DNA from: Octopus sinensis
Lineage: Eukaryota
Reading direction: 5' to 3'
Assembly (NCBI RefSeq): GCF_006345805.1
Contig: NW_021829832.1
Span: 186,001 to 250,000, forward strand
DNA length: 64,000 bases
Positions 1-64,000 of the stretch are shown here, in pieces (within the stretch, counting starts at the first letter, position 1; the number at the start of each line of letters is the position of its first letter). The position numbers were made by a program, and so were the translations under genes. The notes below the pieces were generated by a model. The model was not told the origin of the DNA and did not search any database. It worked only from the letters and a program-made list of their open reading frames with translations.

Positions 1-3000
1 GTTTATTTGTCATAATAAGTGTGTTCAGCATTTGGGGACTGATTTCCACTTGCATTACGATGCCATGCTTATATTGGAGAACATGTTCGACACTGCCAGA
101 GTCGACCCTGCTTTGTCCAATAAACTACTCGACGCGTCCATCTCTCCAAAGGAATCTGTCGTGATTGTCGTCTTATTGAATGATTGGCTTATTAGAGTAT
201 CGAGGAAGCCCTCTTGTATATGTACCGTGTTCTGCGGGAGGACGACTTGTATTATTCCTACTGGCTATACAACTCGACATATCGCGAGTCGTGTGAAGGA
301 CTCCTCTACAAATTAACAGGGAGAATTGACTCTGCAGAAGCTGGTCTATATGGGGTAGTGTGGTAGTGATATGGCATAGGGACTCCAAAAGGCATTGGTG
401 GACATTAAGGCACGCACTGTCAAGGGAAAGAAACACCGAGAAGTAAAAATGATTCAAGAGGAGTGGATCAGGTATTTACTGTTAGTGGATAATGTCAGTG
501 CTGCACGAGAATTGAACCGTTGGAAGCCTCTTTTGCCTCAAGGAGAGAATGAGCGATATTTTGGACTGGAGGCCCTGGAGGCGTGTTGGAGATTGGGTGC
601 AGTTGACAAATTCAATGACCTCCTGCCCGATGTTGAGGAGCGATATTCTGACCATAATCCGTGGAGGGTCTTTGTGTTGAAGGCTTCACAAAAGTTGTCA
701 TCTGTAGAAGAAGGAATTATTTCCTCCAAGAATGCCCTCGAAGAGGTAGTCTGTTCATCTTATTTCAGTGTGAGACGCTTTGTAGAAATGGTCTGACTTC
801 TCTCCATGAGACAATTCGATGTACCCCTTTCCGTCCGACAATGCAGCACAGTCAGTACATCATGGTGGGTGTCCACTTGCATGCTACGACTAGGGATTCC
901 AACTTTTGATCGAGCTGACAGAGGGGGTCACTCTTTTCAACCAAATCCTGTCAGGCCACGATTGGATTAATCATACCAGCAAGGGGCTAACCAACTTACA
1001 AAAGGCCTGGATGTTTGTATTTGAATGTTCCATGATAGGGATCGCCAATATTCTCAGGTCGACAGCTGTGCGGATTGGACACTTATTGAGACCTATCGAA
1101 AGCTGATTACTCGCATTGCCACTTCTGTGCTTACACCATCTCCTGAACATGTAATTTTTTCATTTCATTCAAGTCCTTGGTATTGAAAAATTTGAACAGG
1201 GCGACTGACTCGAGTACTGCTTTGGTGGCCAAATTGTGCAGAAAACGATATAGCCTTGTCACTGCTCTTGAGATATTAAAACAGTTTCCCTTTTGTCGGC
1301 ATTTTAGAATGAGATATACCCCCGGAGAAACCTCCATTTTGCAGACCATTGATTACATTCGCTGTTATTGCAAAATTTATAAGTATGGGCCACACAGTGA
1401 AGAGACCAAGAAAAAGCTGGCAGATATCCTCAACTGCACAAAGGACGTGTTTGATCCTGAGGATGATGTTTATTATGATTACAGACGGGTGGCAGGGCGT
1501 GCTTATACTCTTATCGACGAGTTTTAAATGTTTTCACTCATTCTTACAGGATGGATTTGGGGATGGATATTCTGGAAAATTGTATTGATGACCCTGCATA
1601 CGACCCGAAAGCATGGGGCATATTGTCCTCTATTTTGGAGACAAACCATAATTTGGAAGAGTAGTATTCACTGCTCACCCTTCAGTAATAATATGCAACT
1701 GCTTAAATTTATTGCCGTTGGTTATCTGCATGCGTCACGGGTGAACTGTCCCTATAAGGCCCGTGCTTATGTGGGGAAGTGTATTTATCTTCTCTACTAC
1801 GACGATGCTGCTGGGTCGATCGCCCATGCTATGTCTGCTTGCGTTCTGGGGAATCCCGCCTGTGACTGGCTGGTTTGGTAAGCATTTAATCAACGAGTGT
1901 GCACAGGGCATATCATGTGATTGATTGGCACTGTTCTGTCTCCCACGACGGTCTCATTGGGATCATCGAGGTTATGGTTCAGATGGTTTCGGAGCCAATA
2001 GTTGCCCATTTGTCCTACCTCATGAGCAATCACACCCGTAAATGCTGTTTTCCCAATGTCTTAGATGAGGAGTCCATCCACACAAGGGCACGTGATTTGA
2101 TGAATCACATCCAAAGTCGGAGCCCTCTGTTTATATCCTCCATTTCAAAATTATATAATGACGTATTGTGTCCTGTCATTGTCTTAGTTCAATAAACTGG
2201 GGGCGAATATTTTGGAAAAGTTATACAGACTGTTGAACGAGTGTTTGCGTGTATCATTGAACTGCGCATACTCAATAAAAGACGGTTTTCTTGTCATTTA
2301 ATTCGCTTTAGTGGTTTATGGCAAGTGTTCTGGTCAAGTCATTGATGCCGTGACACAAATAATTAATTTGTTTGCCGACGAGGATTTCAAAATGGACGAA
2401 TTGCACCAAAACATGTTCTTCAAGGAGAGGACTGTCCATTTCGCCATAATGTCACAAGAGGAGTACAATTTGATGAGAAGTGAGATTATGGCCACATTTG
2501 CATTCGCGTTGTCCTCAATTGATATTTCCAGTGACGTTGAGGCACTGTCACTGCAGTACATTATTGTGCGCTGTCGGGACTGGATTGCCGATTTAGAGAC
2601 ACGCCTGTTCAACAGTAAGCGAGAGATATGCGTGGAGAATACTTGTCAGTATATGACCACGTTTTCGACGACAGTTGGAGATATAGTTCTGCCTGATAAC
2701 TCGACGTGGTTTAAGCGCTATGTTAGGCCAAAATACATTCTCGCTGTTTCCTCCCGAATTACTCTTGTCGCATTCCGTGGACAGATTGCAAAGAAAGTGA
2801 CGGTGATGGGCGACGATGGAAAGGTTTGGGGGTGTGATTGACTTAGAATTACTACTATTATATTCTCGGCGGACACACATACAAGTCGATGAGACAGAAA
2901 CGAGCTATCAAGATTTTGTTCACGTTTGTGGACTCGATCTGCAGGAAATATCAGGTGAATGTGGGTGGTCATTTGTAGGAGACCAATTTACGTCACATGC

Positions 3001-3943
3001 GATGTCCTGTGTTGGGCACTGTCGCCTACTCCACGGAAGTATACATTCAGCAGATCACCCAGGACTTGTTCTCTTTCGAGGACATATACAAAATGGTTGG
3101 CACTGGCTCATAATTCTCCAGTGCTGTGTCCGCAATCAAGTCGACTACTTTACTCCTGTAGCCAAATACTACGAGTATATGACGAGTGCGATTGAGAACA
3201 AGGAGGAGATTAGTCCACAGGTACTCCTCCGCTGGTTCAACGACGTCTCCACTACACACAAGTCGGGGTGGTTGAGGAGGTTTCTGCTCGTCTTGTACGA
3301 CCAGCCGTCAGAATATCTCAATTTCCGGAGAATGGTGAATTGTGCACTCTCAGTGTGCTAGTTTGTTGGCAATTTGACGGCCATCTACTTTGTGAGTCAC
3401 ATATTCGTGATGGAGCCGATGACACTCGACAAAATGTTCCTCAACTCCAAATATGGGAAATTTCACATGATTGACTGGCAATTCAAATCCTCGGATATTA
3501 AAGGTTATAATAAGAGTAGTCGAACTGACAGATCCGCCATGTGCCTACCGCCTGACTCCCAACTTGTGTGCTCTTCTGGGGGATAGATTTTTGGTTGGAC
3601 CAATGTTTGTGTCGATGTTGTCGCTTGTCCGTTCTTTCACGATGGAATGCGAACTTGTCTCGGGAGTAATCAAGGTCTGTATGTCTGCCCGAATAAGAGT
3701 TTGTGTATTCTCACCATTGCTTAGGACGAGCTCAGGACGAGTAATCAGGCTGTCGTTAATATTTTGGCCAAGTTTTATAAACAAGTAGTCCGCAAATTAG
3801 AAGGTTTCGTTCTTATGCTGAGTGGTGTAGTGTTACAAGCCAATGATGAACAAGAACAAGCAAATGTTATCACCCTCTATCGGTCTGTCAGTGACCCGGC
3901 TTTTTTATCCAAGATGAATCCTACTTTTTTCCCTCATTTTTGA
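1..3943 (+). CDS. TRRAP: TRRAP/Tra1-like PIKK-family pseudokinase, 3' portion (FAT, kinase-like, FATC); multi-exon, starts left of the window
   Basis: Exon fragments give FRGHIQNG (cf. TRRAP 'IRGHNG'), ELTDPPCAYRLTPNL (cf. 'PVPFRLTPN') and a FATC-like end NVITLYRSVSDPAFLSKMNPTFFPHF followed by TGA at 3941-3943. Frame changes coincide with short GT..AG segments. Full exon structure not resolved. Confidence 0.75.
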
Positions 3944-4209
3944 ACTTTTTTGATTCATTCTATTTTCCATTTATTTTGTCTGTTTTTTATCATATTCCAG
4001 CGCGACTTTACTCAAAAGAGCAAATCCTGCACATCTTTCTTTATCAGCTTGCTTTTCCGACTCTACAAACAAATCTAGACAACTAATTTCCATTGTTAAA
4101 ACTTATTAAATAAGCATAGGCATTACTCACTTGGAAGGCTGTCTTAATATTTTTTAATAAATACAAATATTGTTTATTATTTGCACTTTTAGTTTAAACT
4201 GTGAATCAT

Positions 4210-6600
4210 TATTATAATTATCTGATCAGACCTCCCAATTGACTGGAGTTATTTTCCTGAAATTACTCCTCCCGATTGCGGAGTGTTTGCTTGTGGAACG
4301 GCTATTTCTTATGTTGATTTTTTTGGTGCGATGTATCACTGTGTCTGAGTGGAGGGGATACTTTTTACTAGAACATGCAATTGGTTAGACTGACCGAAGT
4401 AAAAAACATCCTCCGTACAGCACAGCTAGGGCGAGGACGGGTACGAACAGCCAAGCATAGTAAAGGTACATTAATTGTGTTGTGCGTTATGCTCGAACTT
4501 TAATCCAATTATATCGCCAGCGTCAATCGTCCGAAATACCACAAACTGTTCTCTTCATGCCTCACCTCCCTTAATGAGATATTTTGAGATGACTTTTTTT
4601 CGTTTAAGGCCAACATGAACTGGAGTTTATTTGAATCATATATGCGGGATTCTTTTCGAAATGTCGTGTTCCAGCCTCTGAGAGGCAGAGATGATATTGA
4701 CAATCTCGATGATCACCTTAGATCGTCAATCATAAAATTCCTGGATGTTTATGCATTAAAAAATGTATGAAAACCTAAAGGAACGCAAAAGCGGATGAAT
4801 TCGAAACTTGTCACTCTGAAGGTACTCTGGAAAATCGCAGGAGAAGATGTCGGGTTGAGTCAATTAAATGCCGCCTGAAATTGGAGATCGACAAGATAAA
4901 ATCTACTATTGCAAAAATGGCAAGACTGAGGTCGAAAGTAAATAGAGGTCTGAATGCAGAAAACTGGATAAGCGAAACCCTAATTTCTAGAGAGCATATC
5001 AACGCCTTACCAGAAATGATTCCAAAGGATTTGAAATTTCACTAAAAGAACCAGACGGGAAATATATCTCCTCTGATCGTATCCCGGAAGTACTCAGGAA
5101 CCAACTCAGTCAGGTTCAAGAGGTCGAATCTACCGTTCCACTTGGGACTTATGACCGAATTGTGAAGAAGCTTGGCTCTTCGCAATTATCGGAGGGACCA
5201 TTATGTGGGGCGATAACACAGGAAGAGGTTGAAAGGGCAATTGCTGGGTTGAAGAACAAGGCGCCTGGCTTCGACTACATCCCTCAGATGTTGTCGAAGA
5301 AGGCCCCTGAAATCTTGATACGAGCACTGACTATGTTGTTTCACGCCAGTTGGACGTTTGGACACTTTCCATCGGCGTGGAAGCATACGATTGTTCGAAT
5401 GATTCCAAAATCTGGTAAATCGACACTGCTGGCACAGAACTACCGGCCAATTAGCCTCATTTGTGCTTTCTCTAAAACAATGGAAAAGATTGTCCTTAAC
5501 AGACTCTCTGGTCATATAGAATCACAAAATTTGCTTTTACCCGAACAATGGGGATTTCGTGAAGGAAGATCCACAGGAGACTGCCTCAGGGAGTTAGAGC
5601 ACCAATTATCCCGTGCTGACAGAAATAAAGCATGGCTAACTGTGGTGTGTCTAGACCTGGCAAAGCCTTCGATAGCGTGTGGCACCTGGGCCTACTCTCC
5701 AGAGTCCATGACACCGGAGTCGGGATAAAGACGTATCGATGGCTGGAGAGCTTCTTGTCAGGAAGACAATCATTTGTCCGCTGTGGAAACCGCCTATCGG
5801 GGTGTGTGGAACTTAGAAGGGGAGTCCCGCAGGGATCTATCTTGAGTCCACTTCTGTTCAACCTCTTCTTGGCGGACATTCCTCTGCCGTCGACACGTAC
5901 TGGCAAGCTCGTTATCTATGCTGACGATATCCTGGTCATGGATACCTCGAAAAGGATATCGCAGTCTTGGAGACGACTTAAATCATGCATTGCAACGCTA
6001 AAGATGTGGACTATAGAGAAAGGTTTGACCCTAACACCGGAGAAGAGCACCATTTCATGGTTGCGGAGAGGGAGTCGCTATGCGGAGTCGTGTGCATATG
6101 CGATGAGTAGTTATGTGATGGATCTCTCGAAAAGCAAAAATCTTTATTACCTGGGAGCAACCATCAACTGTCGTGGCTCGTACGCAGACCATATAGCAAA
6201 TCAGAGAAAGAGGAGTGTGAGGATCCTCAAAAGCTTAACCAGGTCCCATCTGGATCCGGAAACGTACATCTACGTATACAAAACGTGTGTGCAGCCAGTC
6301 CTCACATATGGCTACGAGGGCTGGTACGGAGGAGAGTGACTACCTGATCGAACAGTTGGAAAAGACAAGACGTTTCGCTATGAAATTGGCTTACGGAGTA
6401 CAACTTGACGGAAGGTTAAAAGACTCACAAGAATCCTCTGTGCCCACAATCCGGATGGTCTTGGAGAATTGTTGTCAACTATGACTACAATTGGAGATAC
6501 GCATGGAAAGAGACACTTCGGTGCCTTGCTTTTATCTCCCCGTTAATGATTTCTTCCTTGTTTTTCTTTTCGGTCAATAAATACTATTCTATTCTTCTAT
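4210..6600 (+). mobile_element. Decayed APE-type non-LTR retrotransposon (jockey/L2-like group); RT in ORFs 5162-5728 and 5632-6339
   Basis: RT motifs NYRPISL, QWGFREGRST, GVPQGSILSPLLFN and YADD, broken by frameshifts. 3' end has AATAAA followed by short (CTATT)-like repeats at about 6575-6600. The 5' boundary is approximate. Confidence 0.85.
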
Positions 6601-7252
6601 AGGCCAGCATGGACAGTGACCCGCAAACAAAGATGAGTAAGGATGTTCTTACGATCAATCTTTGATCAGATTAAAAGTAGTTCAGGGATTTTTTCTAAAC
6701 GAGAGTCACGTCCTCACTGTCAGTTTTTATTACTTTGTTTGTAATTGACTAATAGTTTGTAGTAAATCACTATACTCGCAAATTTAGTTAGTTTCGTGTA
6801 GAGCTTGGTTTATGTTTAATTAATTTTAAGAGTTTGTTATTTGAGCTATGTTATAAGAATACAAACAGAACAATCTCAAAAAATGACACTGGGAACTTTG
6901 GTAAAAGCAAAATAAGAAATAAAACTTTTGGGAATGTGGCATGTTTTTTGCTTTTTTTCTCTTTCGGCCAACAAAAAGAACTGAGCAAAATTGTAAAATT
7001 TGGACAATCTTTAGGTGTTGATCTGTGGAAAAAATATCTATGTGGTCACAAAAACTAAACAAAGGGAGATCAAAAGATAAAAAAATTGTAAAGATTGACT
7101 AGACAGGAAAGGGGAGGCAAATAATATTAAGATTTAAAATTTTATAAAGACCTAAAAAATATGTTAGATTGATTGCTTAATAATGTATTATGTACATTAT
7201 ATAATTATATAAATAAATAAAAATAATACCATTTTAGTCGTTGGCACACCTA

Positions 7253-7824
<572 letters not shown>

Positions 7825-8174
7825 TTTTTGTTGTTAAATTCACTATTTTGTTACTTTTTTCATTTTTTGATTATTTCGTAATAAGTTTTTTCATGACGTA
7901 AATTGTTTGTTAAAAATTTGCGTTTCCTGATGGTAAATGGAGCTTTTAATCTCATGAAAATATCCCATTCGTGCTTCTATCTGTTCTTTGAATCCAAACT
8001 CGTCTGTGTCTATTACATTCAGACTTATCCTTTATCAAAGATTTGATTACAACACTTAGAGATGTTGATTGGTGCATTTTTGCGTGATCGACTTTTAGAA
8101 ATAACTTAAAACTGGACTAGAACTATAATGGTGTTGATTAGGCAATTAAAATGTAATTAGTTATTTTACACTTA

Positions 8175-9875
8175 TCACTTAATAGACGTGTAGTGGGATG
8201 TTTTGAGATATCTATAAACCGACACAGCATCAAACACGACGAAGATGATAAAAACTGAGACGATACACACTGAGAAAATAATGGCAATTTTGCTCGACCA
8301 GTCAGCTTCTATGATTTTCTTTACTTTCCGATGTTCTTAATATAGTATATATAAATACTTATTCGACACATCAACGCATTTCCACTCCAATTTCCATGAT
8401 TTGTACAATTTCGGATAAAATCTCCTGCAACTTTTTCGTGGTTTTTCAAACATTCAAAATAAGCAATGCTACTAAATGTTGTCCCCGTAAAGTTTATGAC
8501 AACTGTCGAGTTTGATGGCACCGGAACCGGACATTTAATTTCTTAATTTTAAAACTAGCAAGCCAACCCGTGCAGTTTATAGGGTTAGAACCAGACCAGG
8601 TCATGTCAAGGTTACACGTCGAGTTCAGGTCTCCATTAATATACTTGTATCCCTGTTTGCAGCGAAATTGCACCACATATTGATATAAATAATTTTCTCC
8701 GAGTATAAACGAATTATTAGCAATGTATGGGGGATTGCATTCCAGTCCTTTCGAATTAGACATTCCAATACTTTTACAGACAGGTTTTTTGCCAGACCAC
8801 GTTAAATTTGACTGGCACGTTCTAATGAGATCCCCATCCACCAAATTATTTCCCAGGAGGCAGTGATAAGTGTAATTTCCACCGATGTGTAGATCGTTGA
8901 AAATTTCGAAAGTATTGGGCACTGGAAGAAGAGTTGGACATTTCCCCACTAGGCTTGTATTTTAAGAATCAAACAATCGCAAACTAACTCTTTTCCTATC
9001 CATAGGCCTTCGGATCCACAGAGATGAGTTGTATCGCCTTTTTGAAATCGATAGCCACTCTGACATGTGTAATTGATTACGTCAAATGAAACAAATCTTT
9101 TGCTTTTTGTTAAAATTATAGAATTTTTGTAGATAACTGGAGATTGACAGGTCCGCCCTGTCAAATTGAATTTTTCAAATTTGGACTTTTGCATTTAAAA
9201 TTTTCAGATCCAATCCATGTTTTATTCGCTGCACATTTGACCCAAGAAGTGGCGTAAGTGCTGTAATATCCAGCCTTGCAAACATAAAATGCTTTGGACA
9301 TGAAGTTTGTCTGTTTGAAGATTATTTCGGCGTTATGGACTGATGGAGGCAATCCGCAGTCAATTTCTAGATAATGATTCCTCAAATACTCACTTTTACA
9401 AATTAAAGTTTTTTTTGACCATTTTTTGTTGAAGGTGCATTCCCTAACTGCGGGACCATCGACGTATTCATAGCCTTCATCACATTCTTGGTAGACCTTT
9501 CCTTGGAAATAATAGTCGGTTAAAAGGACTAAATTTACGTGCATTGGTTTCGGAGGAGGACCACAATATATTTCTAGTAAAAGTAAATCGAATAGTCATA
9601 CTATTGCAAGTAATGTTAAGATTCGACCATGTTCTATTGGATAGGCATTTTATCATCATTTCTGAAATCCCACTTTTAATTTCATAGCCTTTTTCACAAC
9701 GAATCACAACTAAAGCTCCGATGTTAAAAGATTGTCCTATTTTAATACAATTCTCGCATGTTTTTGGCTCATCACATTCCTTTGTGGCCGTGTACAAAGT
9801 GCTGGATATAAGTCGAATCATTAAAAAGAAGATCGCCATTTTTATATTGGCCATCGAAATCTCACTTATAAACAA
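8175..9875 (-). CDS. Type I membrane protein: signal peptide, 7 sushi/CCP domains, TM helix, short tail
   Basis: Seven C-x-x-P...C...C...W...C modules (CDEP, CGPP, CGLP, CQSP, CPTL, CNPP, CPVP) separated by phase-1 micro-introns. Last exon gives KIAIIFSVCIVSVFIIFVVFDAVSVYRYLKTSHYTSIK* (TGA at 8175-8177). Start may instead be Met 9854 or 9839. Confidence 0.85.
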
Positions 9876-10068
9876 ATTAGATCATCTAATTATATGTTTA
9901 GGCAATACTCAATACACTAGTAAAGTGGTAAAGTAATATTCTTTTACAATTTAAAATTTATGGCTAAATAAGTCAGTCTATTGATGTATGTTGAAGAAGA
10001 GAGATCAAATTATTTGCTTTGCTGGACTAAGTTGTTTAATTATAGAGTGATAACAAAAATAGACATGA

Positions 10069-11808
10069 TTATTATTATTATTAAAGCAATCTCGCGGAAT
10101 CAAAAAGTTAATTAAGATTCCACTTTTGCCATCCGACTCAGGATACGCTCTGTTAGTCGTATCCACGCTCCCCTGTTACGTGCGAGGTATCTCAGTTCGT
10201 CCAGATCATCGGCCGATTTCAGTTTCCTTCCAATCGACGTGAGATCATGGTCGAGCGTAGTCGGTAATGTTGTTTTTTGTCGGCCCCTATATGCCGTTTT
10301 ATTTAATGAGCAGAAGTAGGATTCCATGTTTTGATTGGCCGGCGTCATTTCCGAGGCTCTTAGGACATGTCCAAAGAGCATCCACTTCGTGAACATCACT
10401 TTCTTTGCAATCTCGGATGTATGGGTGATTCTGTAGAGTTCATTATTGGTCATTTTTTTTGGCCAGTGAATTCCCAGGAGTAGTCGTAGTTGTTTTCTGT
10501 GGAAAGAGTTGAGCTGCTCCAGTTCTTTAGCGGTTAGGCCCCAGGTCCCCGCGTTGTAAAGCAAGATTAGTTCGACAAAGGAGTTGTACAGCCGAATTCG
10601 AAGGCGGGTTCCTATGTACTTGCGCCTCTTCCAGATCGTCCACATTTTTTTGAAGGATGCAACAGCCAGCACTTTCCTTCGAATAACGTCCTCCGAGTCC
10701 CCAAGGAGAGATCCAACTTTCTTGCATGTTCTCCACTTCTCCTCGTTTCTCGTCCCCAGGCGGGATATGGTAGTTCTTTCCGTTTTGTCCGGGTTTATTA
10801 CAAGGGACCAGTCCTTCAACGAATGAGGGATCACTTTTAATAAGTTTTCCAGTGAGTCCTGATCTCGGGAGACGAAATCAATATCGTCGGCGTAAATTAC
10901 TTCCATCACGTTGGTAAAGCATTTATTCCTCCGAAGAGGTCTTAGGGCTGCCTCCAGGTAGATTATAAATAGAACCGGAGATAACGAGTCGCCCTGAGGT
11001 ACGCCAGTGTCGGTTTTAAACTTCATCGAGGTATAGTTTCCCACACGTACGGATAGCGATGTGTTGGCGAGTAAGAATCTGATCATACGTAATGCATCCC
11101 CATCTAGGATGCCTTCCAATACATGCATCAGCTTTTTGCGGTTGATTGTATCGAAAGCACGGGATAGATCGATTCCAAGGATTGAGATTTCTTCTTTGTG
11201 TTTCTGGCACATTGCACACAGCCATCTGTGGCTCCATACTACGTCTGCTGTCGACCTTCCAGGTATGAATCCACTTTGACTCGGGTTTAGGAACTTATTT
11301 ACAGGTCCTGAAATACGATCCAGCACAACAAGGGAAAGTATTTTCCTTAGCGTATTCATTAGCGTAACCGGGCGTAGGCTGTTTAGATTTCCTTTCTCCT
11401 TTCCAGGTTTCTGGATTGGGATCAAAGTGGCATTCCCCGCATCAATGGGCTGTGACATTTGAACGTCCTGTTCAGGACTGTGCAGATCAACTCAACCACT
11501 CTGTCCGGTGCGTATTTTAATAACTCTGCAGTCACGTTGTCTGGTCCCGAAGCTCTGCCATTTTTCTGCTTCCTCAAAGCTGAAAGGACTTCATAGCGGG
11601 TGTTGTCTTTATTAAGTCCTCTGGGTGTTCCTTCGAATGGTTCCAGGTGGTCATTGATATTTAGTCGTCCTTTGTAAAAGGCTGCAATTTTGTTTGCTGA
11701 TTCTTGGTCATCGATTATGGTCTTTCCCGCATCATCGAAGATTACAATTCTCTCCGGTTTGGTATTCCGGGATAGTTTCTTGGCTGCAGCGAACATTTTT
11801 GCTCCATT
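10069..11808 (-). mobile_element. 5'-truncated RTE-like non-LTR retrotransposon; RT ORF 10112-11458
   Basis: GVPQGDSLSP, YADD and RTE-like C-terminus (YNAGTWGLT..FHRKQLR). (TAA)n tail at 10069-10083; ACATGA on both sides (10063-10068, 11809-11814) is a possible TSD; one frameshift near 11440. Confidence 0.9.
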
Positions 11809-11986
11809 ACATGAAAAAAGCGTTTAAATCTAGAATATTTAAGCGAATTAAGTTTATTGAATTATTTATTAATAAATTTAATCTATAAATAAATTATATA
11901 ACTAATAATAATATAAAAGTTGTCGCTAATAATATAAAATTTGTCGCTTGTGGTTGTATTTATTAACCGCTGATTATCTGAACTAA

Positions 11987-13513
<1,527 letters not shown>

Positions 13514-13759
13514 TTTCTTATTTCTTTATTGAGTATGCTTGACTTTCTTTCTCTTTTTATGATAGCTGAAGTTTGGAAAGTAGTCGTTCTATTGATTATT
13601 CAAAGGTCATAACCTATAACCTATAAAACAAAATTTTAACCTAACAATTTTAACTTAAGAATCATTTATTATACAATATAACATAATTCTCTATATTTTC
13701 AATATTAAAATTTTTGTTATCCCTCATAGTGTTTTAATTTGAGAGAAGCATCGTTCTAT

Positions 13760-15100
13760 GGAAGAGGATAAGGCTGACACTTTAAAAGCATACAATATTC
13801 TTCAGGAGAAATTGATGAATTTGTCATCTTATAATTTGACATAAATCATTTTTTTGTAATCGTTCATTCAAATATTTTTCATTATATCTGATTCGTCGTC
13901 AATTTTAAATTCTTTAGCTCATTGTAAGCTAACTCTATTGAGGAGTGAGAACTTCAAATTTGCACAATAATTCTGCTATTATTAAACTAGTTTTAACTGG
14001 AATTGTCGAATAATTTCTAACAATAGAACTGAAGCTTTTTACTAGAGATTCATCTCTTAGGCTATTTTTTGCAGCCTGAACAATGATCCATCATCAGGAA
14101 TTGTTTTGAAAATGTTTATCACATGTATTAAATTTTTGTCATAATAAAATGCAGCAGTTAGCCAAGTACCCCATCTAGTTAAAACTACATGAGGTGGAAT
14201 TCCAATTTCATTAAATAGTCGTTTTCTCTTGTTATTTTGTTATTGCCGCTTGAATTGATGCAATAAGAGAATCAATTTCAGGATAAATAGTCCTGATTTT
14301 CATTGAACAATTATGCATCAGATGAGCAACACAAGTTACGTGAAATAACCTTGGATATAAAAGCTTAAGAACTTTTCCAGCTATAATTAATTGTTAAATT
14401 AAACCTCTAGCATATATTTAGCGGAATCTGTTATTAGAAGAAGGAATATTGTCTTTCAATTAAAACGCATTTAATCGTATCGTCAACAATTTGAATAATT
14501 GTTTCTTTGGTAGAAGTTTTATCAATTTTTACGAAGAAATCAAATAAGTTTTATCGGGATTTTTAAGTATCCCACATTAAAACTGCAACAAATTTTTGAC
14601 TACGAATAGTGACCTCGTCACTTATGGCGAATACAAGTTGATTTCTAAAAAATTTATATTCATAAACCTAAACTTTTCTTGAATAATACAATATATTCAG
14701 TTTTCAATTGTTTAACGCACATTCTTGCTTTGTATTGGAAGGAAGAGGCAAAGAAGTATTCTTGAATAAATTCTTTAGAGGAGGCATAGTCAATTTATGC
14801 AAGGGTATATCGCTTGAATAAATGCTTTAGTGACTTGCATTGACCAGTCATCATTGGGTAACTCGTCCAAACAAAGCTGATAGAAATTATTCTCTAAAAA
14901 TATATTAATTTGTAAAACTTATAAATTTGAGTGCTTCTTCGATTCTCGGTGAGAATTCACAAAATGCTTTTTCTCACACCTCACTGTGCATAAGCAAAGT
15001 TGACATTGCAACTCGCCATTCTCTCGTAATAAAAACTCCAGCGGATATTCAATACAAATTTTTTTGCCTTAAAATACATTGTTTTTGCAGTTCTTGGCAT
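13760..15100 (-). mobile_element. Decayed hAT-family (CGGBP1-like) transposase remnant
   Basis: Minus-strand fragments YPLEFLLRENGELQCQLCLCTVRCEKKHFVNSHRES (BED-like finger) and IPPHVVLTRWGTWLTAAFYY, with many stops and frameshifts. Ends not defined. Confidence 0.6.
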
Positions 15101-15676
15101 ACTAAACACCCACGCCTATTTTTAATAAAGTTAAAATTTTTAACTTTATAAAAAAATTTTTTTTAACTTTTTAATTTTTTTTTTTCTTAATAAGTAACTA
15201 TTTCATTTAAAAAATACTTTATTTTTACTTTTAAGCCAAAATACACATTTTCATATATTTTAACTTTTTTAACTTAAATTGCCCTAGTCATAAAGTGTAT
15301 TGTGACCATTTTCAAATTTGTGTTTGGTTTATTGATTAATGAACAGAATAGTATCCAATGACAAATCATAATTTTAATGACGGAGTTTGTTCTTATGACA
15401 AATTGGGTATATTTTTCAGCATTTGTGGTATTTAAATGTAACACAAAAATATATTTGTTCATTGTTGAATGTAAATGCAATAAACACTTTTGTTTTTGAC
15501 ATAAAGTAAAATAAAAATTGTGAGAAAATGTTCTGTCTAATACATCTCAATAATTTTTTAAATTTACATAGAAATACGTTTTATTGAATTATTTATTTTA
15601 TTATAAAATTTTGGTAGTCAAGAGATAGTTTGAAAGACAAAATGTTTATTCAATGAACTAAAACACAAATTTTAGA

Positions 15677-18600
15677 ATGGAAAAACTAGAAAAACAAATT
15701 TCCGAAAAAAGCGAAATCAACGGAATCAGACTATTGGAAAAATTTCACGATTTTGACGGCCTTCGTTCAGGATTTGTTTCCAGTTTTTTTTAATTTAACC
15801 AATTTTAAGTCAGCCAATTTGTTCGGATTCTGTCCGGAGAATTGAACGTTAAATTAACCGACGATCAAATTGCTTATCTGTCAGACAAATATTGCGACGG
15901 AACAAAAGACAAAATAAATTATCAAAAATTCTACCAAAGTTTATCAAACAAATCGCCTCCCTGCGAATAGTTGTCGTTTAGTGTTTGAAGAAATAGTTTT
16001 GGAACATCAAGGACTGAGAATCAACTGAACAGCCAATCCGAAAAGGCAATAACAGAAATCATCAGCCGAATCGTCCGATACTACGAAACAAATGGCTTCA
16101 ATGTGTACCAGACTTTTCAAGATTTCAACATTCATAATATTGGCCGAATAACGGAATCTCAAGTAAATAACATGAACTAAAAATTAGTTTTATCGGGCTT
16201 TCCAGAAACCCGCAGATTTAAAAGAATACGAATTGGCTCTCATTGTATCAAAATATCGAAACAAGCAAGATCCGACTCTTATCAATTACATGAACTTTTG
16301 CCATGACGTAGCAGCAGTAACTGACCGGATGTACAACAAAACAATTCCCGAAACCACCAAAACTGTCGTTAAAAAGGTGAATTGAATATTTTCCATGAAT
16401 TGAAGGTTCCTTTGGAAACCCCCTCAATTTCATCAGTTGTCGATAAAATCAAAATGAAGTTATTTATTAACCGAATAAAAGCAAAAGAATTTTTTTCTGA
16501 CTTTGACAAATTAAGAAGTGGAGTAATTACAAAAGCACAATTTAAAAGCGCACTTTATCGTACATGTGGAAAGGAGTTGGGGTTGACAGAAAATGAACTT
16601 GAACACGTAGCATTCCTTTACAAATTTCCTTCAGCAGAAGACAAGGTGAATTATACTCTTTTTTGCTCCGAAATGAATAATGGTAAAGCTTTAAAACTAT
16701 TTTTCAGCATTTATCAACCCTGAGCTGGAAACCAACCCGACTTCCATTGTATACCGACCTTCGCCTGGTGAACTTTCTTGGGTAAACTTTTTGATCATAA
16801 ATACAATAGAAACCCTCACAAAATTTGACTGAAAAAGAGGAATTGATAATCAAAGAAATGACGGATCGGATAGCTGAGAAGGTTTTGAGAATGCGTCTTC
16901 CTTTGAATGTTTATTTTAAGGACTTTGACATGGTGATGGACATGATTAATATTAGGGAATTTTACAATCCTGTTTGATGACGCAGTCCAGATTTGATCGG
17001 AGTCTTGAAAACTTTGGACTTGCAGTAAATCAAATAGAAAGGAATCTACTTTACAAAAAATATAAAGATGATGTCAGTGGCTGGATTCATTACAGAAATT
17101 TTTTGATTGATGTGGATAAATGTTTTAGCATTTCTAATAAAAATAGCTTACAACAATCTCACTGAAAAAATTCAAAATCTTGAACAAACAAAAAGTTCCC
17201 AATGTCAGCAAAAAGAGGAAATTGTTGATTTCGAATCACTTCTAAAAAGAATGAAAATGAATGTTAATAAACGACAAATTCGGGTTTTATGAATTTTCTT
17301 AGACATTGGAAAATAGATCAAAGACTTTTTTCAAGAATTTGACGAACTCAGACATGGAGTTGTCACTAGAGAGCAATTTCGCAGACTTTTGTCACAACTG
17401 GGGTTCAGTAAACTGGGAGCAATGGACATATCCGATAAGGAATTCAACTGTCTTTATGAAAAATACGCAGCCAGTGACAGCCGTTTTATATGTTGGACTA
17501 AATTTGAAAATGACATGAATTTTGATAGTCGTCTAGAATCAAACGGTATAGAGACCAATGAAGATGGCAACGAAAAGGATCTTGATTCTCAAAAAATACC
17601 GTTTTGTAATATCGGGAACAATTATGATTATCGTATGTTGATTGACACATTTGAAAAACTTAATAAAGATGTCAGACAAAGGGGATTAAACGTCAGATTT
17701 GTTTTCCAAGATTTTGATAGGTAGTAAATTAGTTATATGTTCAAACATAGACTAAATAGTGGATACATAACTCGAGGACAGTTTGGTCGTTGTTTATCAC
17801 TACTGGATATCAAAGTCTCCCAATGTGAACAGAATTTGCTAGAAATTGCATTATGCAATTCCAAAGGATTTAATTACAACGAATTCTTGTCAAGAATTGA
17901 ACCGATAGTTCACCCAAAATATATGTACCCGGAACTCTTAGAAGCTAAAAATGCTACCAACAAGGAAAAATGTAATGAAAACTACGCACCTTCGAGTCTA
18001 AAAGATACGATTTCAGAAATCCGTCTTTTGGTCGATTTTTTAAGAATAAGAAACTAGATTAAAAGCAGAAACATACGAATAAGTGAATTTATGGAGAAAT
18101 TCGACAAACTAAATCACGGAATCATCAGCAAATCCGAGTTTTGTCGGGCACTGGACTCTTCAAACATAAAACTAAACTCCAACCAGCTTGCAAGTATTTT
18201 CACAACGTATTGAGTTTTATCAATCCAAGTTATCAAAATCCCACATCACAAGATATGATAAATTACCGAAGGTTCTCACACGATGTCGAATATGGACCAG
18301 AAAACGACTATCTCGAAGCAAATCCTTTGAGCAGTTCGGCCAGAGAGTATCAACGTCCGTCGACGTTTTCTTTGACTGACTCTCAAAGGGAAAATGTCGA
18401 TAAGTTTTTACTTACAATGTCAAATTTGGTGATGGAAATTGATCTTTATATATAGGTCAGACAACGGAGATTGGATTTGGTTCCAATGTTTAAGGACTTT
18501 GATGTGAATAATGTTGGGAGTATTTCCCGGCCTCAGTTTGATCGTTCTCTCTCTCTATTGGGATTGTCGCCCATTTTATGTCGAGACACTCAAGAAATTG

Positions 18601-18701
18601 TCCAAAAAATGTTTGGAAAGAAAGTCGGAGGGCGGGAGGACATTGACTATGTGGGTTTCTGTGAGAAGATTAATCAACTGGCGGGTTTTTGTCCTACTTG
18701 A
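15677..18701 (+). CDS. Large multi-EF-hand protein with tandem paired EF-hand-like repeats; uncharacterised
   Basis: Repeated unit F.DFD.L..G.(I/V)T..QF.R.L....INY..F in at least six exon groups (e.g. FSDFDKLRSGVITKAQF, FQEFDELRHGVVTREQF, FKDFDVNNVGSISRPQF), joined by micro-introns; TGA at 18699-18701. Confidence 0.75.
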
Positions 18702-19213
18702 TTAGACCTTAATTACCTCATTAACCCTATCACTTTCCTATTCGAATAATAATATAAATTTACAATATTCGGACACACTTTATGGGCGAGTTTTTGATTT
18801 TAAAGAACGATAATCGCCGTTTCATTAACATGTTGTCTAAGTAACTGATCAACTTTATTAAATTGTGATAAAAATAAATGTTTTTTGTGGTTAGATTTAT
18901 TTGTTGAGATGATTAGTCGACTTTTAGAGGATATCGCCAAGATTGGTAGATATGAAATTAAAATGGAGTTATTATCCTTGTATTATATTAAAATTGTTTA
19001 TTTTATTAGCATAAAATTAATAATTCTATATACTAATGTAAATATTATATGGTATTTATGACTGTTGTTAATATTTTTAATTGTAACTCAGCAATATTAG
19101 TGCAGAAATAGTACATTTTTAACACTAAAATATATCATTAAAAATTAACGATTTTAGGGCATCTTTAAGAAAGATAGGTTCTGAATTGGCTTACTTATAT
19201 AAGATCCAAAAAA

Positions 19214-21969
19214 ATGTCGTCTCAATCAACTTCAGCCAAAGGAGGAGCCTTAAAGTCAACGGAAGGCACATTCGAGGACATTTGGGCCAGCCTTGTCCAA
19301 AACTTAGATGATATTTTTATGAAAAATAAGATTGATAAACAAACATATATCATTATGCATACGTTCGTATTACCAACCAATAATTTTAAGCAAAATTCAC
19401 GACATTTGTGTCACTAACCCCCTGGCGACTAATACCGAGACTGTGTCCCTCAATGATGCAGTCACAGAACTCGACCTCTCCAAGGGCAAGTGGCTCTATG
19501 AAAAACTCGTTTTATATTTCACTTCGGTCTGTCGGAGGATTTTAGAGAAGGTTCCTGTCGGTGATTTATGGCTTAGTTGTCTCAGTTTGATGATTTGGAA
19601 TTGATTAGTAAATGTCTCGTCGAGTGGAATAGTTTCCGTGACTCAGTGCGGCTTTGCAACGACATTTTCTCATATTTGAACAGCAGTTGGATTTTAGGAA
19701 TCTCTCCAAGGGAGGGTCCTGAACTAATCATCCTCAACGTTGGTATTTACTCCTTTACTGTCAGTTGGGGTTCTTCATTTGGCGGAAAACAGTATTTTCT
19801 CAACTCTCTCATCGAATTGGATGCACAATTCTGAGTTTGATTTCGACAAGACGTGACCAAATCTGCACTGATTCAGAAATGATCAAATCATTGGTGGAGA
19901 TATATGGTTTGTGGGTTGTCTGTAAATCCAAGTCGTTGTAAATTTCCCTGAGATTGGACCTGCAGATCGCCAAGCGGATCTGAGTCTGTACGTGGAGTGC
20001 ATTGAGGTCCCTTTTATGAGGAATATGTTCTCCCACTACACGTCTTTGAGAGACGAACATTTTAATTCTTGTTTTAACTCTGTGGAGTCGTATATTAAAA
20101 AGGTTTTGTGCTGATTTGAAAATAGGTCGTGTCGTTTCTTTCTCAGGAACAGGAATTTATACAGAAGTACTTGCACAAGTCGAGTTTTGAGAAACTAGAA
20201 AGGCTGTTGTGGGATATCCTCGTCGTTTCAATGTCAGGGCCTATCTTGAGTCAAGTTGATTCATTCGTTGCCGACAAAAAATACTCGGGTTGTGGATTTT
20301 GCTGATTTTTAGAGATTAAACTGATTTATGATCTGTTTGTCTCATGTCCTGAACAAATGAACGAACTTAAGCTGATTCTTGAAGATTTGGTCTTCAAATA
20401 CGGGACTATTGCCATAGAAGAGCTCTATCATGAAGGATCACAAGTGGTGAGTCGTCGATTGTCATTTTTGTGCAGAATCCTGTTTGTTTTGTGGACAAAG
20501 TGCTTGATATCCACGACAGATTTAAAGAGGTCGTTCACCGATCATTCGGGGACTTTCAACAGTTTTATCCATATGTGGAAAAGGTGCACTGTGGCTGATA
20601 TTTCAGGGGTGTGTTCGCTTTGTCAATCATTCCAAGTCCCTGCCCTCCCATCACTCTCCGTCACTGATTTTATCACTGCACTGTGATTCGGTGATCAGAC
20701 AGAGGTACTTTTCAGTCACTACGTTTAGTGCTAGAATGTCCAACCGTTCTAACATTGATCGGGAATTCTGTCGAATGGTTGGATATTGGTGTTGCTAGGA
20801 ATAGATTTTGCTTCTTCGGTTCATCGAGGATAAGGAAGTGTTTCAGTCCAACCACGCCAAAGGATTGGCCAGACGACTTATTGTGTCTTCCAATAGAAAA
20901 CCATGTTTGGAAACCGAAAAAGAGTTTATTAGTCTTTTGAGGGTATTTTCCGTTCATTAGTTCAGGGGGAGTGTGGGGAGGACTATATTTGTAAACTGTC
21001 TCGCATGCTCTCCGAAGCTGCACATTTCGAGACGATCAACAAGGAATTCGCTCAGACTTTATCTGCGACAAATGAATCTGTTTCCTGTTGTTGTGTGTTT
21101 TGTTATTTTAAGACAATTTCAACTTTGTCGTCTTTTCTTCCTGGCCATTTGAAGAGTCTTACAATATAAACTTACCTCCTGAGGTAGTCGGTTCTTTGTT
21201 TTGTCAAGATGGCCCGAATCTGTGCTTTGTTTGAGCAATACTACGGGAATAAGAACGAGGGACGGAAATTAAGTTGGCTGCACAACCAATCCCACGGAGA
21301 AGTCGTCCTCAACTGTTTCCGTCGAGTTTACAACGTTTCGGTTGGTAAGTCGATGGTGACTTGCAGGCAACGACATATCAAATTGTGGTGCTTATGCTGT
21401 TCAATGATTATTCCAAACTTGCTCTTCGTGACGTGCAAGCAAAAACATTAATCGAATCTGTCTGTTTATAAATGGTGGATGTTGTAGGACGACTTGATTT
21501 ATACATGTGCTTCGCTGGTACAACATGGTTTGTTGCTGGCTGAGAACAGTCAATCAACTCCAAAGGATCCGGGGACTGAGCTTTGTCTTGACGACGTGAT
21601 GTCTCTTAACGTAAACTTTTCAAGGTTGGTGAAATTGATCACGATTAGCACAATGTATCGACTGAATATAATTATTCCTGAACGAGTCAAAAAAGTTGTG
21701 GATGATCCTAAAATGTTTGTCAATTTAGTGCAGGATCGGTCGGTGCTGTTGAAAGTAGTGCTGTTGTGTGATTTTAGGCCACGATTGTTCGACTAATGAA
21801 ACAACAAGGGTCATTTGTTCATAACGATTTGGTTGAGGCAGTTCTGGATTCCGTGTCTGAGCGCTTTGTTCCTGAGATTTCGGAAGTGAAAGAAGCAATA
21901 GATTCGATGGTGGAAAAGAATTATATTTTGCGATCTTCTGAGGATTTTTTTCTGTACCAATATGTTTGA
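19214..21969 (+). CDS. CUL1: Cullin, most similar to CUL1
   Basis: N-terminal EDIWASL.., EWNSFRDSVRLCNDIFSYLNSSW, GRKLSWLHNQSHGE and neddylation domain ATIVRLMK..HNDLVEAV..FVPEISEVKEAIDSMVEKNYILR..YQYV*. Paralog assignment is by resemblance only. Confidence 0.85.
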
Positions 21970-22469
21970 ATTCGTTTATCAAAAATAAAAATTCTATTTG
22001 TGAAAAATAACTTATGACTCTAAATGAAATAGCGAGTTGATTAGACTTATTTAAAGGATATCTAATTTAACAAGAAATATAATAATGAAAAAATATTTTA
22101 TTTTGTTACTAAAGTCTGCAATCCAACTTTTCTTGCTAAGAGTTTAACCAAGATGGTTCTGTCATTTCATATGACATCGAAACACGCTTAGAAAACTTGA
22201 AATTTGCACAATGTCTCTTAGCTATATAGGGACTCAAAACGTTAAAAGGCTGATTAGAAAACCAAAATGTGACTAATAAAAAAAAGATCTTAAATGCTGG
22301 GCAGGTTGTCATTTTTTTGTCGGCAAAATACAAGTTCACAGCAATGATATTCTATTGCTACGTAAAATACGCAAGTTCTTTATTTCCAGAAACGGAATAT
22401 ATTTGAGGCGATGAAGAGGCCTTAAACATTACATCGACTTGTACTCATGTAAAAACATGTTCCAAGATA

Positions 22470-22967
22470 TCTTAGTAATAAAATAATATGGTGTGTGCGT
22501 CTTTGTGTGCCTTCAAACTTTAAATTAGCAAAATACAGATAAATTGTCAAAATCCTTTCACCTCATAATTCGCTAATAATGGGAACAAGTCCGAAATGAT
22601 GAGGTCCTCCAAAATCTTCTACCCAAAAAACTAACATATCAAAAATATCCTCAATGATGAGTTGCAATTTCCTTTAAAGATGAGTCTTGCAATAACAATG
22701 AACAAGGCCCAGGGACAGTCATTAAAAGTAGTTGGCTTATTTTTAGAGAGCGAGTGCTTTTAAAATTGACAGCTGTATGTGGGATTCTCAAGGGTAGCCA
22801 GAAGAGAAAATTTATTCACATATGCCAAGGAAAGACGGACAAAAAACCTTGTTTATCAACAGGTGTTAGAATAGGGTTACATCAAACCAGGCCTTTTTAA
22901 TATATTTAGTTATTTGATGAAACAGAGCCTCCGCAGGAGCTAGGTCGCGGTGAGTGAGGCGAGCTAG
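22470..22967 (+). mobile_element. Short non-autonomous Helitron (498 bp), same family as 44060-46228
   Basis: A|TC start (TCTTAGTAATAAAATAATATGGTGTGTG), decayed helicase C-terminus (LQFPLKMSLAITMNKAQGQSLKVVG), GC-rich subterminal palindrome and CTAG|T end; no TSD. Confidence 0.85.
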
Positions 22968-23161
22968 TATTTAATATGACTAGAAAAATTATTGAAAAAG
23001 TAAAAGTTGCAACAAAAGTATTTTTTGTAGACAAAATTATAAAATAAATCAAACCAATTTCTGATTACCGTTGTATTAGAACTAAAAATTTGCGTTAACC
23101 CATAAATATAATATACAATAAATTATTTATATATAAAAAATAATAATTTGACACGTTTACA

Positions 23162-24108
23162 ATGGTCAGAGTAGTTGCCATGGTCAGGTCTGGGTAAATT
23201 TATCAACATTAGTGGAGGAAAGGATAGCTGCTACAACATGATGAAATGTGTAGAAAATGGCCACATCATTGTAGCCATAGTCAACCTATATTCCAATTCA
23301 TTTGACGGTATTCGAGTCCCACCTCACTCCCAGATGACACAAACAGTTATATGTATCAGACGGTGGGTTGCAGTGTTGTCGAACTCATTTCAAAAGCAAT
23401 GAAAGTCCCCTTTTTCCGCCAAGAAATCAAAGGGACCCCGATTTGTCACGACACCATCGAATACACTGTGACTCCTTTAGACGAGGTTGAATGTCTCTAC
23501 TCAATCCTGAAAACCATTAAAGTTGCTGAAATGACTTATTTTAGGCCCAAATACCTTTTGAAGCAGTCTCAGTGGGTGCTATATATTCTAGATACCAACT
23601 TAGTCGAGTAGAGAACGTGTTTGTCTTTATTTGTGATAATTCACTAGTTGTGAGAGGGTGGGGGCTGTCCCTCTAGCCTACCTCTGGGGTAGATCCCAAA
23701 TAGAACTTTTGGACGAAATGATAGCCATGGGAGTTACTGCTGTCATTATTAAAGTTGCATCTTTCGGTTATTGCCTTTTGGCTTATAAAAAGGGTTGACT
23801 TCATCAAAACATTTGGGAAAAGAACTACAGGAAGTGAGGGACCACCTTGTTTGGCTGGTTTATAAAAGTCGTGTAAAGTTTGTTATTAGAGTAATAAATA
23901 TGGGGGGAATGCGTGTGGAGAGGGCGGGGAGTATGAAACATTGACTTTGTCTTGCCCATTATTTGGTGGGTTGTATATAAAACTGTTGTGTTTGGTGGGA
24001 TTATGTTTGTTTAGTGACGAGACGGAGGTTGTGTATCCTCCGAATTTACCTTCAGAGAGTGGAGTTGCATATCTTCGGGTTATTAAGGCATCTTTACAAC
24101 AAAAATGA
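23162..24108 (+). CDS. DPH6: Diphthine--ammonia ligase
   Basis: Spliced MVRVVAMVSGGKDSCYNMM, SYMYQTVG, GAIYSRYQLSRVENV, PLAYLW and CGEGGEYETLTLSCPLF; seven GT-AG micro-introns; TGA at 24106-24108. Confidence 0.93.
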
Positions 24109-25376
24109 TTATTTTAAATTATTTTTTTATTATTAGTCGGCTAATAAGACGAAATGTTCACCAGGACTAAGAACAAAACAACCCTCAATACCCGGTACTG
24201 AGGTGTTCTCGCCTACGCCTATTTCTAATTCAGAAGACTTTCCTGGTTGGCATTCTGCTACTTCTTGCTCCACAACGAGAACCGAAATTATCATTTCAAC
24301 CTGCATACTCTCCAATTTTTGTAGTACGAGTGTTAGAATGTATGTCTCCACTACACTAATGGCTTCCAGTTGAGTTTTGGAAAATTTTAAAATTACCGCA
24401 ACGAAAATTAGTTTCATCTTTGCCTGGTTAATTGTCTCCAGTTTATTTGCCAACAGATCATATTTGTGAAACTTAGCAATTTTTTGAAGTGACCTTGACC
24501 TTGATGGATGTAGTTTTATCCCCTCTCTTGTCACTAACAAAAATATTTGACACATATTAAAACTAGTTTTAAATTATAAATCAATTATTTAAAGTATGAG
24601 CCTCGGATAGCGTGTGAATTTCGGCGGACAATTGCACACGAAATCCTCTGGAAGAGCCACGACGTCTCCCGCGGATCACCTGTTTTGATGCATCCACTAT
24701 TCCGATGCCTCATTGTAAATTTTTTTACTTAAATTCTTCAATACACCTTTCTTAGCAAGCAGATATGTGATTCTTGCATACAACCAGTCATCCGGAGTAC
24801 ACTCATCATTTATAATCCTGCGGATCTCACCACACAGATTGAAGTAAAATTTTTAATTACAAAAATTGAATATTCCATCATACCCACTTGCTTTTCAATT
24901 CGGAAGCATCTTGACCAATCATCCATAAACTTTGCATAATGCTGCCTCCTTATTATTTCCACTAATATTTTTACGAAATCGTCTTTTGTTTAATTCGAAA
25001 CACCAATTAGGTTTTCGGAATCCTTTCGTTTATCAGTTCGTTGATTCTTTTATTCATTTCTACAATTTTAATTCTGTCACTCACTAAGAAGACAATTTTG
25101 CTAAATTCTCCTTTTCGATTTTTTGAGTACATACGAGCACAAGGTATTACGTGTTTCTTTATTGAATTGCTCCTTTTCATTGTTTAATAAAATATTAATT
25201 CATTAAAAAATATATTATTGACTTAGCAGAGATGCGAAAGTAGCAGGGGAGGTCTTTTTAAGAGGTCTGTTTTCATATCCTCGACACTTTTCTAATTGGA
25301 TAAAGTATTTATCATTCATAAATGCACAGCTAATCGCCATCTTTTGGCTTTTTTTTAAAAAATTTGGAAAGCTAAG

Positions 25377-25730
25377 TTAATCAGAAATTAATCGGCCAGC
25401 AAGCCGGATGGAACAGCTGTTCCCTTGCACAACGGCCAACAGGATCCTTTGGATTAGGAATGTAAATTCCCTAGGATCCTTGGAGCGTAAAGAACAGAGG
25501 TGGCCGAGTTTCTTTAGATGATCAACTGTCTTTGTGCCAAAGACGCACGAAGTCTCAACAACAATTGGCCAAAACCAAAAGCCGTCTAACAAGCCCTGGT
25601 ATTTTTCGGATTTTGTATGTTCAGCCCTATTAGCACGGGACCCGGGCAGAGAGGCGGATTCGTTGATGGCCGACTTAGAGAAGGAATCAACACACGTGGC
25701 ATCCCAAACTAGTGGTTTACCAGCGTCGAT
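25377..25730 (-). mobile_element. 3' fragment of a CRE-clade (restriction-like endonuclease) non-LTR retrotransposon
   Basis: GKPLVWDATCVDSF..KSEKY..FWPIVVETSCVFG..FLIQRILLAVVQGN, which parallels the RLE C-terminus at 55293-55940. Confidence 0.75.
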
Positions 25731-26003
25731 ATAAATTGATATAAACAAAATCCGATTCAATTCAGTGACAGGACTGCTATTACTCTGATAAATTCAAATC
25801 TTAGATTTCGTTTAGTGAGGAAGACTATTCACTTTTATAACAACAAGTACTAAAGACTTACTGAGTGTCGATCCTGCGGTATCATGATATTGTCGACAAA
25901 TCGCCTGTTTATTTACATGGAGTAATTCATCATTTTTAATAATATTTAATAATAGTTTTTAAAATTCCAAAAAATGCACGATTATTAAGAATGAATATTT
26001 AAA

Positions 26004-26557
26004 ATGAAGCTTGTTATTCAACGTGTGACTTCAGCTTCAACATCAAGTTTGTTTTCCTTTAAAATAATAATTGGCAACGGAATAGTGGATGCAGCAATCG
26101 GCCATGGTCTGTGTGTGCTCATAGGAATATGTAAACACGACACTCGAACTGATATGGACTGGAGGTATACTTTATTCATCATTCCAGCATTCGTAAAATA
26201 CTTTCCATAAGGTTTTTCTCCGACGGTGATACAAAAATGGCCAAAAATATAATCGAGACCGGAGGAAGTATTCTTTGTATCAGTCAGGTTGAAGTTTTCG
26301 ACATTTTCTAGTTTACGTTGTGCCACCAATTGAAAGGGACTAAACCAAGTTTCCACCTGGCCATGGAAGCTAGTGAGGCTGAAAGTTTTTTTGAGGAGAT
26401 GACGTCGACTCTTCGATCAAAATATGAGGCAGATAAAGTTAAAAGTATTTAATATTTGTTTTATTTTTTAATAGCCAATGTTTTCGGGTCGTATTCGGCG
26501 ATTAATATTGTTAATGATGGTCCATTTACTTTGGTTTTGGATTCACAATCAAAGTGA
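26004..26557 (+). CDS. DTD1: D-aminoacyl-tRNA deacylase
   Basis: MKLVIQRVTSAS, GLCVLIGI, SQFTL, KPSFHLAM and the Gly-cisPro motif NDGPFT; TGA at 26555-26557. Confidence 0.95.
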
Positions 26558-27064
26558 CTTTCTGATTTTTATTTGATCATTTTATTTTTAATATTCAAAA
26601 AATGATTAGTTGAACTATCCTATCAAGGTTGACTGGACTTTTTAGAGACAAAAACTCAAGTAAAATACTTAGATGGACATAACTGTTGTTTTGAGCCTAA
26701 TTAAAGATACTTTTACCGGAAATTAAAAGGAGAGAATGACAATAATCAATTTAAGTTTAATAAAAGTGGATGTCTCTCGTTTTGGAAGAATATGTTGAAG
26801 AAACGGGGGATCCGTGAATTAACATTTACAACGGAGGACACTCACGCAGGTTTCAGTAAGGAAATTTGCTCGAAATAATCAAAAATTCCCTAACTGGAGA
26901 GCAAGTAAGTGTGATGGAGTCTGTAATTTTTCCTAAAGAGATTTACTTCAATCCACGATTTGAAGATGTTTGAATAATATGTGGGGATTACATTTCAGAT
27001 TAATAGTTCTATAAAGGAATGATGTTTCTAGGCAAATGATGTGCGATTCACTTGAGACCAATTA

Positions 27065-28581
27065 CAGTACCGCTCAAATGTTTCGGACCACCCTATTTTT
27101 CTCAATTTCCAAGTCAATCCTAAATTATTTTTATACGGTTCTTTAGAGAAACTTATTAGATAAGCTTAAACACATTTATTCTATTTTAAAAACTTGGACA
27201 GATATTCATGTTTGGCGCAATTTTAAAATTATCGATTTTATACTCGATCATATGTTCCGGACCAGTTTAAAAAAAACCGAAAATTTATTAAACTTATAAA
27301 AAGTTAATAATTAATATTTCCTCCGTTGTTCGTTATAACAGCATTTATTCGCTCTGGAAGTGAATTGTATAATTTTTCAATGTACGAATTATCAATCTCG
27401 TACCAATTTTTTTGGTCAAATTCCAGAGCTCTGGAAGATCTTTTGGTTCCAGATCATAAAGTTTTTGTTTTAGTACCGACCACATATTTTCAATAATATT
27501 CAGTTCGGGTGACTGGCTCGGCCAAGTTTCTAAGATTTTTATTTGTTTCCTTTGAAAAAAATTCATTGTCGACATGGACCGATGGGAAGGAGCGCCGTCT
27601 TGCTGGAGACATGGTCTCATCATAAAAATTTTCGAGTCCAACATTTATAATTCTCTGATACTCTGCGGAATCAACATTTTTAATGCATAAGACAATGTTT
27701 CTCCATCCATTTGCAGCAATAGCTCCCCAGACCATAATGCTAGGAGAAAATTTTCGTGTTTTTAAACAATATTTTGAGTCAAATCTAGAGTTTGGTGGCC
27801 TTCTAACATAATTTTTTGTGTTTGAATGCAAATTTATTTTGCATTCATCACTAAAAATAATTTTACCCCAATCATTTTGGCTCCAAGTTAATTTCTCAAT
27901 GCACCAATTTTTTCTAGCCTTTTTATGGCATATGGAAAGACTTGGTTTTGGGCATTGCTTTCGCCCATTCAAATTATTTCTTTGTAGGCATCTTTTAATT
28001 GTATTTGTGCTTACAATAGAATTTAATTTCATATCAAATTTAATTTGATTTGCCGTTTTTGTGGGGTCTGCTTTCGAAATTCTCACTAATTTGCGTTCAG
28101 ATCTTGGGGATAACAATCTCGGTCGACCAGATTTGGGTCTGTCGGAATATAGTCCAACGGATGAATATCTGGAAATTGTTCTTTGAACAGCAGTTTTGGA
28201 TATTTTTAATTTTTCGGCAATTTCTCTTTGTGAAGCTCCATCTTTAAAAAAAGTGATGATAGCGACCCGATCAACCAGTGAAACACGCGGCATTTGTTAT
28301 TTATTAGTCTTTTGTTTTTAATTGAATCAAAAATTATTTAAATTTAAAGAGATTTAACTGGTTCGAAACATATGATTGCAACTGGTCCGGAACATATGAT
28401 CGAGTCAAAAATCAATTATATTCAATTGGCGCCAACAAAAATATTTAAAGAAAATTTTAGAATAGAATAAATGTATTTAAGCTTATCTAATAAGTTTCTC
28501 TAAAGAACCGTATAAAAATAATTTAGGATTGACTTGGAAATTGAGAAAAATAGGGTGGTCCGAAACATTTGAGCGGTACTG
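27065..28581 (-). mobile_element. Tc1-like DD35E element, copy 1 (frameshifted)
   Basis: TIR CAGTACCGCTCAAATGTTTCGGACCA at both ends with TA flanks (27063-27064, 28582-28583). Near-identical to 49471-50991 but with a 2-bp deletion near 27610 and a 1-bp deletion near 27410 in the ORF. Confidence 0.95.
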
Positions 28582-29796
28582 TACATAATGCCAATTTATA
28601 CAAGCGGTTACAATCCTGTTCAGGATAATAATTTCAAACCATATTGAAGCATACTATTTTGGTATTGGTATCCAATTTTCCTAGAAGAATGTCTCAGGGA
28701 GGCAAGAAACGGGCGATTAATCAGCACAAATAATTTGGTGACTGCGTGGACAGACCGTGTTTTCTTGTGCTGAATTCTTGAAAATTCTGGACTTGTATTC
28801 TGGATTGTATATTTCAAGTTCAAATATTGATGTTACACACTGTCAGCGCGCATATTTGTAGAATATTGAACTCAAAGTTCTGGAAAGTGGCAACTGATAG
28901 TCCGAGTGATGGATTCCTTACACACAACAAACCATTTATGTATGACCTGAAAGTGTTATCCAAAAAAGATGATGTCCGAAGTCGTTGCTTTTTTAAAACC
29001 CGCTCGACTTTAACGGAATGTGGAAAAATCTCCCAAATTTGCAGAAATTAACCCCATAAGGAAGCTATTTAATTGAATCGATGGTTACCGATATCTTTGT
29101 GTGATGAAAAATAAAAGAAGCAGTTGTTTGAAAAACCAAGTGTTAAAGATAATATCAGGCGATGTACACAAGAGAATCACAAATTAAATTCGGTCAACAT
29201 GTTTACAGCTATCAATGAACATGGCCAGTTATTGTACAATTATTACATTTGGATTATCAATATGAAGATTATTATCATAATGTATGTGGAATTCTGAAAC
29301 CAGGAAATATAGAAATATTATATTTATCAAAAACAATTGGTGTCAGTGACACGTAAGAGTGAACGAGAGAATTGGAAAAGAAGTCGTTTTATTGTCTAGA
29401 AGGGCGGGTATTGTATGTATCGTTAAATCAAAAAGAAAATATGGCCATAATCGTAGAATATTTTAAACAAAAAATTGAAAATCTTGGAATTTATCGACGG
29501 GTCTGTTAAGTCCACAACAACATCTAATAGACAAGTTTAGTTGACATGCATATTTTTAGAAAATGTGGCGTTAAAAAATCAAAGAGACTAAGGACACTTT
29601 GTTAAATTATTGAAACAAGTCCAAGTCAAAAAGGTGAATAAATACGATTTACTGGCCAGTGAATTATCATTGATTCACGACGCTAAAGTAAACGTATTAC
29701 TAAATTGGAATGGAATTGCAAAAAACTTTTACAAACATCATCAAAATACTTGTAAAGGCGTATATTCAGAGCACTGTAATAAGGAAAACCCTATAA

Positions 29797-32368
29797 CAGT
29801 AGGTCAAACATGCGGCCCTCTCCATGTATAGGTGCGGCCCGCGGGCTTTTAAAATATAAAATAAATTAATTATTTTTTTAATAATTAGTTTATTGTAAAT
29901 CTTTTTTGACAATGTCACGTGTTTCTTCTGTAACCAAAAAACGGTGTTTGAAAATGAAAAAAGAATGTTTCAACAAAATGGGAATTACTCTATTTTTGTA
30001 CAACGATTGGTACAAGAATACACTGTTTGGATATGTAACCAGTTAATCGCTATATCGAAAGTATACAACTTAAAAAGGCATTACAATTCTAATCATACGA
30101 TTTTTTCGAAGGTACTAAGTTGCTTATTAACCAAAAGATCCAATGCGTTTTTAAAAGCTTAATGAATTACGAAATAATCAAAAAATACTATTAGTCTGGT
30201 CACGAAAACAATAACCTTTGTTAAAAAAACTATTATTAAAAAGGAAAACGGAAAAAGTTAGTTATTAAGTACCGGCTCGCAGGATTTTGAGAGAATTCCT
30301 GCGTAAAACAGCCAGCTGAATAAGGAATATAAATTTCCTGAGATCTATGGAGCGATGGGTACACAGACGGCCAAGTTTCTTTGAATAAGCAAGAGTCTTG
30401 GCCCCGAAAACACAGGCGTCTCAACGGCAATCGGGATGTTTGTGTCAACCTGGATTTGCACAAATTCGTTGGTGGTTACAGGTTGGACTAATATTAAAAG
30501 CCGATATTTGAACCAATTTACTGTTTTTTTAATAAAAAAATATTTATAACTCAAATAAATAAATTATATTCGAGGCAAGAAAATCTCTTGTGTTTTGAAG
30601 GAGAATTATCTCCAATTTTTCTTTGATCTTGTTTTTCAAAACCATACTGAAATTTCAGACTGTGGCGTCTTTGAACTAGTCATAACATTAAATCGTGATT
30701 AAAGTGATATTTATGAATATTTTAGCGTGCTAAGTTAATAACAATGTTTCGAATGGTGGGTTAAAATTTTATAATTTTGTTTTAGAATCCAACAAGTTTC
30801 ACAACAGTCGTAGCCATGCGATTAAAGAAGCCGCAAAGACTGGCCGATCAACATGAGGATCATCCCATAGTATATTATCATAAATAATATTTTATTTTAC
30901 ACAATATCTGTCAATGGGATAAGTTTAGTGGGGTTATCTCCACTCTTCTAACATGTATTGCTCTAAATCTTCATTATTTTAGTATTTTAAAACTACAAAA
31001 TCTAAAATTATTTAAAATTTGACCGAAAATATCTCATCTTAGGGAAAGATTGTTAAAAAGTACACCACAAGTAAATTTTAGGTGAATTAATTTCTAAAGT
31101 CTCACCTGTTTTAATAAAGTTCCGGTTAGTATCCATCAGATCAATCAATTTAACAGTATTTAAACTTATCTAATTTATTGGAATTTTTTCTCTCAGATTT
31201 CAAGATTTAAGGGATAAATTAATTCCAGTTTCGAGAACATTGTTTGAAAAACATTGATTAAAAATCTCTGATGAACTCAACTTTAATTCGTTTAAATGAT
31301 TAAACGAGAAGTTAAACCGTTAAATAATTTGTCATAACACGGATTATAGAAAACAATTTATTTTGATATTTATTATCATATGACTCGGTTGATCATGTCT
31401 ACCTCGTTAAGTGTCTGTGAAGACTCATGTTGCCTTCTTGTTTTATCAAATTTGTTAAAACTGTGATGCACAGGTGGAACGTGCATCTACACTACAACAA
31501 ATGCGATATAGGCGAGGTTAAGCTAGAGAGGGACATATTACAGGGGAACAGTATGTCTCCGCTGCTGCTTGTCCTCTGTTTAGAATCGCTGAGTAGAGTC
31601 TTCACTGCCCAATTCGAACAAATATCGATCGAACATAATGGAGGGTGTTTTAGCACCAACCATCTCATGTTCATAGACGACATTAAACTGTTCGCTCGGT
31701 CTTCAAAGATCCTCCATTCGATGAGCAAAGCCTTGATAGGTTTTATAAAGGCTGTGGAGCTCAACTACAACAAGTCGGCGACTAGCACCCTCGGAAGATT
31801 TTCAGGGAATTTGTCATTTAAAGCATCTTTTAAAATTTGATATTCAACGCAGTCTTTTACAAAACCCTTGTAAGAAGCCATTGCAACAAAATCTTTCATG
31901 ATAAATATCACGCCAGAAATTAAGGTTTTCCTCTATAAAAAATCAAATCTTTATAATCATGACATGTACAATAAAAACTAATCCAATAGGATCACGATAA
32001 AAATCGGATATAAATGTCGGATAATCAAAAGACATTTTCAAGGTCAAAAAATGTAACAGGCTACCCATGTGTAAAAAAATGTACAACTCAGTTCTCAGTT
32101 TCAGTTTTTAAATGAAGATTTAGCTCATTTTTCTATTTGTAAAGAGCTGAAAAGTACTGTTGGTGCACATACTGTAATGAATTTTTCCAAATATGAAAGA
32201 AAACTAAATTGGATGTCAATCATCTGTAAGTAGGCCAAGCACAATTAAAGATGGTGATTACATATTTAGATTTCCTTATTTTTGGTTTTTCATTAAAATA
32301 AATAATCTTTCCTCGATGAAAAATTATTATAATGTGGCCCATAAAGCAAAATGAGTTTGATACCCCTG
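29797..32368 (+). mobile_element. Decayed hAT element (GTF2IRD2/SPIN-like) with 8-bp TSD
   Basis: TSD CCCTATAA at 29789-29796 and 32369-32376; left end CAGTAGGTCAAAC, right end reverse complement CAGGGGTATCAAAC; transposase N-terminal remnant (CLICNQLIAISKVYNLKRHYNSNH) at about 29944-30160. Confidence 0.8.
31427..31800 (+). pseudogene. RT fragment of an R4/NeSL-like non-LTR element nested in the hAT
   Basis: ERDILQGNSMSPLLLVLCLESLSR and NHLMFIDDIKLFA. Confidence 0.7.
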
Positions 32369-32772
32369 CCCTATAAAGTATGCGGGTTTATGCAGAAATG
32401 GCTGAATTGACTAAAATGACTGTCAGCAGATCTGAGTCAACTGATTATTGATCCGTGAATCAGGCTATTTCGAGATTATTGGTTAGAGTGTACGCTCTTA
32501 GTGCGGCCGGTTCACTCATAAGTAGTTCGCTAGCTGGGCATAGGAAGAGTTCTTGAAAAGGGTGGGTTTTTGTTAAATTCAATTTCTATATCAATGAAAT
32601 ACGCATCAAAATCAACACATACATCTTAATATTTATCAAATCATAAATATTTGTTCATCAGAATATATTTAAGCCTACCAAAATGGAATTTATTCGTTAT
32701 TTCTTTTAAATTATAAATAAGAATTTTTTGGGCTTGTCATTTTTAGAAGTTTGATAAGTTTTGGCATCGATC

Positions 32773-33009
32773 GGAATGTTATCTAAATTTAATATTTAAT
32801 TAGACCTATTTCACAAAAAATGTTATCACGGGACCAAATTACACAAACGACGAACCATTTTCGTGTACTAATATTGACATCACTTGTCGAATTCTGGAAT
32901 GTTATCTAAATTTAATATTTAATTAGACCTATTTCACAAAAAATGTTATCACGGACCAAATTACACCAAGTTTTATTTTGTCGAATTCTGTACTAATATT
33001 GACATCACT
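32773..33009. repeat. Imperfect direct duplication, about 123-bp period
   Basis: GGAATGTTATCTAAATTTAATATTTAATTAGACCTATTTCACAAAAAATGTTATCACGG starts at 32773 and again at 32896. Confidence 0.85.
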
Positions 33010-33559
33010 AAGCATCCAGTTTGTATAAGTCTTTAAAGTAAGTGATATACAAAAAACAAAATTGAAAAGTCTAGATAAAATTGTTTTTAATTTTTGCGTC
33101 TGCTTTTATTCGATTCTCCTTCTCTTCGAATCCGATCCACTGTCTTCGACCGCCACACTTATCCATTTTACAGGGCAACTTGCTTTAGGTTTTTTGGGAG
33201 GTGATCCAAATCTCAATAAGCGTGATTGTGTTCCTTATTTTGTCGAGTACGAAGATGTCCTGCTTTTTATTCTCGACCCTGAGATTTGTACTTATTATCG
33301 TGTCAAAACGAATCTCCATAGAGGTATTCACAACCAATGATTGAATAGAATAAGTTTTCAACCTCCAAGATTTCTTTATTCCATACTTTGCGCATAAACG
33401 CAGATGTATACTACTTTGTTGTGTCTTCTTTAATAGTCATGAATCTTGCAATTCAGACGTATTTTGAAACGCTCAGGGGGCACCTAATGCCCACCGGAAA
33501 AGAATCATAAAACTTGTCACCCTGGCGACATTCTCGTTCCAGGACGACGCAGTCTACCT

Positions 33560-34250
33560 AAGACTCTTTCCTCCCGGTGGACATCCGCATCCCGCAGAAG
33601 TAGAAAGCACTTTACGGCTTTTTAGCTAAACATCAACGCGATCAAAGGGAATATCAGAGAACTCCGAACACTTCTGACTAACCTGAGAATTAACGTGGTC
33701 ATGATTCAAGAAACCATACTATCTACTAATGAGCACACGCCTTGATTCCCGGGCTACAAGGCTATCAGGCTGGACCGGAAAGCGAAAGGAGAGGTTGATC
33801 TGCTCATTTTAATCAGAAACAACTTGAAATTCACAGACGTCTCCGCTGAAGTGAGAAGCCTTATCGAAGCTGATGAGGTTTCCGAGTTAATCAGGATCTC
33901 GTTTGGCACAACGAAGAGACGATTATGGCTCTTCAATATGTACATTCCACCTTCAGGTTCTTGTCCAAGGAGCTATAGCCTCTCAACTTTCTCTAATCTG
34001 GCACGCATCGACGGGGTCATCTTATGCGGGGACCTCAATGCGAAACACTCCCTTCGGCTGTCAACTCAGTTTGCGGATACGAGAAAGAAATCTTTATTTT
34101 CCTAACTGGAATCCTTAACAATTCTGAACGATCCTTCGAGAAACACAAGGACTTCACTCTTCTGGAAGACCTGATCAAGCTGAACCTCAGTATGTTTGCA
34201 AATACCCCGACAAATGCGTCCAGCCGCCCGGTGCGATCTTGTGTGGGAAA
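33560..34250 (+). pseudogene. APE endonuclease fragment of a LINE
   Basis: LNINAIKGN, VMIQET, PGYKAIRLDR, LFNMYIPP and ILCGDLNAKH across frameshifts. Confidence 0.75.
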
Positions 34251-34885
34251 TTGTCTACTTATTTTGCATTAAAGATGGTAGAATATACACACGCAAAAAG
34301 GTATTCTAGGATTCAAAAATCACAAAATAAAGACATTTTAAGGTTCCAAAAAGTATCTTAGTTTAACTACGTTTTATCTGATCCTCTTCTTTGACAAAAT
34401 CGCTAAACTAATCACTCCGTTATATTTAAGTGCAGTCATCAGAAAGTCCTGTCTTTTGACAATTTGTGCATATTGGTAAACCAAGTTTTCGTTGCGGCCA
34501 ATTTTCAGCATCGTCCTTTGAATCCGCCCGTGCATGGCACACAAAACATTGTATTCCCGTCTTATATACAAACAATATTGACAACTTCATTGAAAGTCGA
34601 CTTTCCGCTAATACCAAAACTAATCTTCGGTCGAGAATGACCAGCCACTTGGCCTGCAGTTTGTCCTCGCATCTGCTTCTTGGCTTGGCTAAGCATAAAA
34701 ATATACTTCCTCACCCGCTCGTACTAGATCTTCGACTTTTCTGGCCTCATTTTTCAATTCAATTCGAGAATTGACTGTTTCCGAGAGCTTTAAGTCTTTT
34801 ATTTTCTGAGAAAATTCTCCAGCATGGCCGACCATTTCAGACTTCTCATTTAATTTTTAAATTAATTTTTTATAATTGTATAGTT

Positions 34886-37587
34886 CAGGGGTCGGCAAAA
34901 GCGGGCTCGCGAGCCTTTGGAGGCTCTTTAACTCTTAAGTAGGCTCTTTCAATTTTTAACTATTTTTTTTGTTTTGTTAATAATAAAAAATCTTTGCACG
35001 TTTAACATTAATTTTTTGTTGTACATTTTCAATCAAAATGGACTGAAACTTTTGCATTCACGTCTAATTCAGAACAACTACCGAAATGTCTCATTTGCCA
35101 GGAAACTTTGAATCAAAATAAAAAGTCAAATTTAGAGAGACACTTTAACACAAAACACTCAAATTTCGCAAAAATATCCAATTGGTGATTCGCGAAAGAA
35201 AGCTATAGAAGAACTTGCAAAGAATAATCAGATTGAAAATTCCGCTTTTAAATATTGGTATCACAATGTCAGGACTGCAAATATTGGCAGTTTTTTGAAA
35301 AGCCACGAGATCGCAAAAAGGGGAAGACCATTTCCGATGGCGAATTTATAAAGGCATGTTTCATTAAAACTTCTGAAGAACTTTTTCACGATTTTTCAAA
35401 TAAGGCAGAAATCGTGAATAAGATAATGAATATATTTTTATCTGCGAAAATAGTAGCCGACAGGACTTTTAAGATGTCTTCGAATGTATCTGTTCAACAA
35501 GTTTCTGACATGAAATTGTCTAATTCAATTTCATTAGCAATAGATGAATCATATACAGTGGGGCAAATAAGTCATGGCACACCTATCATTTTTTTTAATT
35601 CAATATATTTTTACAATGATAACTTTTTCGATTTAGTTCATCATGCTACACAATAAAATCTTGCATTCTTTTGAACCCATTTCGTGCTAATTATATTCAT
35701 GAATTTCAAATAAATATAATTGTTTTTGCTTCATATTTAGAAAAACGTCAAATTTGATGTGTAAAAAAGTGATGACACTATCAAAAAATATGGATTTTTT
35801 TGACAATAAGATACAAATGATTATCTTTTGGTGCTTTGTTTTTTCTTTGAAATAATTGATTCTTAGTTCTATTAATATAATTGATTAGTAGATTCCGATT
35901 AGTATAAATATACTTTTATTTTTCGCCTTTTATTAAAATTATCTCGTCGATGAGGAAAGAGCATTCTTTGGACCTAAAACAACGAGTTGTAACTGCCCAC
36001 CAAAACGGTGAAAGTTATGGAGAGATTTCTAAATTGTTGATATTACCAAAAAGTACTGTTCGAAATATTATTACTCGATGGAAGCAACGCGGAACTGTTA
36101 TTAATAAACCAAGATCGGGTGCTCCAAAAAAGATATCTCTGCGTTCTTCTTCATTAATGAAAAGATTAGTTACTTCAAACCCAAAAATAACTCGAAAAGA
36201 ATTGGCCGATAATTTAAAAATCACAGGAACGTCAGTGTCCTTTCGTGCAATCACTTCTACATTACGCAAAGAAAATATCAATAAGCGAAGGCCCCGTCGA
36301 GTTCCGTTATTAAAGAAAATACACCTTTCAGCGCGAATCCAATATGCAAAAAATCTTTTGAACAAAGAAAATGAATTCATAAACAATATTTTGTGGTCGG
36401 ACGAATCAAAAATACAACTTTTCGGACTGAACTACACGCTTTCAATTTGGCGCAAATCAAACCAGGCGTATATCCCAAAATGCACCATACCTATCGTAAA
36501 GCACGGGGGAGGTAGTATCATGTTGTGGGGTTGTTTTTCATCAACAGGTGTTGGTGAACTATTTGTAATTGATGGAATGATGAATTCTCTTAAATATTGC
36601 GAAATTTTGGAAAAATGTCTTTTACCTTCGGTCGCGAACTTAAATTTGACACAACATTGGACATTCCAGCATGACAACGATCCTAAGCACAAGTCAAAAG
36701 TAACCGTTAAATGGTTAGAAAAAAACAAAATAAATGTTTTGGAATGGCCAAGTCAATCGCCAGACCTGAATCCCATCGAAAACTTATGGAAAATATTAAA
36801 AATAAAAGTTGGCTTAAGAAAACCAAAAAATATCCAGGAATTAAAAACAATTTGCTACGAAAAATGGACAAATATTTCTAAAGTAGAATGTCAAAAACTA
36901 ATTTTTTCTTACAAAAAACGATTGGAAGCAGTTCTGCTAGCAAAAGGGAATGCAACTAAATATTAATTGGATTTCGTGCCATTACTTTTTTCCCTCAAAA
37001 AATTGACTTTTAAAAATAAATCGTTAATTAGTGATTCCCTTTAGGATAGTTTTTTTAATAATTTATCTAAAAAGTACTATATTACTAATTTATTTTTTAA
37101 AGTAATGTATTTTATATTTTTTTTGCAAAGAATTGTTAAATTTAGTCAAAATTTGCAAAGGTGCCATGACTTTTTTGCCCCACTGTAAATGACATTGCAC
37201 AAGTATCATTGTTCATGTCATACTTAGGTGTCTCTGTTTGTTCGTTATGTGTTTCGAGGTTTCCTGAGGCAAGAACTTTTGGCATTATTGCCTCTAAAGG
37301 GTCAAACCCGTGATGAAGATCTTGTTGGTGCAGTCGTAGAATATTTTGAAACGAATTATATTCCTCTTAATAAAATCGTTTCAATTTCAACTGACGGTGC
37401 TGCAAGCATGCTGGGATCGAGAAAGGGATTTATAACTTTAATTAAAAGGAGAATTGATCATGAAGTGATTACTCTACATTGTATTATCCACCAAGAAGCA
37501 CTATCTGCGCAAACGTTTCCGAAAGAAATTTTAGAAGTGATGGTCATAAAGATAACTAACTTCATTATATCAAGAGTAATATATTAG
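34886..37587 (+). mobile_element. 5' part of a hAT (GTF2IRD2/SPIN-like) element, interrupted by Tc1 35556-37185 and ending at the RTE 3' tail
   Basis: Left TIR CAGGGGTCGGCAAA at 34886. Transposase KCLICQETL, DGEFIKACF, SLAIDES | NDIAQ..VRYV, SISTDGAASM, LHCIIHQEAL reads across the Tc1 insertion. Confidence 0.85.
35556..37185 (+). mobile_element. Tc1 element, DD34E, intact 338-aa transposase ORF 35950-36966
   Basis: TIR CAGTGGGGCAAA(T/A)AAGTCATGGCAC, TA flanks; WSDESK, QHDNDPKH and SPDLNPIENLW with 34 residues between the second D and E. Confidence 0.95.
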
Positions 37588-40083
37588 GTTAAGGTTAAGC
37601 CATATTCAGCCGATTCCGGCCATTGGCGATTCTGTAAAACAAGTCCCTCCACGAAACTCTATCCCCCACCAGCTCTGCTATTTCCGACAAATAATGTCTG
37701 GTAAGTTTCATTACTTCAGATGTCCAGTTTAGTTTCGGTCTACCCTGCTTCCTTTTTCCAGCGAACGAAGACAGCAGGATTTCTTTTCATATACCATTCT
37801 CCCGAAGCACGTGCCCCAAGTATGATAATTGTTGCTTCCAAACTTTCGCCACAAGCGACAGTGTAGGTTTAATCCTTTCGAAAACAACGACATTTGACAC
37901 TTTGTCGTACCAATTTATGTTCAAAAGTTTGCGCCAGCACCATAATTCCAGTGAGTCCACTCTTTTGCTGTGAGCTTTGGACAGTGTCCAAGATTCACAG
38001 CCATAGAGAAAAACGGGAAACACAATCGCGTTGACTAGTCTTATCTTTGTCTTGAGAGAAACATCCTTGCTACTCCAGATCCGATTCAGTTTTATCATCG
38101 TACTCTTGCACATAGCCATCCGTCTATTAATTTCTGAGACACAACCACCATCTCTGGTTATCAGATTTCCAAGAAAGATATAACTTTCAACACATTCTAT
38201 TTCTTCGTCGTCGACGATGACACTAATTTTTCCAGACAGTGAAGTTGTCATTATTTTGGTTTTTTTCACATTTAGGAATAGGCCAAAAGAGGCACTGTTG
38301 TCTTTGACTCTCGTAATTAATTGCCTCAAGCCATCCTCTGTTTCAGACAGCAAAGTAGTATCGTCTGCATAACGGAGATTATTTATGTTGAGGCCACCAA
38401 TCTTGATTCCGATATCATTTTCGCAATTTAACTCCTCCATGACTTTCTCCGTGTAAATATTAAACAGTAGCGGGGATAGAATACAGCCTTGTCGGACGCC
38501 CCTCCCAATACCGAAACAGTCTGTGTCTCCATAAGGAGTCCGCACAAAACCCTCTTGGTCAGTATAAAGAGATTTTATTATCGATATGAGATGATGAGGA
38601 ATTCCAAATTCTTCCAGGACGGACCAAAGTTTCACGTGAGATACGCAATCAAAAGCCTTGCGATAGTCAATGAAACACATAAAAAGAGGCTTCTGGGATT
38701 CACGGGATTTTTCCAAAATCCATCGAAGGCTGGAGATGTGATCTAAAACCAGCTTGATAATTTGAAAGAATCTTTTCTGAGATTGGAGATAGACGTTGTT
38801 TTATTATCGTCAGGAGTAGTTTGCTAACATGAGATATGAGAGCAATTGTGCGGTAATTCGAGCAGACTTTGCTGTCGCCCTTTTTAGGCAACAGAAATAA
38901 ATATTGATTTCTTCCAATCAGAAGGCCAAATACCAGTTTTCCAAATATTCTTGCAAAGAGTTGTGATTGCTGATACAGGAATGACCTTAAGCATCTCGCT
39001 TGAAATATTGTCCGGCCCAGGCGCCTTGTTGCAAGGCAATTCATTTACGGCCCACTTTCTCAGATATCATCTTCGGGGTTCGGAAAGATAATGAGCATTC
39101 CATGATGAGGTGCTGAAGTTTTGTATTCAGGAGAATAAAGTTCTTCCACTAACTCCCTCCATCTGTTTCGGACGCTGTGACTGTTGAATAACTCTCTGCC
39201 ATCCCTGTCGTTGACTTTTCCTTTCCGAGCAGTAAAAGGAGTATGTGATTTTCTCACTTGTGTAAAAGCATTCCTGAAATGCCCTTTCTTAAAGTCATTC
39301 TCCAACTGAGTGCAACACTTTTGCCAGTACTCATTTTTGTCCTTCCTGACTGCAGGACGGAATTTGGCATTTAGAGAGACGACATCTTTTTTCCTGCCAG
39401 TAGCCTTTGCTTCTCTACGACAGAGGGAAATTTTAATAGTATCTTCTGATAGCCAATCGCATTTAGAGTCAGATTTTTTGATGGACAGATGTTTTTCTGC
39501 CGCAGTGTTGATGATCGACTTTATGCTGAGCCACAGAACCTCTGGTGCAGTTCCGTTAGTATCCAACAGTTTGAAATTTTCTTCAACCTGGGCGGAGAAG
39601 GCAGATGGAATATTTCGAAGGTCTAAATTTCTTCCATGCTTTTTATGCTTTATTCTACTGAGTCTGACACGGATTTTAGCAACGAGTAGTTCATGGTCCG
39701 ATCCACAATCTGCACCGGGAAAAGTCTTGATGGCAGTTATAGAACTCTTCCACCGGTTGCTGCATAGAATATAATCAATCTGATTTCTGGTTTTTCCATC
39801 AAAAGAAGTCTATGTATATAGTCTTCTCTTAGGTTGTTGAAAACAGGTATTTGTAATACGGGACCGATTTTCTTCGCAGAACTAGCGATCCCCAGCATCA
39901 TTCCTTAGCCCCAGACCAAAATTCCCAACGGTGTCATTATACTTGAGGCTTCCAACTTTTGCATTGAAATCACCCATTATGTAAATTACGGCATTCTTTG
40001 GCGTCTTGCGCAAGGAATCCTGGAGCTCATCACAAAAGGTTTTAATTTGATAATCGTTTGCCGCAGTAGTTGGGCAATAAACT
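37588..40083 (-). mobile_element. RTE (BovB-like) non-LTR retrotransposon, 3' two-thirds, frameshifted
   Basis: EN C-terminal part (VYCPT, MGDFNAKVG), RT (NYRTIALISH, FIDYRKAFD, GVRQGCILSP, YADD) and a (CTTAAC)n tail at about 37588-37605. Confidence 0.92.
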
Positions 40084-40234
40084 TTCCCATTGTGTCTTTC
40101 CCCATTGTGTAAATTACGACACCAACAACCACACCACCACAACAATTACGGGAAATATACTCTGTATATCAATATATACAGACGTAGAGATTACTAAATT
40201 TGTGTATATCAATATATACAGACGTACTTTGATA

Positions 40235-42729
40235 ATGCCATTTGCAAAGTAAATTCATTCGTTATAGATTTATTAAAACATATGTTTTATTATAGCGTGG
40301 TCTGAGAGATATATAATAACTCAATTTATCTAGAAAAATTCATCCGAGTCCAACTTGCCAAAGGAGGATCAACCAGGAACAAATAGATGCAAATAGAATA
40401 GATGCACTGATTCAAGAAGTGTTGATTAACACGAAAATCTCAGAGCATTTTGAAGATGACAAAAATAGAAAAGACCGCGACAGTTTGGAATTTCTGAAAC
40501 AACTAAACTGTCCAATATATGTCAAAAAAATAGTAAGGTTGGGTGACAATCAATTAATGACCTCAGAGATCAAATGATAGCCGAAAAGCATATCACAATA
40601 CGCAAAGATAAATCAAAATATAAAAATGTAACAATTTTCTGACTTGAAATTCCAGTTCAAAACGACATCGCAAAACCAAATTACAGGCCACTTTTCACTT
40701 TTTTCAGGAATACTCCGACGCATTTCTTGTAATGTTGAAATTTATTTTTTAGTAAATTTTGGGGTTGGGATCAGATCTTATTTTGTACTGATAAATTTTT
40801 TATTTTACATGAACCTTTTTTCTGCAATCATCAATATTATTTTCACATTCATACCAAATCAAATCTTGTACTCCAATTATGATTCCTACACTGCAGCAGT
40901 GACAGGACTAGAAACTCATGCCTTCAATTTGTCACGGTCGTGCAGCGCGTTGTATTCCATTAATATAACATATACGGCCGTGGCTCTGATGCAAGATTTC
41001 ATCCAAGGATCGGTAGACTTGAAAATATATTTAAGGGTTGGATGGAGAATTCCGGCTTATTCTACGGATATTATAAGGGCGTAAATAGTGACCTGAGTAG
41101 TTTACTGGGAATCAATTTCACATACGACATGTCAGTCGCTTACTTGATTAATTTATTTGCCTACTACCTTATTAGTCTGATAAGCCTTTCACTAAGGTAA
41201 GATGCAATACTCTCGCCATTTCAGCATTAATTATTCGGTCAGAAATCTAATCAAAGAGAAATCTCAGAAAATTGGACAAAATGTTTTCTCTGGCTTTGTT
41301 TATGCTGGAAAAGATTTCATTCAAACAAACAAGAAAGTAAACGAAACATTGACAAACAACCTAAGATTTGAGATCCTGGTTAGTATAGTAAAAACAATCT
41401 TTTTAGGACTGTCTTAATAAACAAAATGATTTGGTAAGAAGGCAAAATCGGTCAATTTGCCAAAAAATAGTTTTGTATTCAAAGCGAATTCTAATTAACT
41501 TGTTCGTCCTCGGTCTTCTTGGAGCAAGCGGATATGCGATATACTATGTCTATACGTATTCCCTCCAAGTCATACTGCACAATGTTTAGTTGTAGGTTAC
41601 TAAATCGGGACAATACCTCATTGATAACCCCAACTACAAACTGTTTATCCAATATGCTCCTTCACTGACATTGGTCTTGCTCAACATCATCATCCCGATT
41701 ATTGTCGAACTGGTCGTCGTCTGGGAGGACTACTTGGCCAGAACAGAACTCAAAGTAGTTCTCATGAGGTGGTGCAATATTAGTAATGCGGACAGGACTA
41801 TTATTATCAAACTTGCATCGTTCTCAATTCTCATATACACTCTTTACAGTCAAATCACTTGCCAGCCAAAAGACTCGTGTTATACCAGCACGGGGAGTTG
41901 TACTGCAATCACGGTAAGGGTGACGGATATATGTGAAGTGCTGGGAAACATACGTCGCCCAACAGTTGTACAAACTCGTGATTATGGACTTTATTGTCTC
42001 AAGTGTGTTGACAGTTGTTGTGGAACCTTGCAGAAAGTTAGGCATGTGATATTATCTCTCTACAGATGCTGCAGTGGGAAACTACTCAAACCCCCAGAAT
42101 TTTCAATATTAAAAAATGTTTTGGATTTAATTTACAACCAGACAATTGCTTGGTGAAAATGGAGATTAATGTTTAGGATCGGGGCGTGTTTTTCCCCACT
42201 GTTTTCAGCAATATGTGCCATCAAATATTTGATTACGTTTTATTTAAAACTAGTAAGAATAGTGTGGACTATTAGATATCGATATACTATTTTACAGTCC
42301 CACAAAAGAAGGCCTACGTCTCCTCGAACATAATGGGAGTATTCCTTGTATTCTTGTTACTAATGTACCTTATTTTGACAATCCCTATATCCTACATTAT
42401 ATTCAGGTATTATTGAAACTGGTTTTCCAGCCAAACACCTTCGAAAGGTTGTGGTCCATTTCGCGAATATCCCACCATGTTTAGTAGCCTGTCCACAACC
42501 CTCCTGTCCATTAATCTATATTTCTACGATTTTCTGAATTTCTCCATTTCCGCGCCAGTAGTAGTCTTTGTTCTGCTCATTTTGATGTACGATACTAATT
42601 ATATTCTCCAGACTGGTCTTGGCATATTACATAAACGTGGTCAGCAGCATGCGATTTGTCATTCGCAAGTTGAATCAGAGCCTCTATAAAGAAGTGCGGA
42701 GTAAAAATGTCCTGATGATGAGAAAATAA
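40235..42729 (+). CDS. Transmembrane channel-like (TMC family) protein; 5' end uncertain
   Basis: NFGVGIRSYFVLINFLFYMN, GWMENSGLFYGYY, YDMSVAYL, CWETYVGQQLYKLVIMD, EFSILKNVLDLIYNQTIAW and PSKGCGPF; TAA at 42727-42729. Paralog not assignable. Confidence 0.88.
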
Positions 42730-44974
42730 TTTTAATATAATTCTACTAACAAATACAGTCTGTACCAAAACATTATAATACTCGTAAATTTAGTTAAAAT
42801 ATAACTCTATTTTCACAAATATCCATTTTTATGACTTAATTTTTTACATCCAAATTCAAATTTACTTTCTTTAACTATTTAAAAATTATTTGATTTTACG
42901 AGATCACTGGTTGGGGTGATACAAATTGTCATGTACCATAACATTATAATAATTTTTATATTTTTCATACAAAAACAAATTTATTTTAAATTTAACACGT
43001 TATTATTTAATTGACATGGGACGAAAAAGCGACTTGTCATTTGATACCAAAAAAATTATTTTAAATCTCCATACCTTTGGACTTAGTCAAAACAAAATCG
43101 CGGAAATCACAAATTGCTCACAAGGATCAGTTTCCAACGTGTTGCGAAAGCAGAATAACGAGAAAAACAATCGTGTCGGAAAGGGAAGGCCGAAATTAAC
43201 GTCTTCACGAGAAGAAAGAGTTATTCAAAGAGTTTTGATGGAAAATAGATTCATCTCTATTAAGGAAATTTCCGAAAAACTTATTAATTTGAGCCGAATG
43301 ACAATAAGCAGACGTCTAAACCAATTGGGATTTTTTTCCAGAACCCCTGTTTGCAAGCCCTTCCTAACATTAAAACAACAGAAGCAAAGATTAGCTTGGG
43401 CTAAAGGGAAAATAAACTGGACTATAGAACAGTGGTCCAAAGTTATTTTTTCTGACGAATCTAAGTTTCTGCTGTCAATTGGAGAAAAAGGTACGTATGT
43501 TTGGCGTAAAAGAAATGAAACAATTCATCCTTCATGCATAAATCAAAAGCTTCATTACAGAAAAGGAGCTATGGTTGTGGGAGCGATGAGTTTTAATGGT
43601 TGAGCCCGCTTTCAATTATTGATTCAACTGTAAATGGATTAGTATACAGAGAAATATTAGAAAAAATTTAATTTCAACTGGGCAAAAGTTATATGATGGA
43701 TGTAATTACATTTTTCAACAGGACAATGCTCGTTCACACACTGCAAAAGATACGATTGAGTGGATTCAAAACCAAAAAATTAATCTTATGAAATGGCCTC
43801 CTAATTCGCCTGATTTCAATCCAATCGAAAATCTTTGGGGAATAATGAAACGAAAAGTTATGGCTCGTGGAATAAAAACGATAGAGGATCTGAAAAATGA
43901 ACTGAAAATCATATGGAATGAAATTAAAATTGAAGAAATAAAAGTTTTAATTGAATCAATGCCAAAAAGAGTAGATGCTGTACTAAAATCTCGAGGGAAT
44001 AACATCAAATACTAGAAAATATTATAATCTTTTGTTACATGACAAAAATTATTATTATACTAGCTCGGCAGCTCGCTTCGCTCACCGCGACCTAGCTCCT
44101 GCGGAGGGCCTGTTTCATCAAACAACTATAAGTTTATGTAGATGTATAAAACTACCTGGTTTAATGTAACCCTATTCTATCGCCTGTTGATAAACGATGT
44201 TTGTCGTCCGTCCTTCCTTGGCATATATGAATAAATTTTCTCTTCTGCCTACCCTCGAGCATCCCACATACAGCTGTCCATGTGAAAAGCACTCACTCTC
44301 TAAAAATAACCCAACTACCTTTAATGACTGTCCCTGGGCCTTGTTTATTGTCATTGCAAAACTCATCCTCAAAGGAAATTGCAGCCTTTTAAATCTAAAT
44401 GGTAATTCATCAGAAATTATCGGAATTCGTGGAATATAAACATCCTCACCTCTATACTTACCTGTTAATATCGTCGCCTCTATTACGTTAGCCATCAAAT
44501 TTTTGATAACTAACCTCGTTCCGTTGCATAATTTAGGTGGCGCAAGATTTCGTAATAAAACCACTGGAACGCCTATCTTTATCTTTAAAAGATGATTCGG
44601 CATTCAGAGGGATCTAAGGAGTTTAAAAATTCGATCCGGTTGAATTTTTAGAAAATAACAAAAAAAATTAAAAAAACAAATAAAAATAAATAATTTAAAA
44701 ACAAAAAAATAAAAAAAAAACTTTAAAAATTTGTAAAATAGTATAAACAAAAAAAATCTCTGCCGCCACGGCAACAACCTGTCTAATTTTTTTAACAGCC
44801 AATTAAGATAATGTTTAAGAGCCTTTATAGTCCGGAGATTTAGCTTAGTGACCTTGATTAGACAAACCACTGGCGGAAATGGGGCAGGCAGAGTAGCAGC
44901 AGCCAAAAAAGCGACACACAAAAAAGATTTAATTAATTACCTTAAGCTGACCGTTTTTTCTTCAGCTTCGTTTT

Positions 44975-45192
44975 TCCTCCTTCGGTTATCTATTTAAAAA
45001 ATTATTTTTGAATAATAAAAAATATTAGGAAAAAAGAGGCATACAGAAAATAAATTCTATCTTTACGAAAAACTTCTTTTCTTAAGGTCGTCTTCCCTCC
45101 TTCGGTTATCTATTGAAAAAATTATTTTTGAATAATAAAAAAGTTTAGGAAAGGAGGCATACCGAAAATAATTCTATCTTTACGAAAAACTT
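44975..45192. repeat. Two-copy direct repeat, 120-bp period, inside the Helitron
   Basis: CCTCCTTCGGTTATCTATT...GAATAATAAAAA...TTCTATCTTTACGAAAAACTT occurs twice. Confidence 0.85.
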
Positions 45193-45548
45193 AACTAAAT
45201 AGTTAATATTTTTACGCAAATTCTTCTGATTGCGCTGTCAATTGGTGGTAAATTGTGTTAATGATTGTGCTAATGTGGTTTCAACTATCAAAGTGTTTTT
45301 CAAAATCTGTTAATTGCACACTCTATTCAAGGTCGGGCAATCTGTAATTGCACATTCTGTCAAAGTCAAATATGATAATAGCTTTAATTTTTATTCATGG
45401 TCGATAATGATATATGCATTTAATTTTAAAGAGAAAATCATAGGATGAATTGAATTTCTTTATCGCGAATAATTGGGAGTTCATCATTGTTAATATTCTC
45501 GCTGTCGTTTTCATCAAGGATATTCTTAATACGTGAGATTTTTGCCTC

Positions 45549-46155
45549 GAAGGTTTTAATGGACCTCATCATGAATGTCGAGGACATTAACGTTGTTCAT
45601 TTTAATCAAATGCAGAAAATAATTTTTTGATTTTTTGGCGGGAAGGTTTTAAGGACCTCATCATGTAAGTCGAGGACATCGTAGTTGTTCATTTTAAACA
45701 AAATGCAGAAAATTTTTTTTTAATTTTTTTTGGGGGGAAGGTTTTAAGGACTTCATCATGTAAGTCGAGGACATTGTAGTTGTTCATTTTAACCAAAATG
45801 CAGAAAATTTTTTTTTAATTTTTTTTGGGGGGAAGGTTTTAAGGACTTCATCATGTAAGTCGAGGACATTGTAGTTGTTCATTTTAACCAAAATGCAGAA
45901 AATTTTTTTTTAATTTTTTTTGGGGGGAAGGTTTTAAGGACTTCATCATGTAAGTCGAGGACATTGTAGTTGTTCATTTTAAACAAAATGCAGAAAATTT
46001 TTTTTTAATTTTTTTGGGGGGAAGGTTTTAAGGACCTCATCATGTAAGTCGAGGACATTGTAGTTGTTCATTTTACCAAAATGCAGAAAATTTTTTTTTA
46101 ATTTTTTTTGGGGGGAAGGTTTTAAGGACCTCATCATGTAAGTCGAGGACATCGT
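45549..46155. repeat. Minisatellite, 93-95-bp unit, about 6.4 copies, inside the Helitron
   Basis: GAAGGTTTT starts at 45549, 45642, 45737, 45832, 45927, 46021 and 46115. Confidence 0.95.
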
Positions 46156-46296
46156 ATTGCCAATTTGAAGTTGGTGTGCACACACAGACAGACAGACAGA
46201 CACACACCATACCATTTTATTATTAAGATTTTGGTACATGACAATATATTTTTAGCATGTAATATATTTTTTTTAGAATTAATTTATTTAAGAATA

Positions 46297-47621
46297 CAGT
46301 CCGACCCCAAAATGGGGCAGACCCCAGGGGTGGGGCACCCTCGGATTTTGGGGCACCCCCGCAATTTGGGGCACTTTATTCCAAAAGTACATTTTGGCAG
46401 AAAAAAAATAAAAATCGATAAAAAATTATGGAATTTTTGGGGCACCATAAAATCATTTATAAGGAATTAAAAATAAAATAAAATTATAATAAATTAATTA
46501 TTTTTTGTTTTATTTTCAATTTGACACATTTAAAGCCGATAAAGATAAATTTGATGATCAAGTCTTTGAAATATTTCAAAGACTACGCGTAGATAAAATT
46601 CCGATTTCAGGCCCTATTTTGAAAAAAATTGCCTTAGTTACAGCTTCAAAAATTGGATTTACTTCTTTTAAAGCTTCCAATGGGTGGCTTGATAGATTTA
46701 AATTGCGGCATGAACTTCAATTCAAGTCAATATGTGGTGAAAAAGCTTCATGTGATTTATCTTATGTGAAAAATTATTTTGAAAAATATGACCAGAAAGT
46801 ATTAAATATGGACCTGAGAATATATTTAATTGTGATGAAACTGCGCTTTTTATAAAAAGAACTCCTCAAAAATCATTTGTTGAACAAGGCGAACCGTGTT
46901 TTGGTTATAAACAAGGGAAAGAAAGACTCACTGTTCTTCTATGCTGCAGTTTAATCGGGGAAAAACTTAATCCATTGATTATTGGAAAATATAAAAAACC
47001 TCGGTGTCTAAAATATGGGAATAATCAAGATTTTTAAAGATTATTATTCCTCTTTCTTAATGGAATTTTTATGTTTTCAAGATTTCGAAAACGATTTTAC
47101 ACATTCTATTGGTAAATTAAATTTGCGTCAGGTTATGATGCTAATTTCAAAAGGATGGGAGAAAATAGATGCTAAAAGTATTGTTAATTGTTGGAAGAAA
47201 ATCGACAGAACCGTGATTCTTATGCAACAAAAAACTGTCTAACAGATGAACATTTAGATCAAGTTGTTAACGAAACAATTGATGGAGAATGCGAAGACAT
47301 GAACAATAATGTTTATGATACATATTCAGAAACCGAAAATAGTGAAAATGTCGTAGCAAAAACAAAAGATCTGCTTAACAATTTAGAAGAAAAAATTTCT
47401 AATGTTGCACCAAGTATGCTCCGAGATTTTTTTGATTTTCGGCTGAAATTGACGAACAATATCAGACAAAACTCTACAAATAAAAGAAAATAACTGAATA
47501 TTTTAGTAAAAATGTTTTTTGATGTTTATTAATGGTTTAATTTTTAAAAAAATAACAAACCCTGTTTTTGGGGCACCCCCGCATTTTGGGGCACTTGGTG
47601 CCCCATTTGGGGGTCGGACTG
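46297..47621 (+). mobile_element. pogo/Tigger-type element, decayed
   Basis: TIR CAGTCCGACCCC..AAATGGGGCA, TA flanks; CENP-B HTH (FKASNGWLDRFKLRH) and DDE start (IFNCDETALFY, KERLTVLLCC) with frameshifts. Confidence 0.9.
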
Positions 47622-47745
47622 TAGTTAGATAAGTCAATTTAGAAATTACATGCTAAAAATTAACACTTAAAAATTGATATAAGTAGAGATACAAATGATT
47701 TATTGATAAATTTTCCAATATTATAATGTTTTGGTACAGACTGTA

Positions 47746-49096
47746 CAGTGGGCCCAAAAAGTCATTGCACCACTTAATAAATTTTAGTATTTTACGTTTT
47801 TACCCATAAAATATGAAGTATTTTGACTTTTAATTATTTTTTATTGATATTACGAAAACAGCCGTTTTTAGCACTACTTTATGGAAAATCGGAAGGAATA
47901 TTCTTTTGAGCTAAAAAAGATGATCGTCAAGTCCCACCAAGAAAAAAAAAGTTACAACCAAATTTCCAGACAATTCAATATTCCGAAAAGTTCAGTAAGG
48001 AATATAATAGTCCGTTGGAAAGAACGAGGAAATGTTTGCAATAAATCGAGGTCTGGTGCACCTAAAAAGATATCGAGCCGTTCTCTTTCAATGATAAAAA
48101 GGAGTGTGGCAAATGATCCCAGAATTATTAGAAGCAAGCTGGTAGATGATTTAGAGACCGTGGGAATCAAAGTTGGTTGATCTACGATAACTAATACATT
48201 GCGCAAACAAGGAATTCATAAAAGGAGGGCACGACATATTCCTCTACTAAGAAAAGTCCATATATCAGCGCGACTAAAATTCGCTCAGAATTTTTTAAAT
48301 AAAGATTCAAAGTCATTGTCGAATGAAACCAAAATTGAACTTTTTGGCCTCAGGAAAAAAAATCAAGAATATGACAAAAAATGAACCATACCGACAGTTA
48401 AGTACGGAGGAGGCAGCCTAGTGTTATGGGCGTGTTTTTCGTCTCAAGGAGTGGGTGAACTATTTTTCATAGATGGAATATTGAATGCCAAGATGTACGT
48501 CGAAATTTTGGAAAATTGTTTAGTTCCGTTCATCAATAAATTAAAGCTAAGAAGCAATTGGACGTTTCAACACGACAACGATCCCAAACATAAAGCTAAA
48601 ATAACTACTGAATGGCTTAATAATAATGGAATAAATGTTCTGAAATGGCCTAGTCAATCTCCTGACTTAAACCCAATTGAAAATTTATGGAAAACATTGA
48701 AAATAAAGGTAGGAAACCGAAGACCTAGAAATATAGTGGAGTTTAAAGCATTCTGCCGTGAGGAGTGGAATAAAATTTCCAAAGAAGAATGCTTTAAATT
48801 AATAGATACATACAAAAGAAGATTAGAAGCAGTAATTGTTGCAAAAGGGAATGCAACAAAATATTAATAAGGCATCGTGCCAACACTTATTGACCCTTAA
48901 ATAACGCTAAAAATTAAAAAAATGTTTTTCTTTGTCAATTATCGCTAATTTTAAAGATTTAAAAATATTTTCTAAATCAGAATCTTTTGAATTTTTCAAA
49001 AAAAATAATTAAAAGTCAAAATACTTCATATTTTATGGGTAAAAACGTAAAATACTAAAATTTATTAAGTGGTGCAATGACTTTTTGGGCCCACTG
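47746..49096 (+). mobile_element. Tc1 element B (DD34E, internally deleted), related to 35556-37185
   Basis: About 95-bp TIR beginning CAGTGGGCCCAAAAAGTCATTGCACCAC; TA flanks; ORF pieces 47881-48867 with QHDNDPKH and SPDLNPIENLW. Confidence 0.92.
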
Positions 49097-49229
49097 TAAA
49101 TACCCTCAAATGCTCTCGCTGATTGTTTGTAAGGATAGTGTTGAGGAGAGTTGTGGAATAGTCCACAGAAAACATAATCGCATTATAATAAGAAAGTGGC
49201 ATTATCCCTTTTCCTACTAATGTGCGGAC

Positions 49230-51060
49230 TCTCACAAAATTGCAACGTGGAATGTAAGAGGACTTAGTACCGGGAAATTGGACATTGTAAAATCTGAAAT
49301 GCGTCGTTTAAATTTTGACTTACTTGGCATAAGTGAAGTCCACTGGAAGAACAATGGTTGTTTCCAGTCTGATGATTTCGTGATCTATTATTCTGGCAAT
49401 GAACATCTGAAAAGAAATGGTGTTGCTTTCATTACTTTGAAAAAATTTTCCCATTTCATTGAAAGTCATACAGTACCGCTCAAATGTTTCGGACCACCCT
49501 ATTTTTCTCAATTTCCAAGTCAATCCTAAATTATTTTTATACGGTTCTTTAGAGAAACTTATTAGATAAGCTTAAATACATTTATTCTATTCTAAAATTT
49601 TCTTTAAATATTTTTGTTTGGCGCCAATTGAATATAATTGATTTTTGACTCGATCATATGTTCCGGACCAGTTGCAATCATATGTTTCGAACCAGTTAAA
49701 TCTCTTTAAATTTAAATAATTTTTGATTCAATTAAAAACAAAAGACTAATAAATAACAAATGCCGCGTGTTTCACTGGTTGATCGGGTCGCTATCATCAC
49801 TTTTTTTAAAGATGGAGCTTCACAAAGAGAAATTGCCGAAAAATTAAAAATATCCAAAACTGCTGTTCAAAGAACAATTTCCAGATATTCATCCGTTGGA
49901 CTATATTCCGACAGACCCAAATCTGGTCGACCGAGATTGTTATCCCCAAGATCTGAACGCAAATTAGTGAGAATTTCGAAAGCAGACCCCACAAAAACGG
50001 CAAATCAAATTAAATTTGATATGAAATTAAATTCTATTGTAAGCACAAATACAATTAAAAGATGCCTACAAAGAAATAATTTGAATGGGCGAAAGCAATG
50101 CCCAAAACCAAGTCTTTCCATATGCCATAAAAAGGCTAGAAAAAATTGGTGCATTGAGAAATTAACTTGGAGCCAAAATGATTGGGGTAAAATTATTTTT
50201 AGTGATGAATGCAAAATAAATTTGCATTCAAACACAAAAAATTATGTTAGAAGGCCACCAAACTCTAGATTTGACTCAAAATATTGTTTAAAAACACGAA
50301 AATTTTCTCCTAGCATTATGGTCTGGGGAGCTATTGCTGCAAATGGATGGAGAAACATTGTCTTATGCATTAAAAATGTTGATTCCGCAGAGTATCAGAG
50401 AATTATAAATGTTGGACTCGAAAATTTTTATGATGAGACCATGTATCTCCAGCAAGACGGCGCTCCTTCCCATCGGTCCATGTCGACAATGAATTTTTTT
50501 CAAAGGAAACAAATAAAAATCTTAGAAACTTGGCCGAGCCAGTCACCCGAACTGAATATTATTGAAAATATGTGGTCGGTACTAAAACAAAAACTTTATG
50601 ATCTGGAACCAAAAGATCTTCCAGAGCTCTGGAATTTGACCAAAAAAATTTGGTACGAGATTGATAATTCGTACATTGAAAAATTATACAATTCACTTCC
50701 AGAGCGAATAAATGCTGTTATAACGAACAACGGAGGAAATATTAATTATTAACTTTTTATAAGTTTAATAAATTTTCGGTTTTTTTTAAACTGGTCCGGA
50801 ACATATGATCGAGTATAAAATCGATAATTTTAAAATTGCGCCAAACATGAATATCTGTCCAAGTTTTTAAAATAGAATAAATGTGTTTAAGCTTATCTAA
50901 TAAGTTTCTCTAAAGAACCGTATAAAAATAATTTAGGATTGACTTGGAAATTGAGAAAAATAGGGTGGTCCGAAACATTTGAGCGGTACTGTACAATTAT
51001 CCGCGATCGTATTATTCTTATCCACGTGCGTGGAAAACCACTGCATCTTACATTTATGCA
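49230..51060 (+). mobile_element. RTE endonuclease N-terminal fragment interrupted by the DD35E Tc1
   Basis: IATWNVRGL..LLGISEVHW..YYSGNEHLKRNGVAF..IESH | TIIRDRIILIHVRGKPLHLTFM reads in frame once the Tc1 and one TA are removed. Confidence 0.85.
49471..50991 (+). mobile_element. Tc1-like DD35E element, copy 2, intact 330-aa ORF 49760-50752
   Basis: Same TIRs as copy 1, TA flanks (49469-49470, 50992-50993); FSDECK, QQDGAPSH and SPELNIIENMW. Confidence 0.96.
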
Positions 51061-51400
51061 TATATTATTTATTTAAGGGACTTAATAATCGGCTATTTAA
51101 AAAGTTGTTAAACGAAACCAACAACGAGTATATTGATCTACTTCAATACAACAAAGTTCGCTGGCTTTCGAGAGGGAACGTTCTCAATCGGTTTGCTTCT
51201 TGTATACAATAAGTCAAACTTTTTTTAAAAGAGAAAAAAATTCATTATGACGAATTAAGTGATGACCAATGGCTGCAGAAATTCTATTTTATGGGTGACA
51301 TAACACCAGAATTAAACAAACTTAATTAAGAATTGCAAAAGAGTGGAAATATTGCATTTTTCATGTATGAGAAAGTGATATTATCCTTCTCCCGTTCCGT
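51061..51400 (+). pseudogene. hAT (GTF2IRD2-like) transposase middle/C-terminal fragment
   Basis: KGLNNRLFKKLL..DLLQYNKVRWLSRGNVLNRF and DDQWLQKFYFMGDIT..LNKLN. Confidence 0.75.
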
Positions 51401-51559
51401 CAATAAAAGAATTAATGATTCTGAACAACACGGAAAAAATCAAAAAACACTCCATCATGAAAAAAAATCAAACCTTAAACAATCTTTTTGACAGATTTTC
51501 TTAATAAATAGAATCTTACTTTAAGTCCTTTTGGTAAGATTATGTTCATAAATTTCAAA

Positions 51560-52156
51560 AGCCTTATAAACCGGATCTCTCTATAAACCGGCCGACTTTC
51601 ATGGTCCCATTGGAGTCCGGTTTAGACAAGTTCCACTGTATATGATTATAACACAACGCATCATTCCACAACGAAAAATATTCCACTCAATGTTTTTATG
51701 GGAATAATAAAAAAACGAACCCATATTAGAAACAGAAATAGATTCCATGATTGCTTTCGAGGGAGGAGAAAATTCAGAAGAAAATGATAATTTCATAGAT
51801 CAAAACAGAATTCAAAATATCAGAGAAATGAGAAAATAAGTGTTAGAGAATATAGAAAAAGCTGGAGAAAATATGAAGAGAAAAAGAACAATCGAAATTG
51901 ACGAAGAAGAGACATCGGTGGTCAGATGATATTGAAACCTGACTTTGATACAAATGTATCCACCAGAAATGTACCAAACAAAATAAAACCTGTGACAATA
52001 ATCAAGATTTCATTTTCATTATTAATAAAAATTTGGGCATTAAATCACCAATTTTTGTACTTGGTTTTACATATCTTAAAAATTTATTTTTAATGTGTGC
52101 CGTGAATTATTTTTTTAAGATTAGTGTGCCGCGAGAATTAATTTTTGAAAAGCTCT
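51560..52156. mobile_element. Orphan right termini of two DNA transposons (pogo-like end at 51638, hAT-like end at 52156)
   Basis: GTCCGGTTTAGACAAGTTCCACTG|TA, preceded by repeated ATAAACCGG; and GTGTGCCGCGA..TTTGAAAGCTCTG. Partner ends were not found. Confidence 0.5.
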
Positions 52157-52199
52157 GATTTAGCCGTGGGAGAGAATGTCCTACACGATATTGATGCAA

Positions 52200-52500
52200 A
52201 TCCGAATAATCGAAAATACCCCTTGTATGATTAGATCGATTCAACTATATACGAAATATCCCAAGTTGATAAAGACACGTGCACACTTAAAAAATGAATG
52301 ACAATTCATTCGAACATGTACACAAAAAGTCGTTTAAAAAATGGTTCTTCACATACTCAAGGTATTGAGTCTTTATGGTCACGGCGAACTTTTCACTTCA
52401 TACTTTGCTGAGTTTGTGTGGAAATGGATAAATGATACGTATGGTCATAAACAAGAAAACTTTTCAGAAATTTTTAATTGCTATAAACGAACAATATTCC
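52200..52500 (+). pseudogene. Possible Merlin/ISXO2-like transposase remnant
   Basis: HTQGIESLWSR at 52352-52384 resembles the Merlin/IS1595 H-T-N/Q-x-I-E-S-x-W motif; the flanks are decayed. Confidence 0.45.
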
Positions 52501-53689
52501 TTTCAAGAATGCCATTTCAGTAATATCATATTTTTGTAAAATGTTAATAATTTATAAAAAGAATATAACTATAATAATTAAAATTCAAAATTTAGTAGAA
52601 ATTGATCATTTTAGATTTTAGGGCGCTAAAATACAAGATCGCCCTAAAAAATGTATAATGTAATAAAATATGTTATTGATTCAAAAAATTGGTTATGTGG
52701 GTTTTGCCGACTCTTGGTAAAATTCATTCAATCAAAAAATTGATAAAAAATTGAATAAATCGACATAATTCCATTATCAAGTTAAAAAATTAATATAAAA
52801 ATGTCAAGATAATAAAAGAGATTTTTTTTAAAGACCAAATAAAGTTTTAATTAATAAAACAGATTGACTTTGAAGGAATAAAATCAAACTAAATGATAAA
52901 AATGATAAAATTTCAAATTCTGTAATCAGAAAATGAAAGTTCATAATGATTTATTCCTTACAAATCAAATTAAATAAGAATGTAGCAAAATACATACAAA
53001 ATACTAACCAACTAAGACAACCACGTGTATCAGCGTGTTATAATTTATTAGATTTATTTTTAAAAATAGGTTAACCGGAGTGTAATAATTTAATTTTAAT
53101 AAATAAATATAAATTTTATTTATATTTTCCATAAGATTCTCCTACCAATGTCAGTGAGAAGTTGAGTCGCTGCCTTGCTAAAGATTCCTGAGATCTCTAA
53201 AAATTTTGAACTCTCACTGAATTGTCAATTTCGTGAAGAAACATTCCACAAAATGGAGAATTAAACTAACCCTTAACCAGAACGTAATCGGCGAGGTCAG
53301 AATGGAAAGAGGTATACTTCAGCGTGATTTCTTATTGCTCTAAATCTTTGCACTTGTTAAGGACCCTCTCAATGGAAGTCTGGACACAAGTACCCAAAAG
53401 TTATGATGGATAACCAAAATTATGGTTTATTACATATACAACAATGACCTAAAAATATTTTTTTAATAAGATACAATGATGATTATGATGAACGAGGTAA
53501 ATAATTTCTTCCGAGCTGCCGGACTGGAAAAAAGTGTCGAAATATTCGCAACTAATCTGGCTGACCTTGAGCCGGAAGAAAAATCTTTTGATGGGATGGA
53601 GGTCACAGATACATTTGAGTGCTAAAAGATGACGCCACGTATTGAAAAGCAAAGTCTTTTTGGAATCAAAAAAAGACAAAATTAAACTC

Positions 53690-53880
53690 TTAAAAGTTAT
53701 TTAAAGCCATTAATGTACACGAATTATCTCTCTATAGCTACAACACTGGGTTCGTTGATATTGAGTCACCAAAATTTGAACAAATTGAGAAAAATGTATG
53801 CAATATCGTTTTACATCAACGAATTCACTTGAAACCTGCAAACAAAGAAAGGCTTTACCTCCCAAGAAGCCAACTCCAAA
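53690..53880 (+). pseudogene. Decayed R4/NeSL-like non-LTR RT C-terminal remnant
   Basis: KAINVHELSLYSYNTG..IHLKPANKERLYLPR. Confidence 0.5.
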
Positions 53881-54491
53881 GAAGATTTGTATCCACTTCC
53901 CATAAAGTGAACTGATACTTCTCCAAATTCTTCCTGATCTTGAGAAAAGTCTCGTTACTGCCTAAGGAAAAAATGGGATTCTGCTGGTAATTAATGCAAA
54001 GAAAACACACTTGGCAAAAAACTTCAGGGAAATATAATTAACATATTTTGCAACAAATCTGCAAAAGATCTTGAACATACAGCGGAAGCCTGCGAAGTCT
54101 ATCTCCAGTTTTACTGAATGGCTTATAAAGACAACTCCCTTCAAAACGCTTGTGAGGACGACGGGGTCTGTGTTCCATGTTAAAACATGCTGGCAACAGC
54201 CCAGACCCTTGGATTCTCGTTCAATCAAAAAATGCGTCAGATCTTTGACTGAAGACAGAGAAAAGATGCGTAGATTGATTGGGAATGTCGGGATCACCTA
54301 ATTATTTCTGGCGTTGACGGTGTTCTTGGTTTAAATAAATTAATAAATGCAGCTCAACCGCAGTATATTTACTTATATCCAATAATCCAACTATTATAGA
54401 ATTTACGCCATATCTTCATTTTCTTTTATTAATCATTTTTCCCCGACAACAATTATGTTTGTGTAAGTAGTTATCCGTCGTTCACTTTTCA

Positions 54492-55940
54492 TTGCCCGCC
54501 TGGTCTCTTTGGCCTACGGTCGCCCCAGTCTCCTTATCACTTGTCCTGCAACGGTGTCCAACAAGGCGACTCTGGGTCCTATTCTTTTTGTCCTGGCAAT
54601 TGATCCCGTTGCCAGAAGTGTATCCTCCCTTTTTAATGCATGGTATTTGGACGATGCCACTATCGGAGGTACTTTCGAATTCTTTTTTGACGATCTGAGA
54701 ATTTTAATCCCAGCATCACACGCAATTGGGCTCAAAATCAATTCCCCCAAAAATCTGAAATCTTTAACATCAGTTATGATGTTCGCCGTTTCTCTGTTTC
54801 CCGGTCCTGTTTTTATTGAGGAACTGTTTCGCCATTTCTAAATTATTGTTTACTTTTAGAAGCGCACCATGCTTTGCCAATCCAGAGAGCCTCTCCAGAT
54901 TCGACCATGTCCTCAGGACTTGCCTCGAATCAATATGTAATGCCCATTTTGACGATCTTCGCTGGGAACAGGGAATACTCCCCATCAGTCATGGCGGCAT
55001 CGATGTGCGCTCAGCCATTGACCTTTCTTTGTCAGCATTCCTTTCTTTTACACATGCAACGAGCACCCTTGTCCAAGAGATTCTCCAACTTGTTACCGAA
55101 TCTTCTATGGACTCAGAGTCAGTCAGCGCGGAAAGTCACTGGCTTGGGTTGCCTCTTCTGCAAAATACACACGCATAGGACAAATGGAACAGGATCCTTA
55201 GTGACCAGAAAATGAATAACCTCAAGCCTAAGCTTAATCAACATCGCTTGGCTTATTTATTGATTGCTTCGTAACCATATTCGGGAGCTTGGTTGACTGC
55301 CATCCCAATGGGATCAATTGGAACCTTATTGGACGATGATTGGCTGAGGATCGACGTCTCATTGCGCCTGGGGCTAAACGTATGCCGGGAACACCGGTGC
55401 CGCTGCGGATCAACCGTTGACCTCTTTGGATTGCACCGATTATCGTGTCAGAGAAGCTCCCGACGTCTCCCTCGATATACTGCCCTGAACGACATAGTCA
55501 AGCGGACTCTCGAAACTGCCGGATTCCCATCACTGTTGGAACCGGTCGCCCTGGTTCGGGAGGATGGTAAACGTCCTGATGGCCTAACAACTTTTCCTTT
55601 GGAAAATGTCAAGTCTCTCATCTGGGACGCAACTTGCAAGGACACCTTCTCCTCCGGAAACATCTTTACGTCGGCCGCAGAGCCGGGCTCCGCAGCTAAC
55701 CTGGCAGGAGCGCTAAAAGTCAAGAAATACAGTGCATTATCGCACCGTTATATCTTTGCCCCGATCGCATTGGAGACATCAGGAGTCTTTGGTCCCAGAA
55801 CTAAAAAATTCCTTATAAAAATGGTGGACTTGGCAAGCAGAAGGAGAAACGATCATCGAGAACGGACATGACTTTTCCAACGCGTAACAATAGCCATCTT
55901 GCGTGGGAATTGCCATTTCATCTTATCCTCTGCTGCTAAT
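54492..55940 (+). mobile_element. 5'-truncated CRE-clade non-LTR retrotransposon (RT end, zinc knuckle, RLE), frameshifted
   Basis: LGPILFVLAI..WYLDDATIGG, ILPISHGG, CRCG..HRLSC, LEPVALVREDGKRPDG..WDATCKDT and PIALETSGVFG. Confidence 0.85.
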
Positions 55941-56377
55941 TAGTTACTCGTTTTTCCTGCTTTTGAAATCAAAAAAAACTCAATTTATTAAACAAATTAT
56001 AAATTTACTCGTTTTGCTTTATCTAAAGTGAACAAAGAGGCTAAACTATAATCGGGTAACACCCATATTATAAGTAGATATAGTAGTAAAGCAATCCCCC
56101 TTTTGATCAGGTAGTCAAAATTTGTAAAGAAAAAGTACAATCTATATCTATCATTGTTGTCAGGAGAAAATCATGCTTACCAGATTAGGAAATATCCAAC
56201 TGGAATACAACCACAAAATACCATTGCTAATGAAGGACAGTTCATTCACAATGTCCTCCCTCCCCCAAGAAGGACGCTTTAACAAAATCACTAGATGGTG
56301 TTCTTAGACCACAATAATAGCTCAAAAAATGACGTAAAAGTTGAAAAAACCATATTTATTAATTATATATTAACTGA

Positions 56378-57663
56378 CTATTTTTGGTTATTGTAATTAG
56401 GCGATGACTTTGATTTATAATTTATTAGAAGTTCTTGGTAGAAGGCACAGGTAGTTCGTGCATCAGTGCGAGATATAATATAGAAATACAATGCTGTCAT
56501 AACCAGCAAGGGAAATAAGAAAGTTATCATAGGAACGGAGTAATGATTTTCAGGAAATACAAACTGCAAAACGACAAAAAGTCCCATTAATGCGACAATT
56601 ACAGACACGTCTCGGAAATATAACTTTGGTTTCATATTTTCCTGAAATAACTGTTCGGCGTCTTCAATAGGGCCTTTATTGCAGCCAATATTTGTGTTTA
56701 CATTTTCTAATTTCTCGTTAAAATCAATCAAAAATGTCGCATAATACCCCACGTGATCAGAATACCAATATTTAGTGGTTCCAATTTCCTTAAAAGTAGT
56801 CCCAAATCGCGTAACCGAACACTCTAACTTTACAAAAAATGAAATTACTGTAATTGGAATGGTAAAGCAAATAGTCTATGCGTGATCCGGGATTATTTCC
56901 CGAGTAAGGGTTACCCGGAAATCCAAATGTGACCAACTAACAACATTTTATAGTCAAATCCACCTTTGGATCAGAACAAGAATCGTGCAAATCGGTGAGA
57001 ACATTTAACAATAAGAAATCTTCATTTTGAGAGGAAGAATTGAGGTCCCCCGCAAGAATGGCGACATCGGACGACTGGTGGCACTGATTTATAAAACAGG
57101 CCAGCTGATAGAACTGTGTCCTCCTGTCCACAGCAAAGGAATTTGTGTCCGAATAACTGGCAATAGTCTTGAAGTGTCATAAAACACAAAAACGTGGCAA
57201 TTGAAGATATCAACGGTTTTTCCATAAAAATTGATTCTGACAACTCCGACACCCTTCCCGCCGTACCAATCTCCGTGTGTGATTTGGTGAGGATGTCCAT
57301 TCATGGTAAATTTGTAAAAAGATATCCACAATATTTCATGTCGAGAAAACACGGCTAATCCTGACCCAGAAAAACCACTTAATGAATGACTAATTTTCCA
57401 TACCTCCGAAAGTAGTGAGAATAACAAAACCTAGCAGTGTTAGCAATAAGGTGGTAGTCATTAATATCCCACAGCTATTATTAATCAATAATTAGAATAC
57501 TTCTTGCAGGCAAACTACGTTATAAGGACAGTTTGCAAGTGTCTCCCCAATCGCCTCCATTCGTGTTTTTCTGTCCTTGGAGACGAAGGGTATCGGGATT
57601 CCCCTATTCGCTATAACGAATGGCTTTTAACCAAGTGTTGAGAGTGACCACATTTAAGTCCAT
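56378..57663 (-). CDS. SMPD2: Neutral sphingomyelinase (SMPD2/Isc1 family)
   Basis: Spliced MDLNVVTLNTWGIP..VVCLQE, HYFRSGFSGSGLAVFS, HGDWYGGKGVG, ILAGDLN, SDH and two C-terminal hydrophobic helices; TAG at 56378-56380. Confidence 0.92.
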
Positions 57664-57769
57664 TATGACCTATTAAATTAATATTTTATTTCCTAGCTAA
57701 ATTAACAATTAAAAAAATCATTTTTCAAAATTTCAGCCAGTTAAATTTCGTTATCCTTAGTCACTTGCT

Positions 57770-57830
57770 GTCTGTCGATTTGGTCACCTTCTCGCGGTGG
57801 CAGATGATAGTTTTATACTACGAAAAGACC
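57770..57830 (+). ncRNA. HDV-like self-cleaving ribozyme at the 5' end of the LINE
   Basis: P1 GUCUGUC(57770-76)/GGCAGAU(57799-805) with a G.U wobble at the cleavage site; P2 GGUC(57782-85)/GACC(57827-30); P3 ACC/GGU; L3 UUCUCGC; P1.1 UC/GA; P4 UAGU/ACUA; putative catalytic C57821 followed by GAA. Folded by hand. Confidence 0.75.
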
Positions 57831-60506
57831 CCCAACTACTCCCCTGTCGGATCGATTCCGCAACGTCGGTGGCAGCAGAGCAGTCGTGAAGCCGTTTCTC
57901 CCAAGGACCTCTTTGCTTATCAAACTCGCCCTTCTCCTTTCCGGAGACATTGAACCAAATCCTGGCTCCAGCAAGAAGAACCCATTACGTAGCTTGCAAA
58001 TCAACATGAATGGGATTGCTCATAAGACTGCTGAACTTTATTCTTTCTTGGAGAAGCACGGCGTGGATATTGCTTTGGTGCAAGAAACGAAGCTCTCGAC
58101 TAAAAATCGTTTGCTTGATTTCTCGGGTTACTCATACGTCCGTTGGAAGGTCTTTTACGACCTAAATTCTGATCACAACCCGATTATTTTTGAGAATGCC
58201 CTAAAATCCAACATCGACATTCAACGGCGTTGTTATACAAATTACAAAAAAGCTTCCTGGGACGACTACCGTCTCGCTCTAGAAAAATCATTGAATGATT
58301 TCGATATCATCAACTTTCGTTCGACTGACGCAGCAGTCAATTATGTACTTATCATCTCCATCTCTAAAACATTCATTCTCAAGGAATTATACAAAATTTC
58401 TCCCAAAGTTACAGCCACGAAGTAAACGCCCTTATAAAGACCCGTAACAAACTGAAACGGGAAAATCTGCTGTGTCCTTTATAAAACTGAGGAATCTAAA
58501 CAAACAAATCACTGCTGCCATAAATCGGCATATTGACTCGAAGTGGAGTCAATTTATTGGTTCTATTGATTATAGATCCAATTCCTCCAAAATTTGGTTA
58601 ACCCTTAAAGGGATGAATGAACTAATGTTCAAAAAGCAAAAATCGCATAAGTCTGTTGTTTCTCGTCCCCGTTCAGATATGTCACTCAATCCGGTTAAAC
58701 ACACTAATGAAATATTGCACTTCATTAAGTCACAAAAAATCTAACAAAAACGACCGGAAAGTAACCAAAGAAGACTTCCCGTCAAAGATTCTATACCGAC
58801 TTTCACTGCGGAGAAAGTCTCGCAATGCATTAAAAACTTCAAAAACTCCCCTGCAACTGGCCCTGACAACATTTCAATCTATCATCTCAAAAGACTATGC
58901 CCTAATGCTATAAAAGCAATAGTCTCTATTTTCAACAATTCTGTTGCGAAAAACGAAATACCATCCCTCTGGGAGAAATCATGTATCATTCCATTGGTCA
59001 AACTAAACAAACCGGCTGGCATTCCAAGTTCCTACCGCCCAATATCTCTTCTGTGTACGCTAGCTAAAATCCTTGAAAGACTAATACTCAACATGGTTTT
59101 AAACCACTGCACTCAACAACTACTCACTTAAACACTTTCGCAATCTGTCCTGGACGGCTTCAATGAGAAGAGACCCCCAAAACGAACAGTTTCGATCGAT
59201 GTCTCAAAGGCGTTTGACTCGGTGTGGACTCATCAACAAAATTTTAGACAGACCTAAACCCAAACCTCAAAACCTGGCTTGCAAACTTCTTATCGGGTCG
59301 AATGGGATACGTCTCCCTTATGGACCACTGTTAAAAACAACACTATCTTCCAAATGGGGTACCGCAGGGTTCTGTGTTGTCCCCTTCCCTGTTCAACTTA
59401 TATTTACATGACTTTCTTACGCAGGTGACATTATCATTGCTTCTAAACACGCAGGTTACATATCAGCCTCTCTCAACATCCAGCAAAAACTATACTCCAC
59501 TGAGAATTGGTTCATTGAAAACAGACTCGAGGCTTCGCCCTCGAAATCATCGGTCACCTTATTTTCTTTCGAGAGAAGACAATCAAACCTTTACCCGAAG
59601 TTATCTCTCTTTGGTTCTGACCTCCCACTATGCAAAAACCCTACTATCCTCGGACTTACTTTTGATCCAGCTATGTCCTTCAACAAGCATGTCTCTAACA
59701 TTTCTGACAAGGCAAACAGACGCAAAAACATACTAAAAGCAATAAGTGGTGACATTACAGGCCCCAAAAAGCCACTCCTCAAACAAGATTACAAACAATA
59801 CATACGCCCGTACTAAGTTATGCGAGTCCAAGCTGGGCGCCCTGCCTATCAATAAACTCGACAATGACACTTCAATCAGTACAAAACAACGCACAATATC
59901 TGGGTGTCTGAAATCAACCCCCATTGATAACCTCCACTGTGAAACAAACCTTTTGCCAATTGAAGATCATCTAAATATGAGAGGAGCGCAATTTTTATTT
60001 GCATCTCGAATTCCCTATCATCCATGTTCTGCTCTAGATTTGCTAATTCTCGTTCAGAGAAGAACACTATATTTCCGGATCATTGCTAAAATTGATGGCT
60101 TGCACCAATGTCCATATCCAATGAAGAGAATTCACGATTTGATATCTACGTCAGCTATTCTTAAGCTGACGCCTAACTCTGTACTCAATAAACCTCCTCC
60201 TGACGTTCTGAATTGGTTCTCGACCGTTCGGCTCAGACAAACTTGGCTCGTTTCCGTTATGGTCATCACTCCTCATTAAACCACTATGCACACAAAATGG
60301 ACATCTCGATCTCCCCCTTTTGTCCCATTTGCCGTGCTGACGAGCACACAACTGCCCGTCTATTCGTCTTGGTCTTTTTTGGCTCCGTAAAAAATTTGCC
60401 ATTCACTTCCCGGAGGTCTTATGGGAGCAACCTGGGAGGGCGCTGTTGTTTCTGCAAGCTGCTGGTCTCATAACTTAATGTGAGATCGGGGTTATGCAAC
60501 AACAAC
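57770..60506 (+). mobile_element. Ingi/Vingi-like APE non-LTR retrotransposon, 5' end preserved, coding region dead
   Basis: 2A-like DIEPNPGS, then EN (LQINMNGI, ALVQETK, SDHNPI; internally deleted), RT (SYRPISLL, IDVSKAFD, GVPQGSVLSP, YAGD in place of YADD), ISGCLKSTP..LHCETNLLP, C-terminal CPIC..H finger and a (CAA)n tail. Clade assignment is by resemblance. Confidence 0.85.
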
Positions 60507-60939
60507 TTCCGTTGCTCTAGCTGTTGTAATTTCCATTATATTTGACAAAGAGAACAGACAGGCGAAACTCATATAAAGTTGGAACACTCCTAGGAGATAA
60601 CATTACCAGGAGAAAGATGTCGTCGACTATTGCAGTCAAAAGACCACATGAGTACGAAACCGCAAAGTTGGAACACCCCTACGTGCCAAGTTAACAATAC
60701 TTTTGTTAAGCCTGACCGCAAGGCAGGGACAGAAGAGCATTTGAGTCTGAACTAAAGTCCCTCGACACGACTAGAATTTGGCATTTCACACAAATATAGA
60801 AGTCCAAAGGGAAAGTTGATTTAAGTAACGCAAAATAATACGCGTAATTACAGAAACTAAAAAACTCTGATTCCTTAACATTAATTCACATGGCAGTAGT
60901 GCTGTTGCATCGCAATTAAAAATATATTAAAAACAAAAA

Positions 60940-63900
60940 CTAAACAGGTCTTAGTCTAAACAATCGAAAATTAGTGGGGGCCAAGCCCATGGAGGTCTCA
61001 ATGCTGCCAATAACGCAGCGAAGATAATCCTCGACACAACTAAGCAAATTCGACCGACAATCATCCATGATTTCACTAACACTGGACAAATCACACAAAA
61101 TACAAACTCGACCGTCCCAACTTGAAACTGCAGGCTAAAAGAATCAAAAAACTCATCAGAATCCGGACAAAAATTCAGAACAAGCTTCACCACATTTGTG
61201 CGATCATAATCAACAAAAATAACAAAAACTCTAAACATGAGACCAGTAATACTACTCCATAGCATCCGCACAAATGACATTATAGTTAACACCAATATCG
61301 ATCAGATCGTACAGCAAATGCAGCGCGTAGTTTGCACGCACACAAACTTTGTAGAAAAACTAATAATTACGAGGACAAAACAACCTCATTCATTCGTGAC
61401 AGTTTTGCAGGCCACGAAATATGCCGACACGAATTAATCAGTAAATTTTGGACAAATATCTCATAATCACAGGGCTCATATTCTACGACGGAATAATCAC
61501 ACCATATACCAAACTGATACCCAAATTCGACCCCTCGGACCTCTGCATTCTTGAACTCCTTCATGTTCTCGTAACAAATCTCGACGGAGAGTGCAATTCG
61601 GACAGTCAGGCGTGTGTCGACTAACAATACTGTTAGACTATAGTCAGCCAAATCCACCACCACACAATTATTGACACTGAATATTACAAGCTCTATCACA
61701 CCTCAGAATTAGTTTAATCCGATCTTTCAGCTCATTTAAATGCCCAGAACACAAAACACGACTTTGTTCCTTCAAATCGGCCAATTCGACGCCGAGCATT
61801 TCGTTTTCGGCAATCAAAGTTTGTTCCGCGGAAAGACTCGAATTCACAAGCCTACAAAATCTAATAACAAAAAACTTATCAAGTTCTTCAACTTTTTTCC
61901 CCAATTCACAATTTTCTAGAATTTGTTTGAAAACACAAAACCCTTCTCCAACTCGGAATTTCTCTTCTCCCTTTCCTGCAACTGTTTTTGCTCTGATTTT
62001 TTTAAATTAACAAAAAGGAACCCTCGGCTTGTTTCTTCATAAAAGCCTTCTCACACTCATCTGCTTTCCTGACAAGGATTTCGAACTATTCCCTCAAAAC
62101 GATTCCACTAACCTGTTCCCGGTGTAATTTAGCCTGGTCCGCCATTTTCTTTTTATCTACCAGTCTTTGGAGACAGAATTGGCCTCCCCCGCTGTAAATC
62201 ATTCCAAACAACTTTTTCAGTTTTTTCTAAATATCCCAAGTTTTGACAACCATCGTGGCGGTTCCATAAACACGATACAGCGGCATCACCTCCAACTTCA
62301 ACACACGTGGAAACCCGTCGAATTCCCTAAAATAATAAAAACACGCCAAAACAAACAAATCCTCCTTGGTTGTCTTTGGCATTTTACCAAAGTGGAGAAA
62401 ATAGGCAAAACGATCCACAAATTGATTCTACTGGCTAAATCATGACACTCCACCGTAATTTGAACTCCGTGATGATTTCCCAACTGGTCATCAATCTCTC
62501 TTAGGTTGAACAAATCGACTAGTTTGTCCACGGAGACATACTCATCCTAACATGTTAGAACACCACCCACCTCTTCTAATAATTTTTTCCAAAATATACG
62601 ACTTTCTGTCATTGTTTCCACCGGCACTGGATCTGGACATGTTTTGTAAATTTTATCAAACAAGCCTATTTGTTGACGATGGAAAAATACTTTGAATTCG
62701 GATTTGTGTTTTTCTTTTATTTCTCTTAGCCAGTTCTTGCCTGGTTACTTCTTTGGTTAAGATATCTGTGGGTTAAGACTGGACATACCTTTTATATCCT
62801 CCTCAATTTCCTCTTCTATATTATCAATAAAGTCCAATAACCTTTCCGCATTGCGAGATCTACCAAAATACTCCCCGTTTTCCCAAAATTCCCAAAAGTT
62901 GTGGTATCTAGCACTTCTAAACACGGCAAAACCTCCAATCGTTCTATTTCGTCGAAAAATATCGCTGGTTTGATCAATGCTTGCTCGCGTGCTGAACACA
63001 CGCCTACTCAGTGTCCTCGAATTGTCACCATATGAACAATAATTGCCATATTTAGACACATTTTGAGTGTAATCTCCAATCTTTAGAACATCACATCAAA
63101 CCATAAATTCGAGTCAAATCCACGTGACCAAAACTCGAGGAATCTGACTAATTCAATAACACAACCACAAACCGACTCTTTTCGAGATTTCAACCTCTTC
63201 ACTCAATTGCCGGGACATGGAAACCACTGTTTGGTCTTAGAAATGAGAGAATCTACAAAACCACTATTCCGTCCTTCCTCATGGTCTCCTCTTGAGAAAT
63301 CGAATCTACAAATACCACAATTTGTCGTTTTAAACTGTTTAAATAACTTTGATGTGACTGAATGAGTTCTTTCAGTTATTAAAACGTTAATACCAGAATT
63401 CATAGAAGCGATTCTGTCCAATTCCTCAATCAAAACTACGACAAGTTTTGAATCAAAACAAACCACTGGAAGGTGAATCCTCGTCCATAGAAATGTCTGA
63501 AATAACTACATTCCGACACATACCCATATCCTCCTGGAAATCCGGCATCACTGGGCTCTTGGTCTGTCCAGTCCTCGCTGTGTCTGAATTTAATATACAA
63601 ATATAACCAGAGGATGTTGCAGTTCTCATTATCGCAGTATCTCCATAGTCTAAAGTTATAAAAATGTAAAAACTGATAGTTCCACCGTAAGATAGACCGG
63701 GATATGTTTTTTTACTGTTAGAATTCTCCTGTTGATTCGCTGTAGACTTGAGACCTTGGAATAAGAAGATGACATACCCCGTCCTTCCGTGGATGAACCA
63801 TATTCCCCCATTAGGATTGTATTGTTGGACAATTTGTTATTTGATGAAGTCTCGTCAGGGTCACTTCTGTTGTCCTTACTCGAGAGGATAGTGGATGGCA

Positions 63901-64000
63901 TATATTTTGAAGAGTGACTGTTGTTTATTAGGCAATAAAGCACCTCAATTGGTCTTTTACAGGCGTGGAATGTTCATGTTCGGTGAAGTTGAGATCAATT
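60940..64000 (-). CDS. Unidentified multi-exon gene (Ser-rich N-terminal part, coiled-coil C-terminal half); 5' end beyond the window
   Basis: More than ten 23-31-nt GT-AG segments punctuate otherwise open frames (e.g. DILTKEVTRQELAKRNKRK, GKKVEELDK, AENEMLGVELADLKEQ); TAG at 60940-60942. Confidence 0.65.

Follow-up and report, generated by a model that had tools for sequence, protein, structure and literature searches.

Does the 5' end of the degraded non-LTR retrotransposon found in the window (the whole 64-kb stretch of DNA analysed here) carry, or did it once carry, a self-cleaving ribozyme? The question is raised by the 61 nt at positions 57770-57830, which on paper form an HDV-like double pseudoknot on the plus strand. 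The window belongs to contig VCDQ01004456.1 of assembly GCA_006345805.1 (Octopus sinensis), where contig coordinates are obtained by adding 186,000, so that the motif falls at about 243,770-243,830. As judged from sequence, we propose that this segment is probably the 5'-terminal HDV-like self-cleaving ribozyme of a single-ORF LINE of the 2A-APE-RT-Zn-knuckle type. A processing ribozyme of the LINE 5' end is the best reading because relatives of the element carry full, covarying ribozymes at the equivalent place.

The first-pass annotation had recognised all elements of the HDV double pseudoknot within these 61 nt, and each pairing is found exactly where it had been placed (Table 1). P1 opens on a G57770.U57805 pair and includes one internal U.G; cleavage is predicted to occur immediately 5' of G57770. 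P1.1 consists of two pairs, C57791-G57806 and U57790-A57807, so the UC/GA combination that had been described as compensating is indeed present and, as discussed below, P1.1 is paired in all the sequences that we compared. The reservations that accompanied the initial description, namely a short P2 and two extra A residues in J4/2, are equally justified: P2 has 4 bp, J4/2 has 6 nt and both fall outside the published descriptor. No longer P2 partner preceded by CNRA exists within 500 nt downstream, where 57827-57830 remains the best partner with a maximum of 4 bp; the sole downstream candidate for a longer pairing, 57850-57855, was rejected since it has no CNRA before it. Overall, the predicted catalytic core (P1, P3, L3, P1.1 and CNRA) is intact, and P2, P4 and the length of J4/2 appear either degraded or naturally minimal. 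A 9-nt direct repeat, CGGTGGCAG, occurs at 57795-57803, where it corresponds to the P3 3' strand and the first part of the P1 3' strand, and recurs 72 nt downstream at 57867-57875; this second copy could be an alternative pairing partner for the P1 5' strand.

Table 1. Coordinates of the candidate ribozyme, of the LINE that carries it, of the neighbouring host gene and of the ribozymes found in related elements. Positions refer to the window or, for the relatives, to their own locus.
Feature	Position	Strand	Remarks
Complete motif	57770-57830	+	GUCUGUC GAUUU GGUC ACC UUCUCGC GGU GGCAGAU GA UAGUUUUAUACUA CGAAAA GACC
P1 5' strand GUCUGUC	57770-57776	+	pairs with GGCAGAU 57799-57805, 7 bp
J1/2 GAUUU	57777-57781	+	descriptor parse
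P2 5' strand GGUC	57782-57785	+	4 bp with GACC
P3 ACC/GGU	57786-57788 with 57796-57798	+	3 Watson-Crick bp
L3 UUCUCGC	57789-57795	+	matches published TYYHCG*Y rule (PMC4870747 supplement)
P1 3' strand GGCAGAU and J1/4 GA	57799-57807	+	G57806 and A57807 are the P1.1 partners
P4 remnant UAG-UUUUAUA-CUA	57808-57820	+	3 bp, 7-nt loop, +1.4 kcal/mol
J4/2 CGAAAA	57821-57826	+	CNRA followed by two extra A; putative catalytic C57821
P2 3' strand GACC	57827-57830	+	pair list
5' leader spacer	57831-57885	+	second copy of CGGUGGCAG at 57867-57875
2A-like leader ...LLIKLALLLSGDIEPNPG-S	57886-57969	+	obligatory Pro replaced by Ser
APE endonuclease remnant	57994-58425	+	internal deletion of ~150 aa near 58141
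RT region	58757-59816	+	RVT_1, E=1.2e-25; broken by stops and frameshifts
C-terminal RxRxGH...CPxC...H Zn-knuckle and ORF stop (60473)	60213-60473	+	read from sequence
A-rich tract, possible element 3' end	60907-60947	+	sequence
SMPD2-like (neutral sphingomyelinase) host gene	56378-57663	-	PDB 8j2f, E=1.3e-23, aligned from residue 9
Ribozyme L005a	L005:5035-5104	+	relaxed scan
Ribozyme L005b	L005:4122-4192	-	covariance-model search
Ribozyme L007	14-81		relaxed scan
Ribozyme L011	56-118		hand parse, then in-register model search
Ribozyme L019	90-169		hand parse, then in-register model search
Ribozyme L020	170-230		relaxed scan; L021 is the same locus

The motif has the same orientation as the degraded LINE; it precedes the single ORF by 56 nt and lies 115 nt upstream of the GDIEPNPG of the N-terminal 2A-like leader, which directly precedes the APE domain and is followed in order by the RT and the Zn-knuckle. 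No stop interrupts the frame between ribozyme and 2A motif (57831-57945), nor does this frame contain an ATG, a hint that translation is initiated unconventionally; an original ATG could have mutated to the GTG at 57886. The same ATG-less open frame is seen in one of the relatives (L007:82-188). In the 2A-like motif itself, LLLSGDIEPNPG-S at 57928-57969, NPG-P has become NPG-S and, because a Ser (codon TCC) stands for the obligatory Pro, the 2A is expected to be inactive in this copy. The APE deletion is apparent from the alignment with P0038, in which query residues 37-86 match residues 1-50 and query residues 86-150 match residues 204-270. A Pfam search of the Zn-knuckle region (60213-60473) returned no family. 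With about six stops, about six frameshifts, the APE deletion and the Pro-to-Ser change in the 2A, the copy is an old, dead insertion. Its decay was estimated from stop-codon density at roughly 5-8%, a level that makes an intact core with an eroded periphery plausible. The heptamer CTTAGTC occurs at 57756-57762, 7 nt before G57770, and again at 60950, just past the A-rich tract (p ~0.02); as a target-site duplication it is a weak candidate, and the only one that our search gave. Pattern searches and blastn found no second copy of the LINE within the window, a protein search returned no homologues of the N-terminal ORF and an exact look-up of the LINE ORFs matched no database record; the nearest database proteins are metagenomic ORFs with at most 57% identity. 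This LINE family is therefore represented here by a single copy, and the covariation described below is that between families.

How close does the motif lie to the 5' end of the element? Immediately upstream, the SMPD2-like host gene is arranged divergently to the LINE and its start, supported by a Pfam Exo_endo_phos match that begins at profile position 1, is located 107 nt from the motif. Since this gene starts at ~57663, the LINE can reach at most ~105 nt 5' of G57770. The GC content also changes across 57750-57770, from 0.20 on the upstream side to about 0.5. The motif thus coincides with the LINE 5' end or lies no more than about 100 nt from it, and the initial claim that it marks this end is borne out by its sense orientation, by its position just ahead of the ORF and by the host gene that bounds the element. 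The reading frame of the SMPD2-like gene shifts several times, and the gene therefore either has short introns or is a pseudogene.

The strongest argument comes from related elements, whose loci were collected by a metagenome scan with the N-terminal ORF and from contigs encoding RT homologues. The published descriptor found no match at these loci; it misses their ribozymes owing to a purine at the second L3 position and a G.U pair in P3. An alignment of the relatives' 5' leaders revealed a common P3-L3-like block and, for the relatives, L3 was left free at its second and final positions and one G.U was tolerated in P3. Complete HDV-like ribozymes were found at six loci of metagenomic 2A-bearing LINEs (Table 1). 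All have a P1 of 6 bp, opening with G.U in five of the six, a P2 of 5-8 bp, a P4 hairpin of 5-7 bp and a J4/2 of the form CAAAN (CAAUU in L011). The 2A-like motif of the LINE ORF follows 105-185 nt downstream of the ribozyme; in three cases the spacing is 105 (L011), 107 (L007) and 109 nt (L020), vs 115 nt in the window. Over the 94.8 kb of locus sequence, scanning with P2 of at least 5 bp yielded four sites, where shuffled sequence gives an expectation of 0.33; of these four, the L018 site, which is on the minus strand, looks spurious. A covariance model, R2, was built from L007, L011, L019 and L020, and it recovered both L005 ribozymes, which lie outside its build, with 47 bits (E=2e-8) and 27 bits (E=4e-4). 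At L001-L004, L006, L008-L010 and L018, neither descriptor nor model detected an HDV-like motif, and several of these contigs probably do not include the 5' end.

To count pairs, the six relatives and the window motif were brought into a core alignment of seven sequences, assembled by hand from the structural parse. Paired cells amount to 99% and both sides change at 12 of the 15 pairs; when the partners are slid by 1-3 columns, 37-44% of the cells are paired. The P1 counts are partly circular because the alignment came from our own structural parse, and P3, P2 and P1.1 stand in positionally fixed columns. P1.1, which joins L3 positions 2-3 to the two nucleotides after P1, is complementary in seven sequences out of seven and occurs in five states (AC/GU, AU/AU, GC/GC, GU/AC and UC/GA), the last being the window's alone; both of its pairs covary (GC/AU/UA and CG/UA). 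At the level of sequence comparison, this is good evidence that the HDV-like fold is real in this group of 2A-bearing LINEs and it shows that the predicted window motif follows the same P1.1 rule. The ribozymes of the relatives resemble the window motif in their position relative to the 2A, in helix order, in the R-U first pair of P3 and in the covarying 2-bp P1.1. They differ from it by an L3 of the form U-R-Y-H-C-G-W, with its purine at position 2, and by the CAAAN/CAAUU J4/2, and their P2 and P4 are strong whereas those of the window are far weaker.

Several further variants were seen among these loci. A 14-kb stretch of L005 contains three LINEs, two of which have complete 5' ribozymes, and the third (12434-12499, minus strand) shows a relic without P3 and L3. 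In L022 (274-352) and L023 (about 40-135), P1, P2, P4 and a CAAA J4/2 are kept and an 18-29-nt hairpin replaces the 7-nt L3, leaving no canonical HDV active site; in both, as in the window, the 2A directly precedes the APE. In L011, ACTGACCGTCTCCAA is present twice, at 9-23 and 47-61, the P1 5' strand and its preceding nucleotides being duplicated upstream of the ribozyme.

It could be argued that the LINE 5' leader simply happens to fit a loosened descriptor and has no ribozyme ancestry, an explanation that we consider unlikely. The descriptor that we used follows the HDV-like rules of the Luptak laboratory (PMC4870747 supplement): P1 R...Y of 6-7 bp, J1/2 of up to 50 nt, P2 of 6-7 bp, P3 of 3 Watson-Crick bp, L3 TYYHCG*Y, J1/4 RN and J4/2 CNRA*, with P4 demanded in the 'stem P4' version and optional in the 'loose P4' version. 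The segment 57770-57830 conforms to the core rules (P1, P3 plus L3, and a J1/4 able to form P1.1) and departs from those for P2 (4 bp vs at least 6), for J4/2 (6 nt vs at most 5) and for 'stem P4' (3 bp at +1.4 kcal/mol). In favour of chance, the unrelaxed descriptor (P2 of at least 6 bp, J4/2 of at most 5 nt) finds zero sites on both strands of the 64-kb window, and the looser L3/P3 rule needed for the relatives gives 0.6 chance sites per shuffled window. With the published L3 and P3 rules and a relaxation to P2 of at least 4 bp and J4/2 of at most 6 nt, which was set after the site had been seen, 57770-57830 is however the single match on both strands; the corresponding expectation is 0.04 sites per window (400 dinucleotide shuffles), and 40,000 shuffles of 57740-57940 produced 3 matches, i.e. 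7.5e-5 per 200 nt for this position and strand. Because of these expectations, motif, strand and position together are unlikely to have arisen by chance. Chance would also have to account for the coincidence with the LINE 5' end, for a spacing to the 2A that matches relatives with unambiguous ribozymes, and for a P1.1 complementarity that is kept in a unique pair state. Covariance-model scores are at background level, which speaks for chance. Across the whole window, no Rfam HDV-type family (RF00094, RF00622, RF01787/8, RF02682 and others) matches at gathering; the best match, RF02682 (HDV-F-prausnitzii), reaches 13 bits vs a gathering threshold of 44, and is the only ribozyme match at permissive thresholds, aligned end to end with its first position exactly at 57770. 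This test has little power because the same models also miss the clear ribozymes of the relatives (no match even at E<=10 on L007, L011 and L005:4050-5150). Model R2, from which the window had been left out, scores 57770-57830 at 5.4 bits and aligns it in register, beginning at 57770. The E-value of 0.046 applies to the local 121 nt alone, and about ten unrelated sites of the window score above it (7.6-8.9 bits). The descriptor and covariance search recommended by the first-pass annotation has thus given a divided answer: the relaxed descriptor isolates the site, and the unrelaxed descriptor, Rfam at gathering and model R2 do not. A search of the 20-mer ribozyme core against GTDB genomes and IMG/VR gave five chance matches in bacterial coding sequences and no viral ones.

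Thermodynamics provides no signal for the pseudoknot either, which again would suit a chance resemblance, and it suggests another rival, in which a plain hairpin serves, or served, in the 5' UTR to bind a protein or as part of a promoter, and the pseudoknot is incidental. Both the MFE and the centroid fold are this hairpin (57772-57810, -14.2 kcal/mol), which competes with P1 and P2 and is more stable than the nested P1 and P3 helices (-7.8 kcal/mol). A dual role is conceivable, given that in L1Tc the same 77 nt are promoter and ribozyme (PMC3383444). Still, the fold z-scores (-0.89 and +0.66) are unremarkable, the hairpin being no stabler than shuffled sequence (z=-0.89); it leaves the L3 consensus, the CNRA and the complementarity of P2 and P1.1 unexplained, and the relatives keep the pseudoknot helices instead. 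We regard the hairpin as a quite improbable explanation. A far closer contest concerns a special case of the ribozyme reading, namely that the ribozyme was once active and is catalytically dead in the window copy, for which we see about even chances. The state of the LINE, with its interrupted ORF, truncated APE and altered 2A, points in this direction, as do a P2, P4 and J4/2 that are poorer than in all six relatives and the finding that shortening P2 abolishes or lowers cleavage by an R2 ribozyme (PMC3774820). On the other side, every core position is intact, a 6-nt J4/2 is also present in L005b, whose ORF is largely intact, and P4 is dispensable in many R2 ribozymes (PMC3774820). The present activity of the window copy is therefore doubtful: self-cleavage at G57770 today is what we infer rather than observe, because the copy is dead, its P2, P4 and J4/2 are poorer and the covariance models do not single the site out.

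The ribozyme reading suggests the following scheme for an active ancestor. The element would have been transcribed within a longer read-through or host transcript, and its first 61 nt would adopt the nested double-pseudoknot fold. The J4/2 residue C57821, acting as general acid/base, would cleave the bond 5' of G57770 and leave the element RNA with a precisely defined 5' end. If R2 and L1Tc are a guide, the folded ribozyme may in addition assist the translation of this uncapped RNA, and the 2A motif would release a short leader peptide. Such a scheme has precedents: where elements are transcribed by read-through, HDV-like ribozymes at LINE 5' ends set the 5' end of the element RNA, and they may also promote its translation (PMC6765202, PMC5786205, PMC3185411). 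In L1Tc, an element of the ingi clade in Trypanosoma cruzi, the HDV-like ribozyme L1TcRz/Pr77 constitutes the first nucleotides of the element RNA, and a single ORF encodes a 2A-like peptide first, then APE and RT (PMC3185411, PMC3383444, PMC3708506). The window element has the same arrangement of 5' ribozyme, 2A, APE and RT, and in both cases release from read-through transcripts is proposed; P1.1 has 2 bp in the window vs 1-2 bp in L1Tc. We see, however, no sequence similarity between them, and the host here is a cephalopod-like metazoan. The 5' ribozymes of R2, R4 and Dong have this fold too and likewise define where the element RNA begins. R2 ribozymes have a P2 of at least 5 bp, a P1 of 6-7 bp and a P4 that is variable or absent (PMC3774820); those of R2/R4/Dong differ from the window motif by this longer P2 and by a J1/2 that is often very long, and R2-type elements differ from the window LINE by their restriction-like endonuclease and rDNA target specificity. 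Among metazoans, LINE-associated HDV-like ribozymes include drz-Spur and those of RTE and Baggins (Webb 2009 and Ruminski 2011, as cited in PMC4870747 and PMC6765202). The sea-urchin ribozymes, with a P3 of ACC/GGU or GCG/CGC, an L3 of UUCACGU and a CGAA J4/2 (PMC4870747 supplement), have a core very similar to that of the window, which in L3 and J4/2 is closer to them than to its metagenomic relatives; they differ by a P2 of 7-8 bp and a P4 of 5 bp. The likeness between the window element and L1Tc is a resemblance of design and not proof of Ingi or Vingi membership.

RNase H downstream of the RT is a feature of Ingi; Pfam gave no RNase H match in the post-RT ORFs of the window, where the region is degraded. 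A 2A directly before the APE does not discriminate Ingi/Vingi because this order is also found in CR1-clade elements (PMC3708506). Four of the relatives' elements (L005a, L005b, L019 and L020) have a Cys/His-rich PHD-like stretch after the 2A, and L020 ends in a (CAAT)n tail. 2A-PHD-APE arrangements are tied to CR1/Crack-type elements (PMC3708506), and the predicted PHD and the tail of the relatives would fit a CR1/L2/Crack-type origin at least as well as an Ingi/Vingi one.

It is tempting to speculate further that ribozyme, open leader of ~110 nt and 2A form one conserved 5' expression cassette in a large, mostly marine metazoan LINE group that includes a cephalopod, a proposal that we hold tentatively and think less likely than not to be correct in full. 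In such a cassette, self-cleavage would produce an uncapped RNA, translation would start without an AUG (the window and L007 have no in-frame AUG) and the 2A would shed the leader peptide. As part of the same tentative proposal, the ribozymes of this group would be invisible to the published descriptor and to Rfam. They would have a G.U in P3 and, in covariation with J1/4, a purine as the second L3 nucleotide, and the group would also include odd variants with a hairpin for L3 (L022 and L023).

Because related LINEs hold clearer ribozymes, the window motif is best seen as a worn new example of a known arrangement, and the consequence for the locus alone is small, the copy being a dead insertion beside an SMPD2-like gene. 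If our interpretation is correct, cephalopod LINEs would join the retrotransposons whose RNA 5' end is set by an HDV-like ribozyme, and such a ribozyme would be tied to an N-terminal 2A peptide outside trypanosomes. It would also follow that an entire group of LINE ribozymes escapes the Rfam models and the published descriptor, and the motif would offer a precise annotation marker for the 5' ends of full-length LINEs.

Other elements populate the window. Tc1/mariner transposase ORFs are located at 49760-50752, 35950-36966, 48421-48867 and 43016-43603 on the plus strand and at 27490-28293 on the minus strand; two Tc1/mariner ORFs are intact (330 and 338 aa), and the copy at 27490-28293 has its N-terminal part in common with the 330-aa protein. 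Retroelement-like ORFs at 54816-55871 (+) show a CxxC...H...C pattern followed by RPD...D.T.K, reminiscent of the restriction-like endonuclease domains of LINEs; Pfam gave no match for these ORFs. Finally, a single-exon ORF at 13091-13513 (+) encodes a katanin p60-like C-terminal region (P0121) with 80% identity to the annotated Octopus sinensis katanin p60 A1-like protein (P0122), and at this level of identity P0121 is probably a paralogue or a retrocopy.
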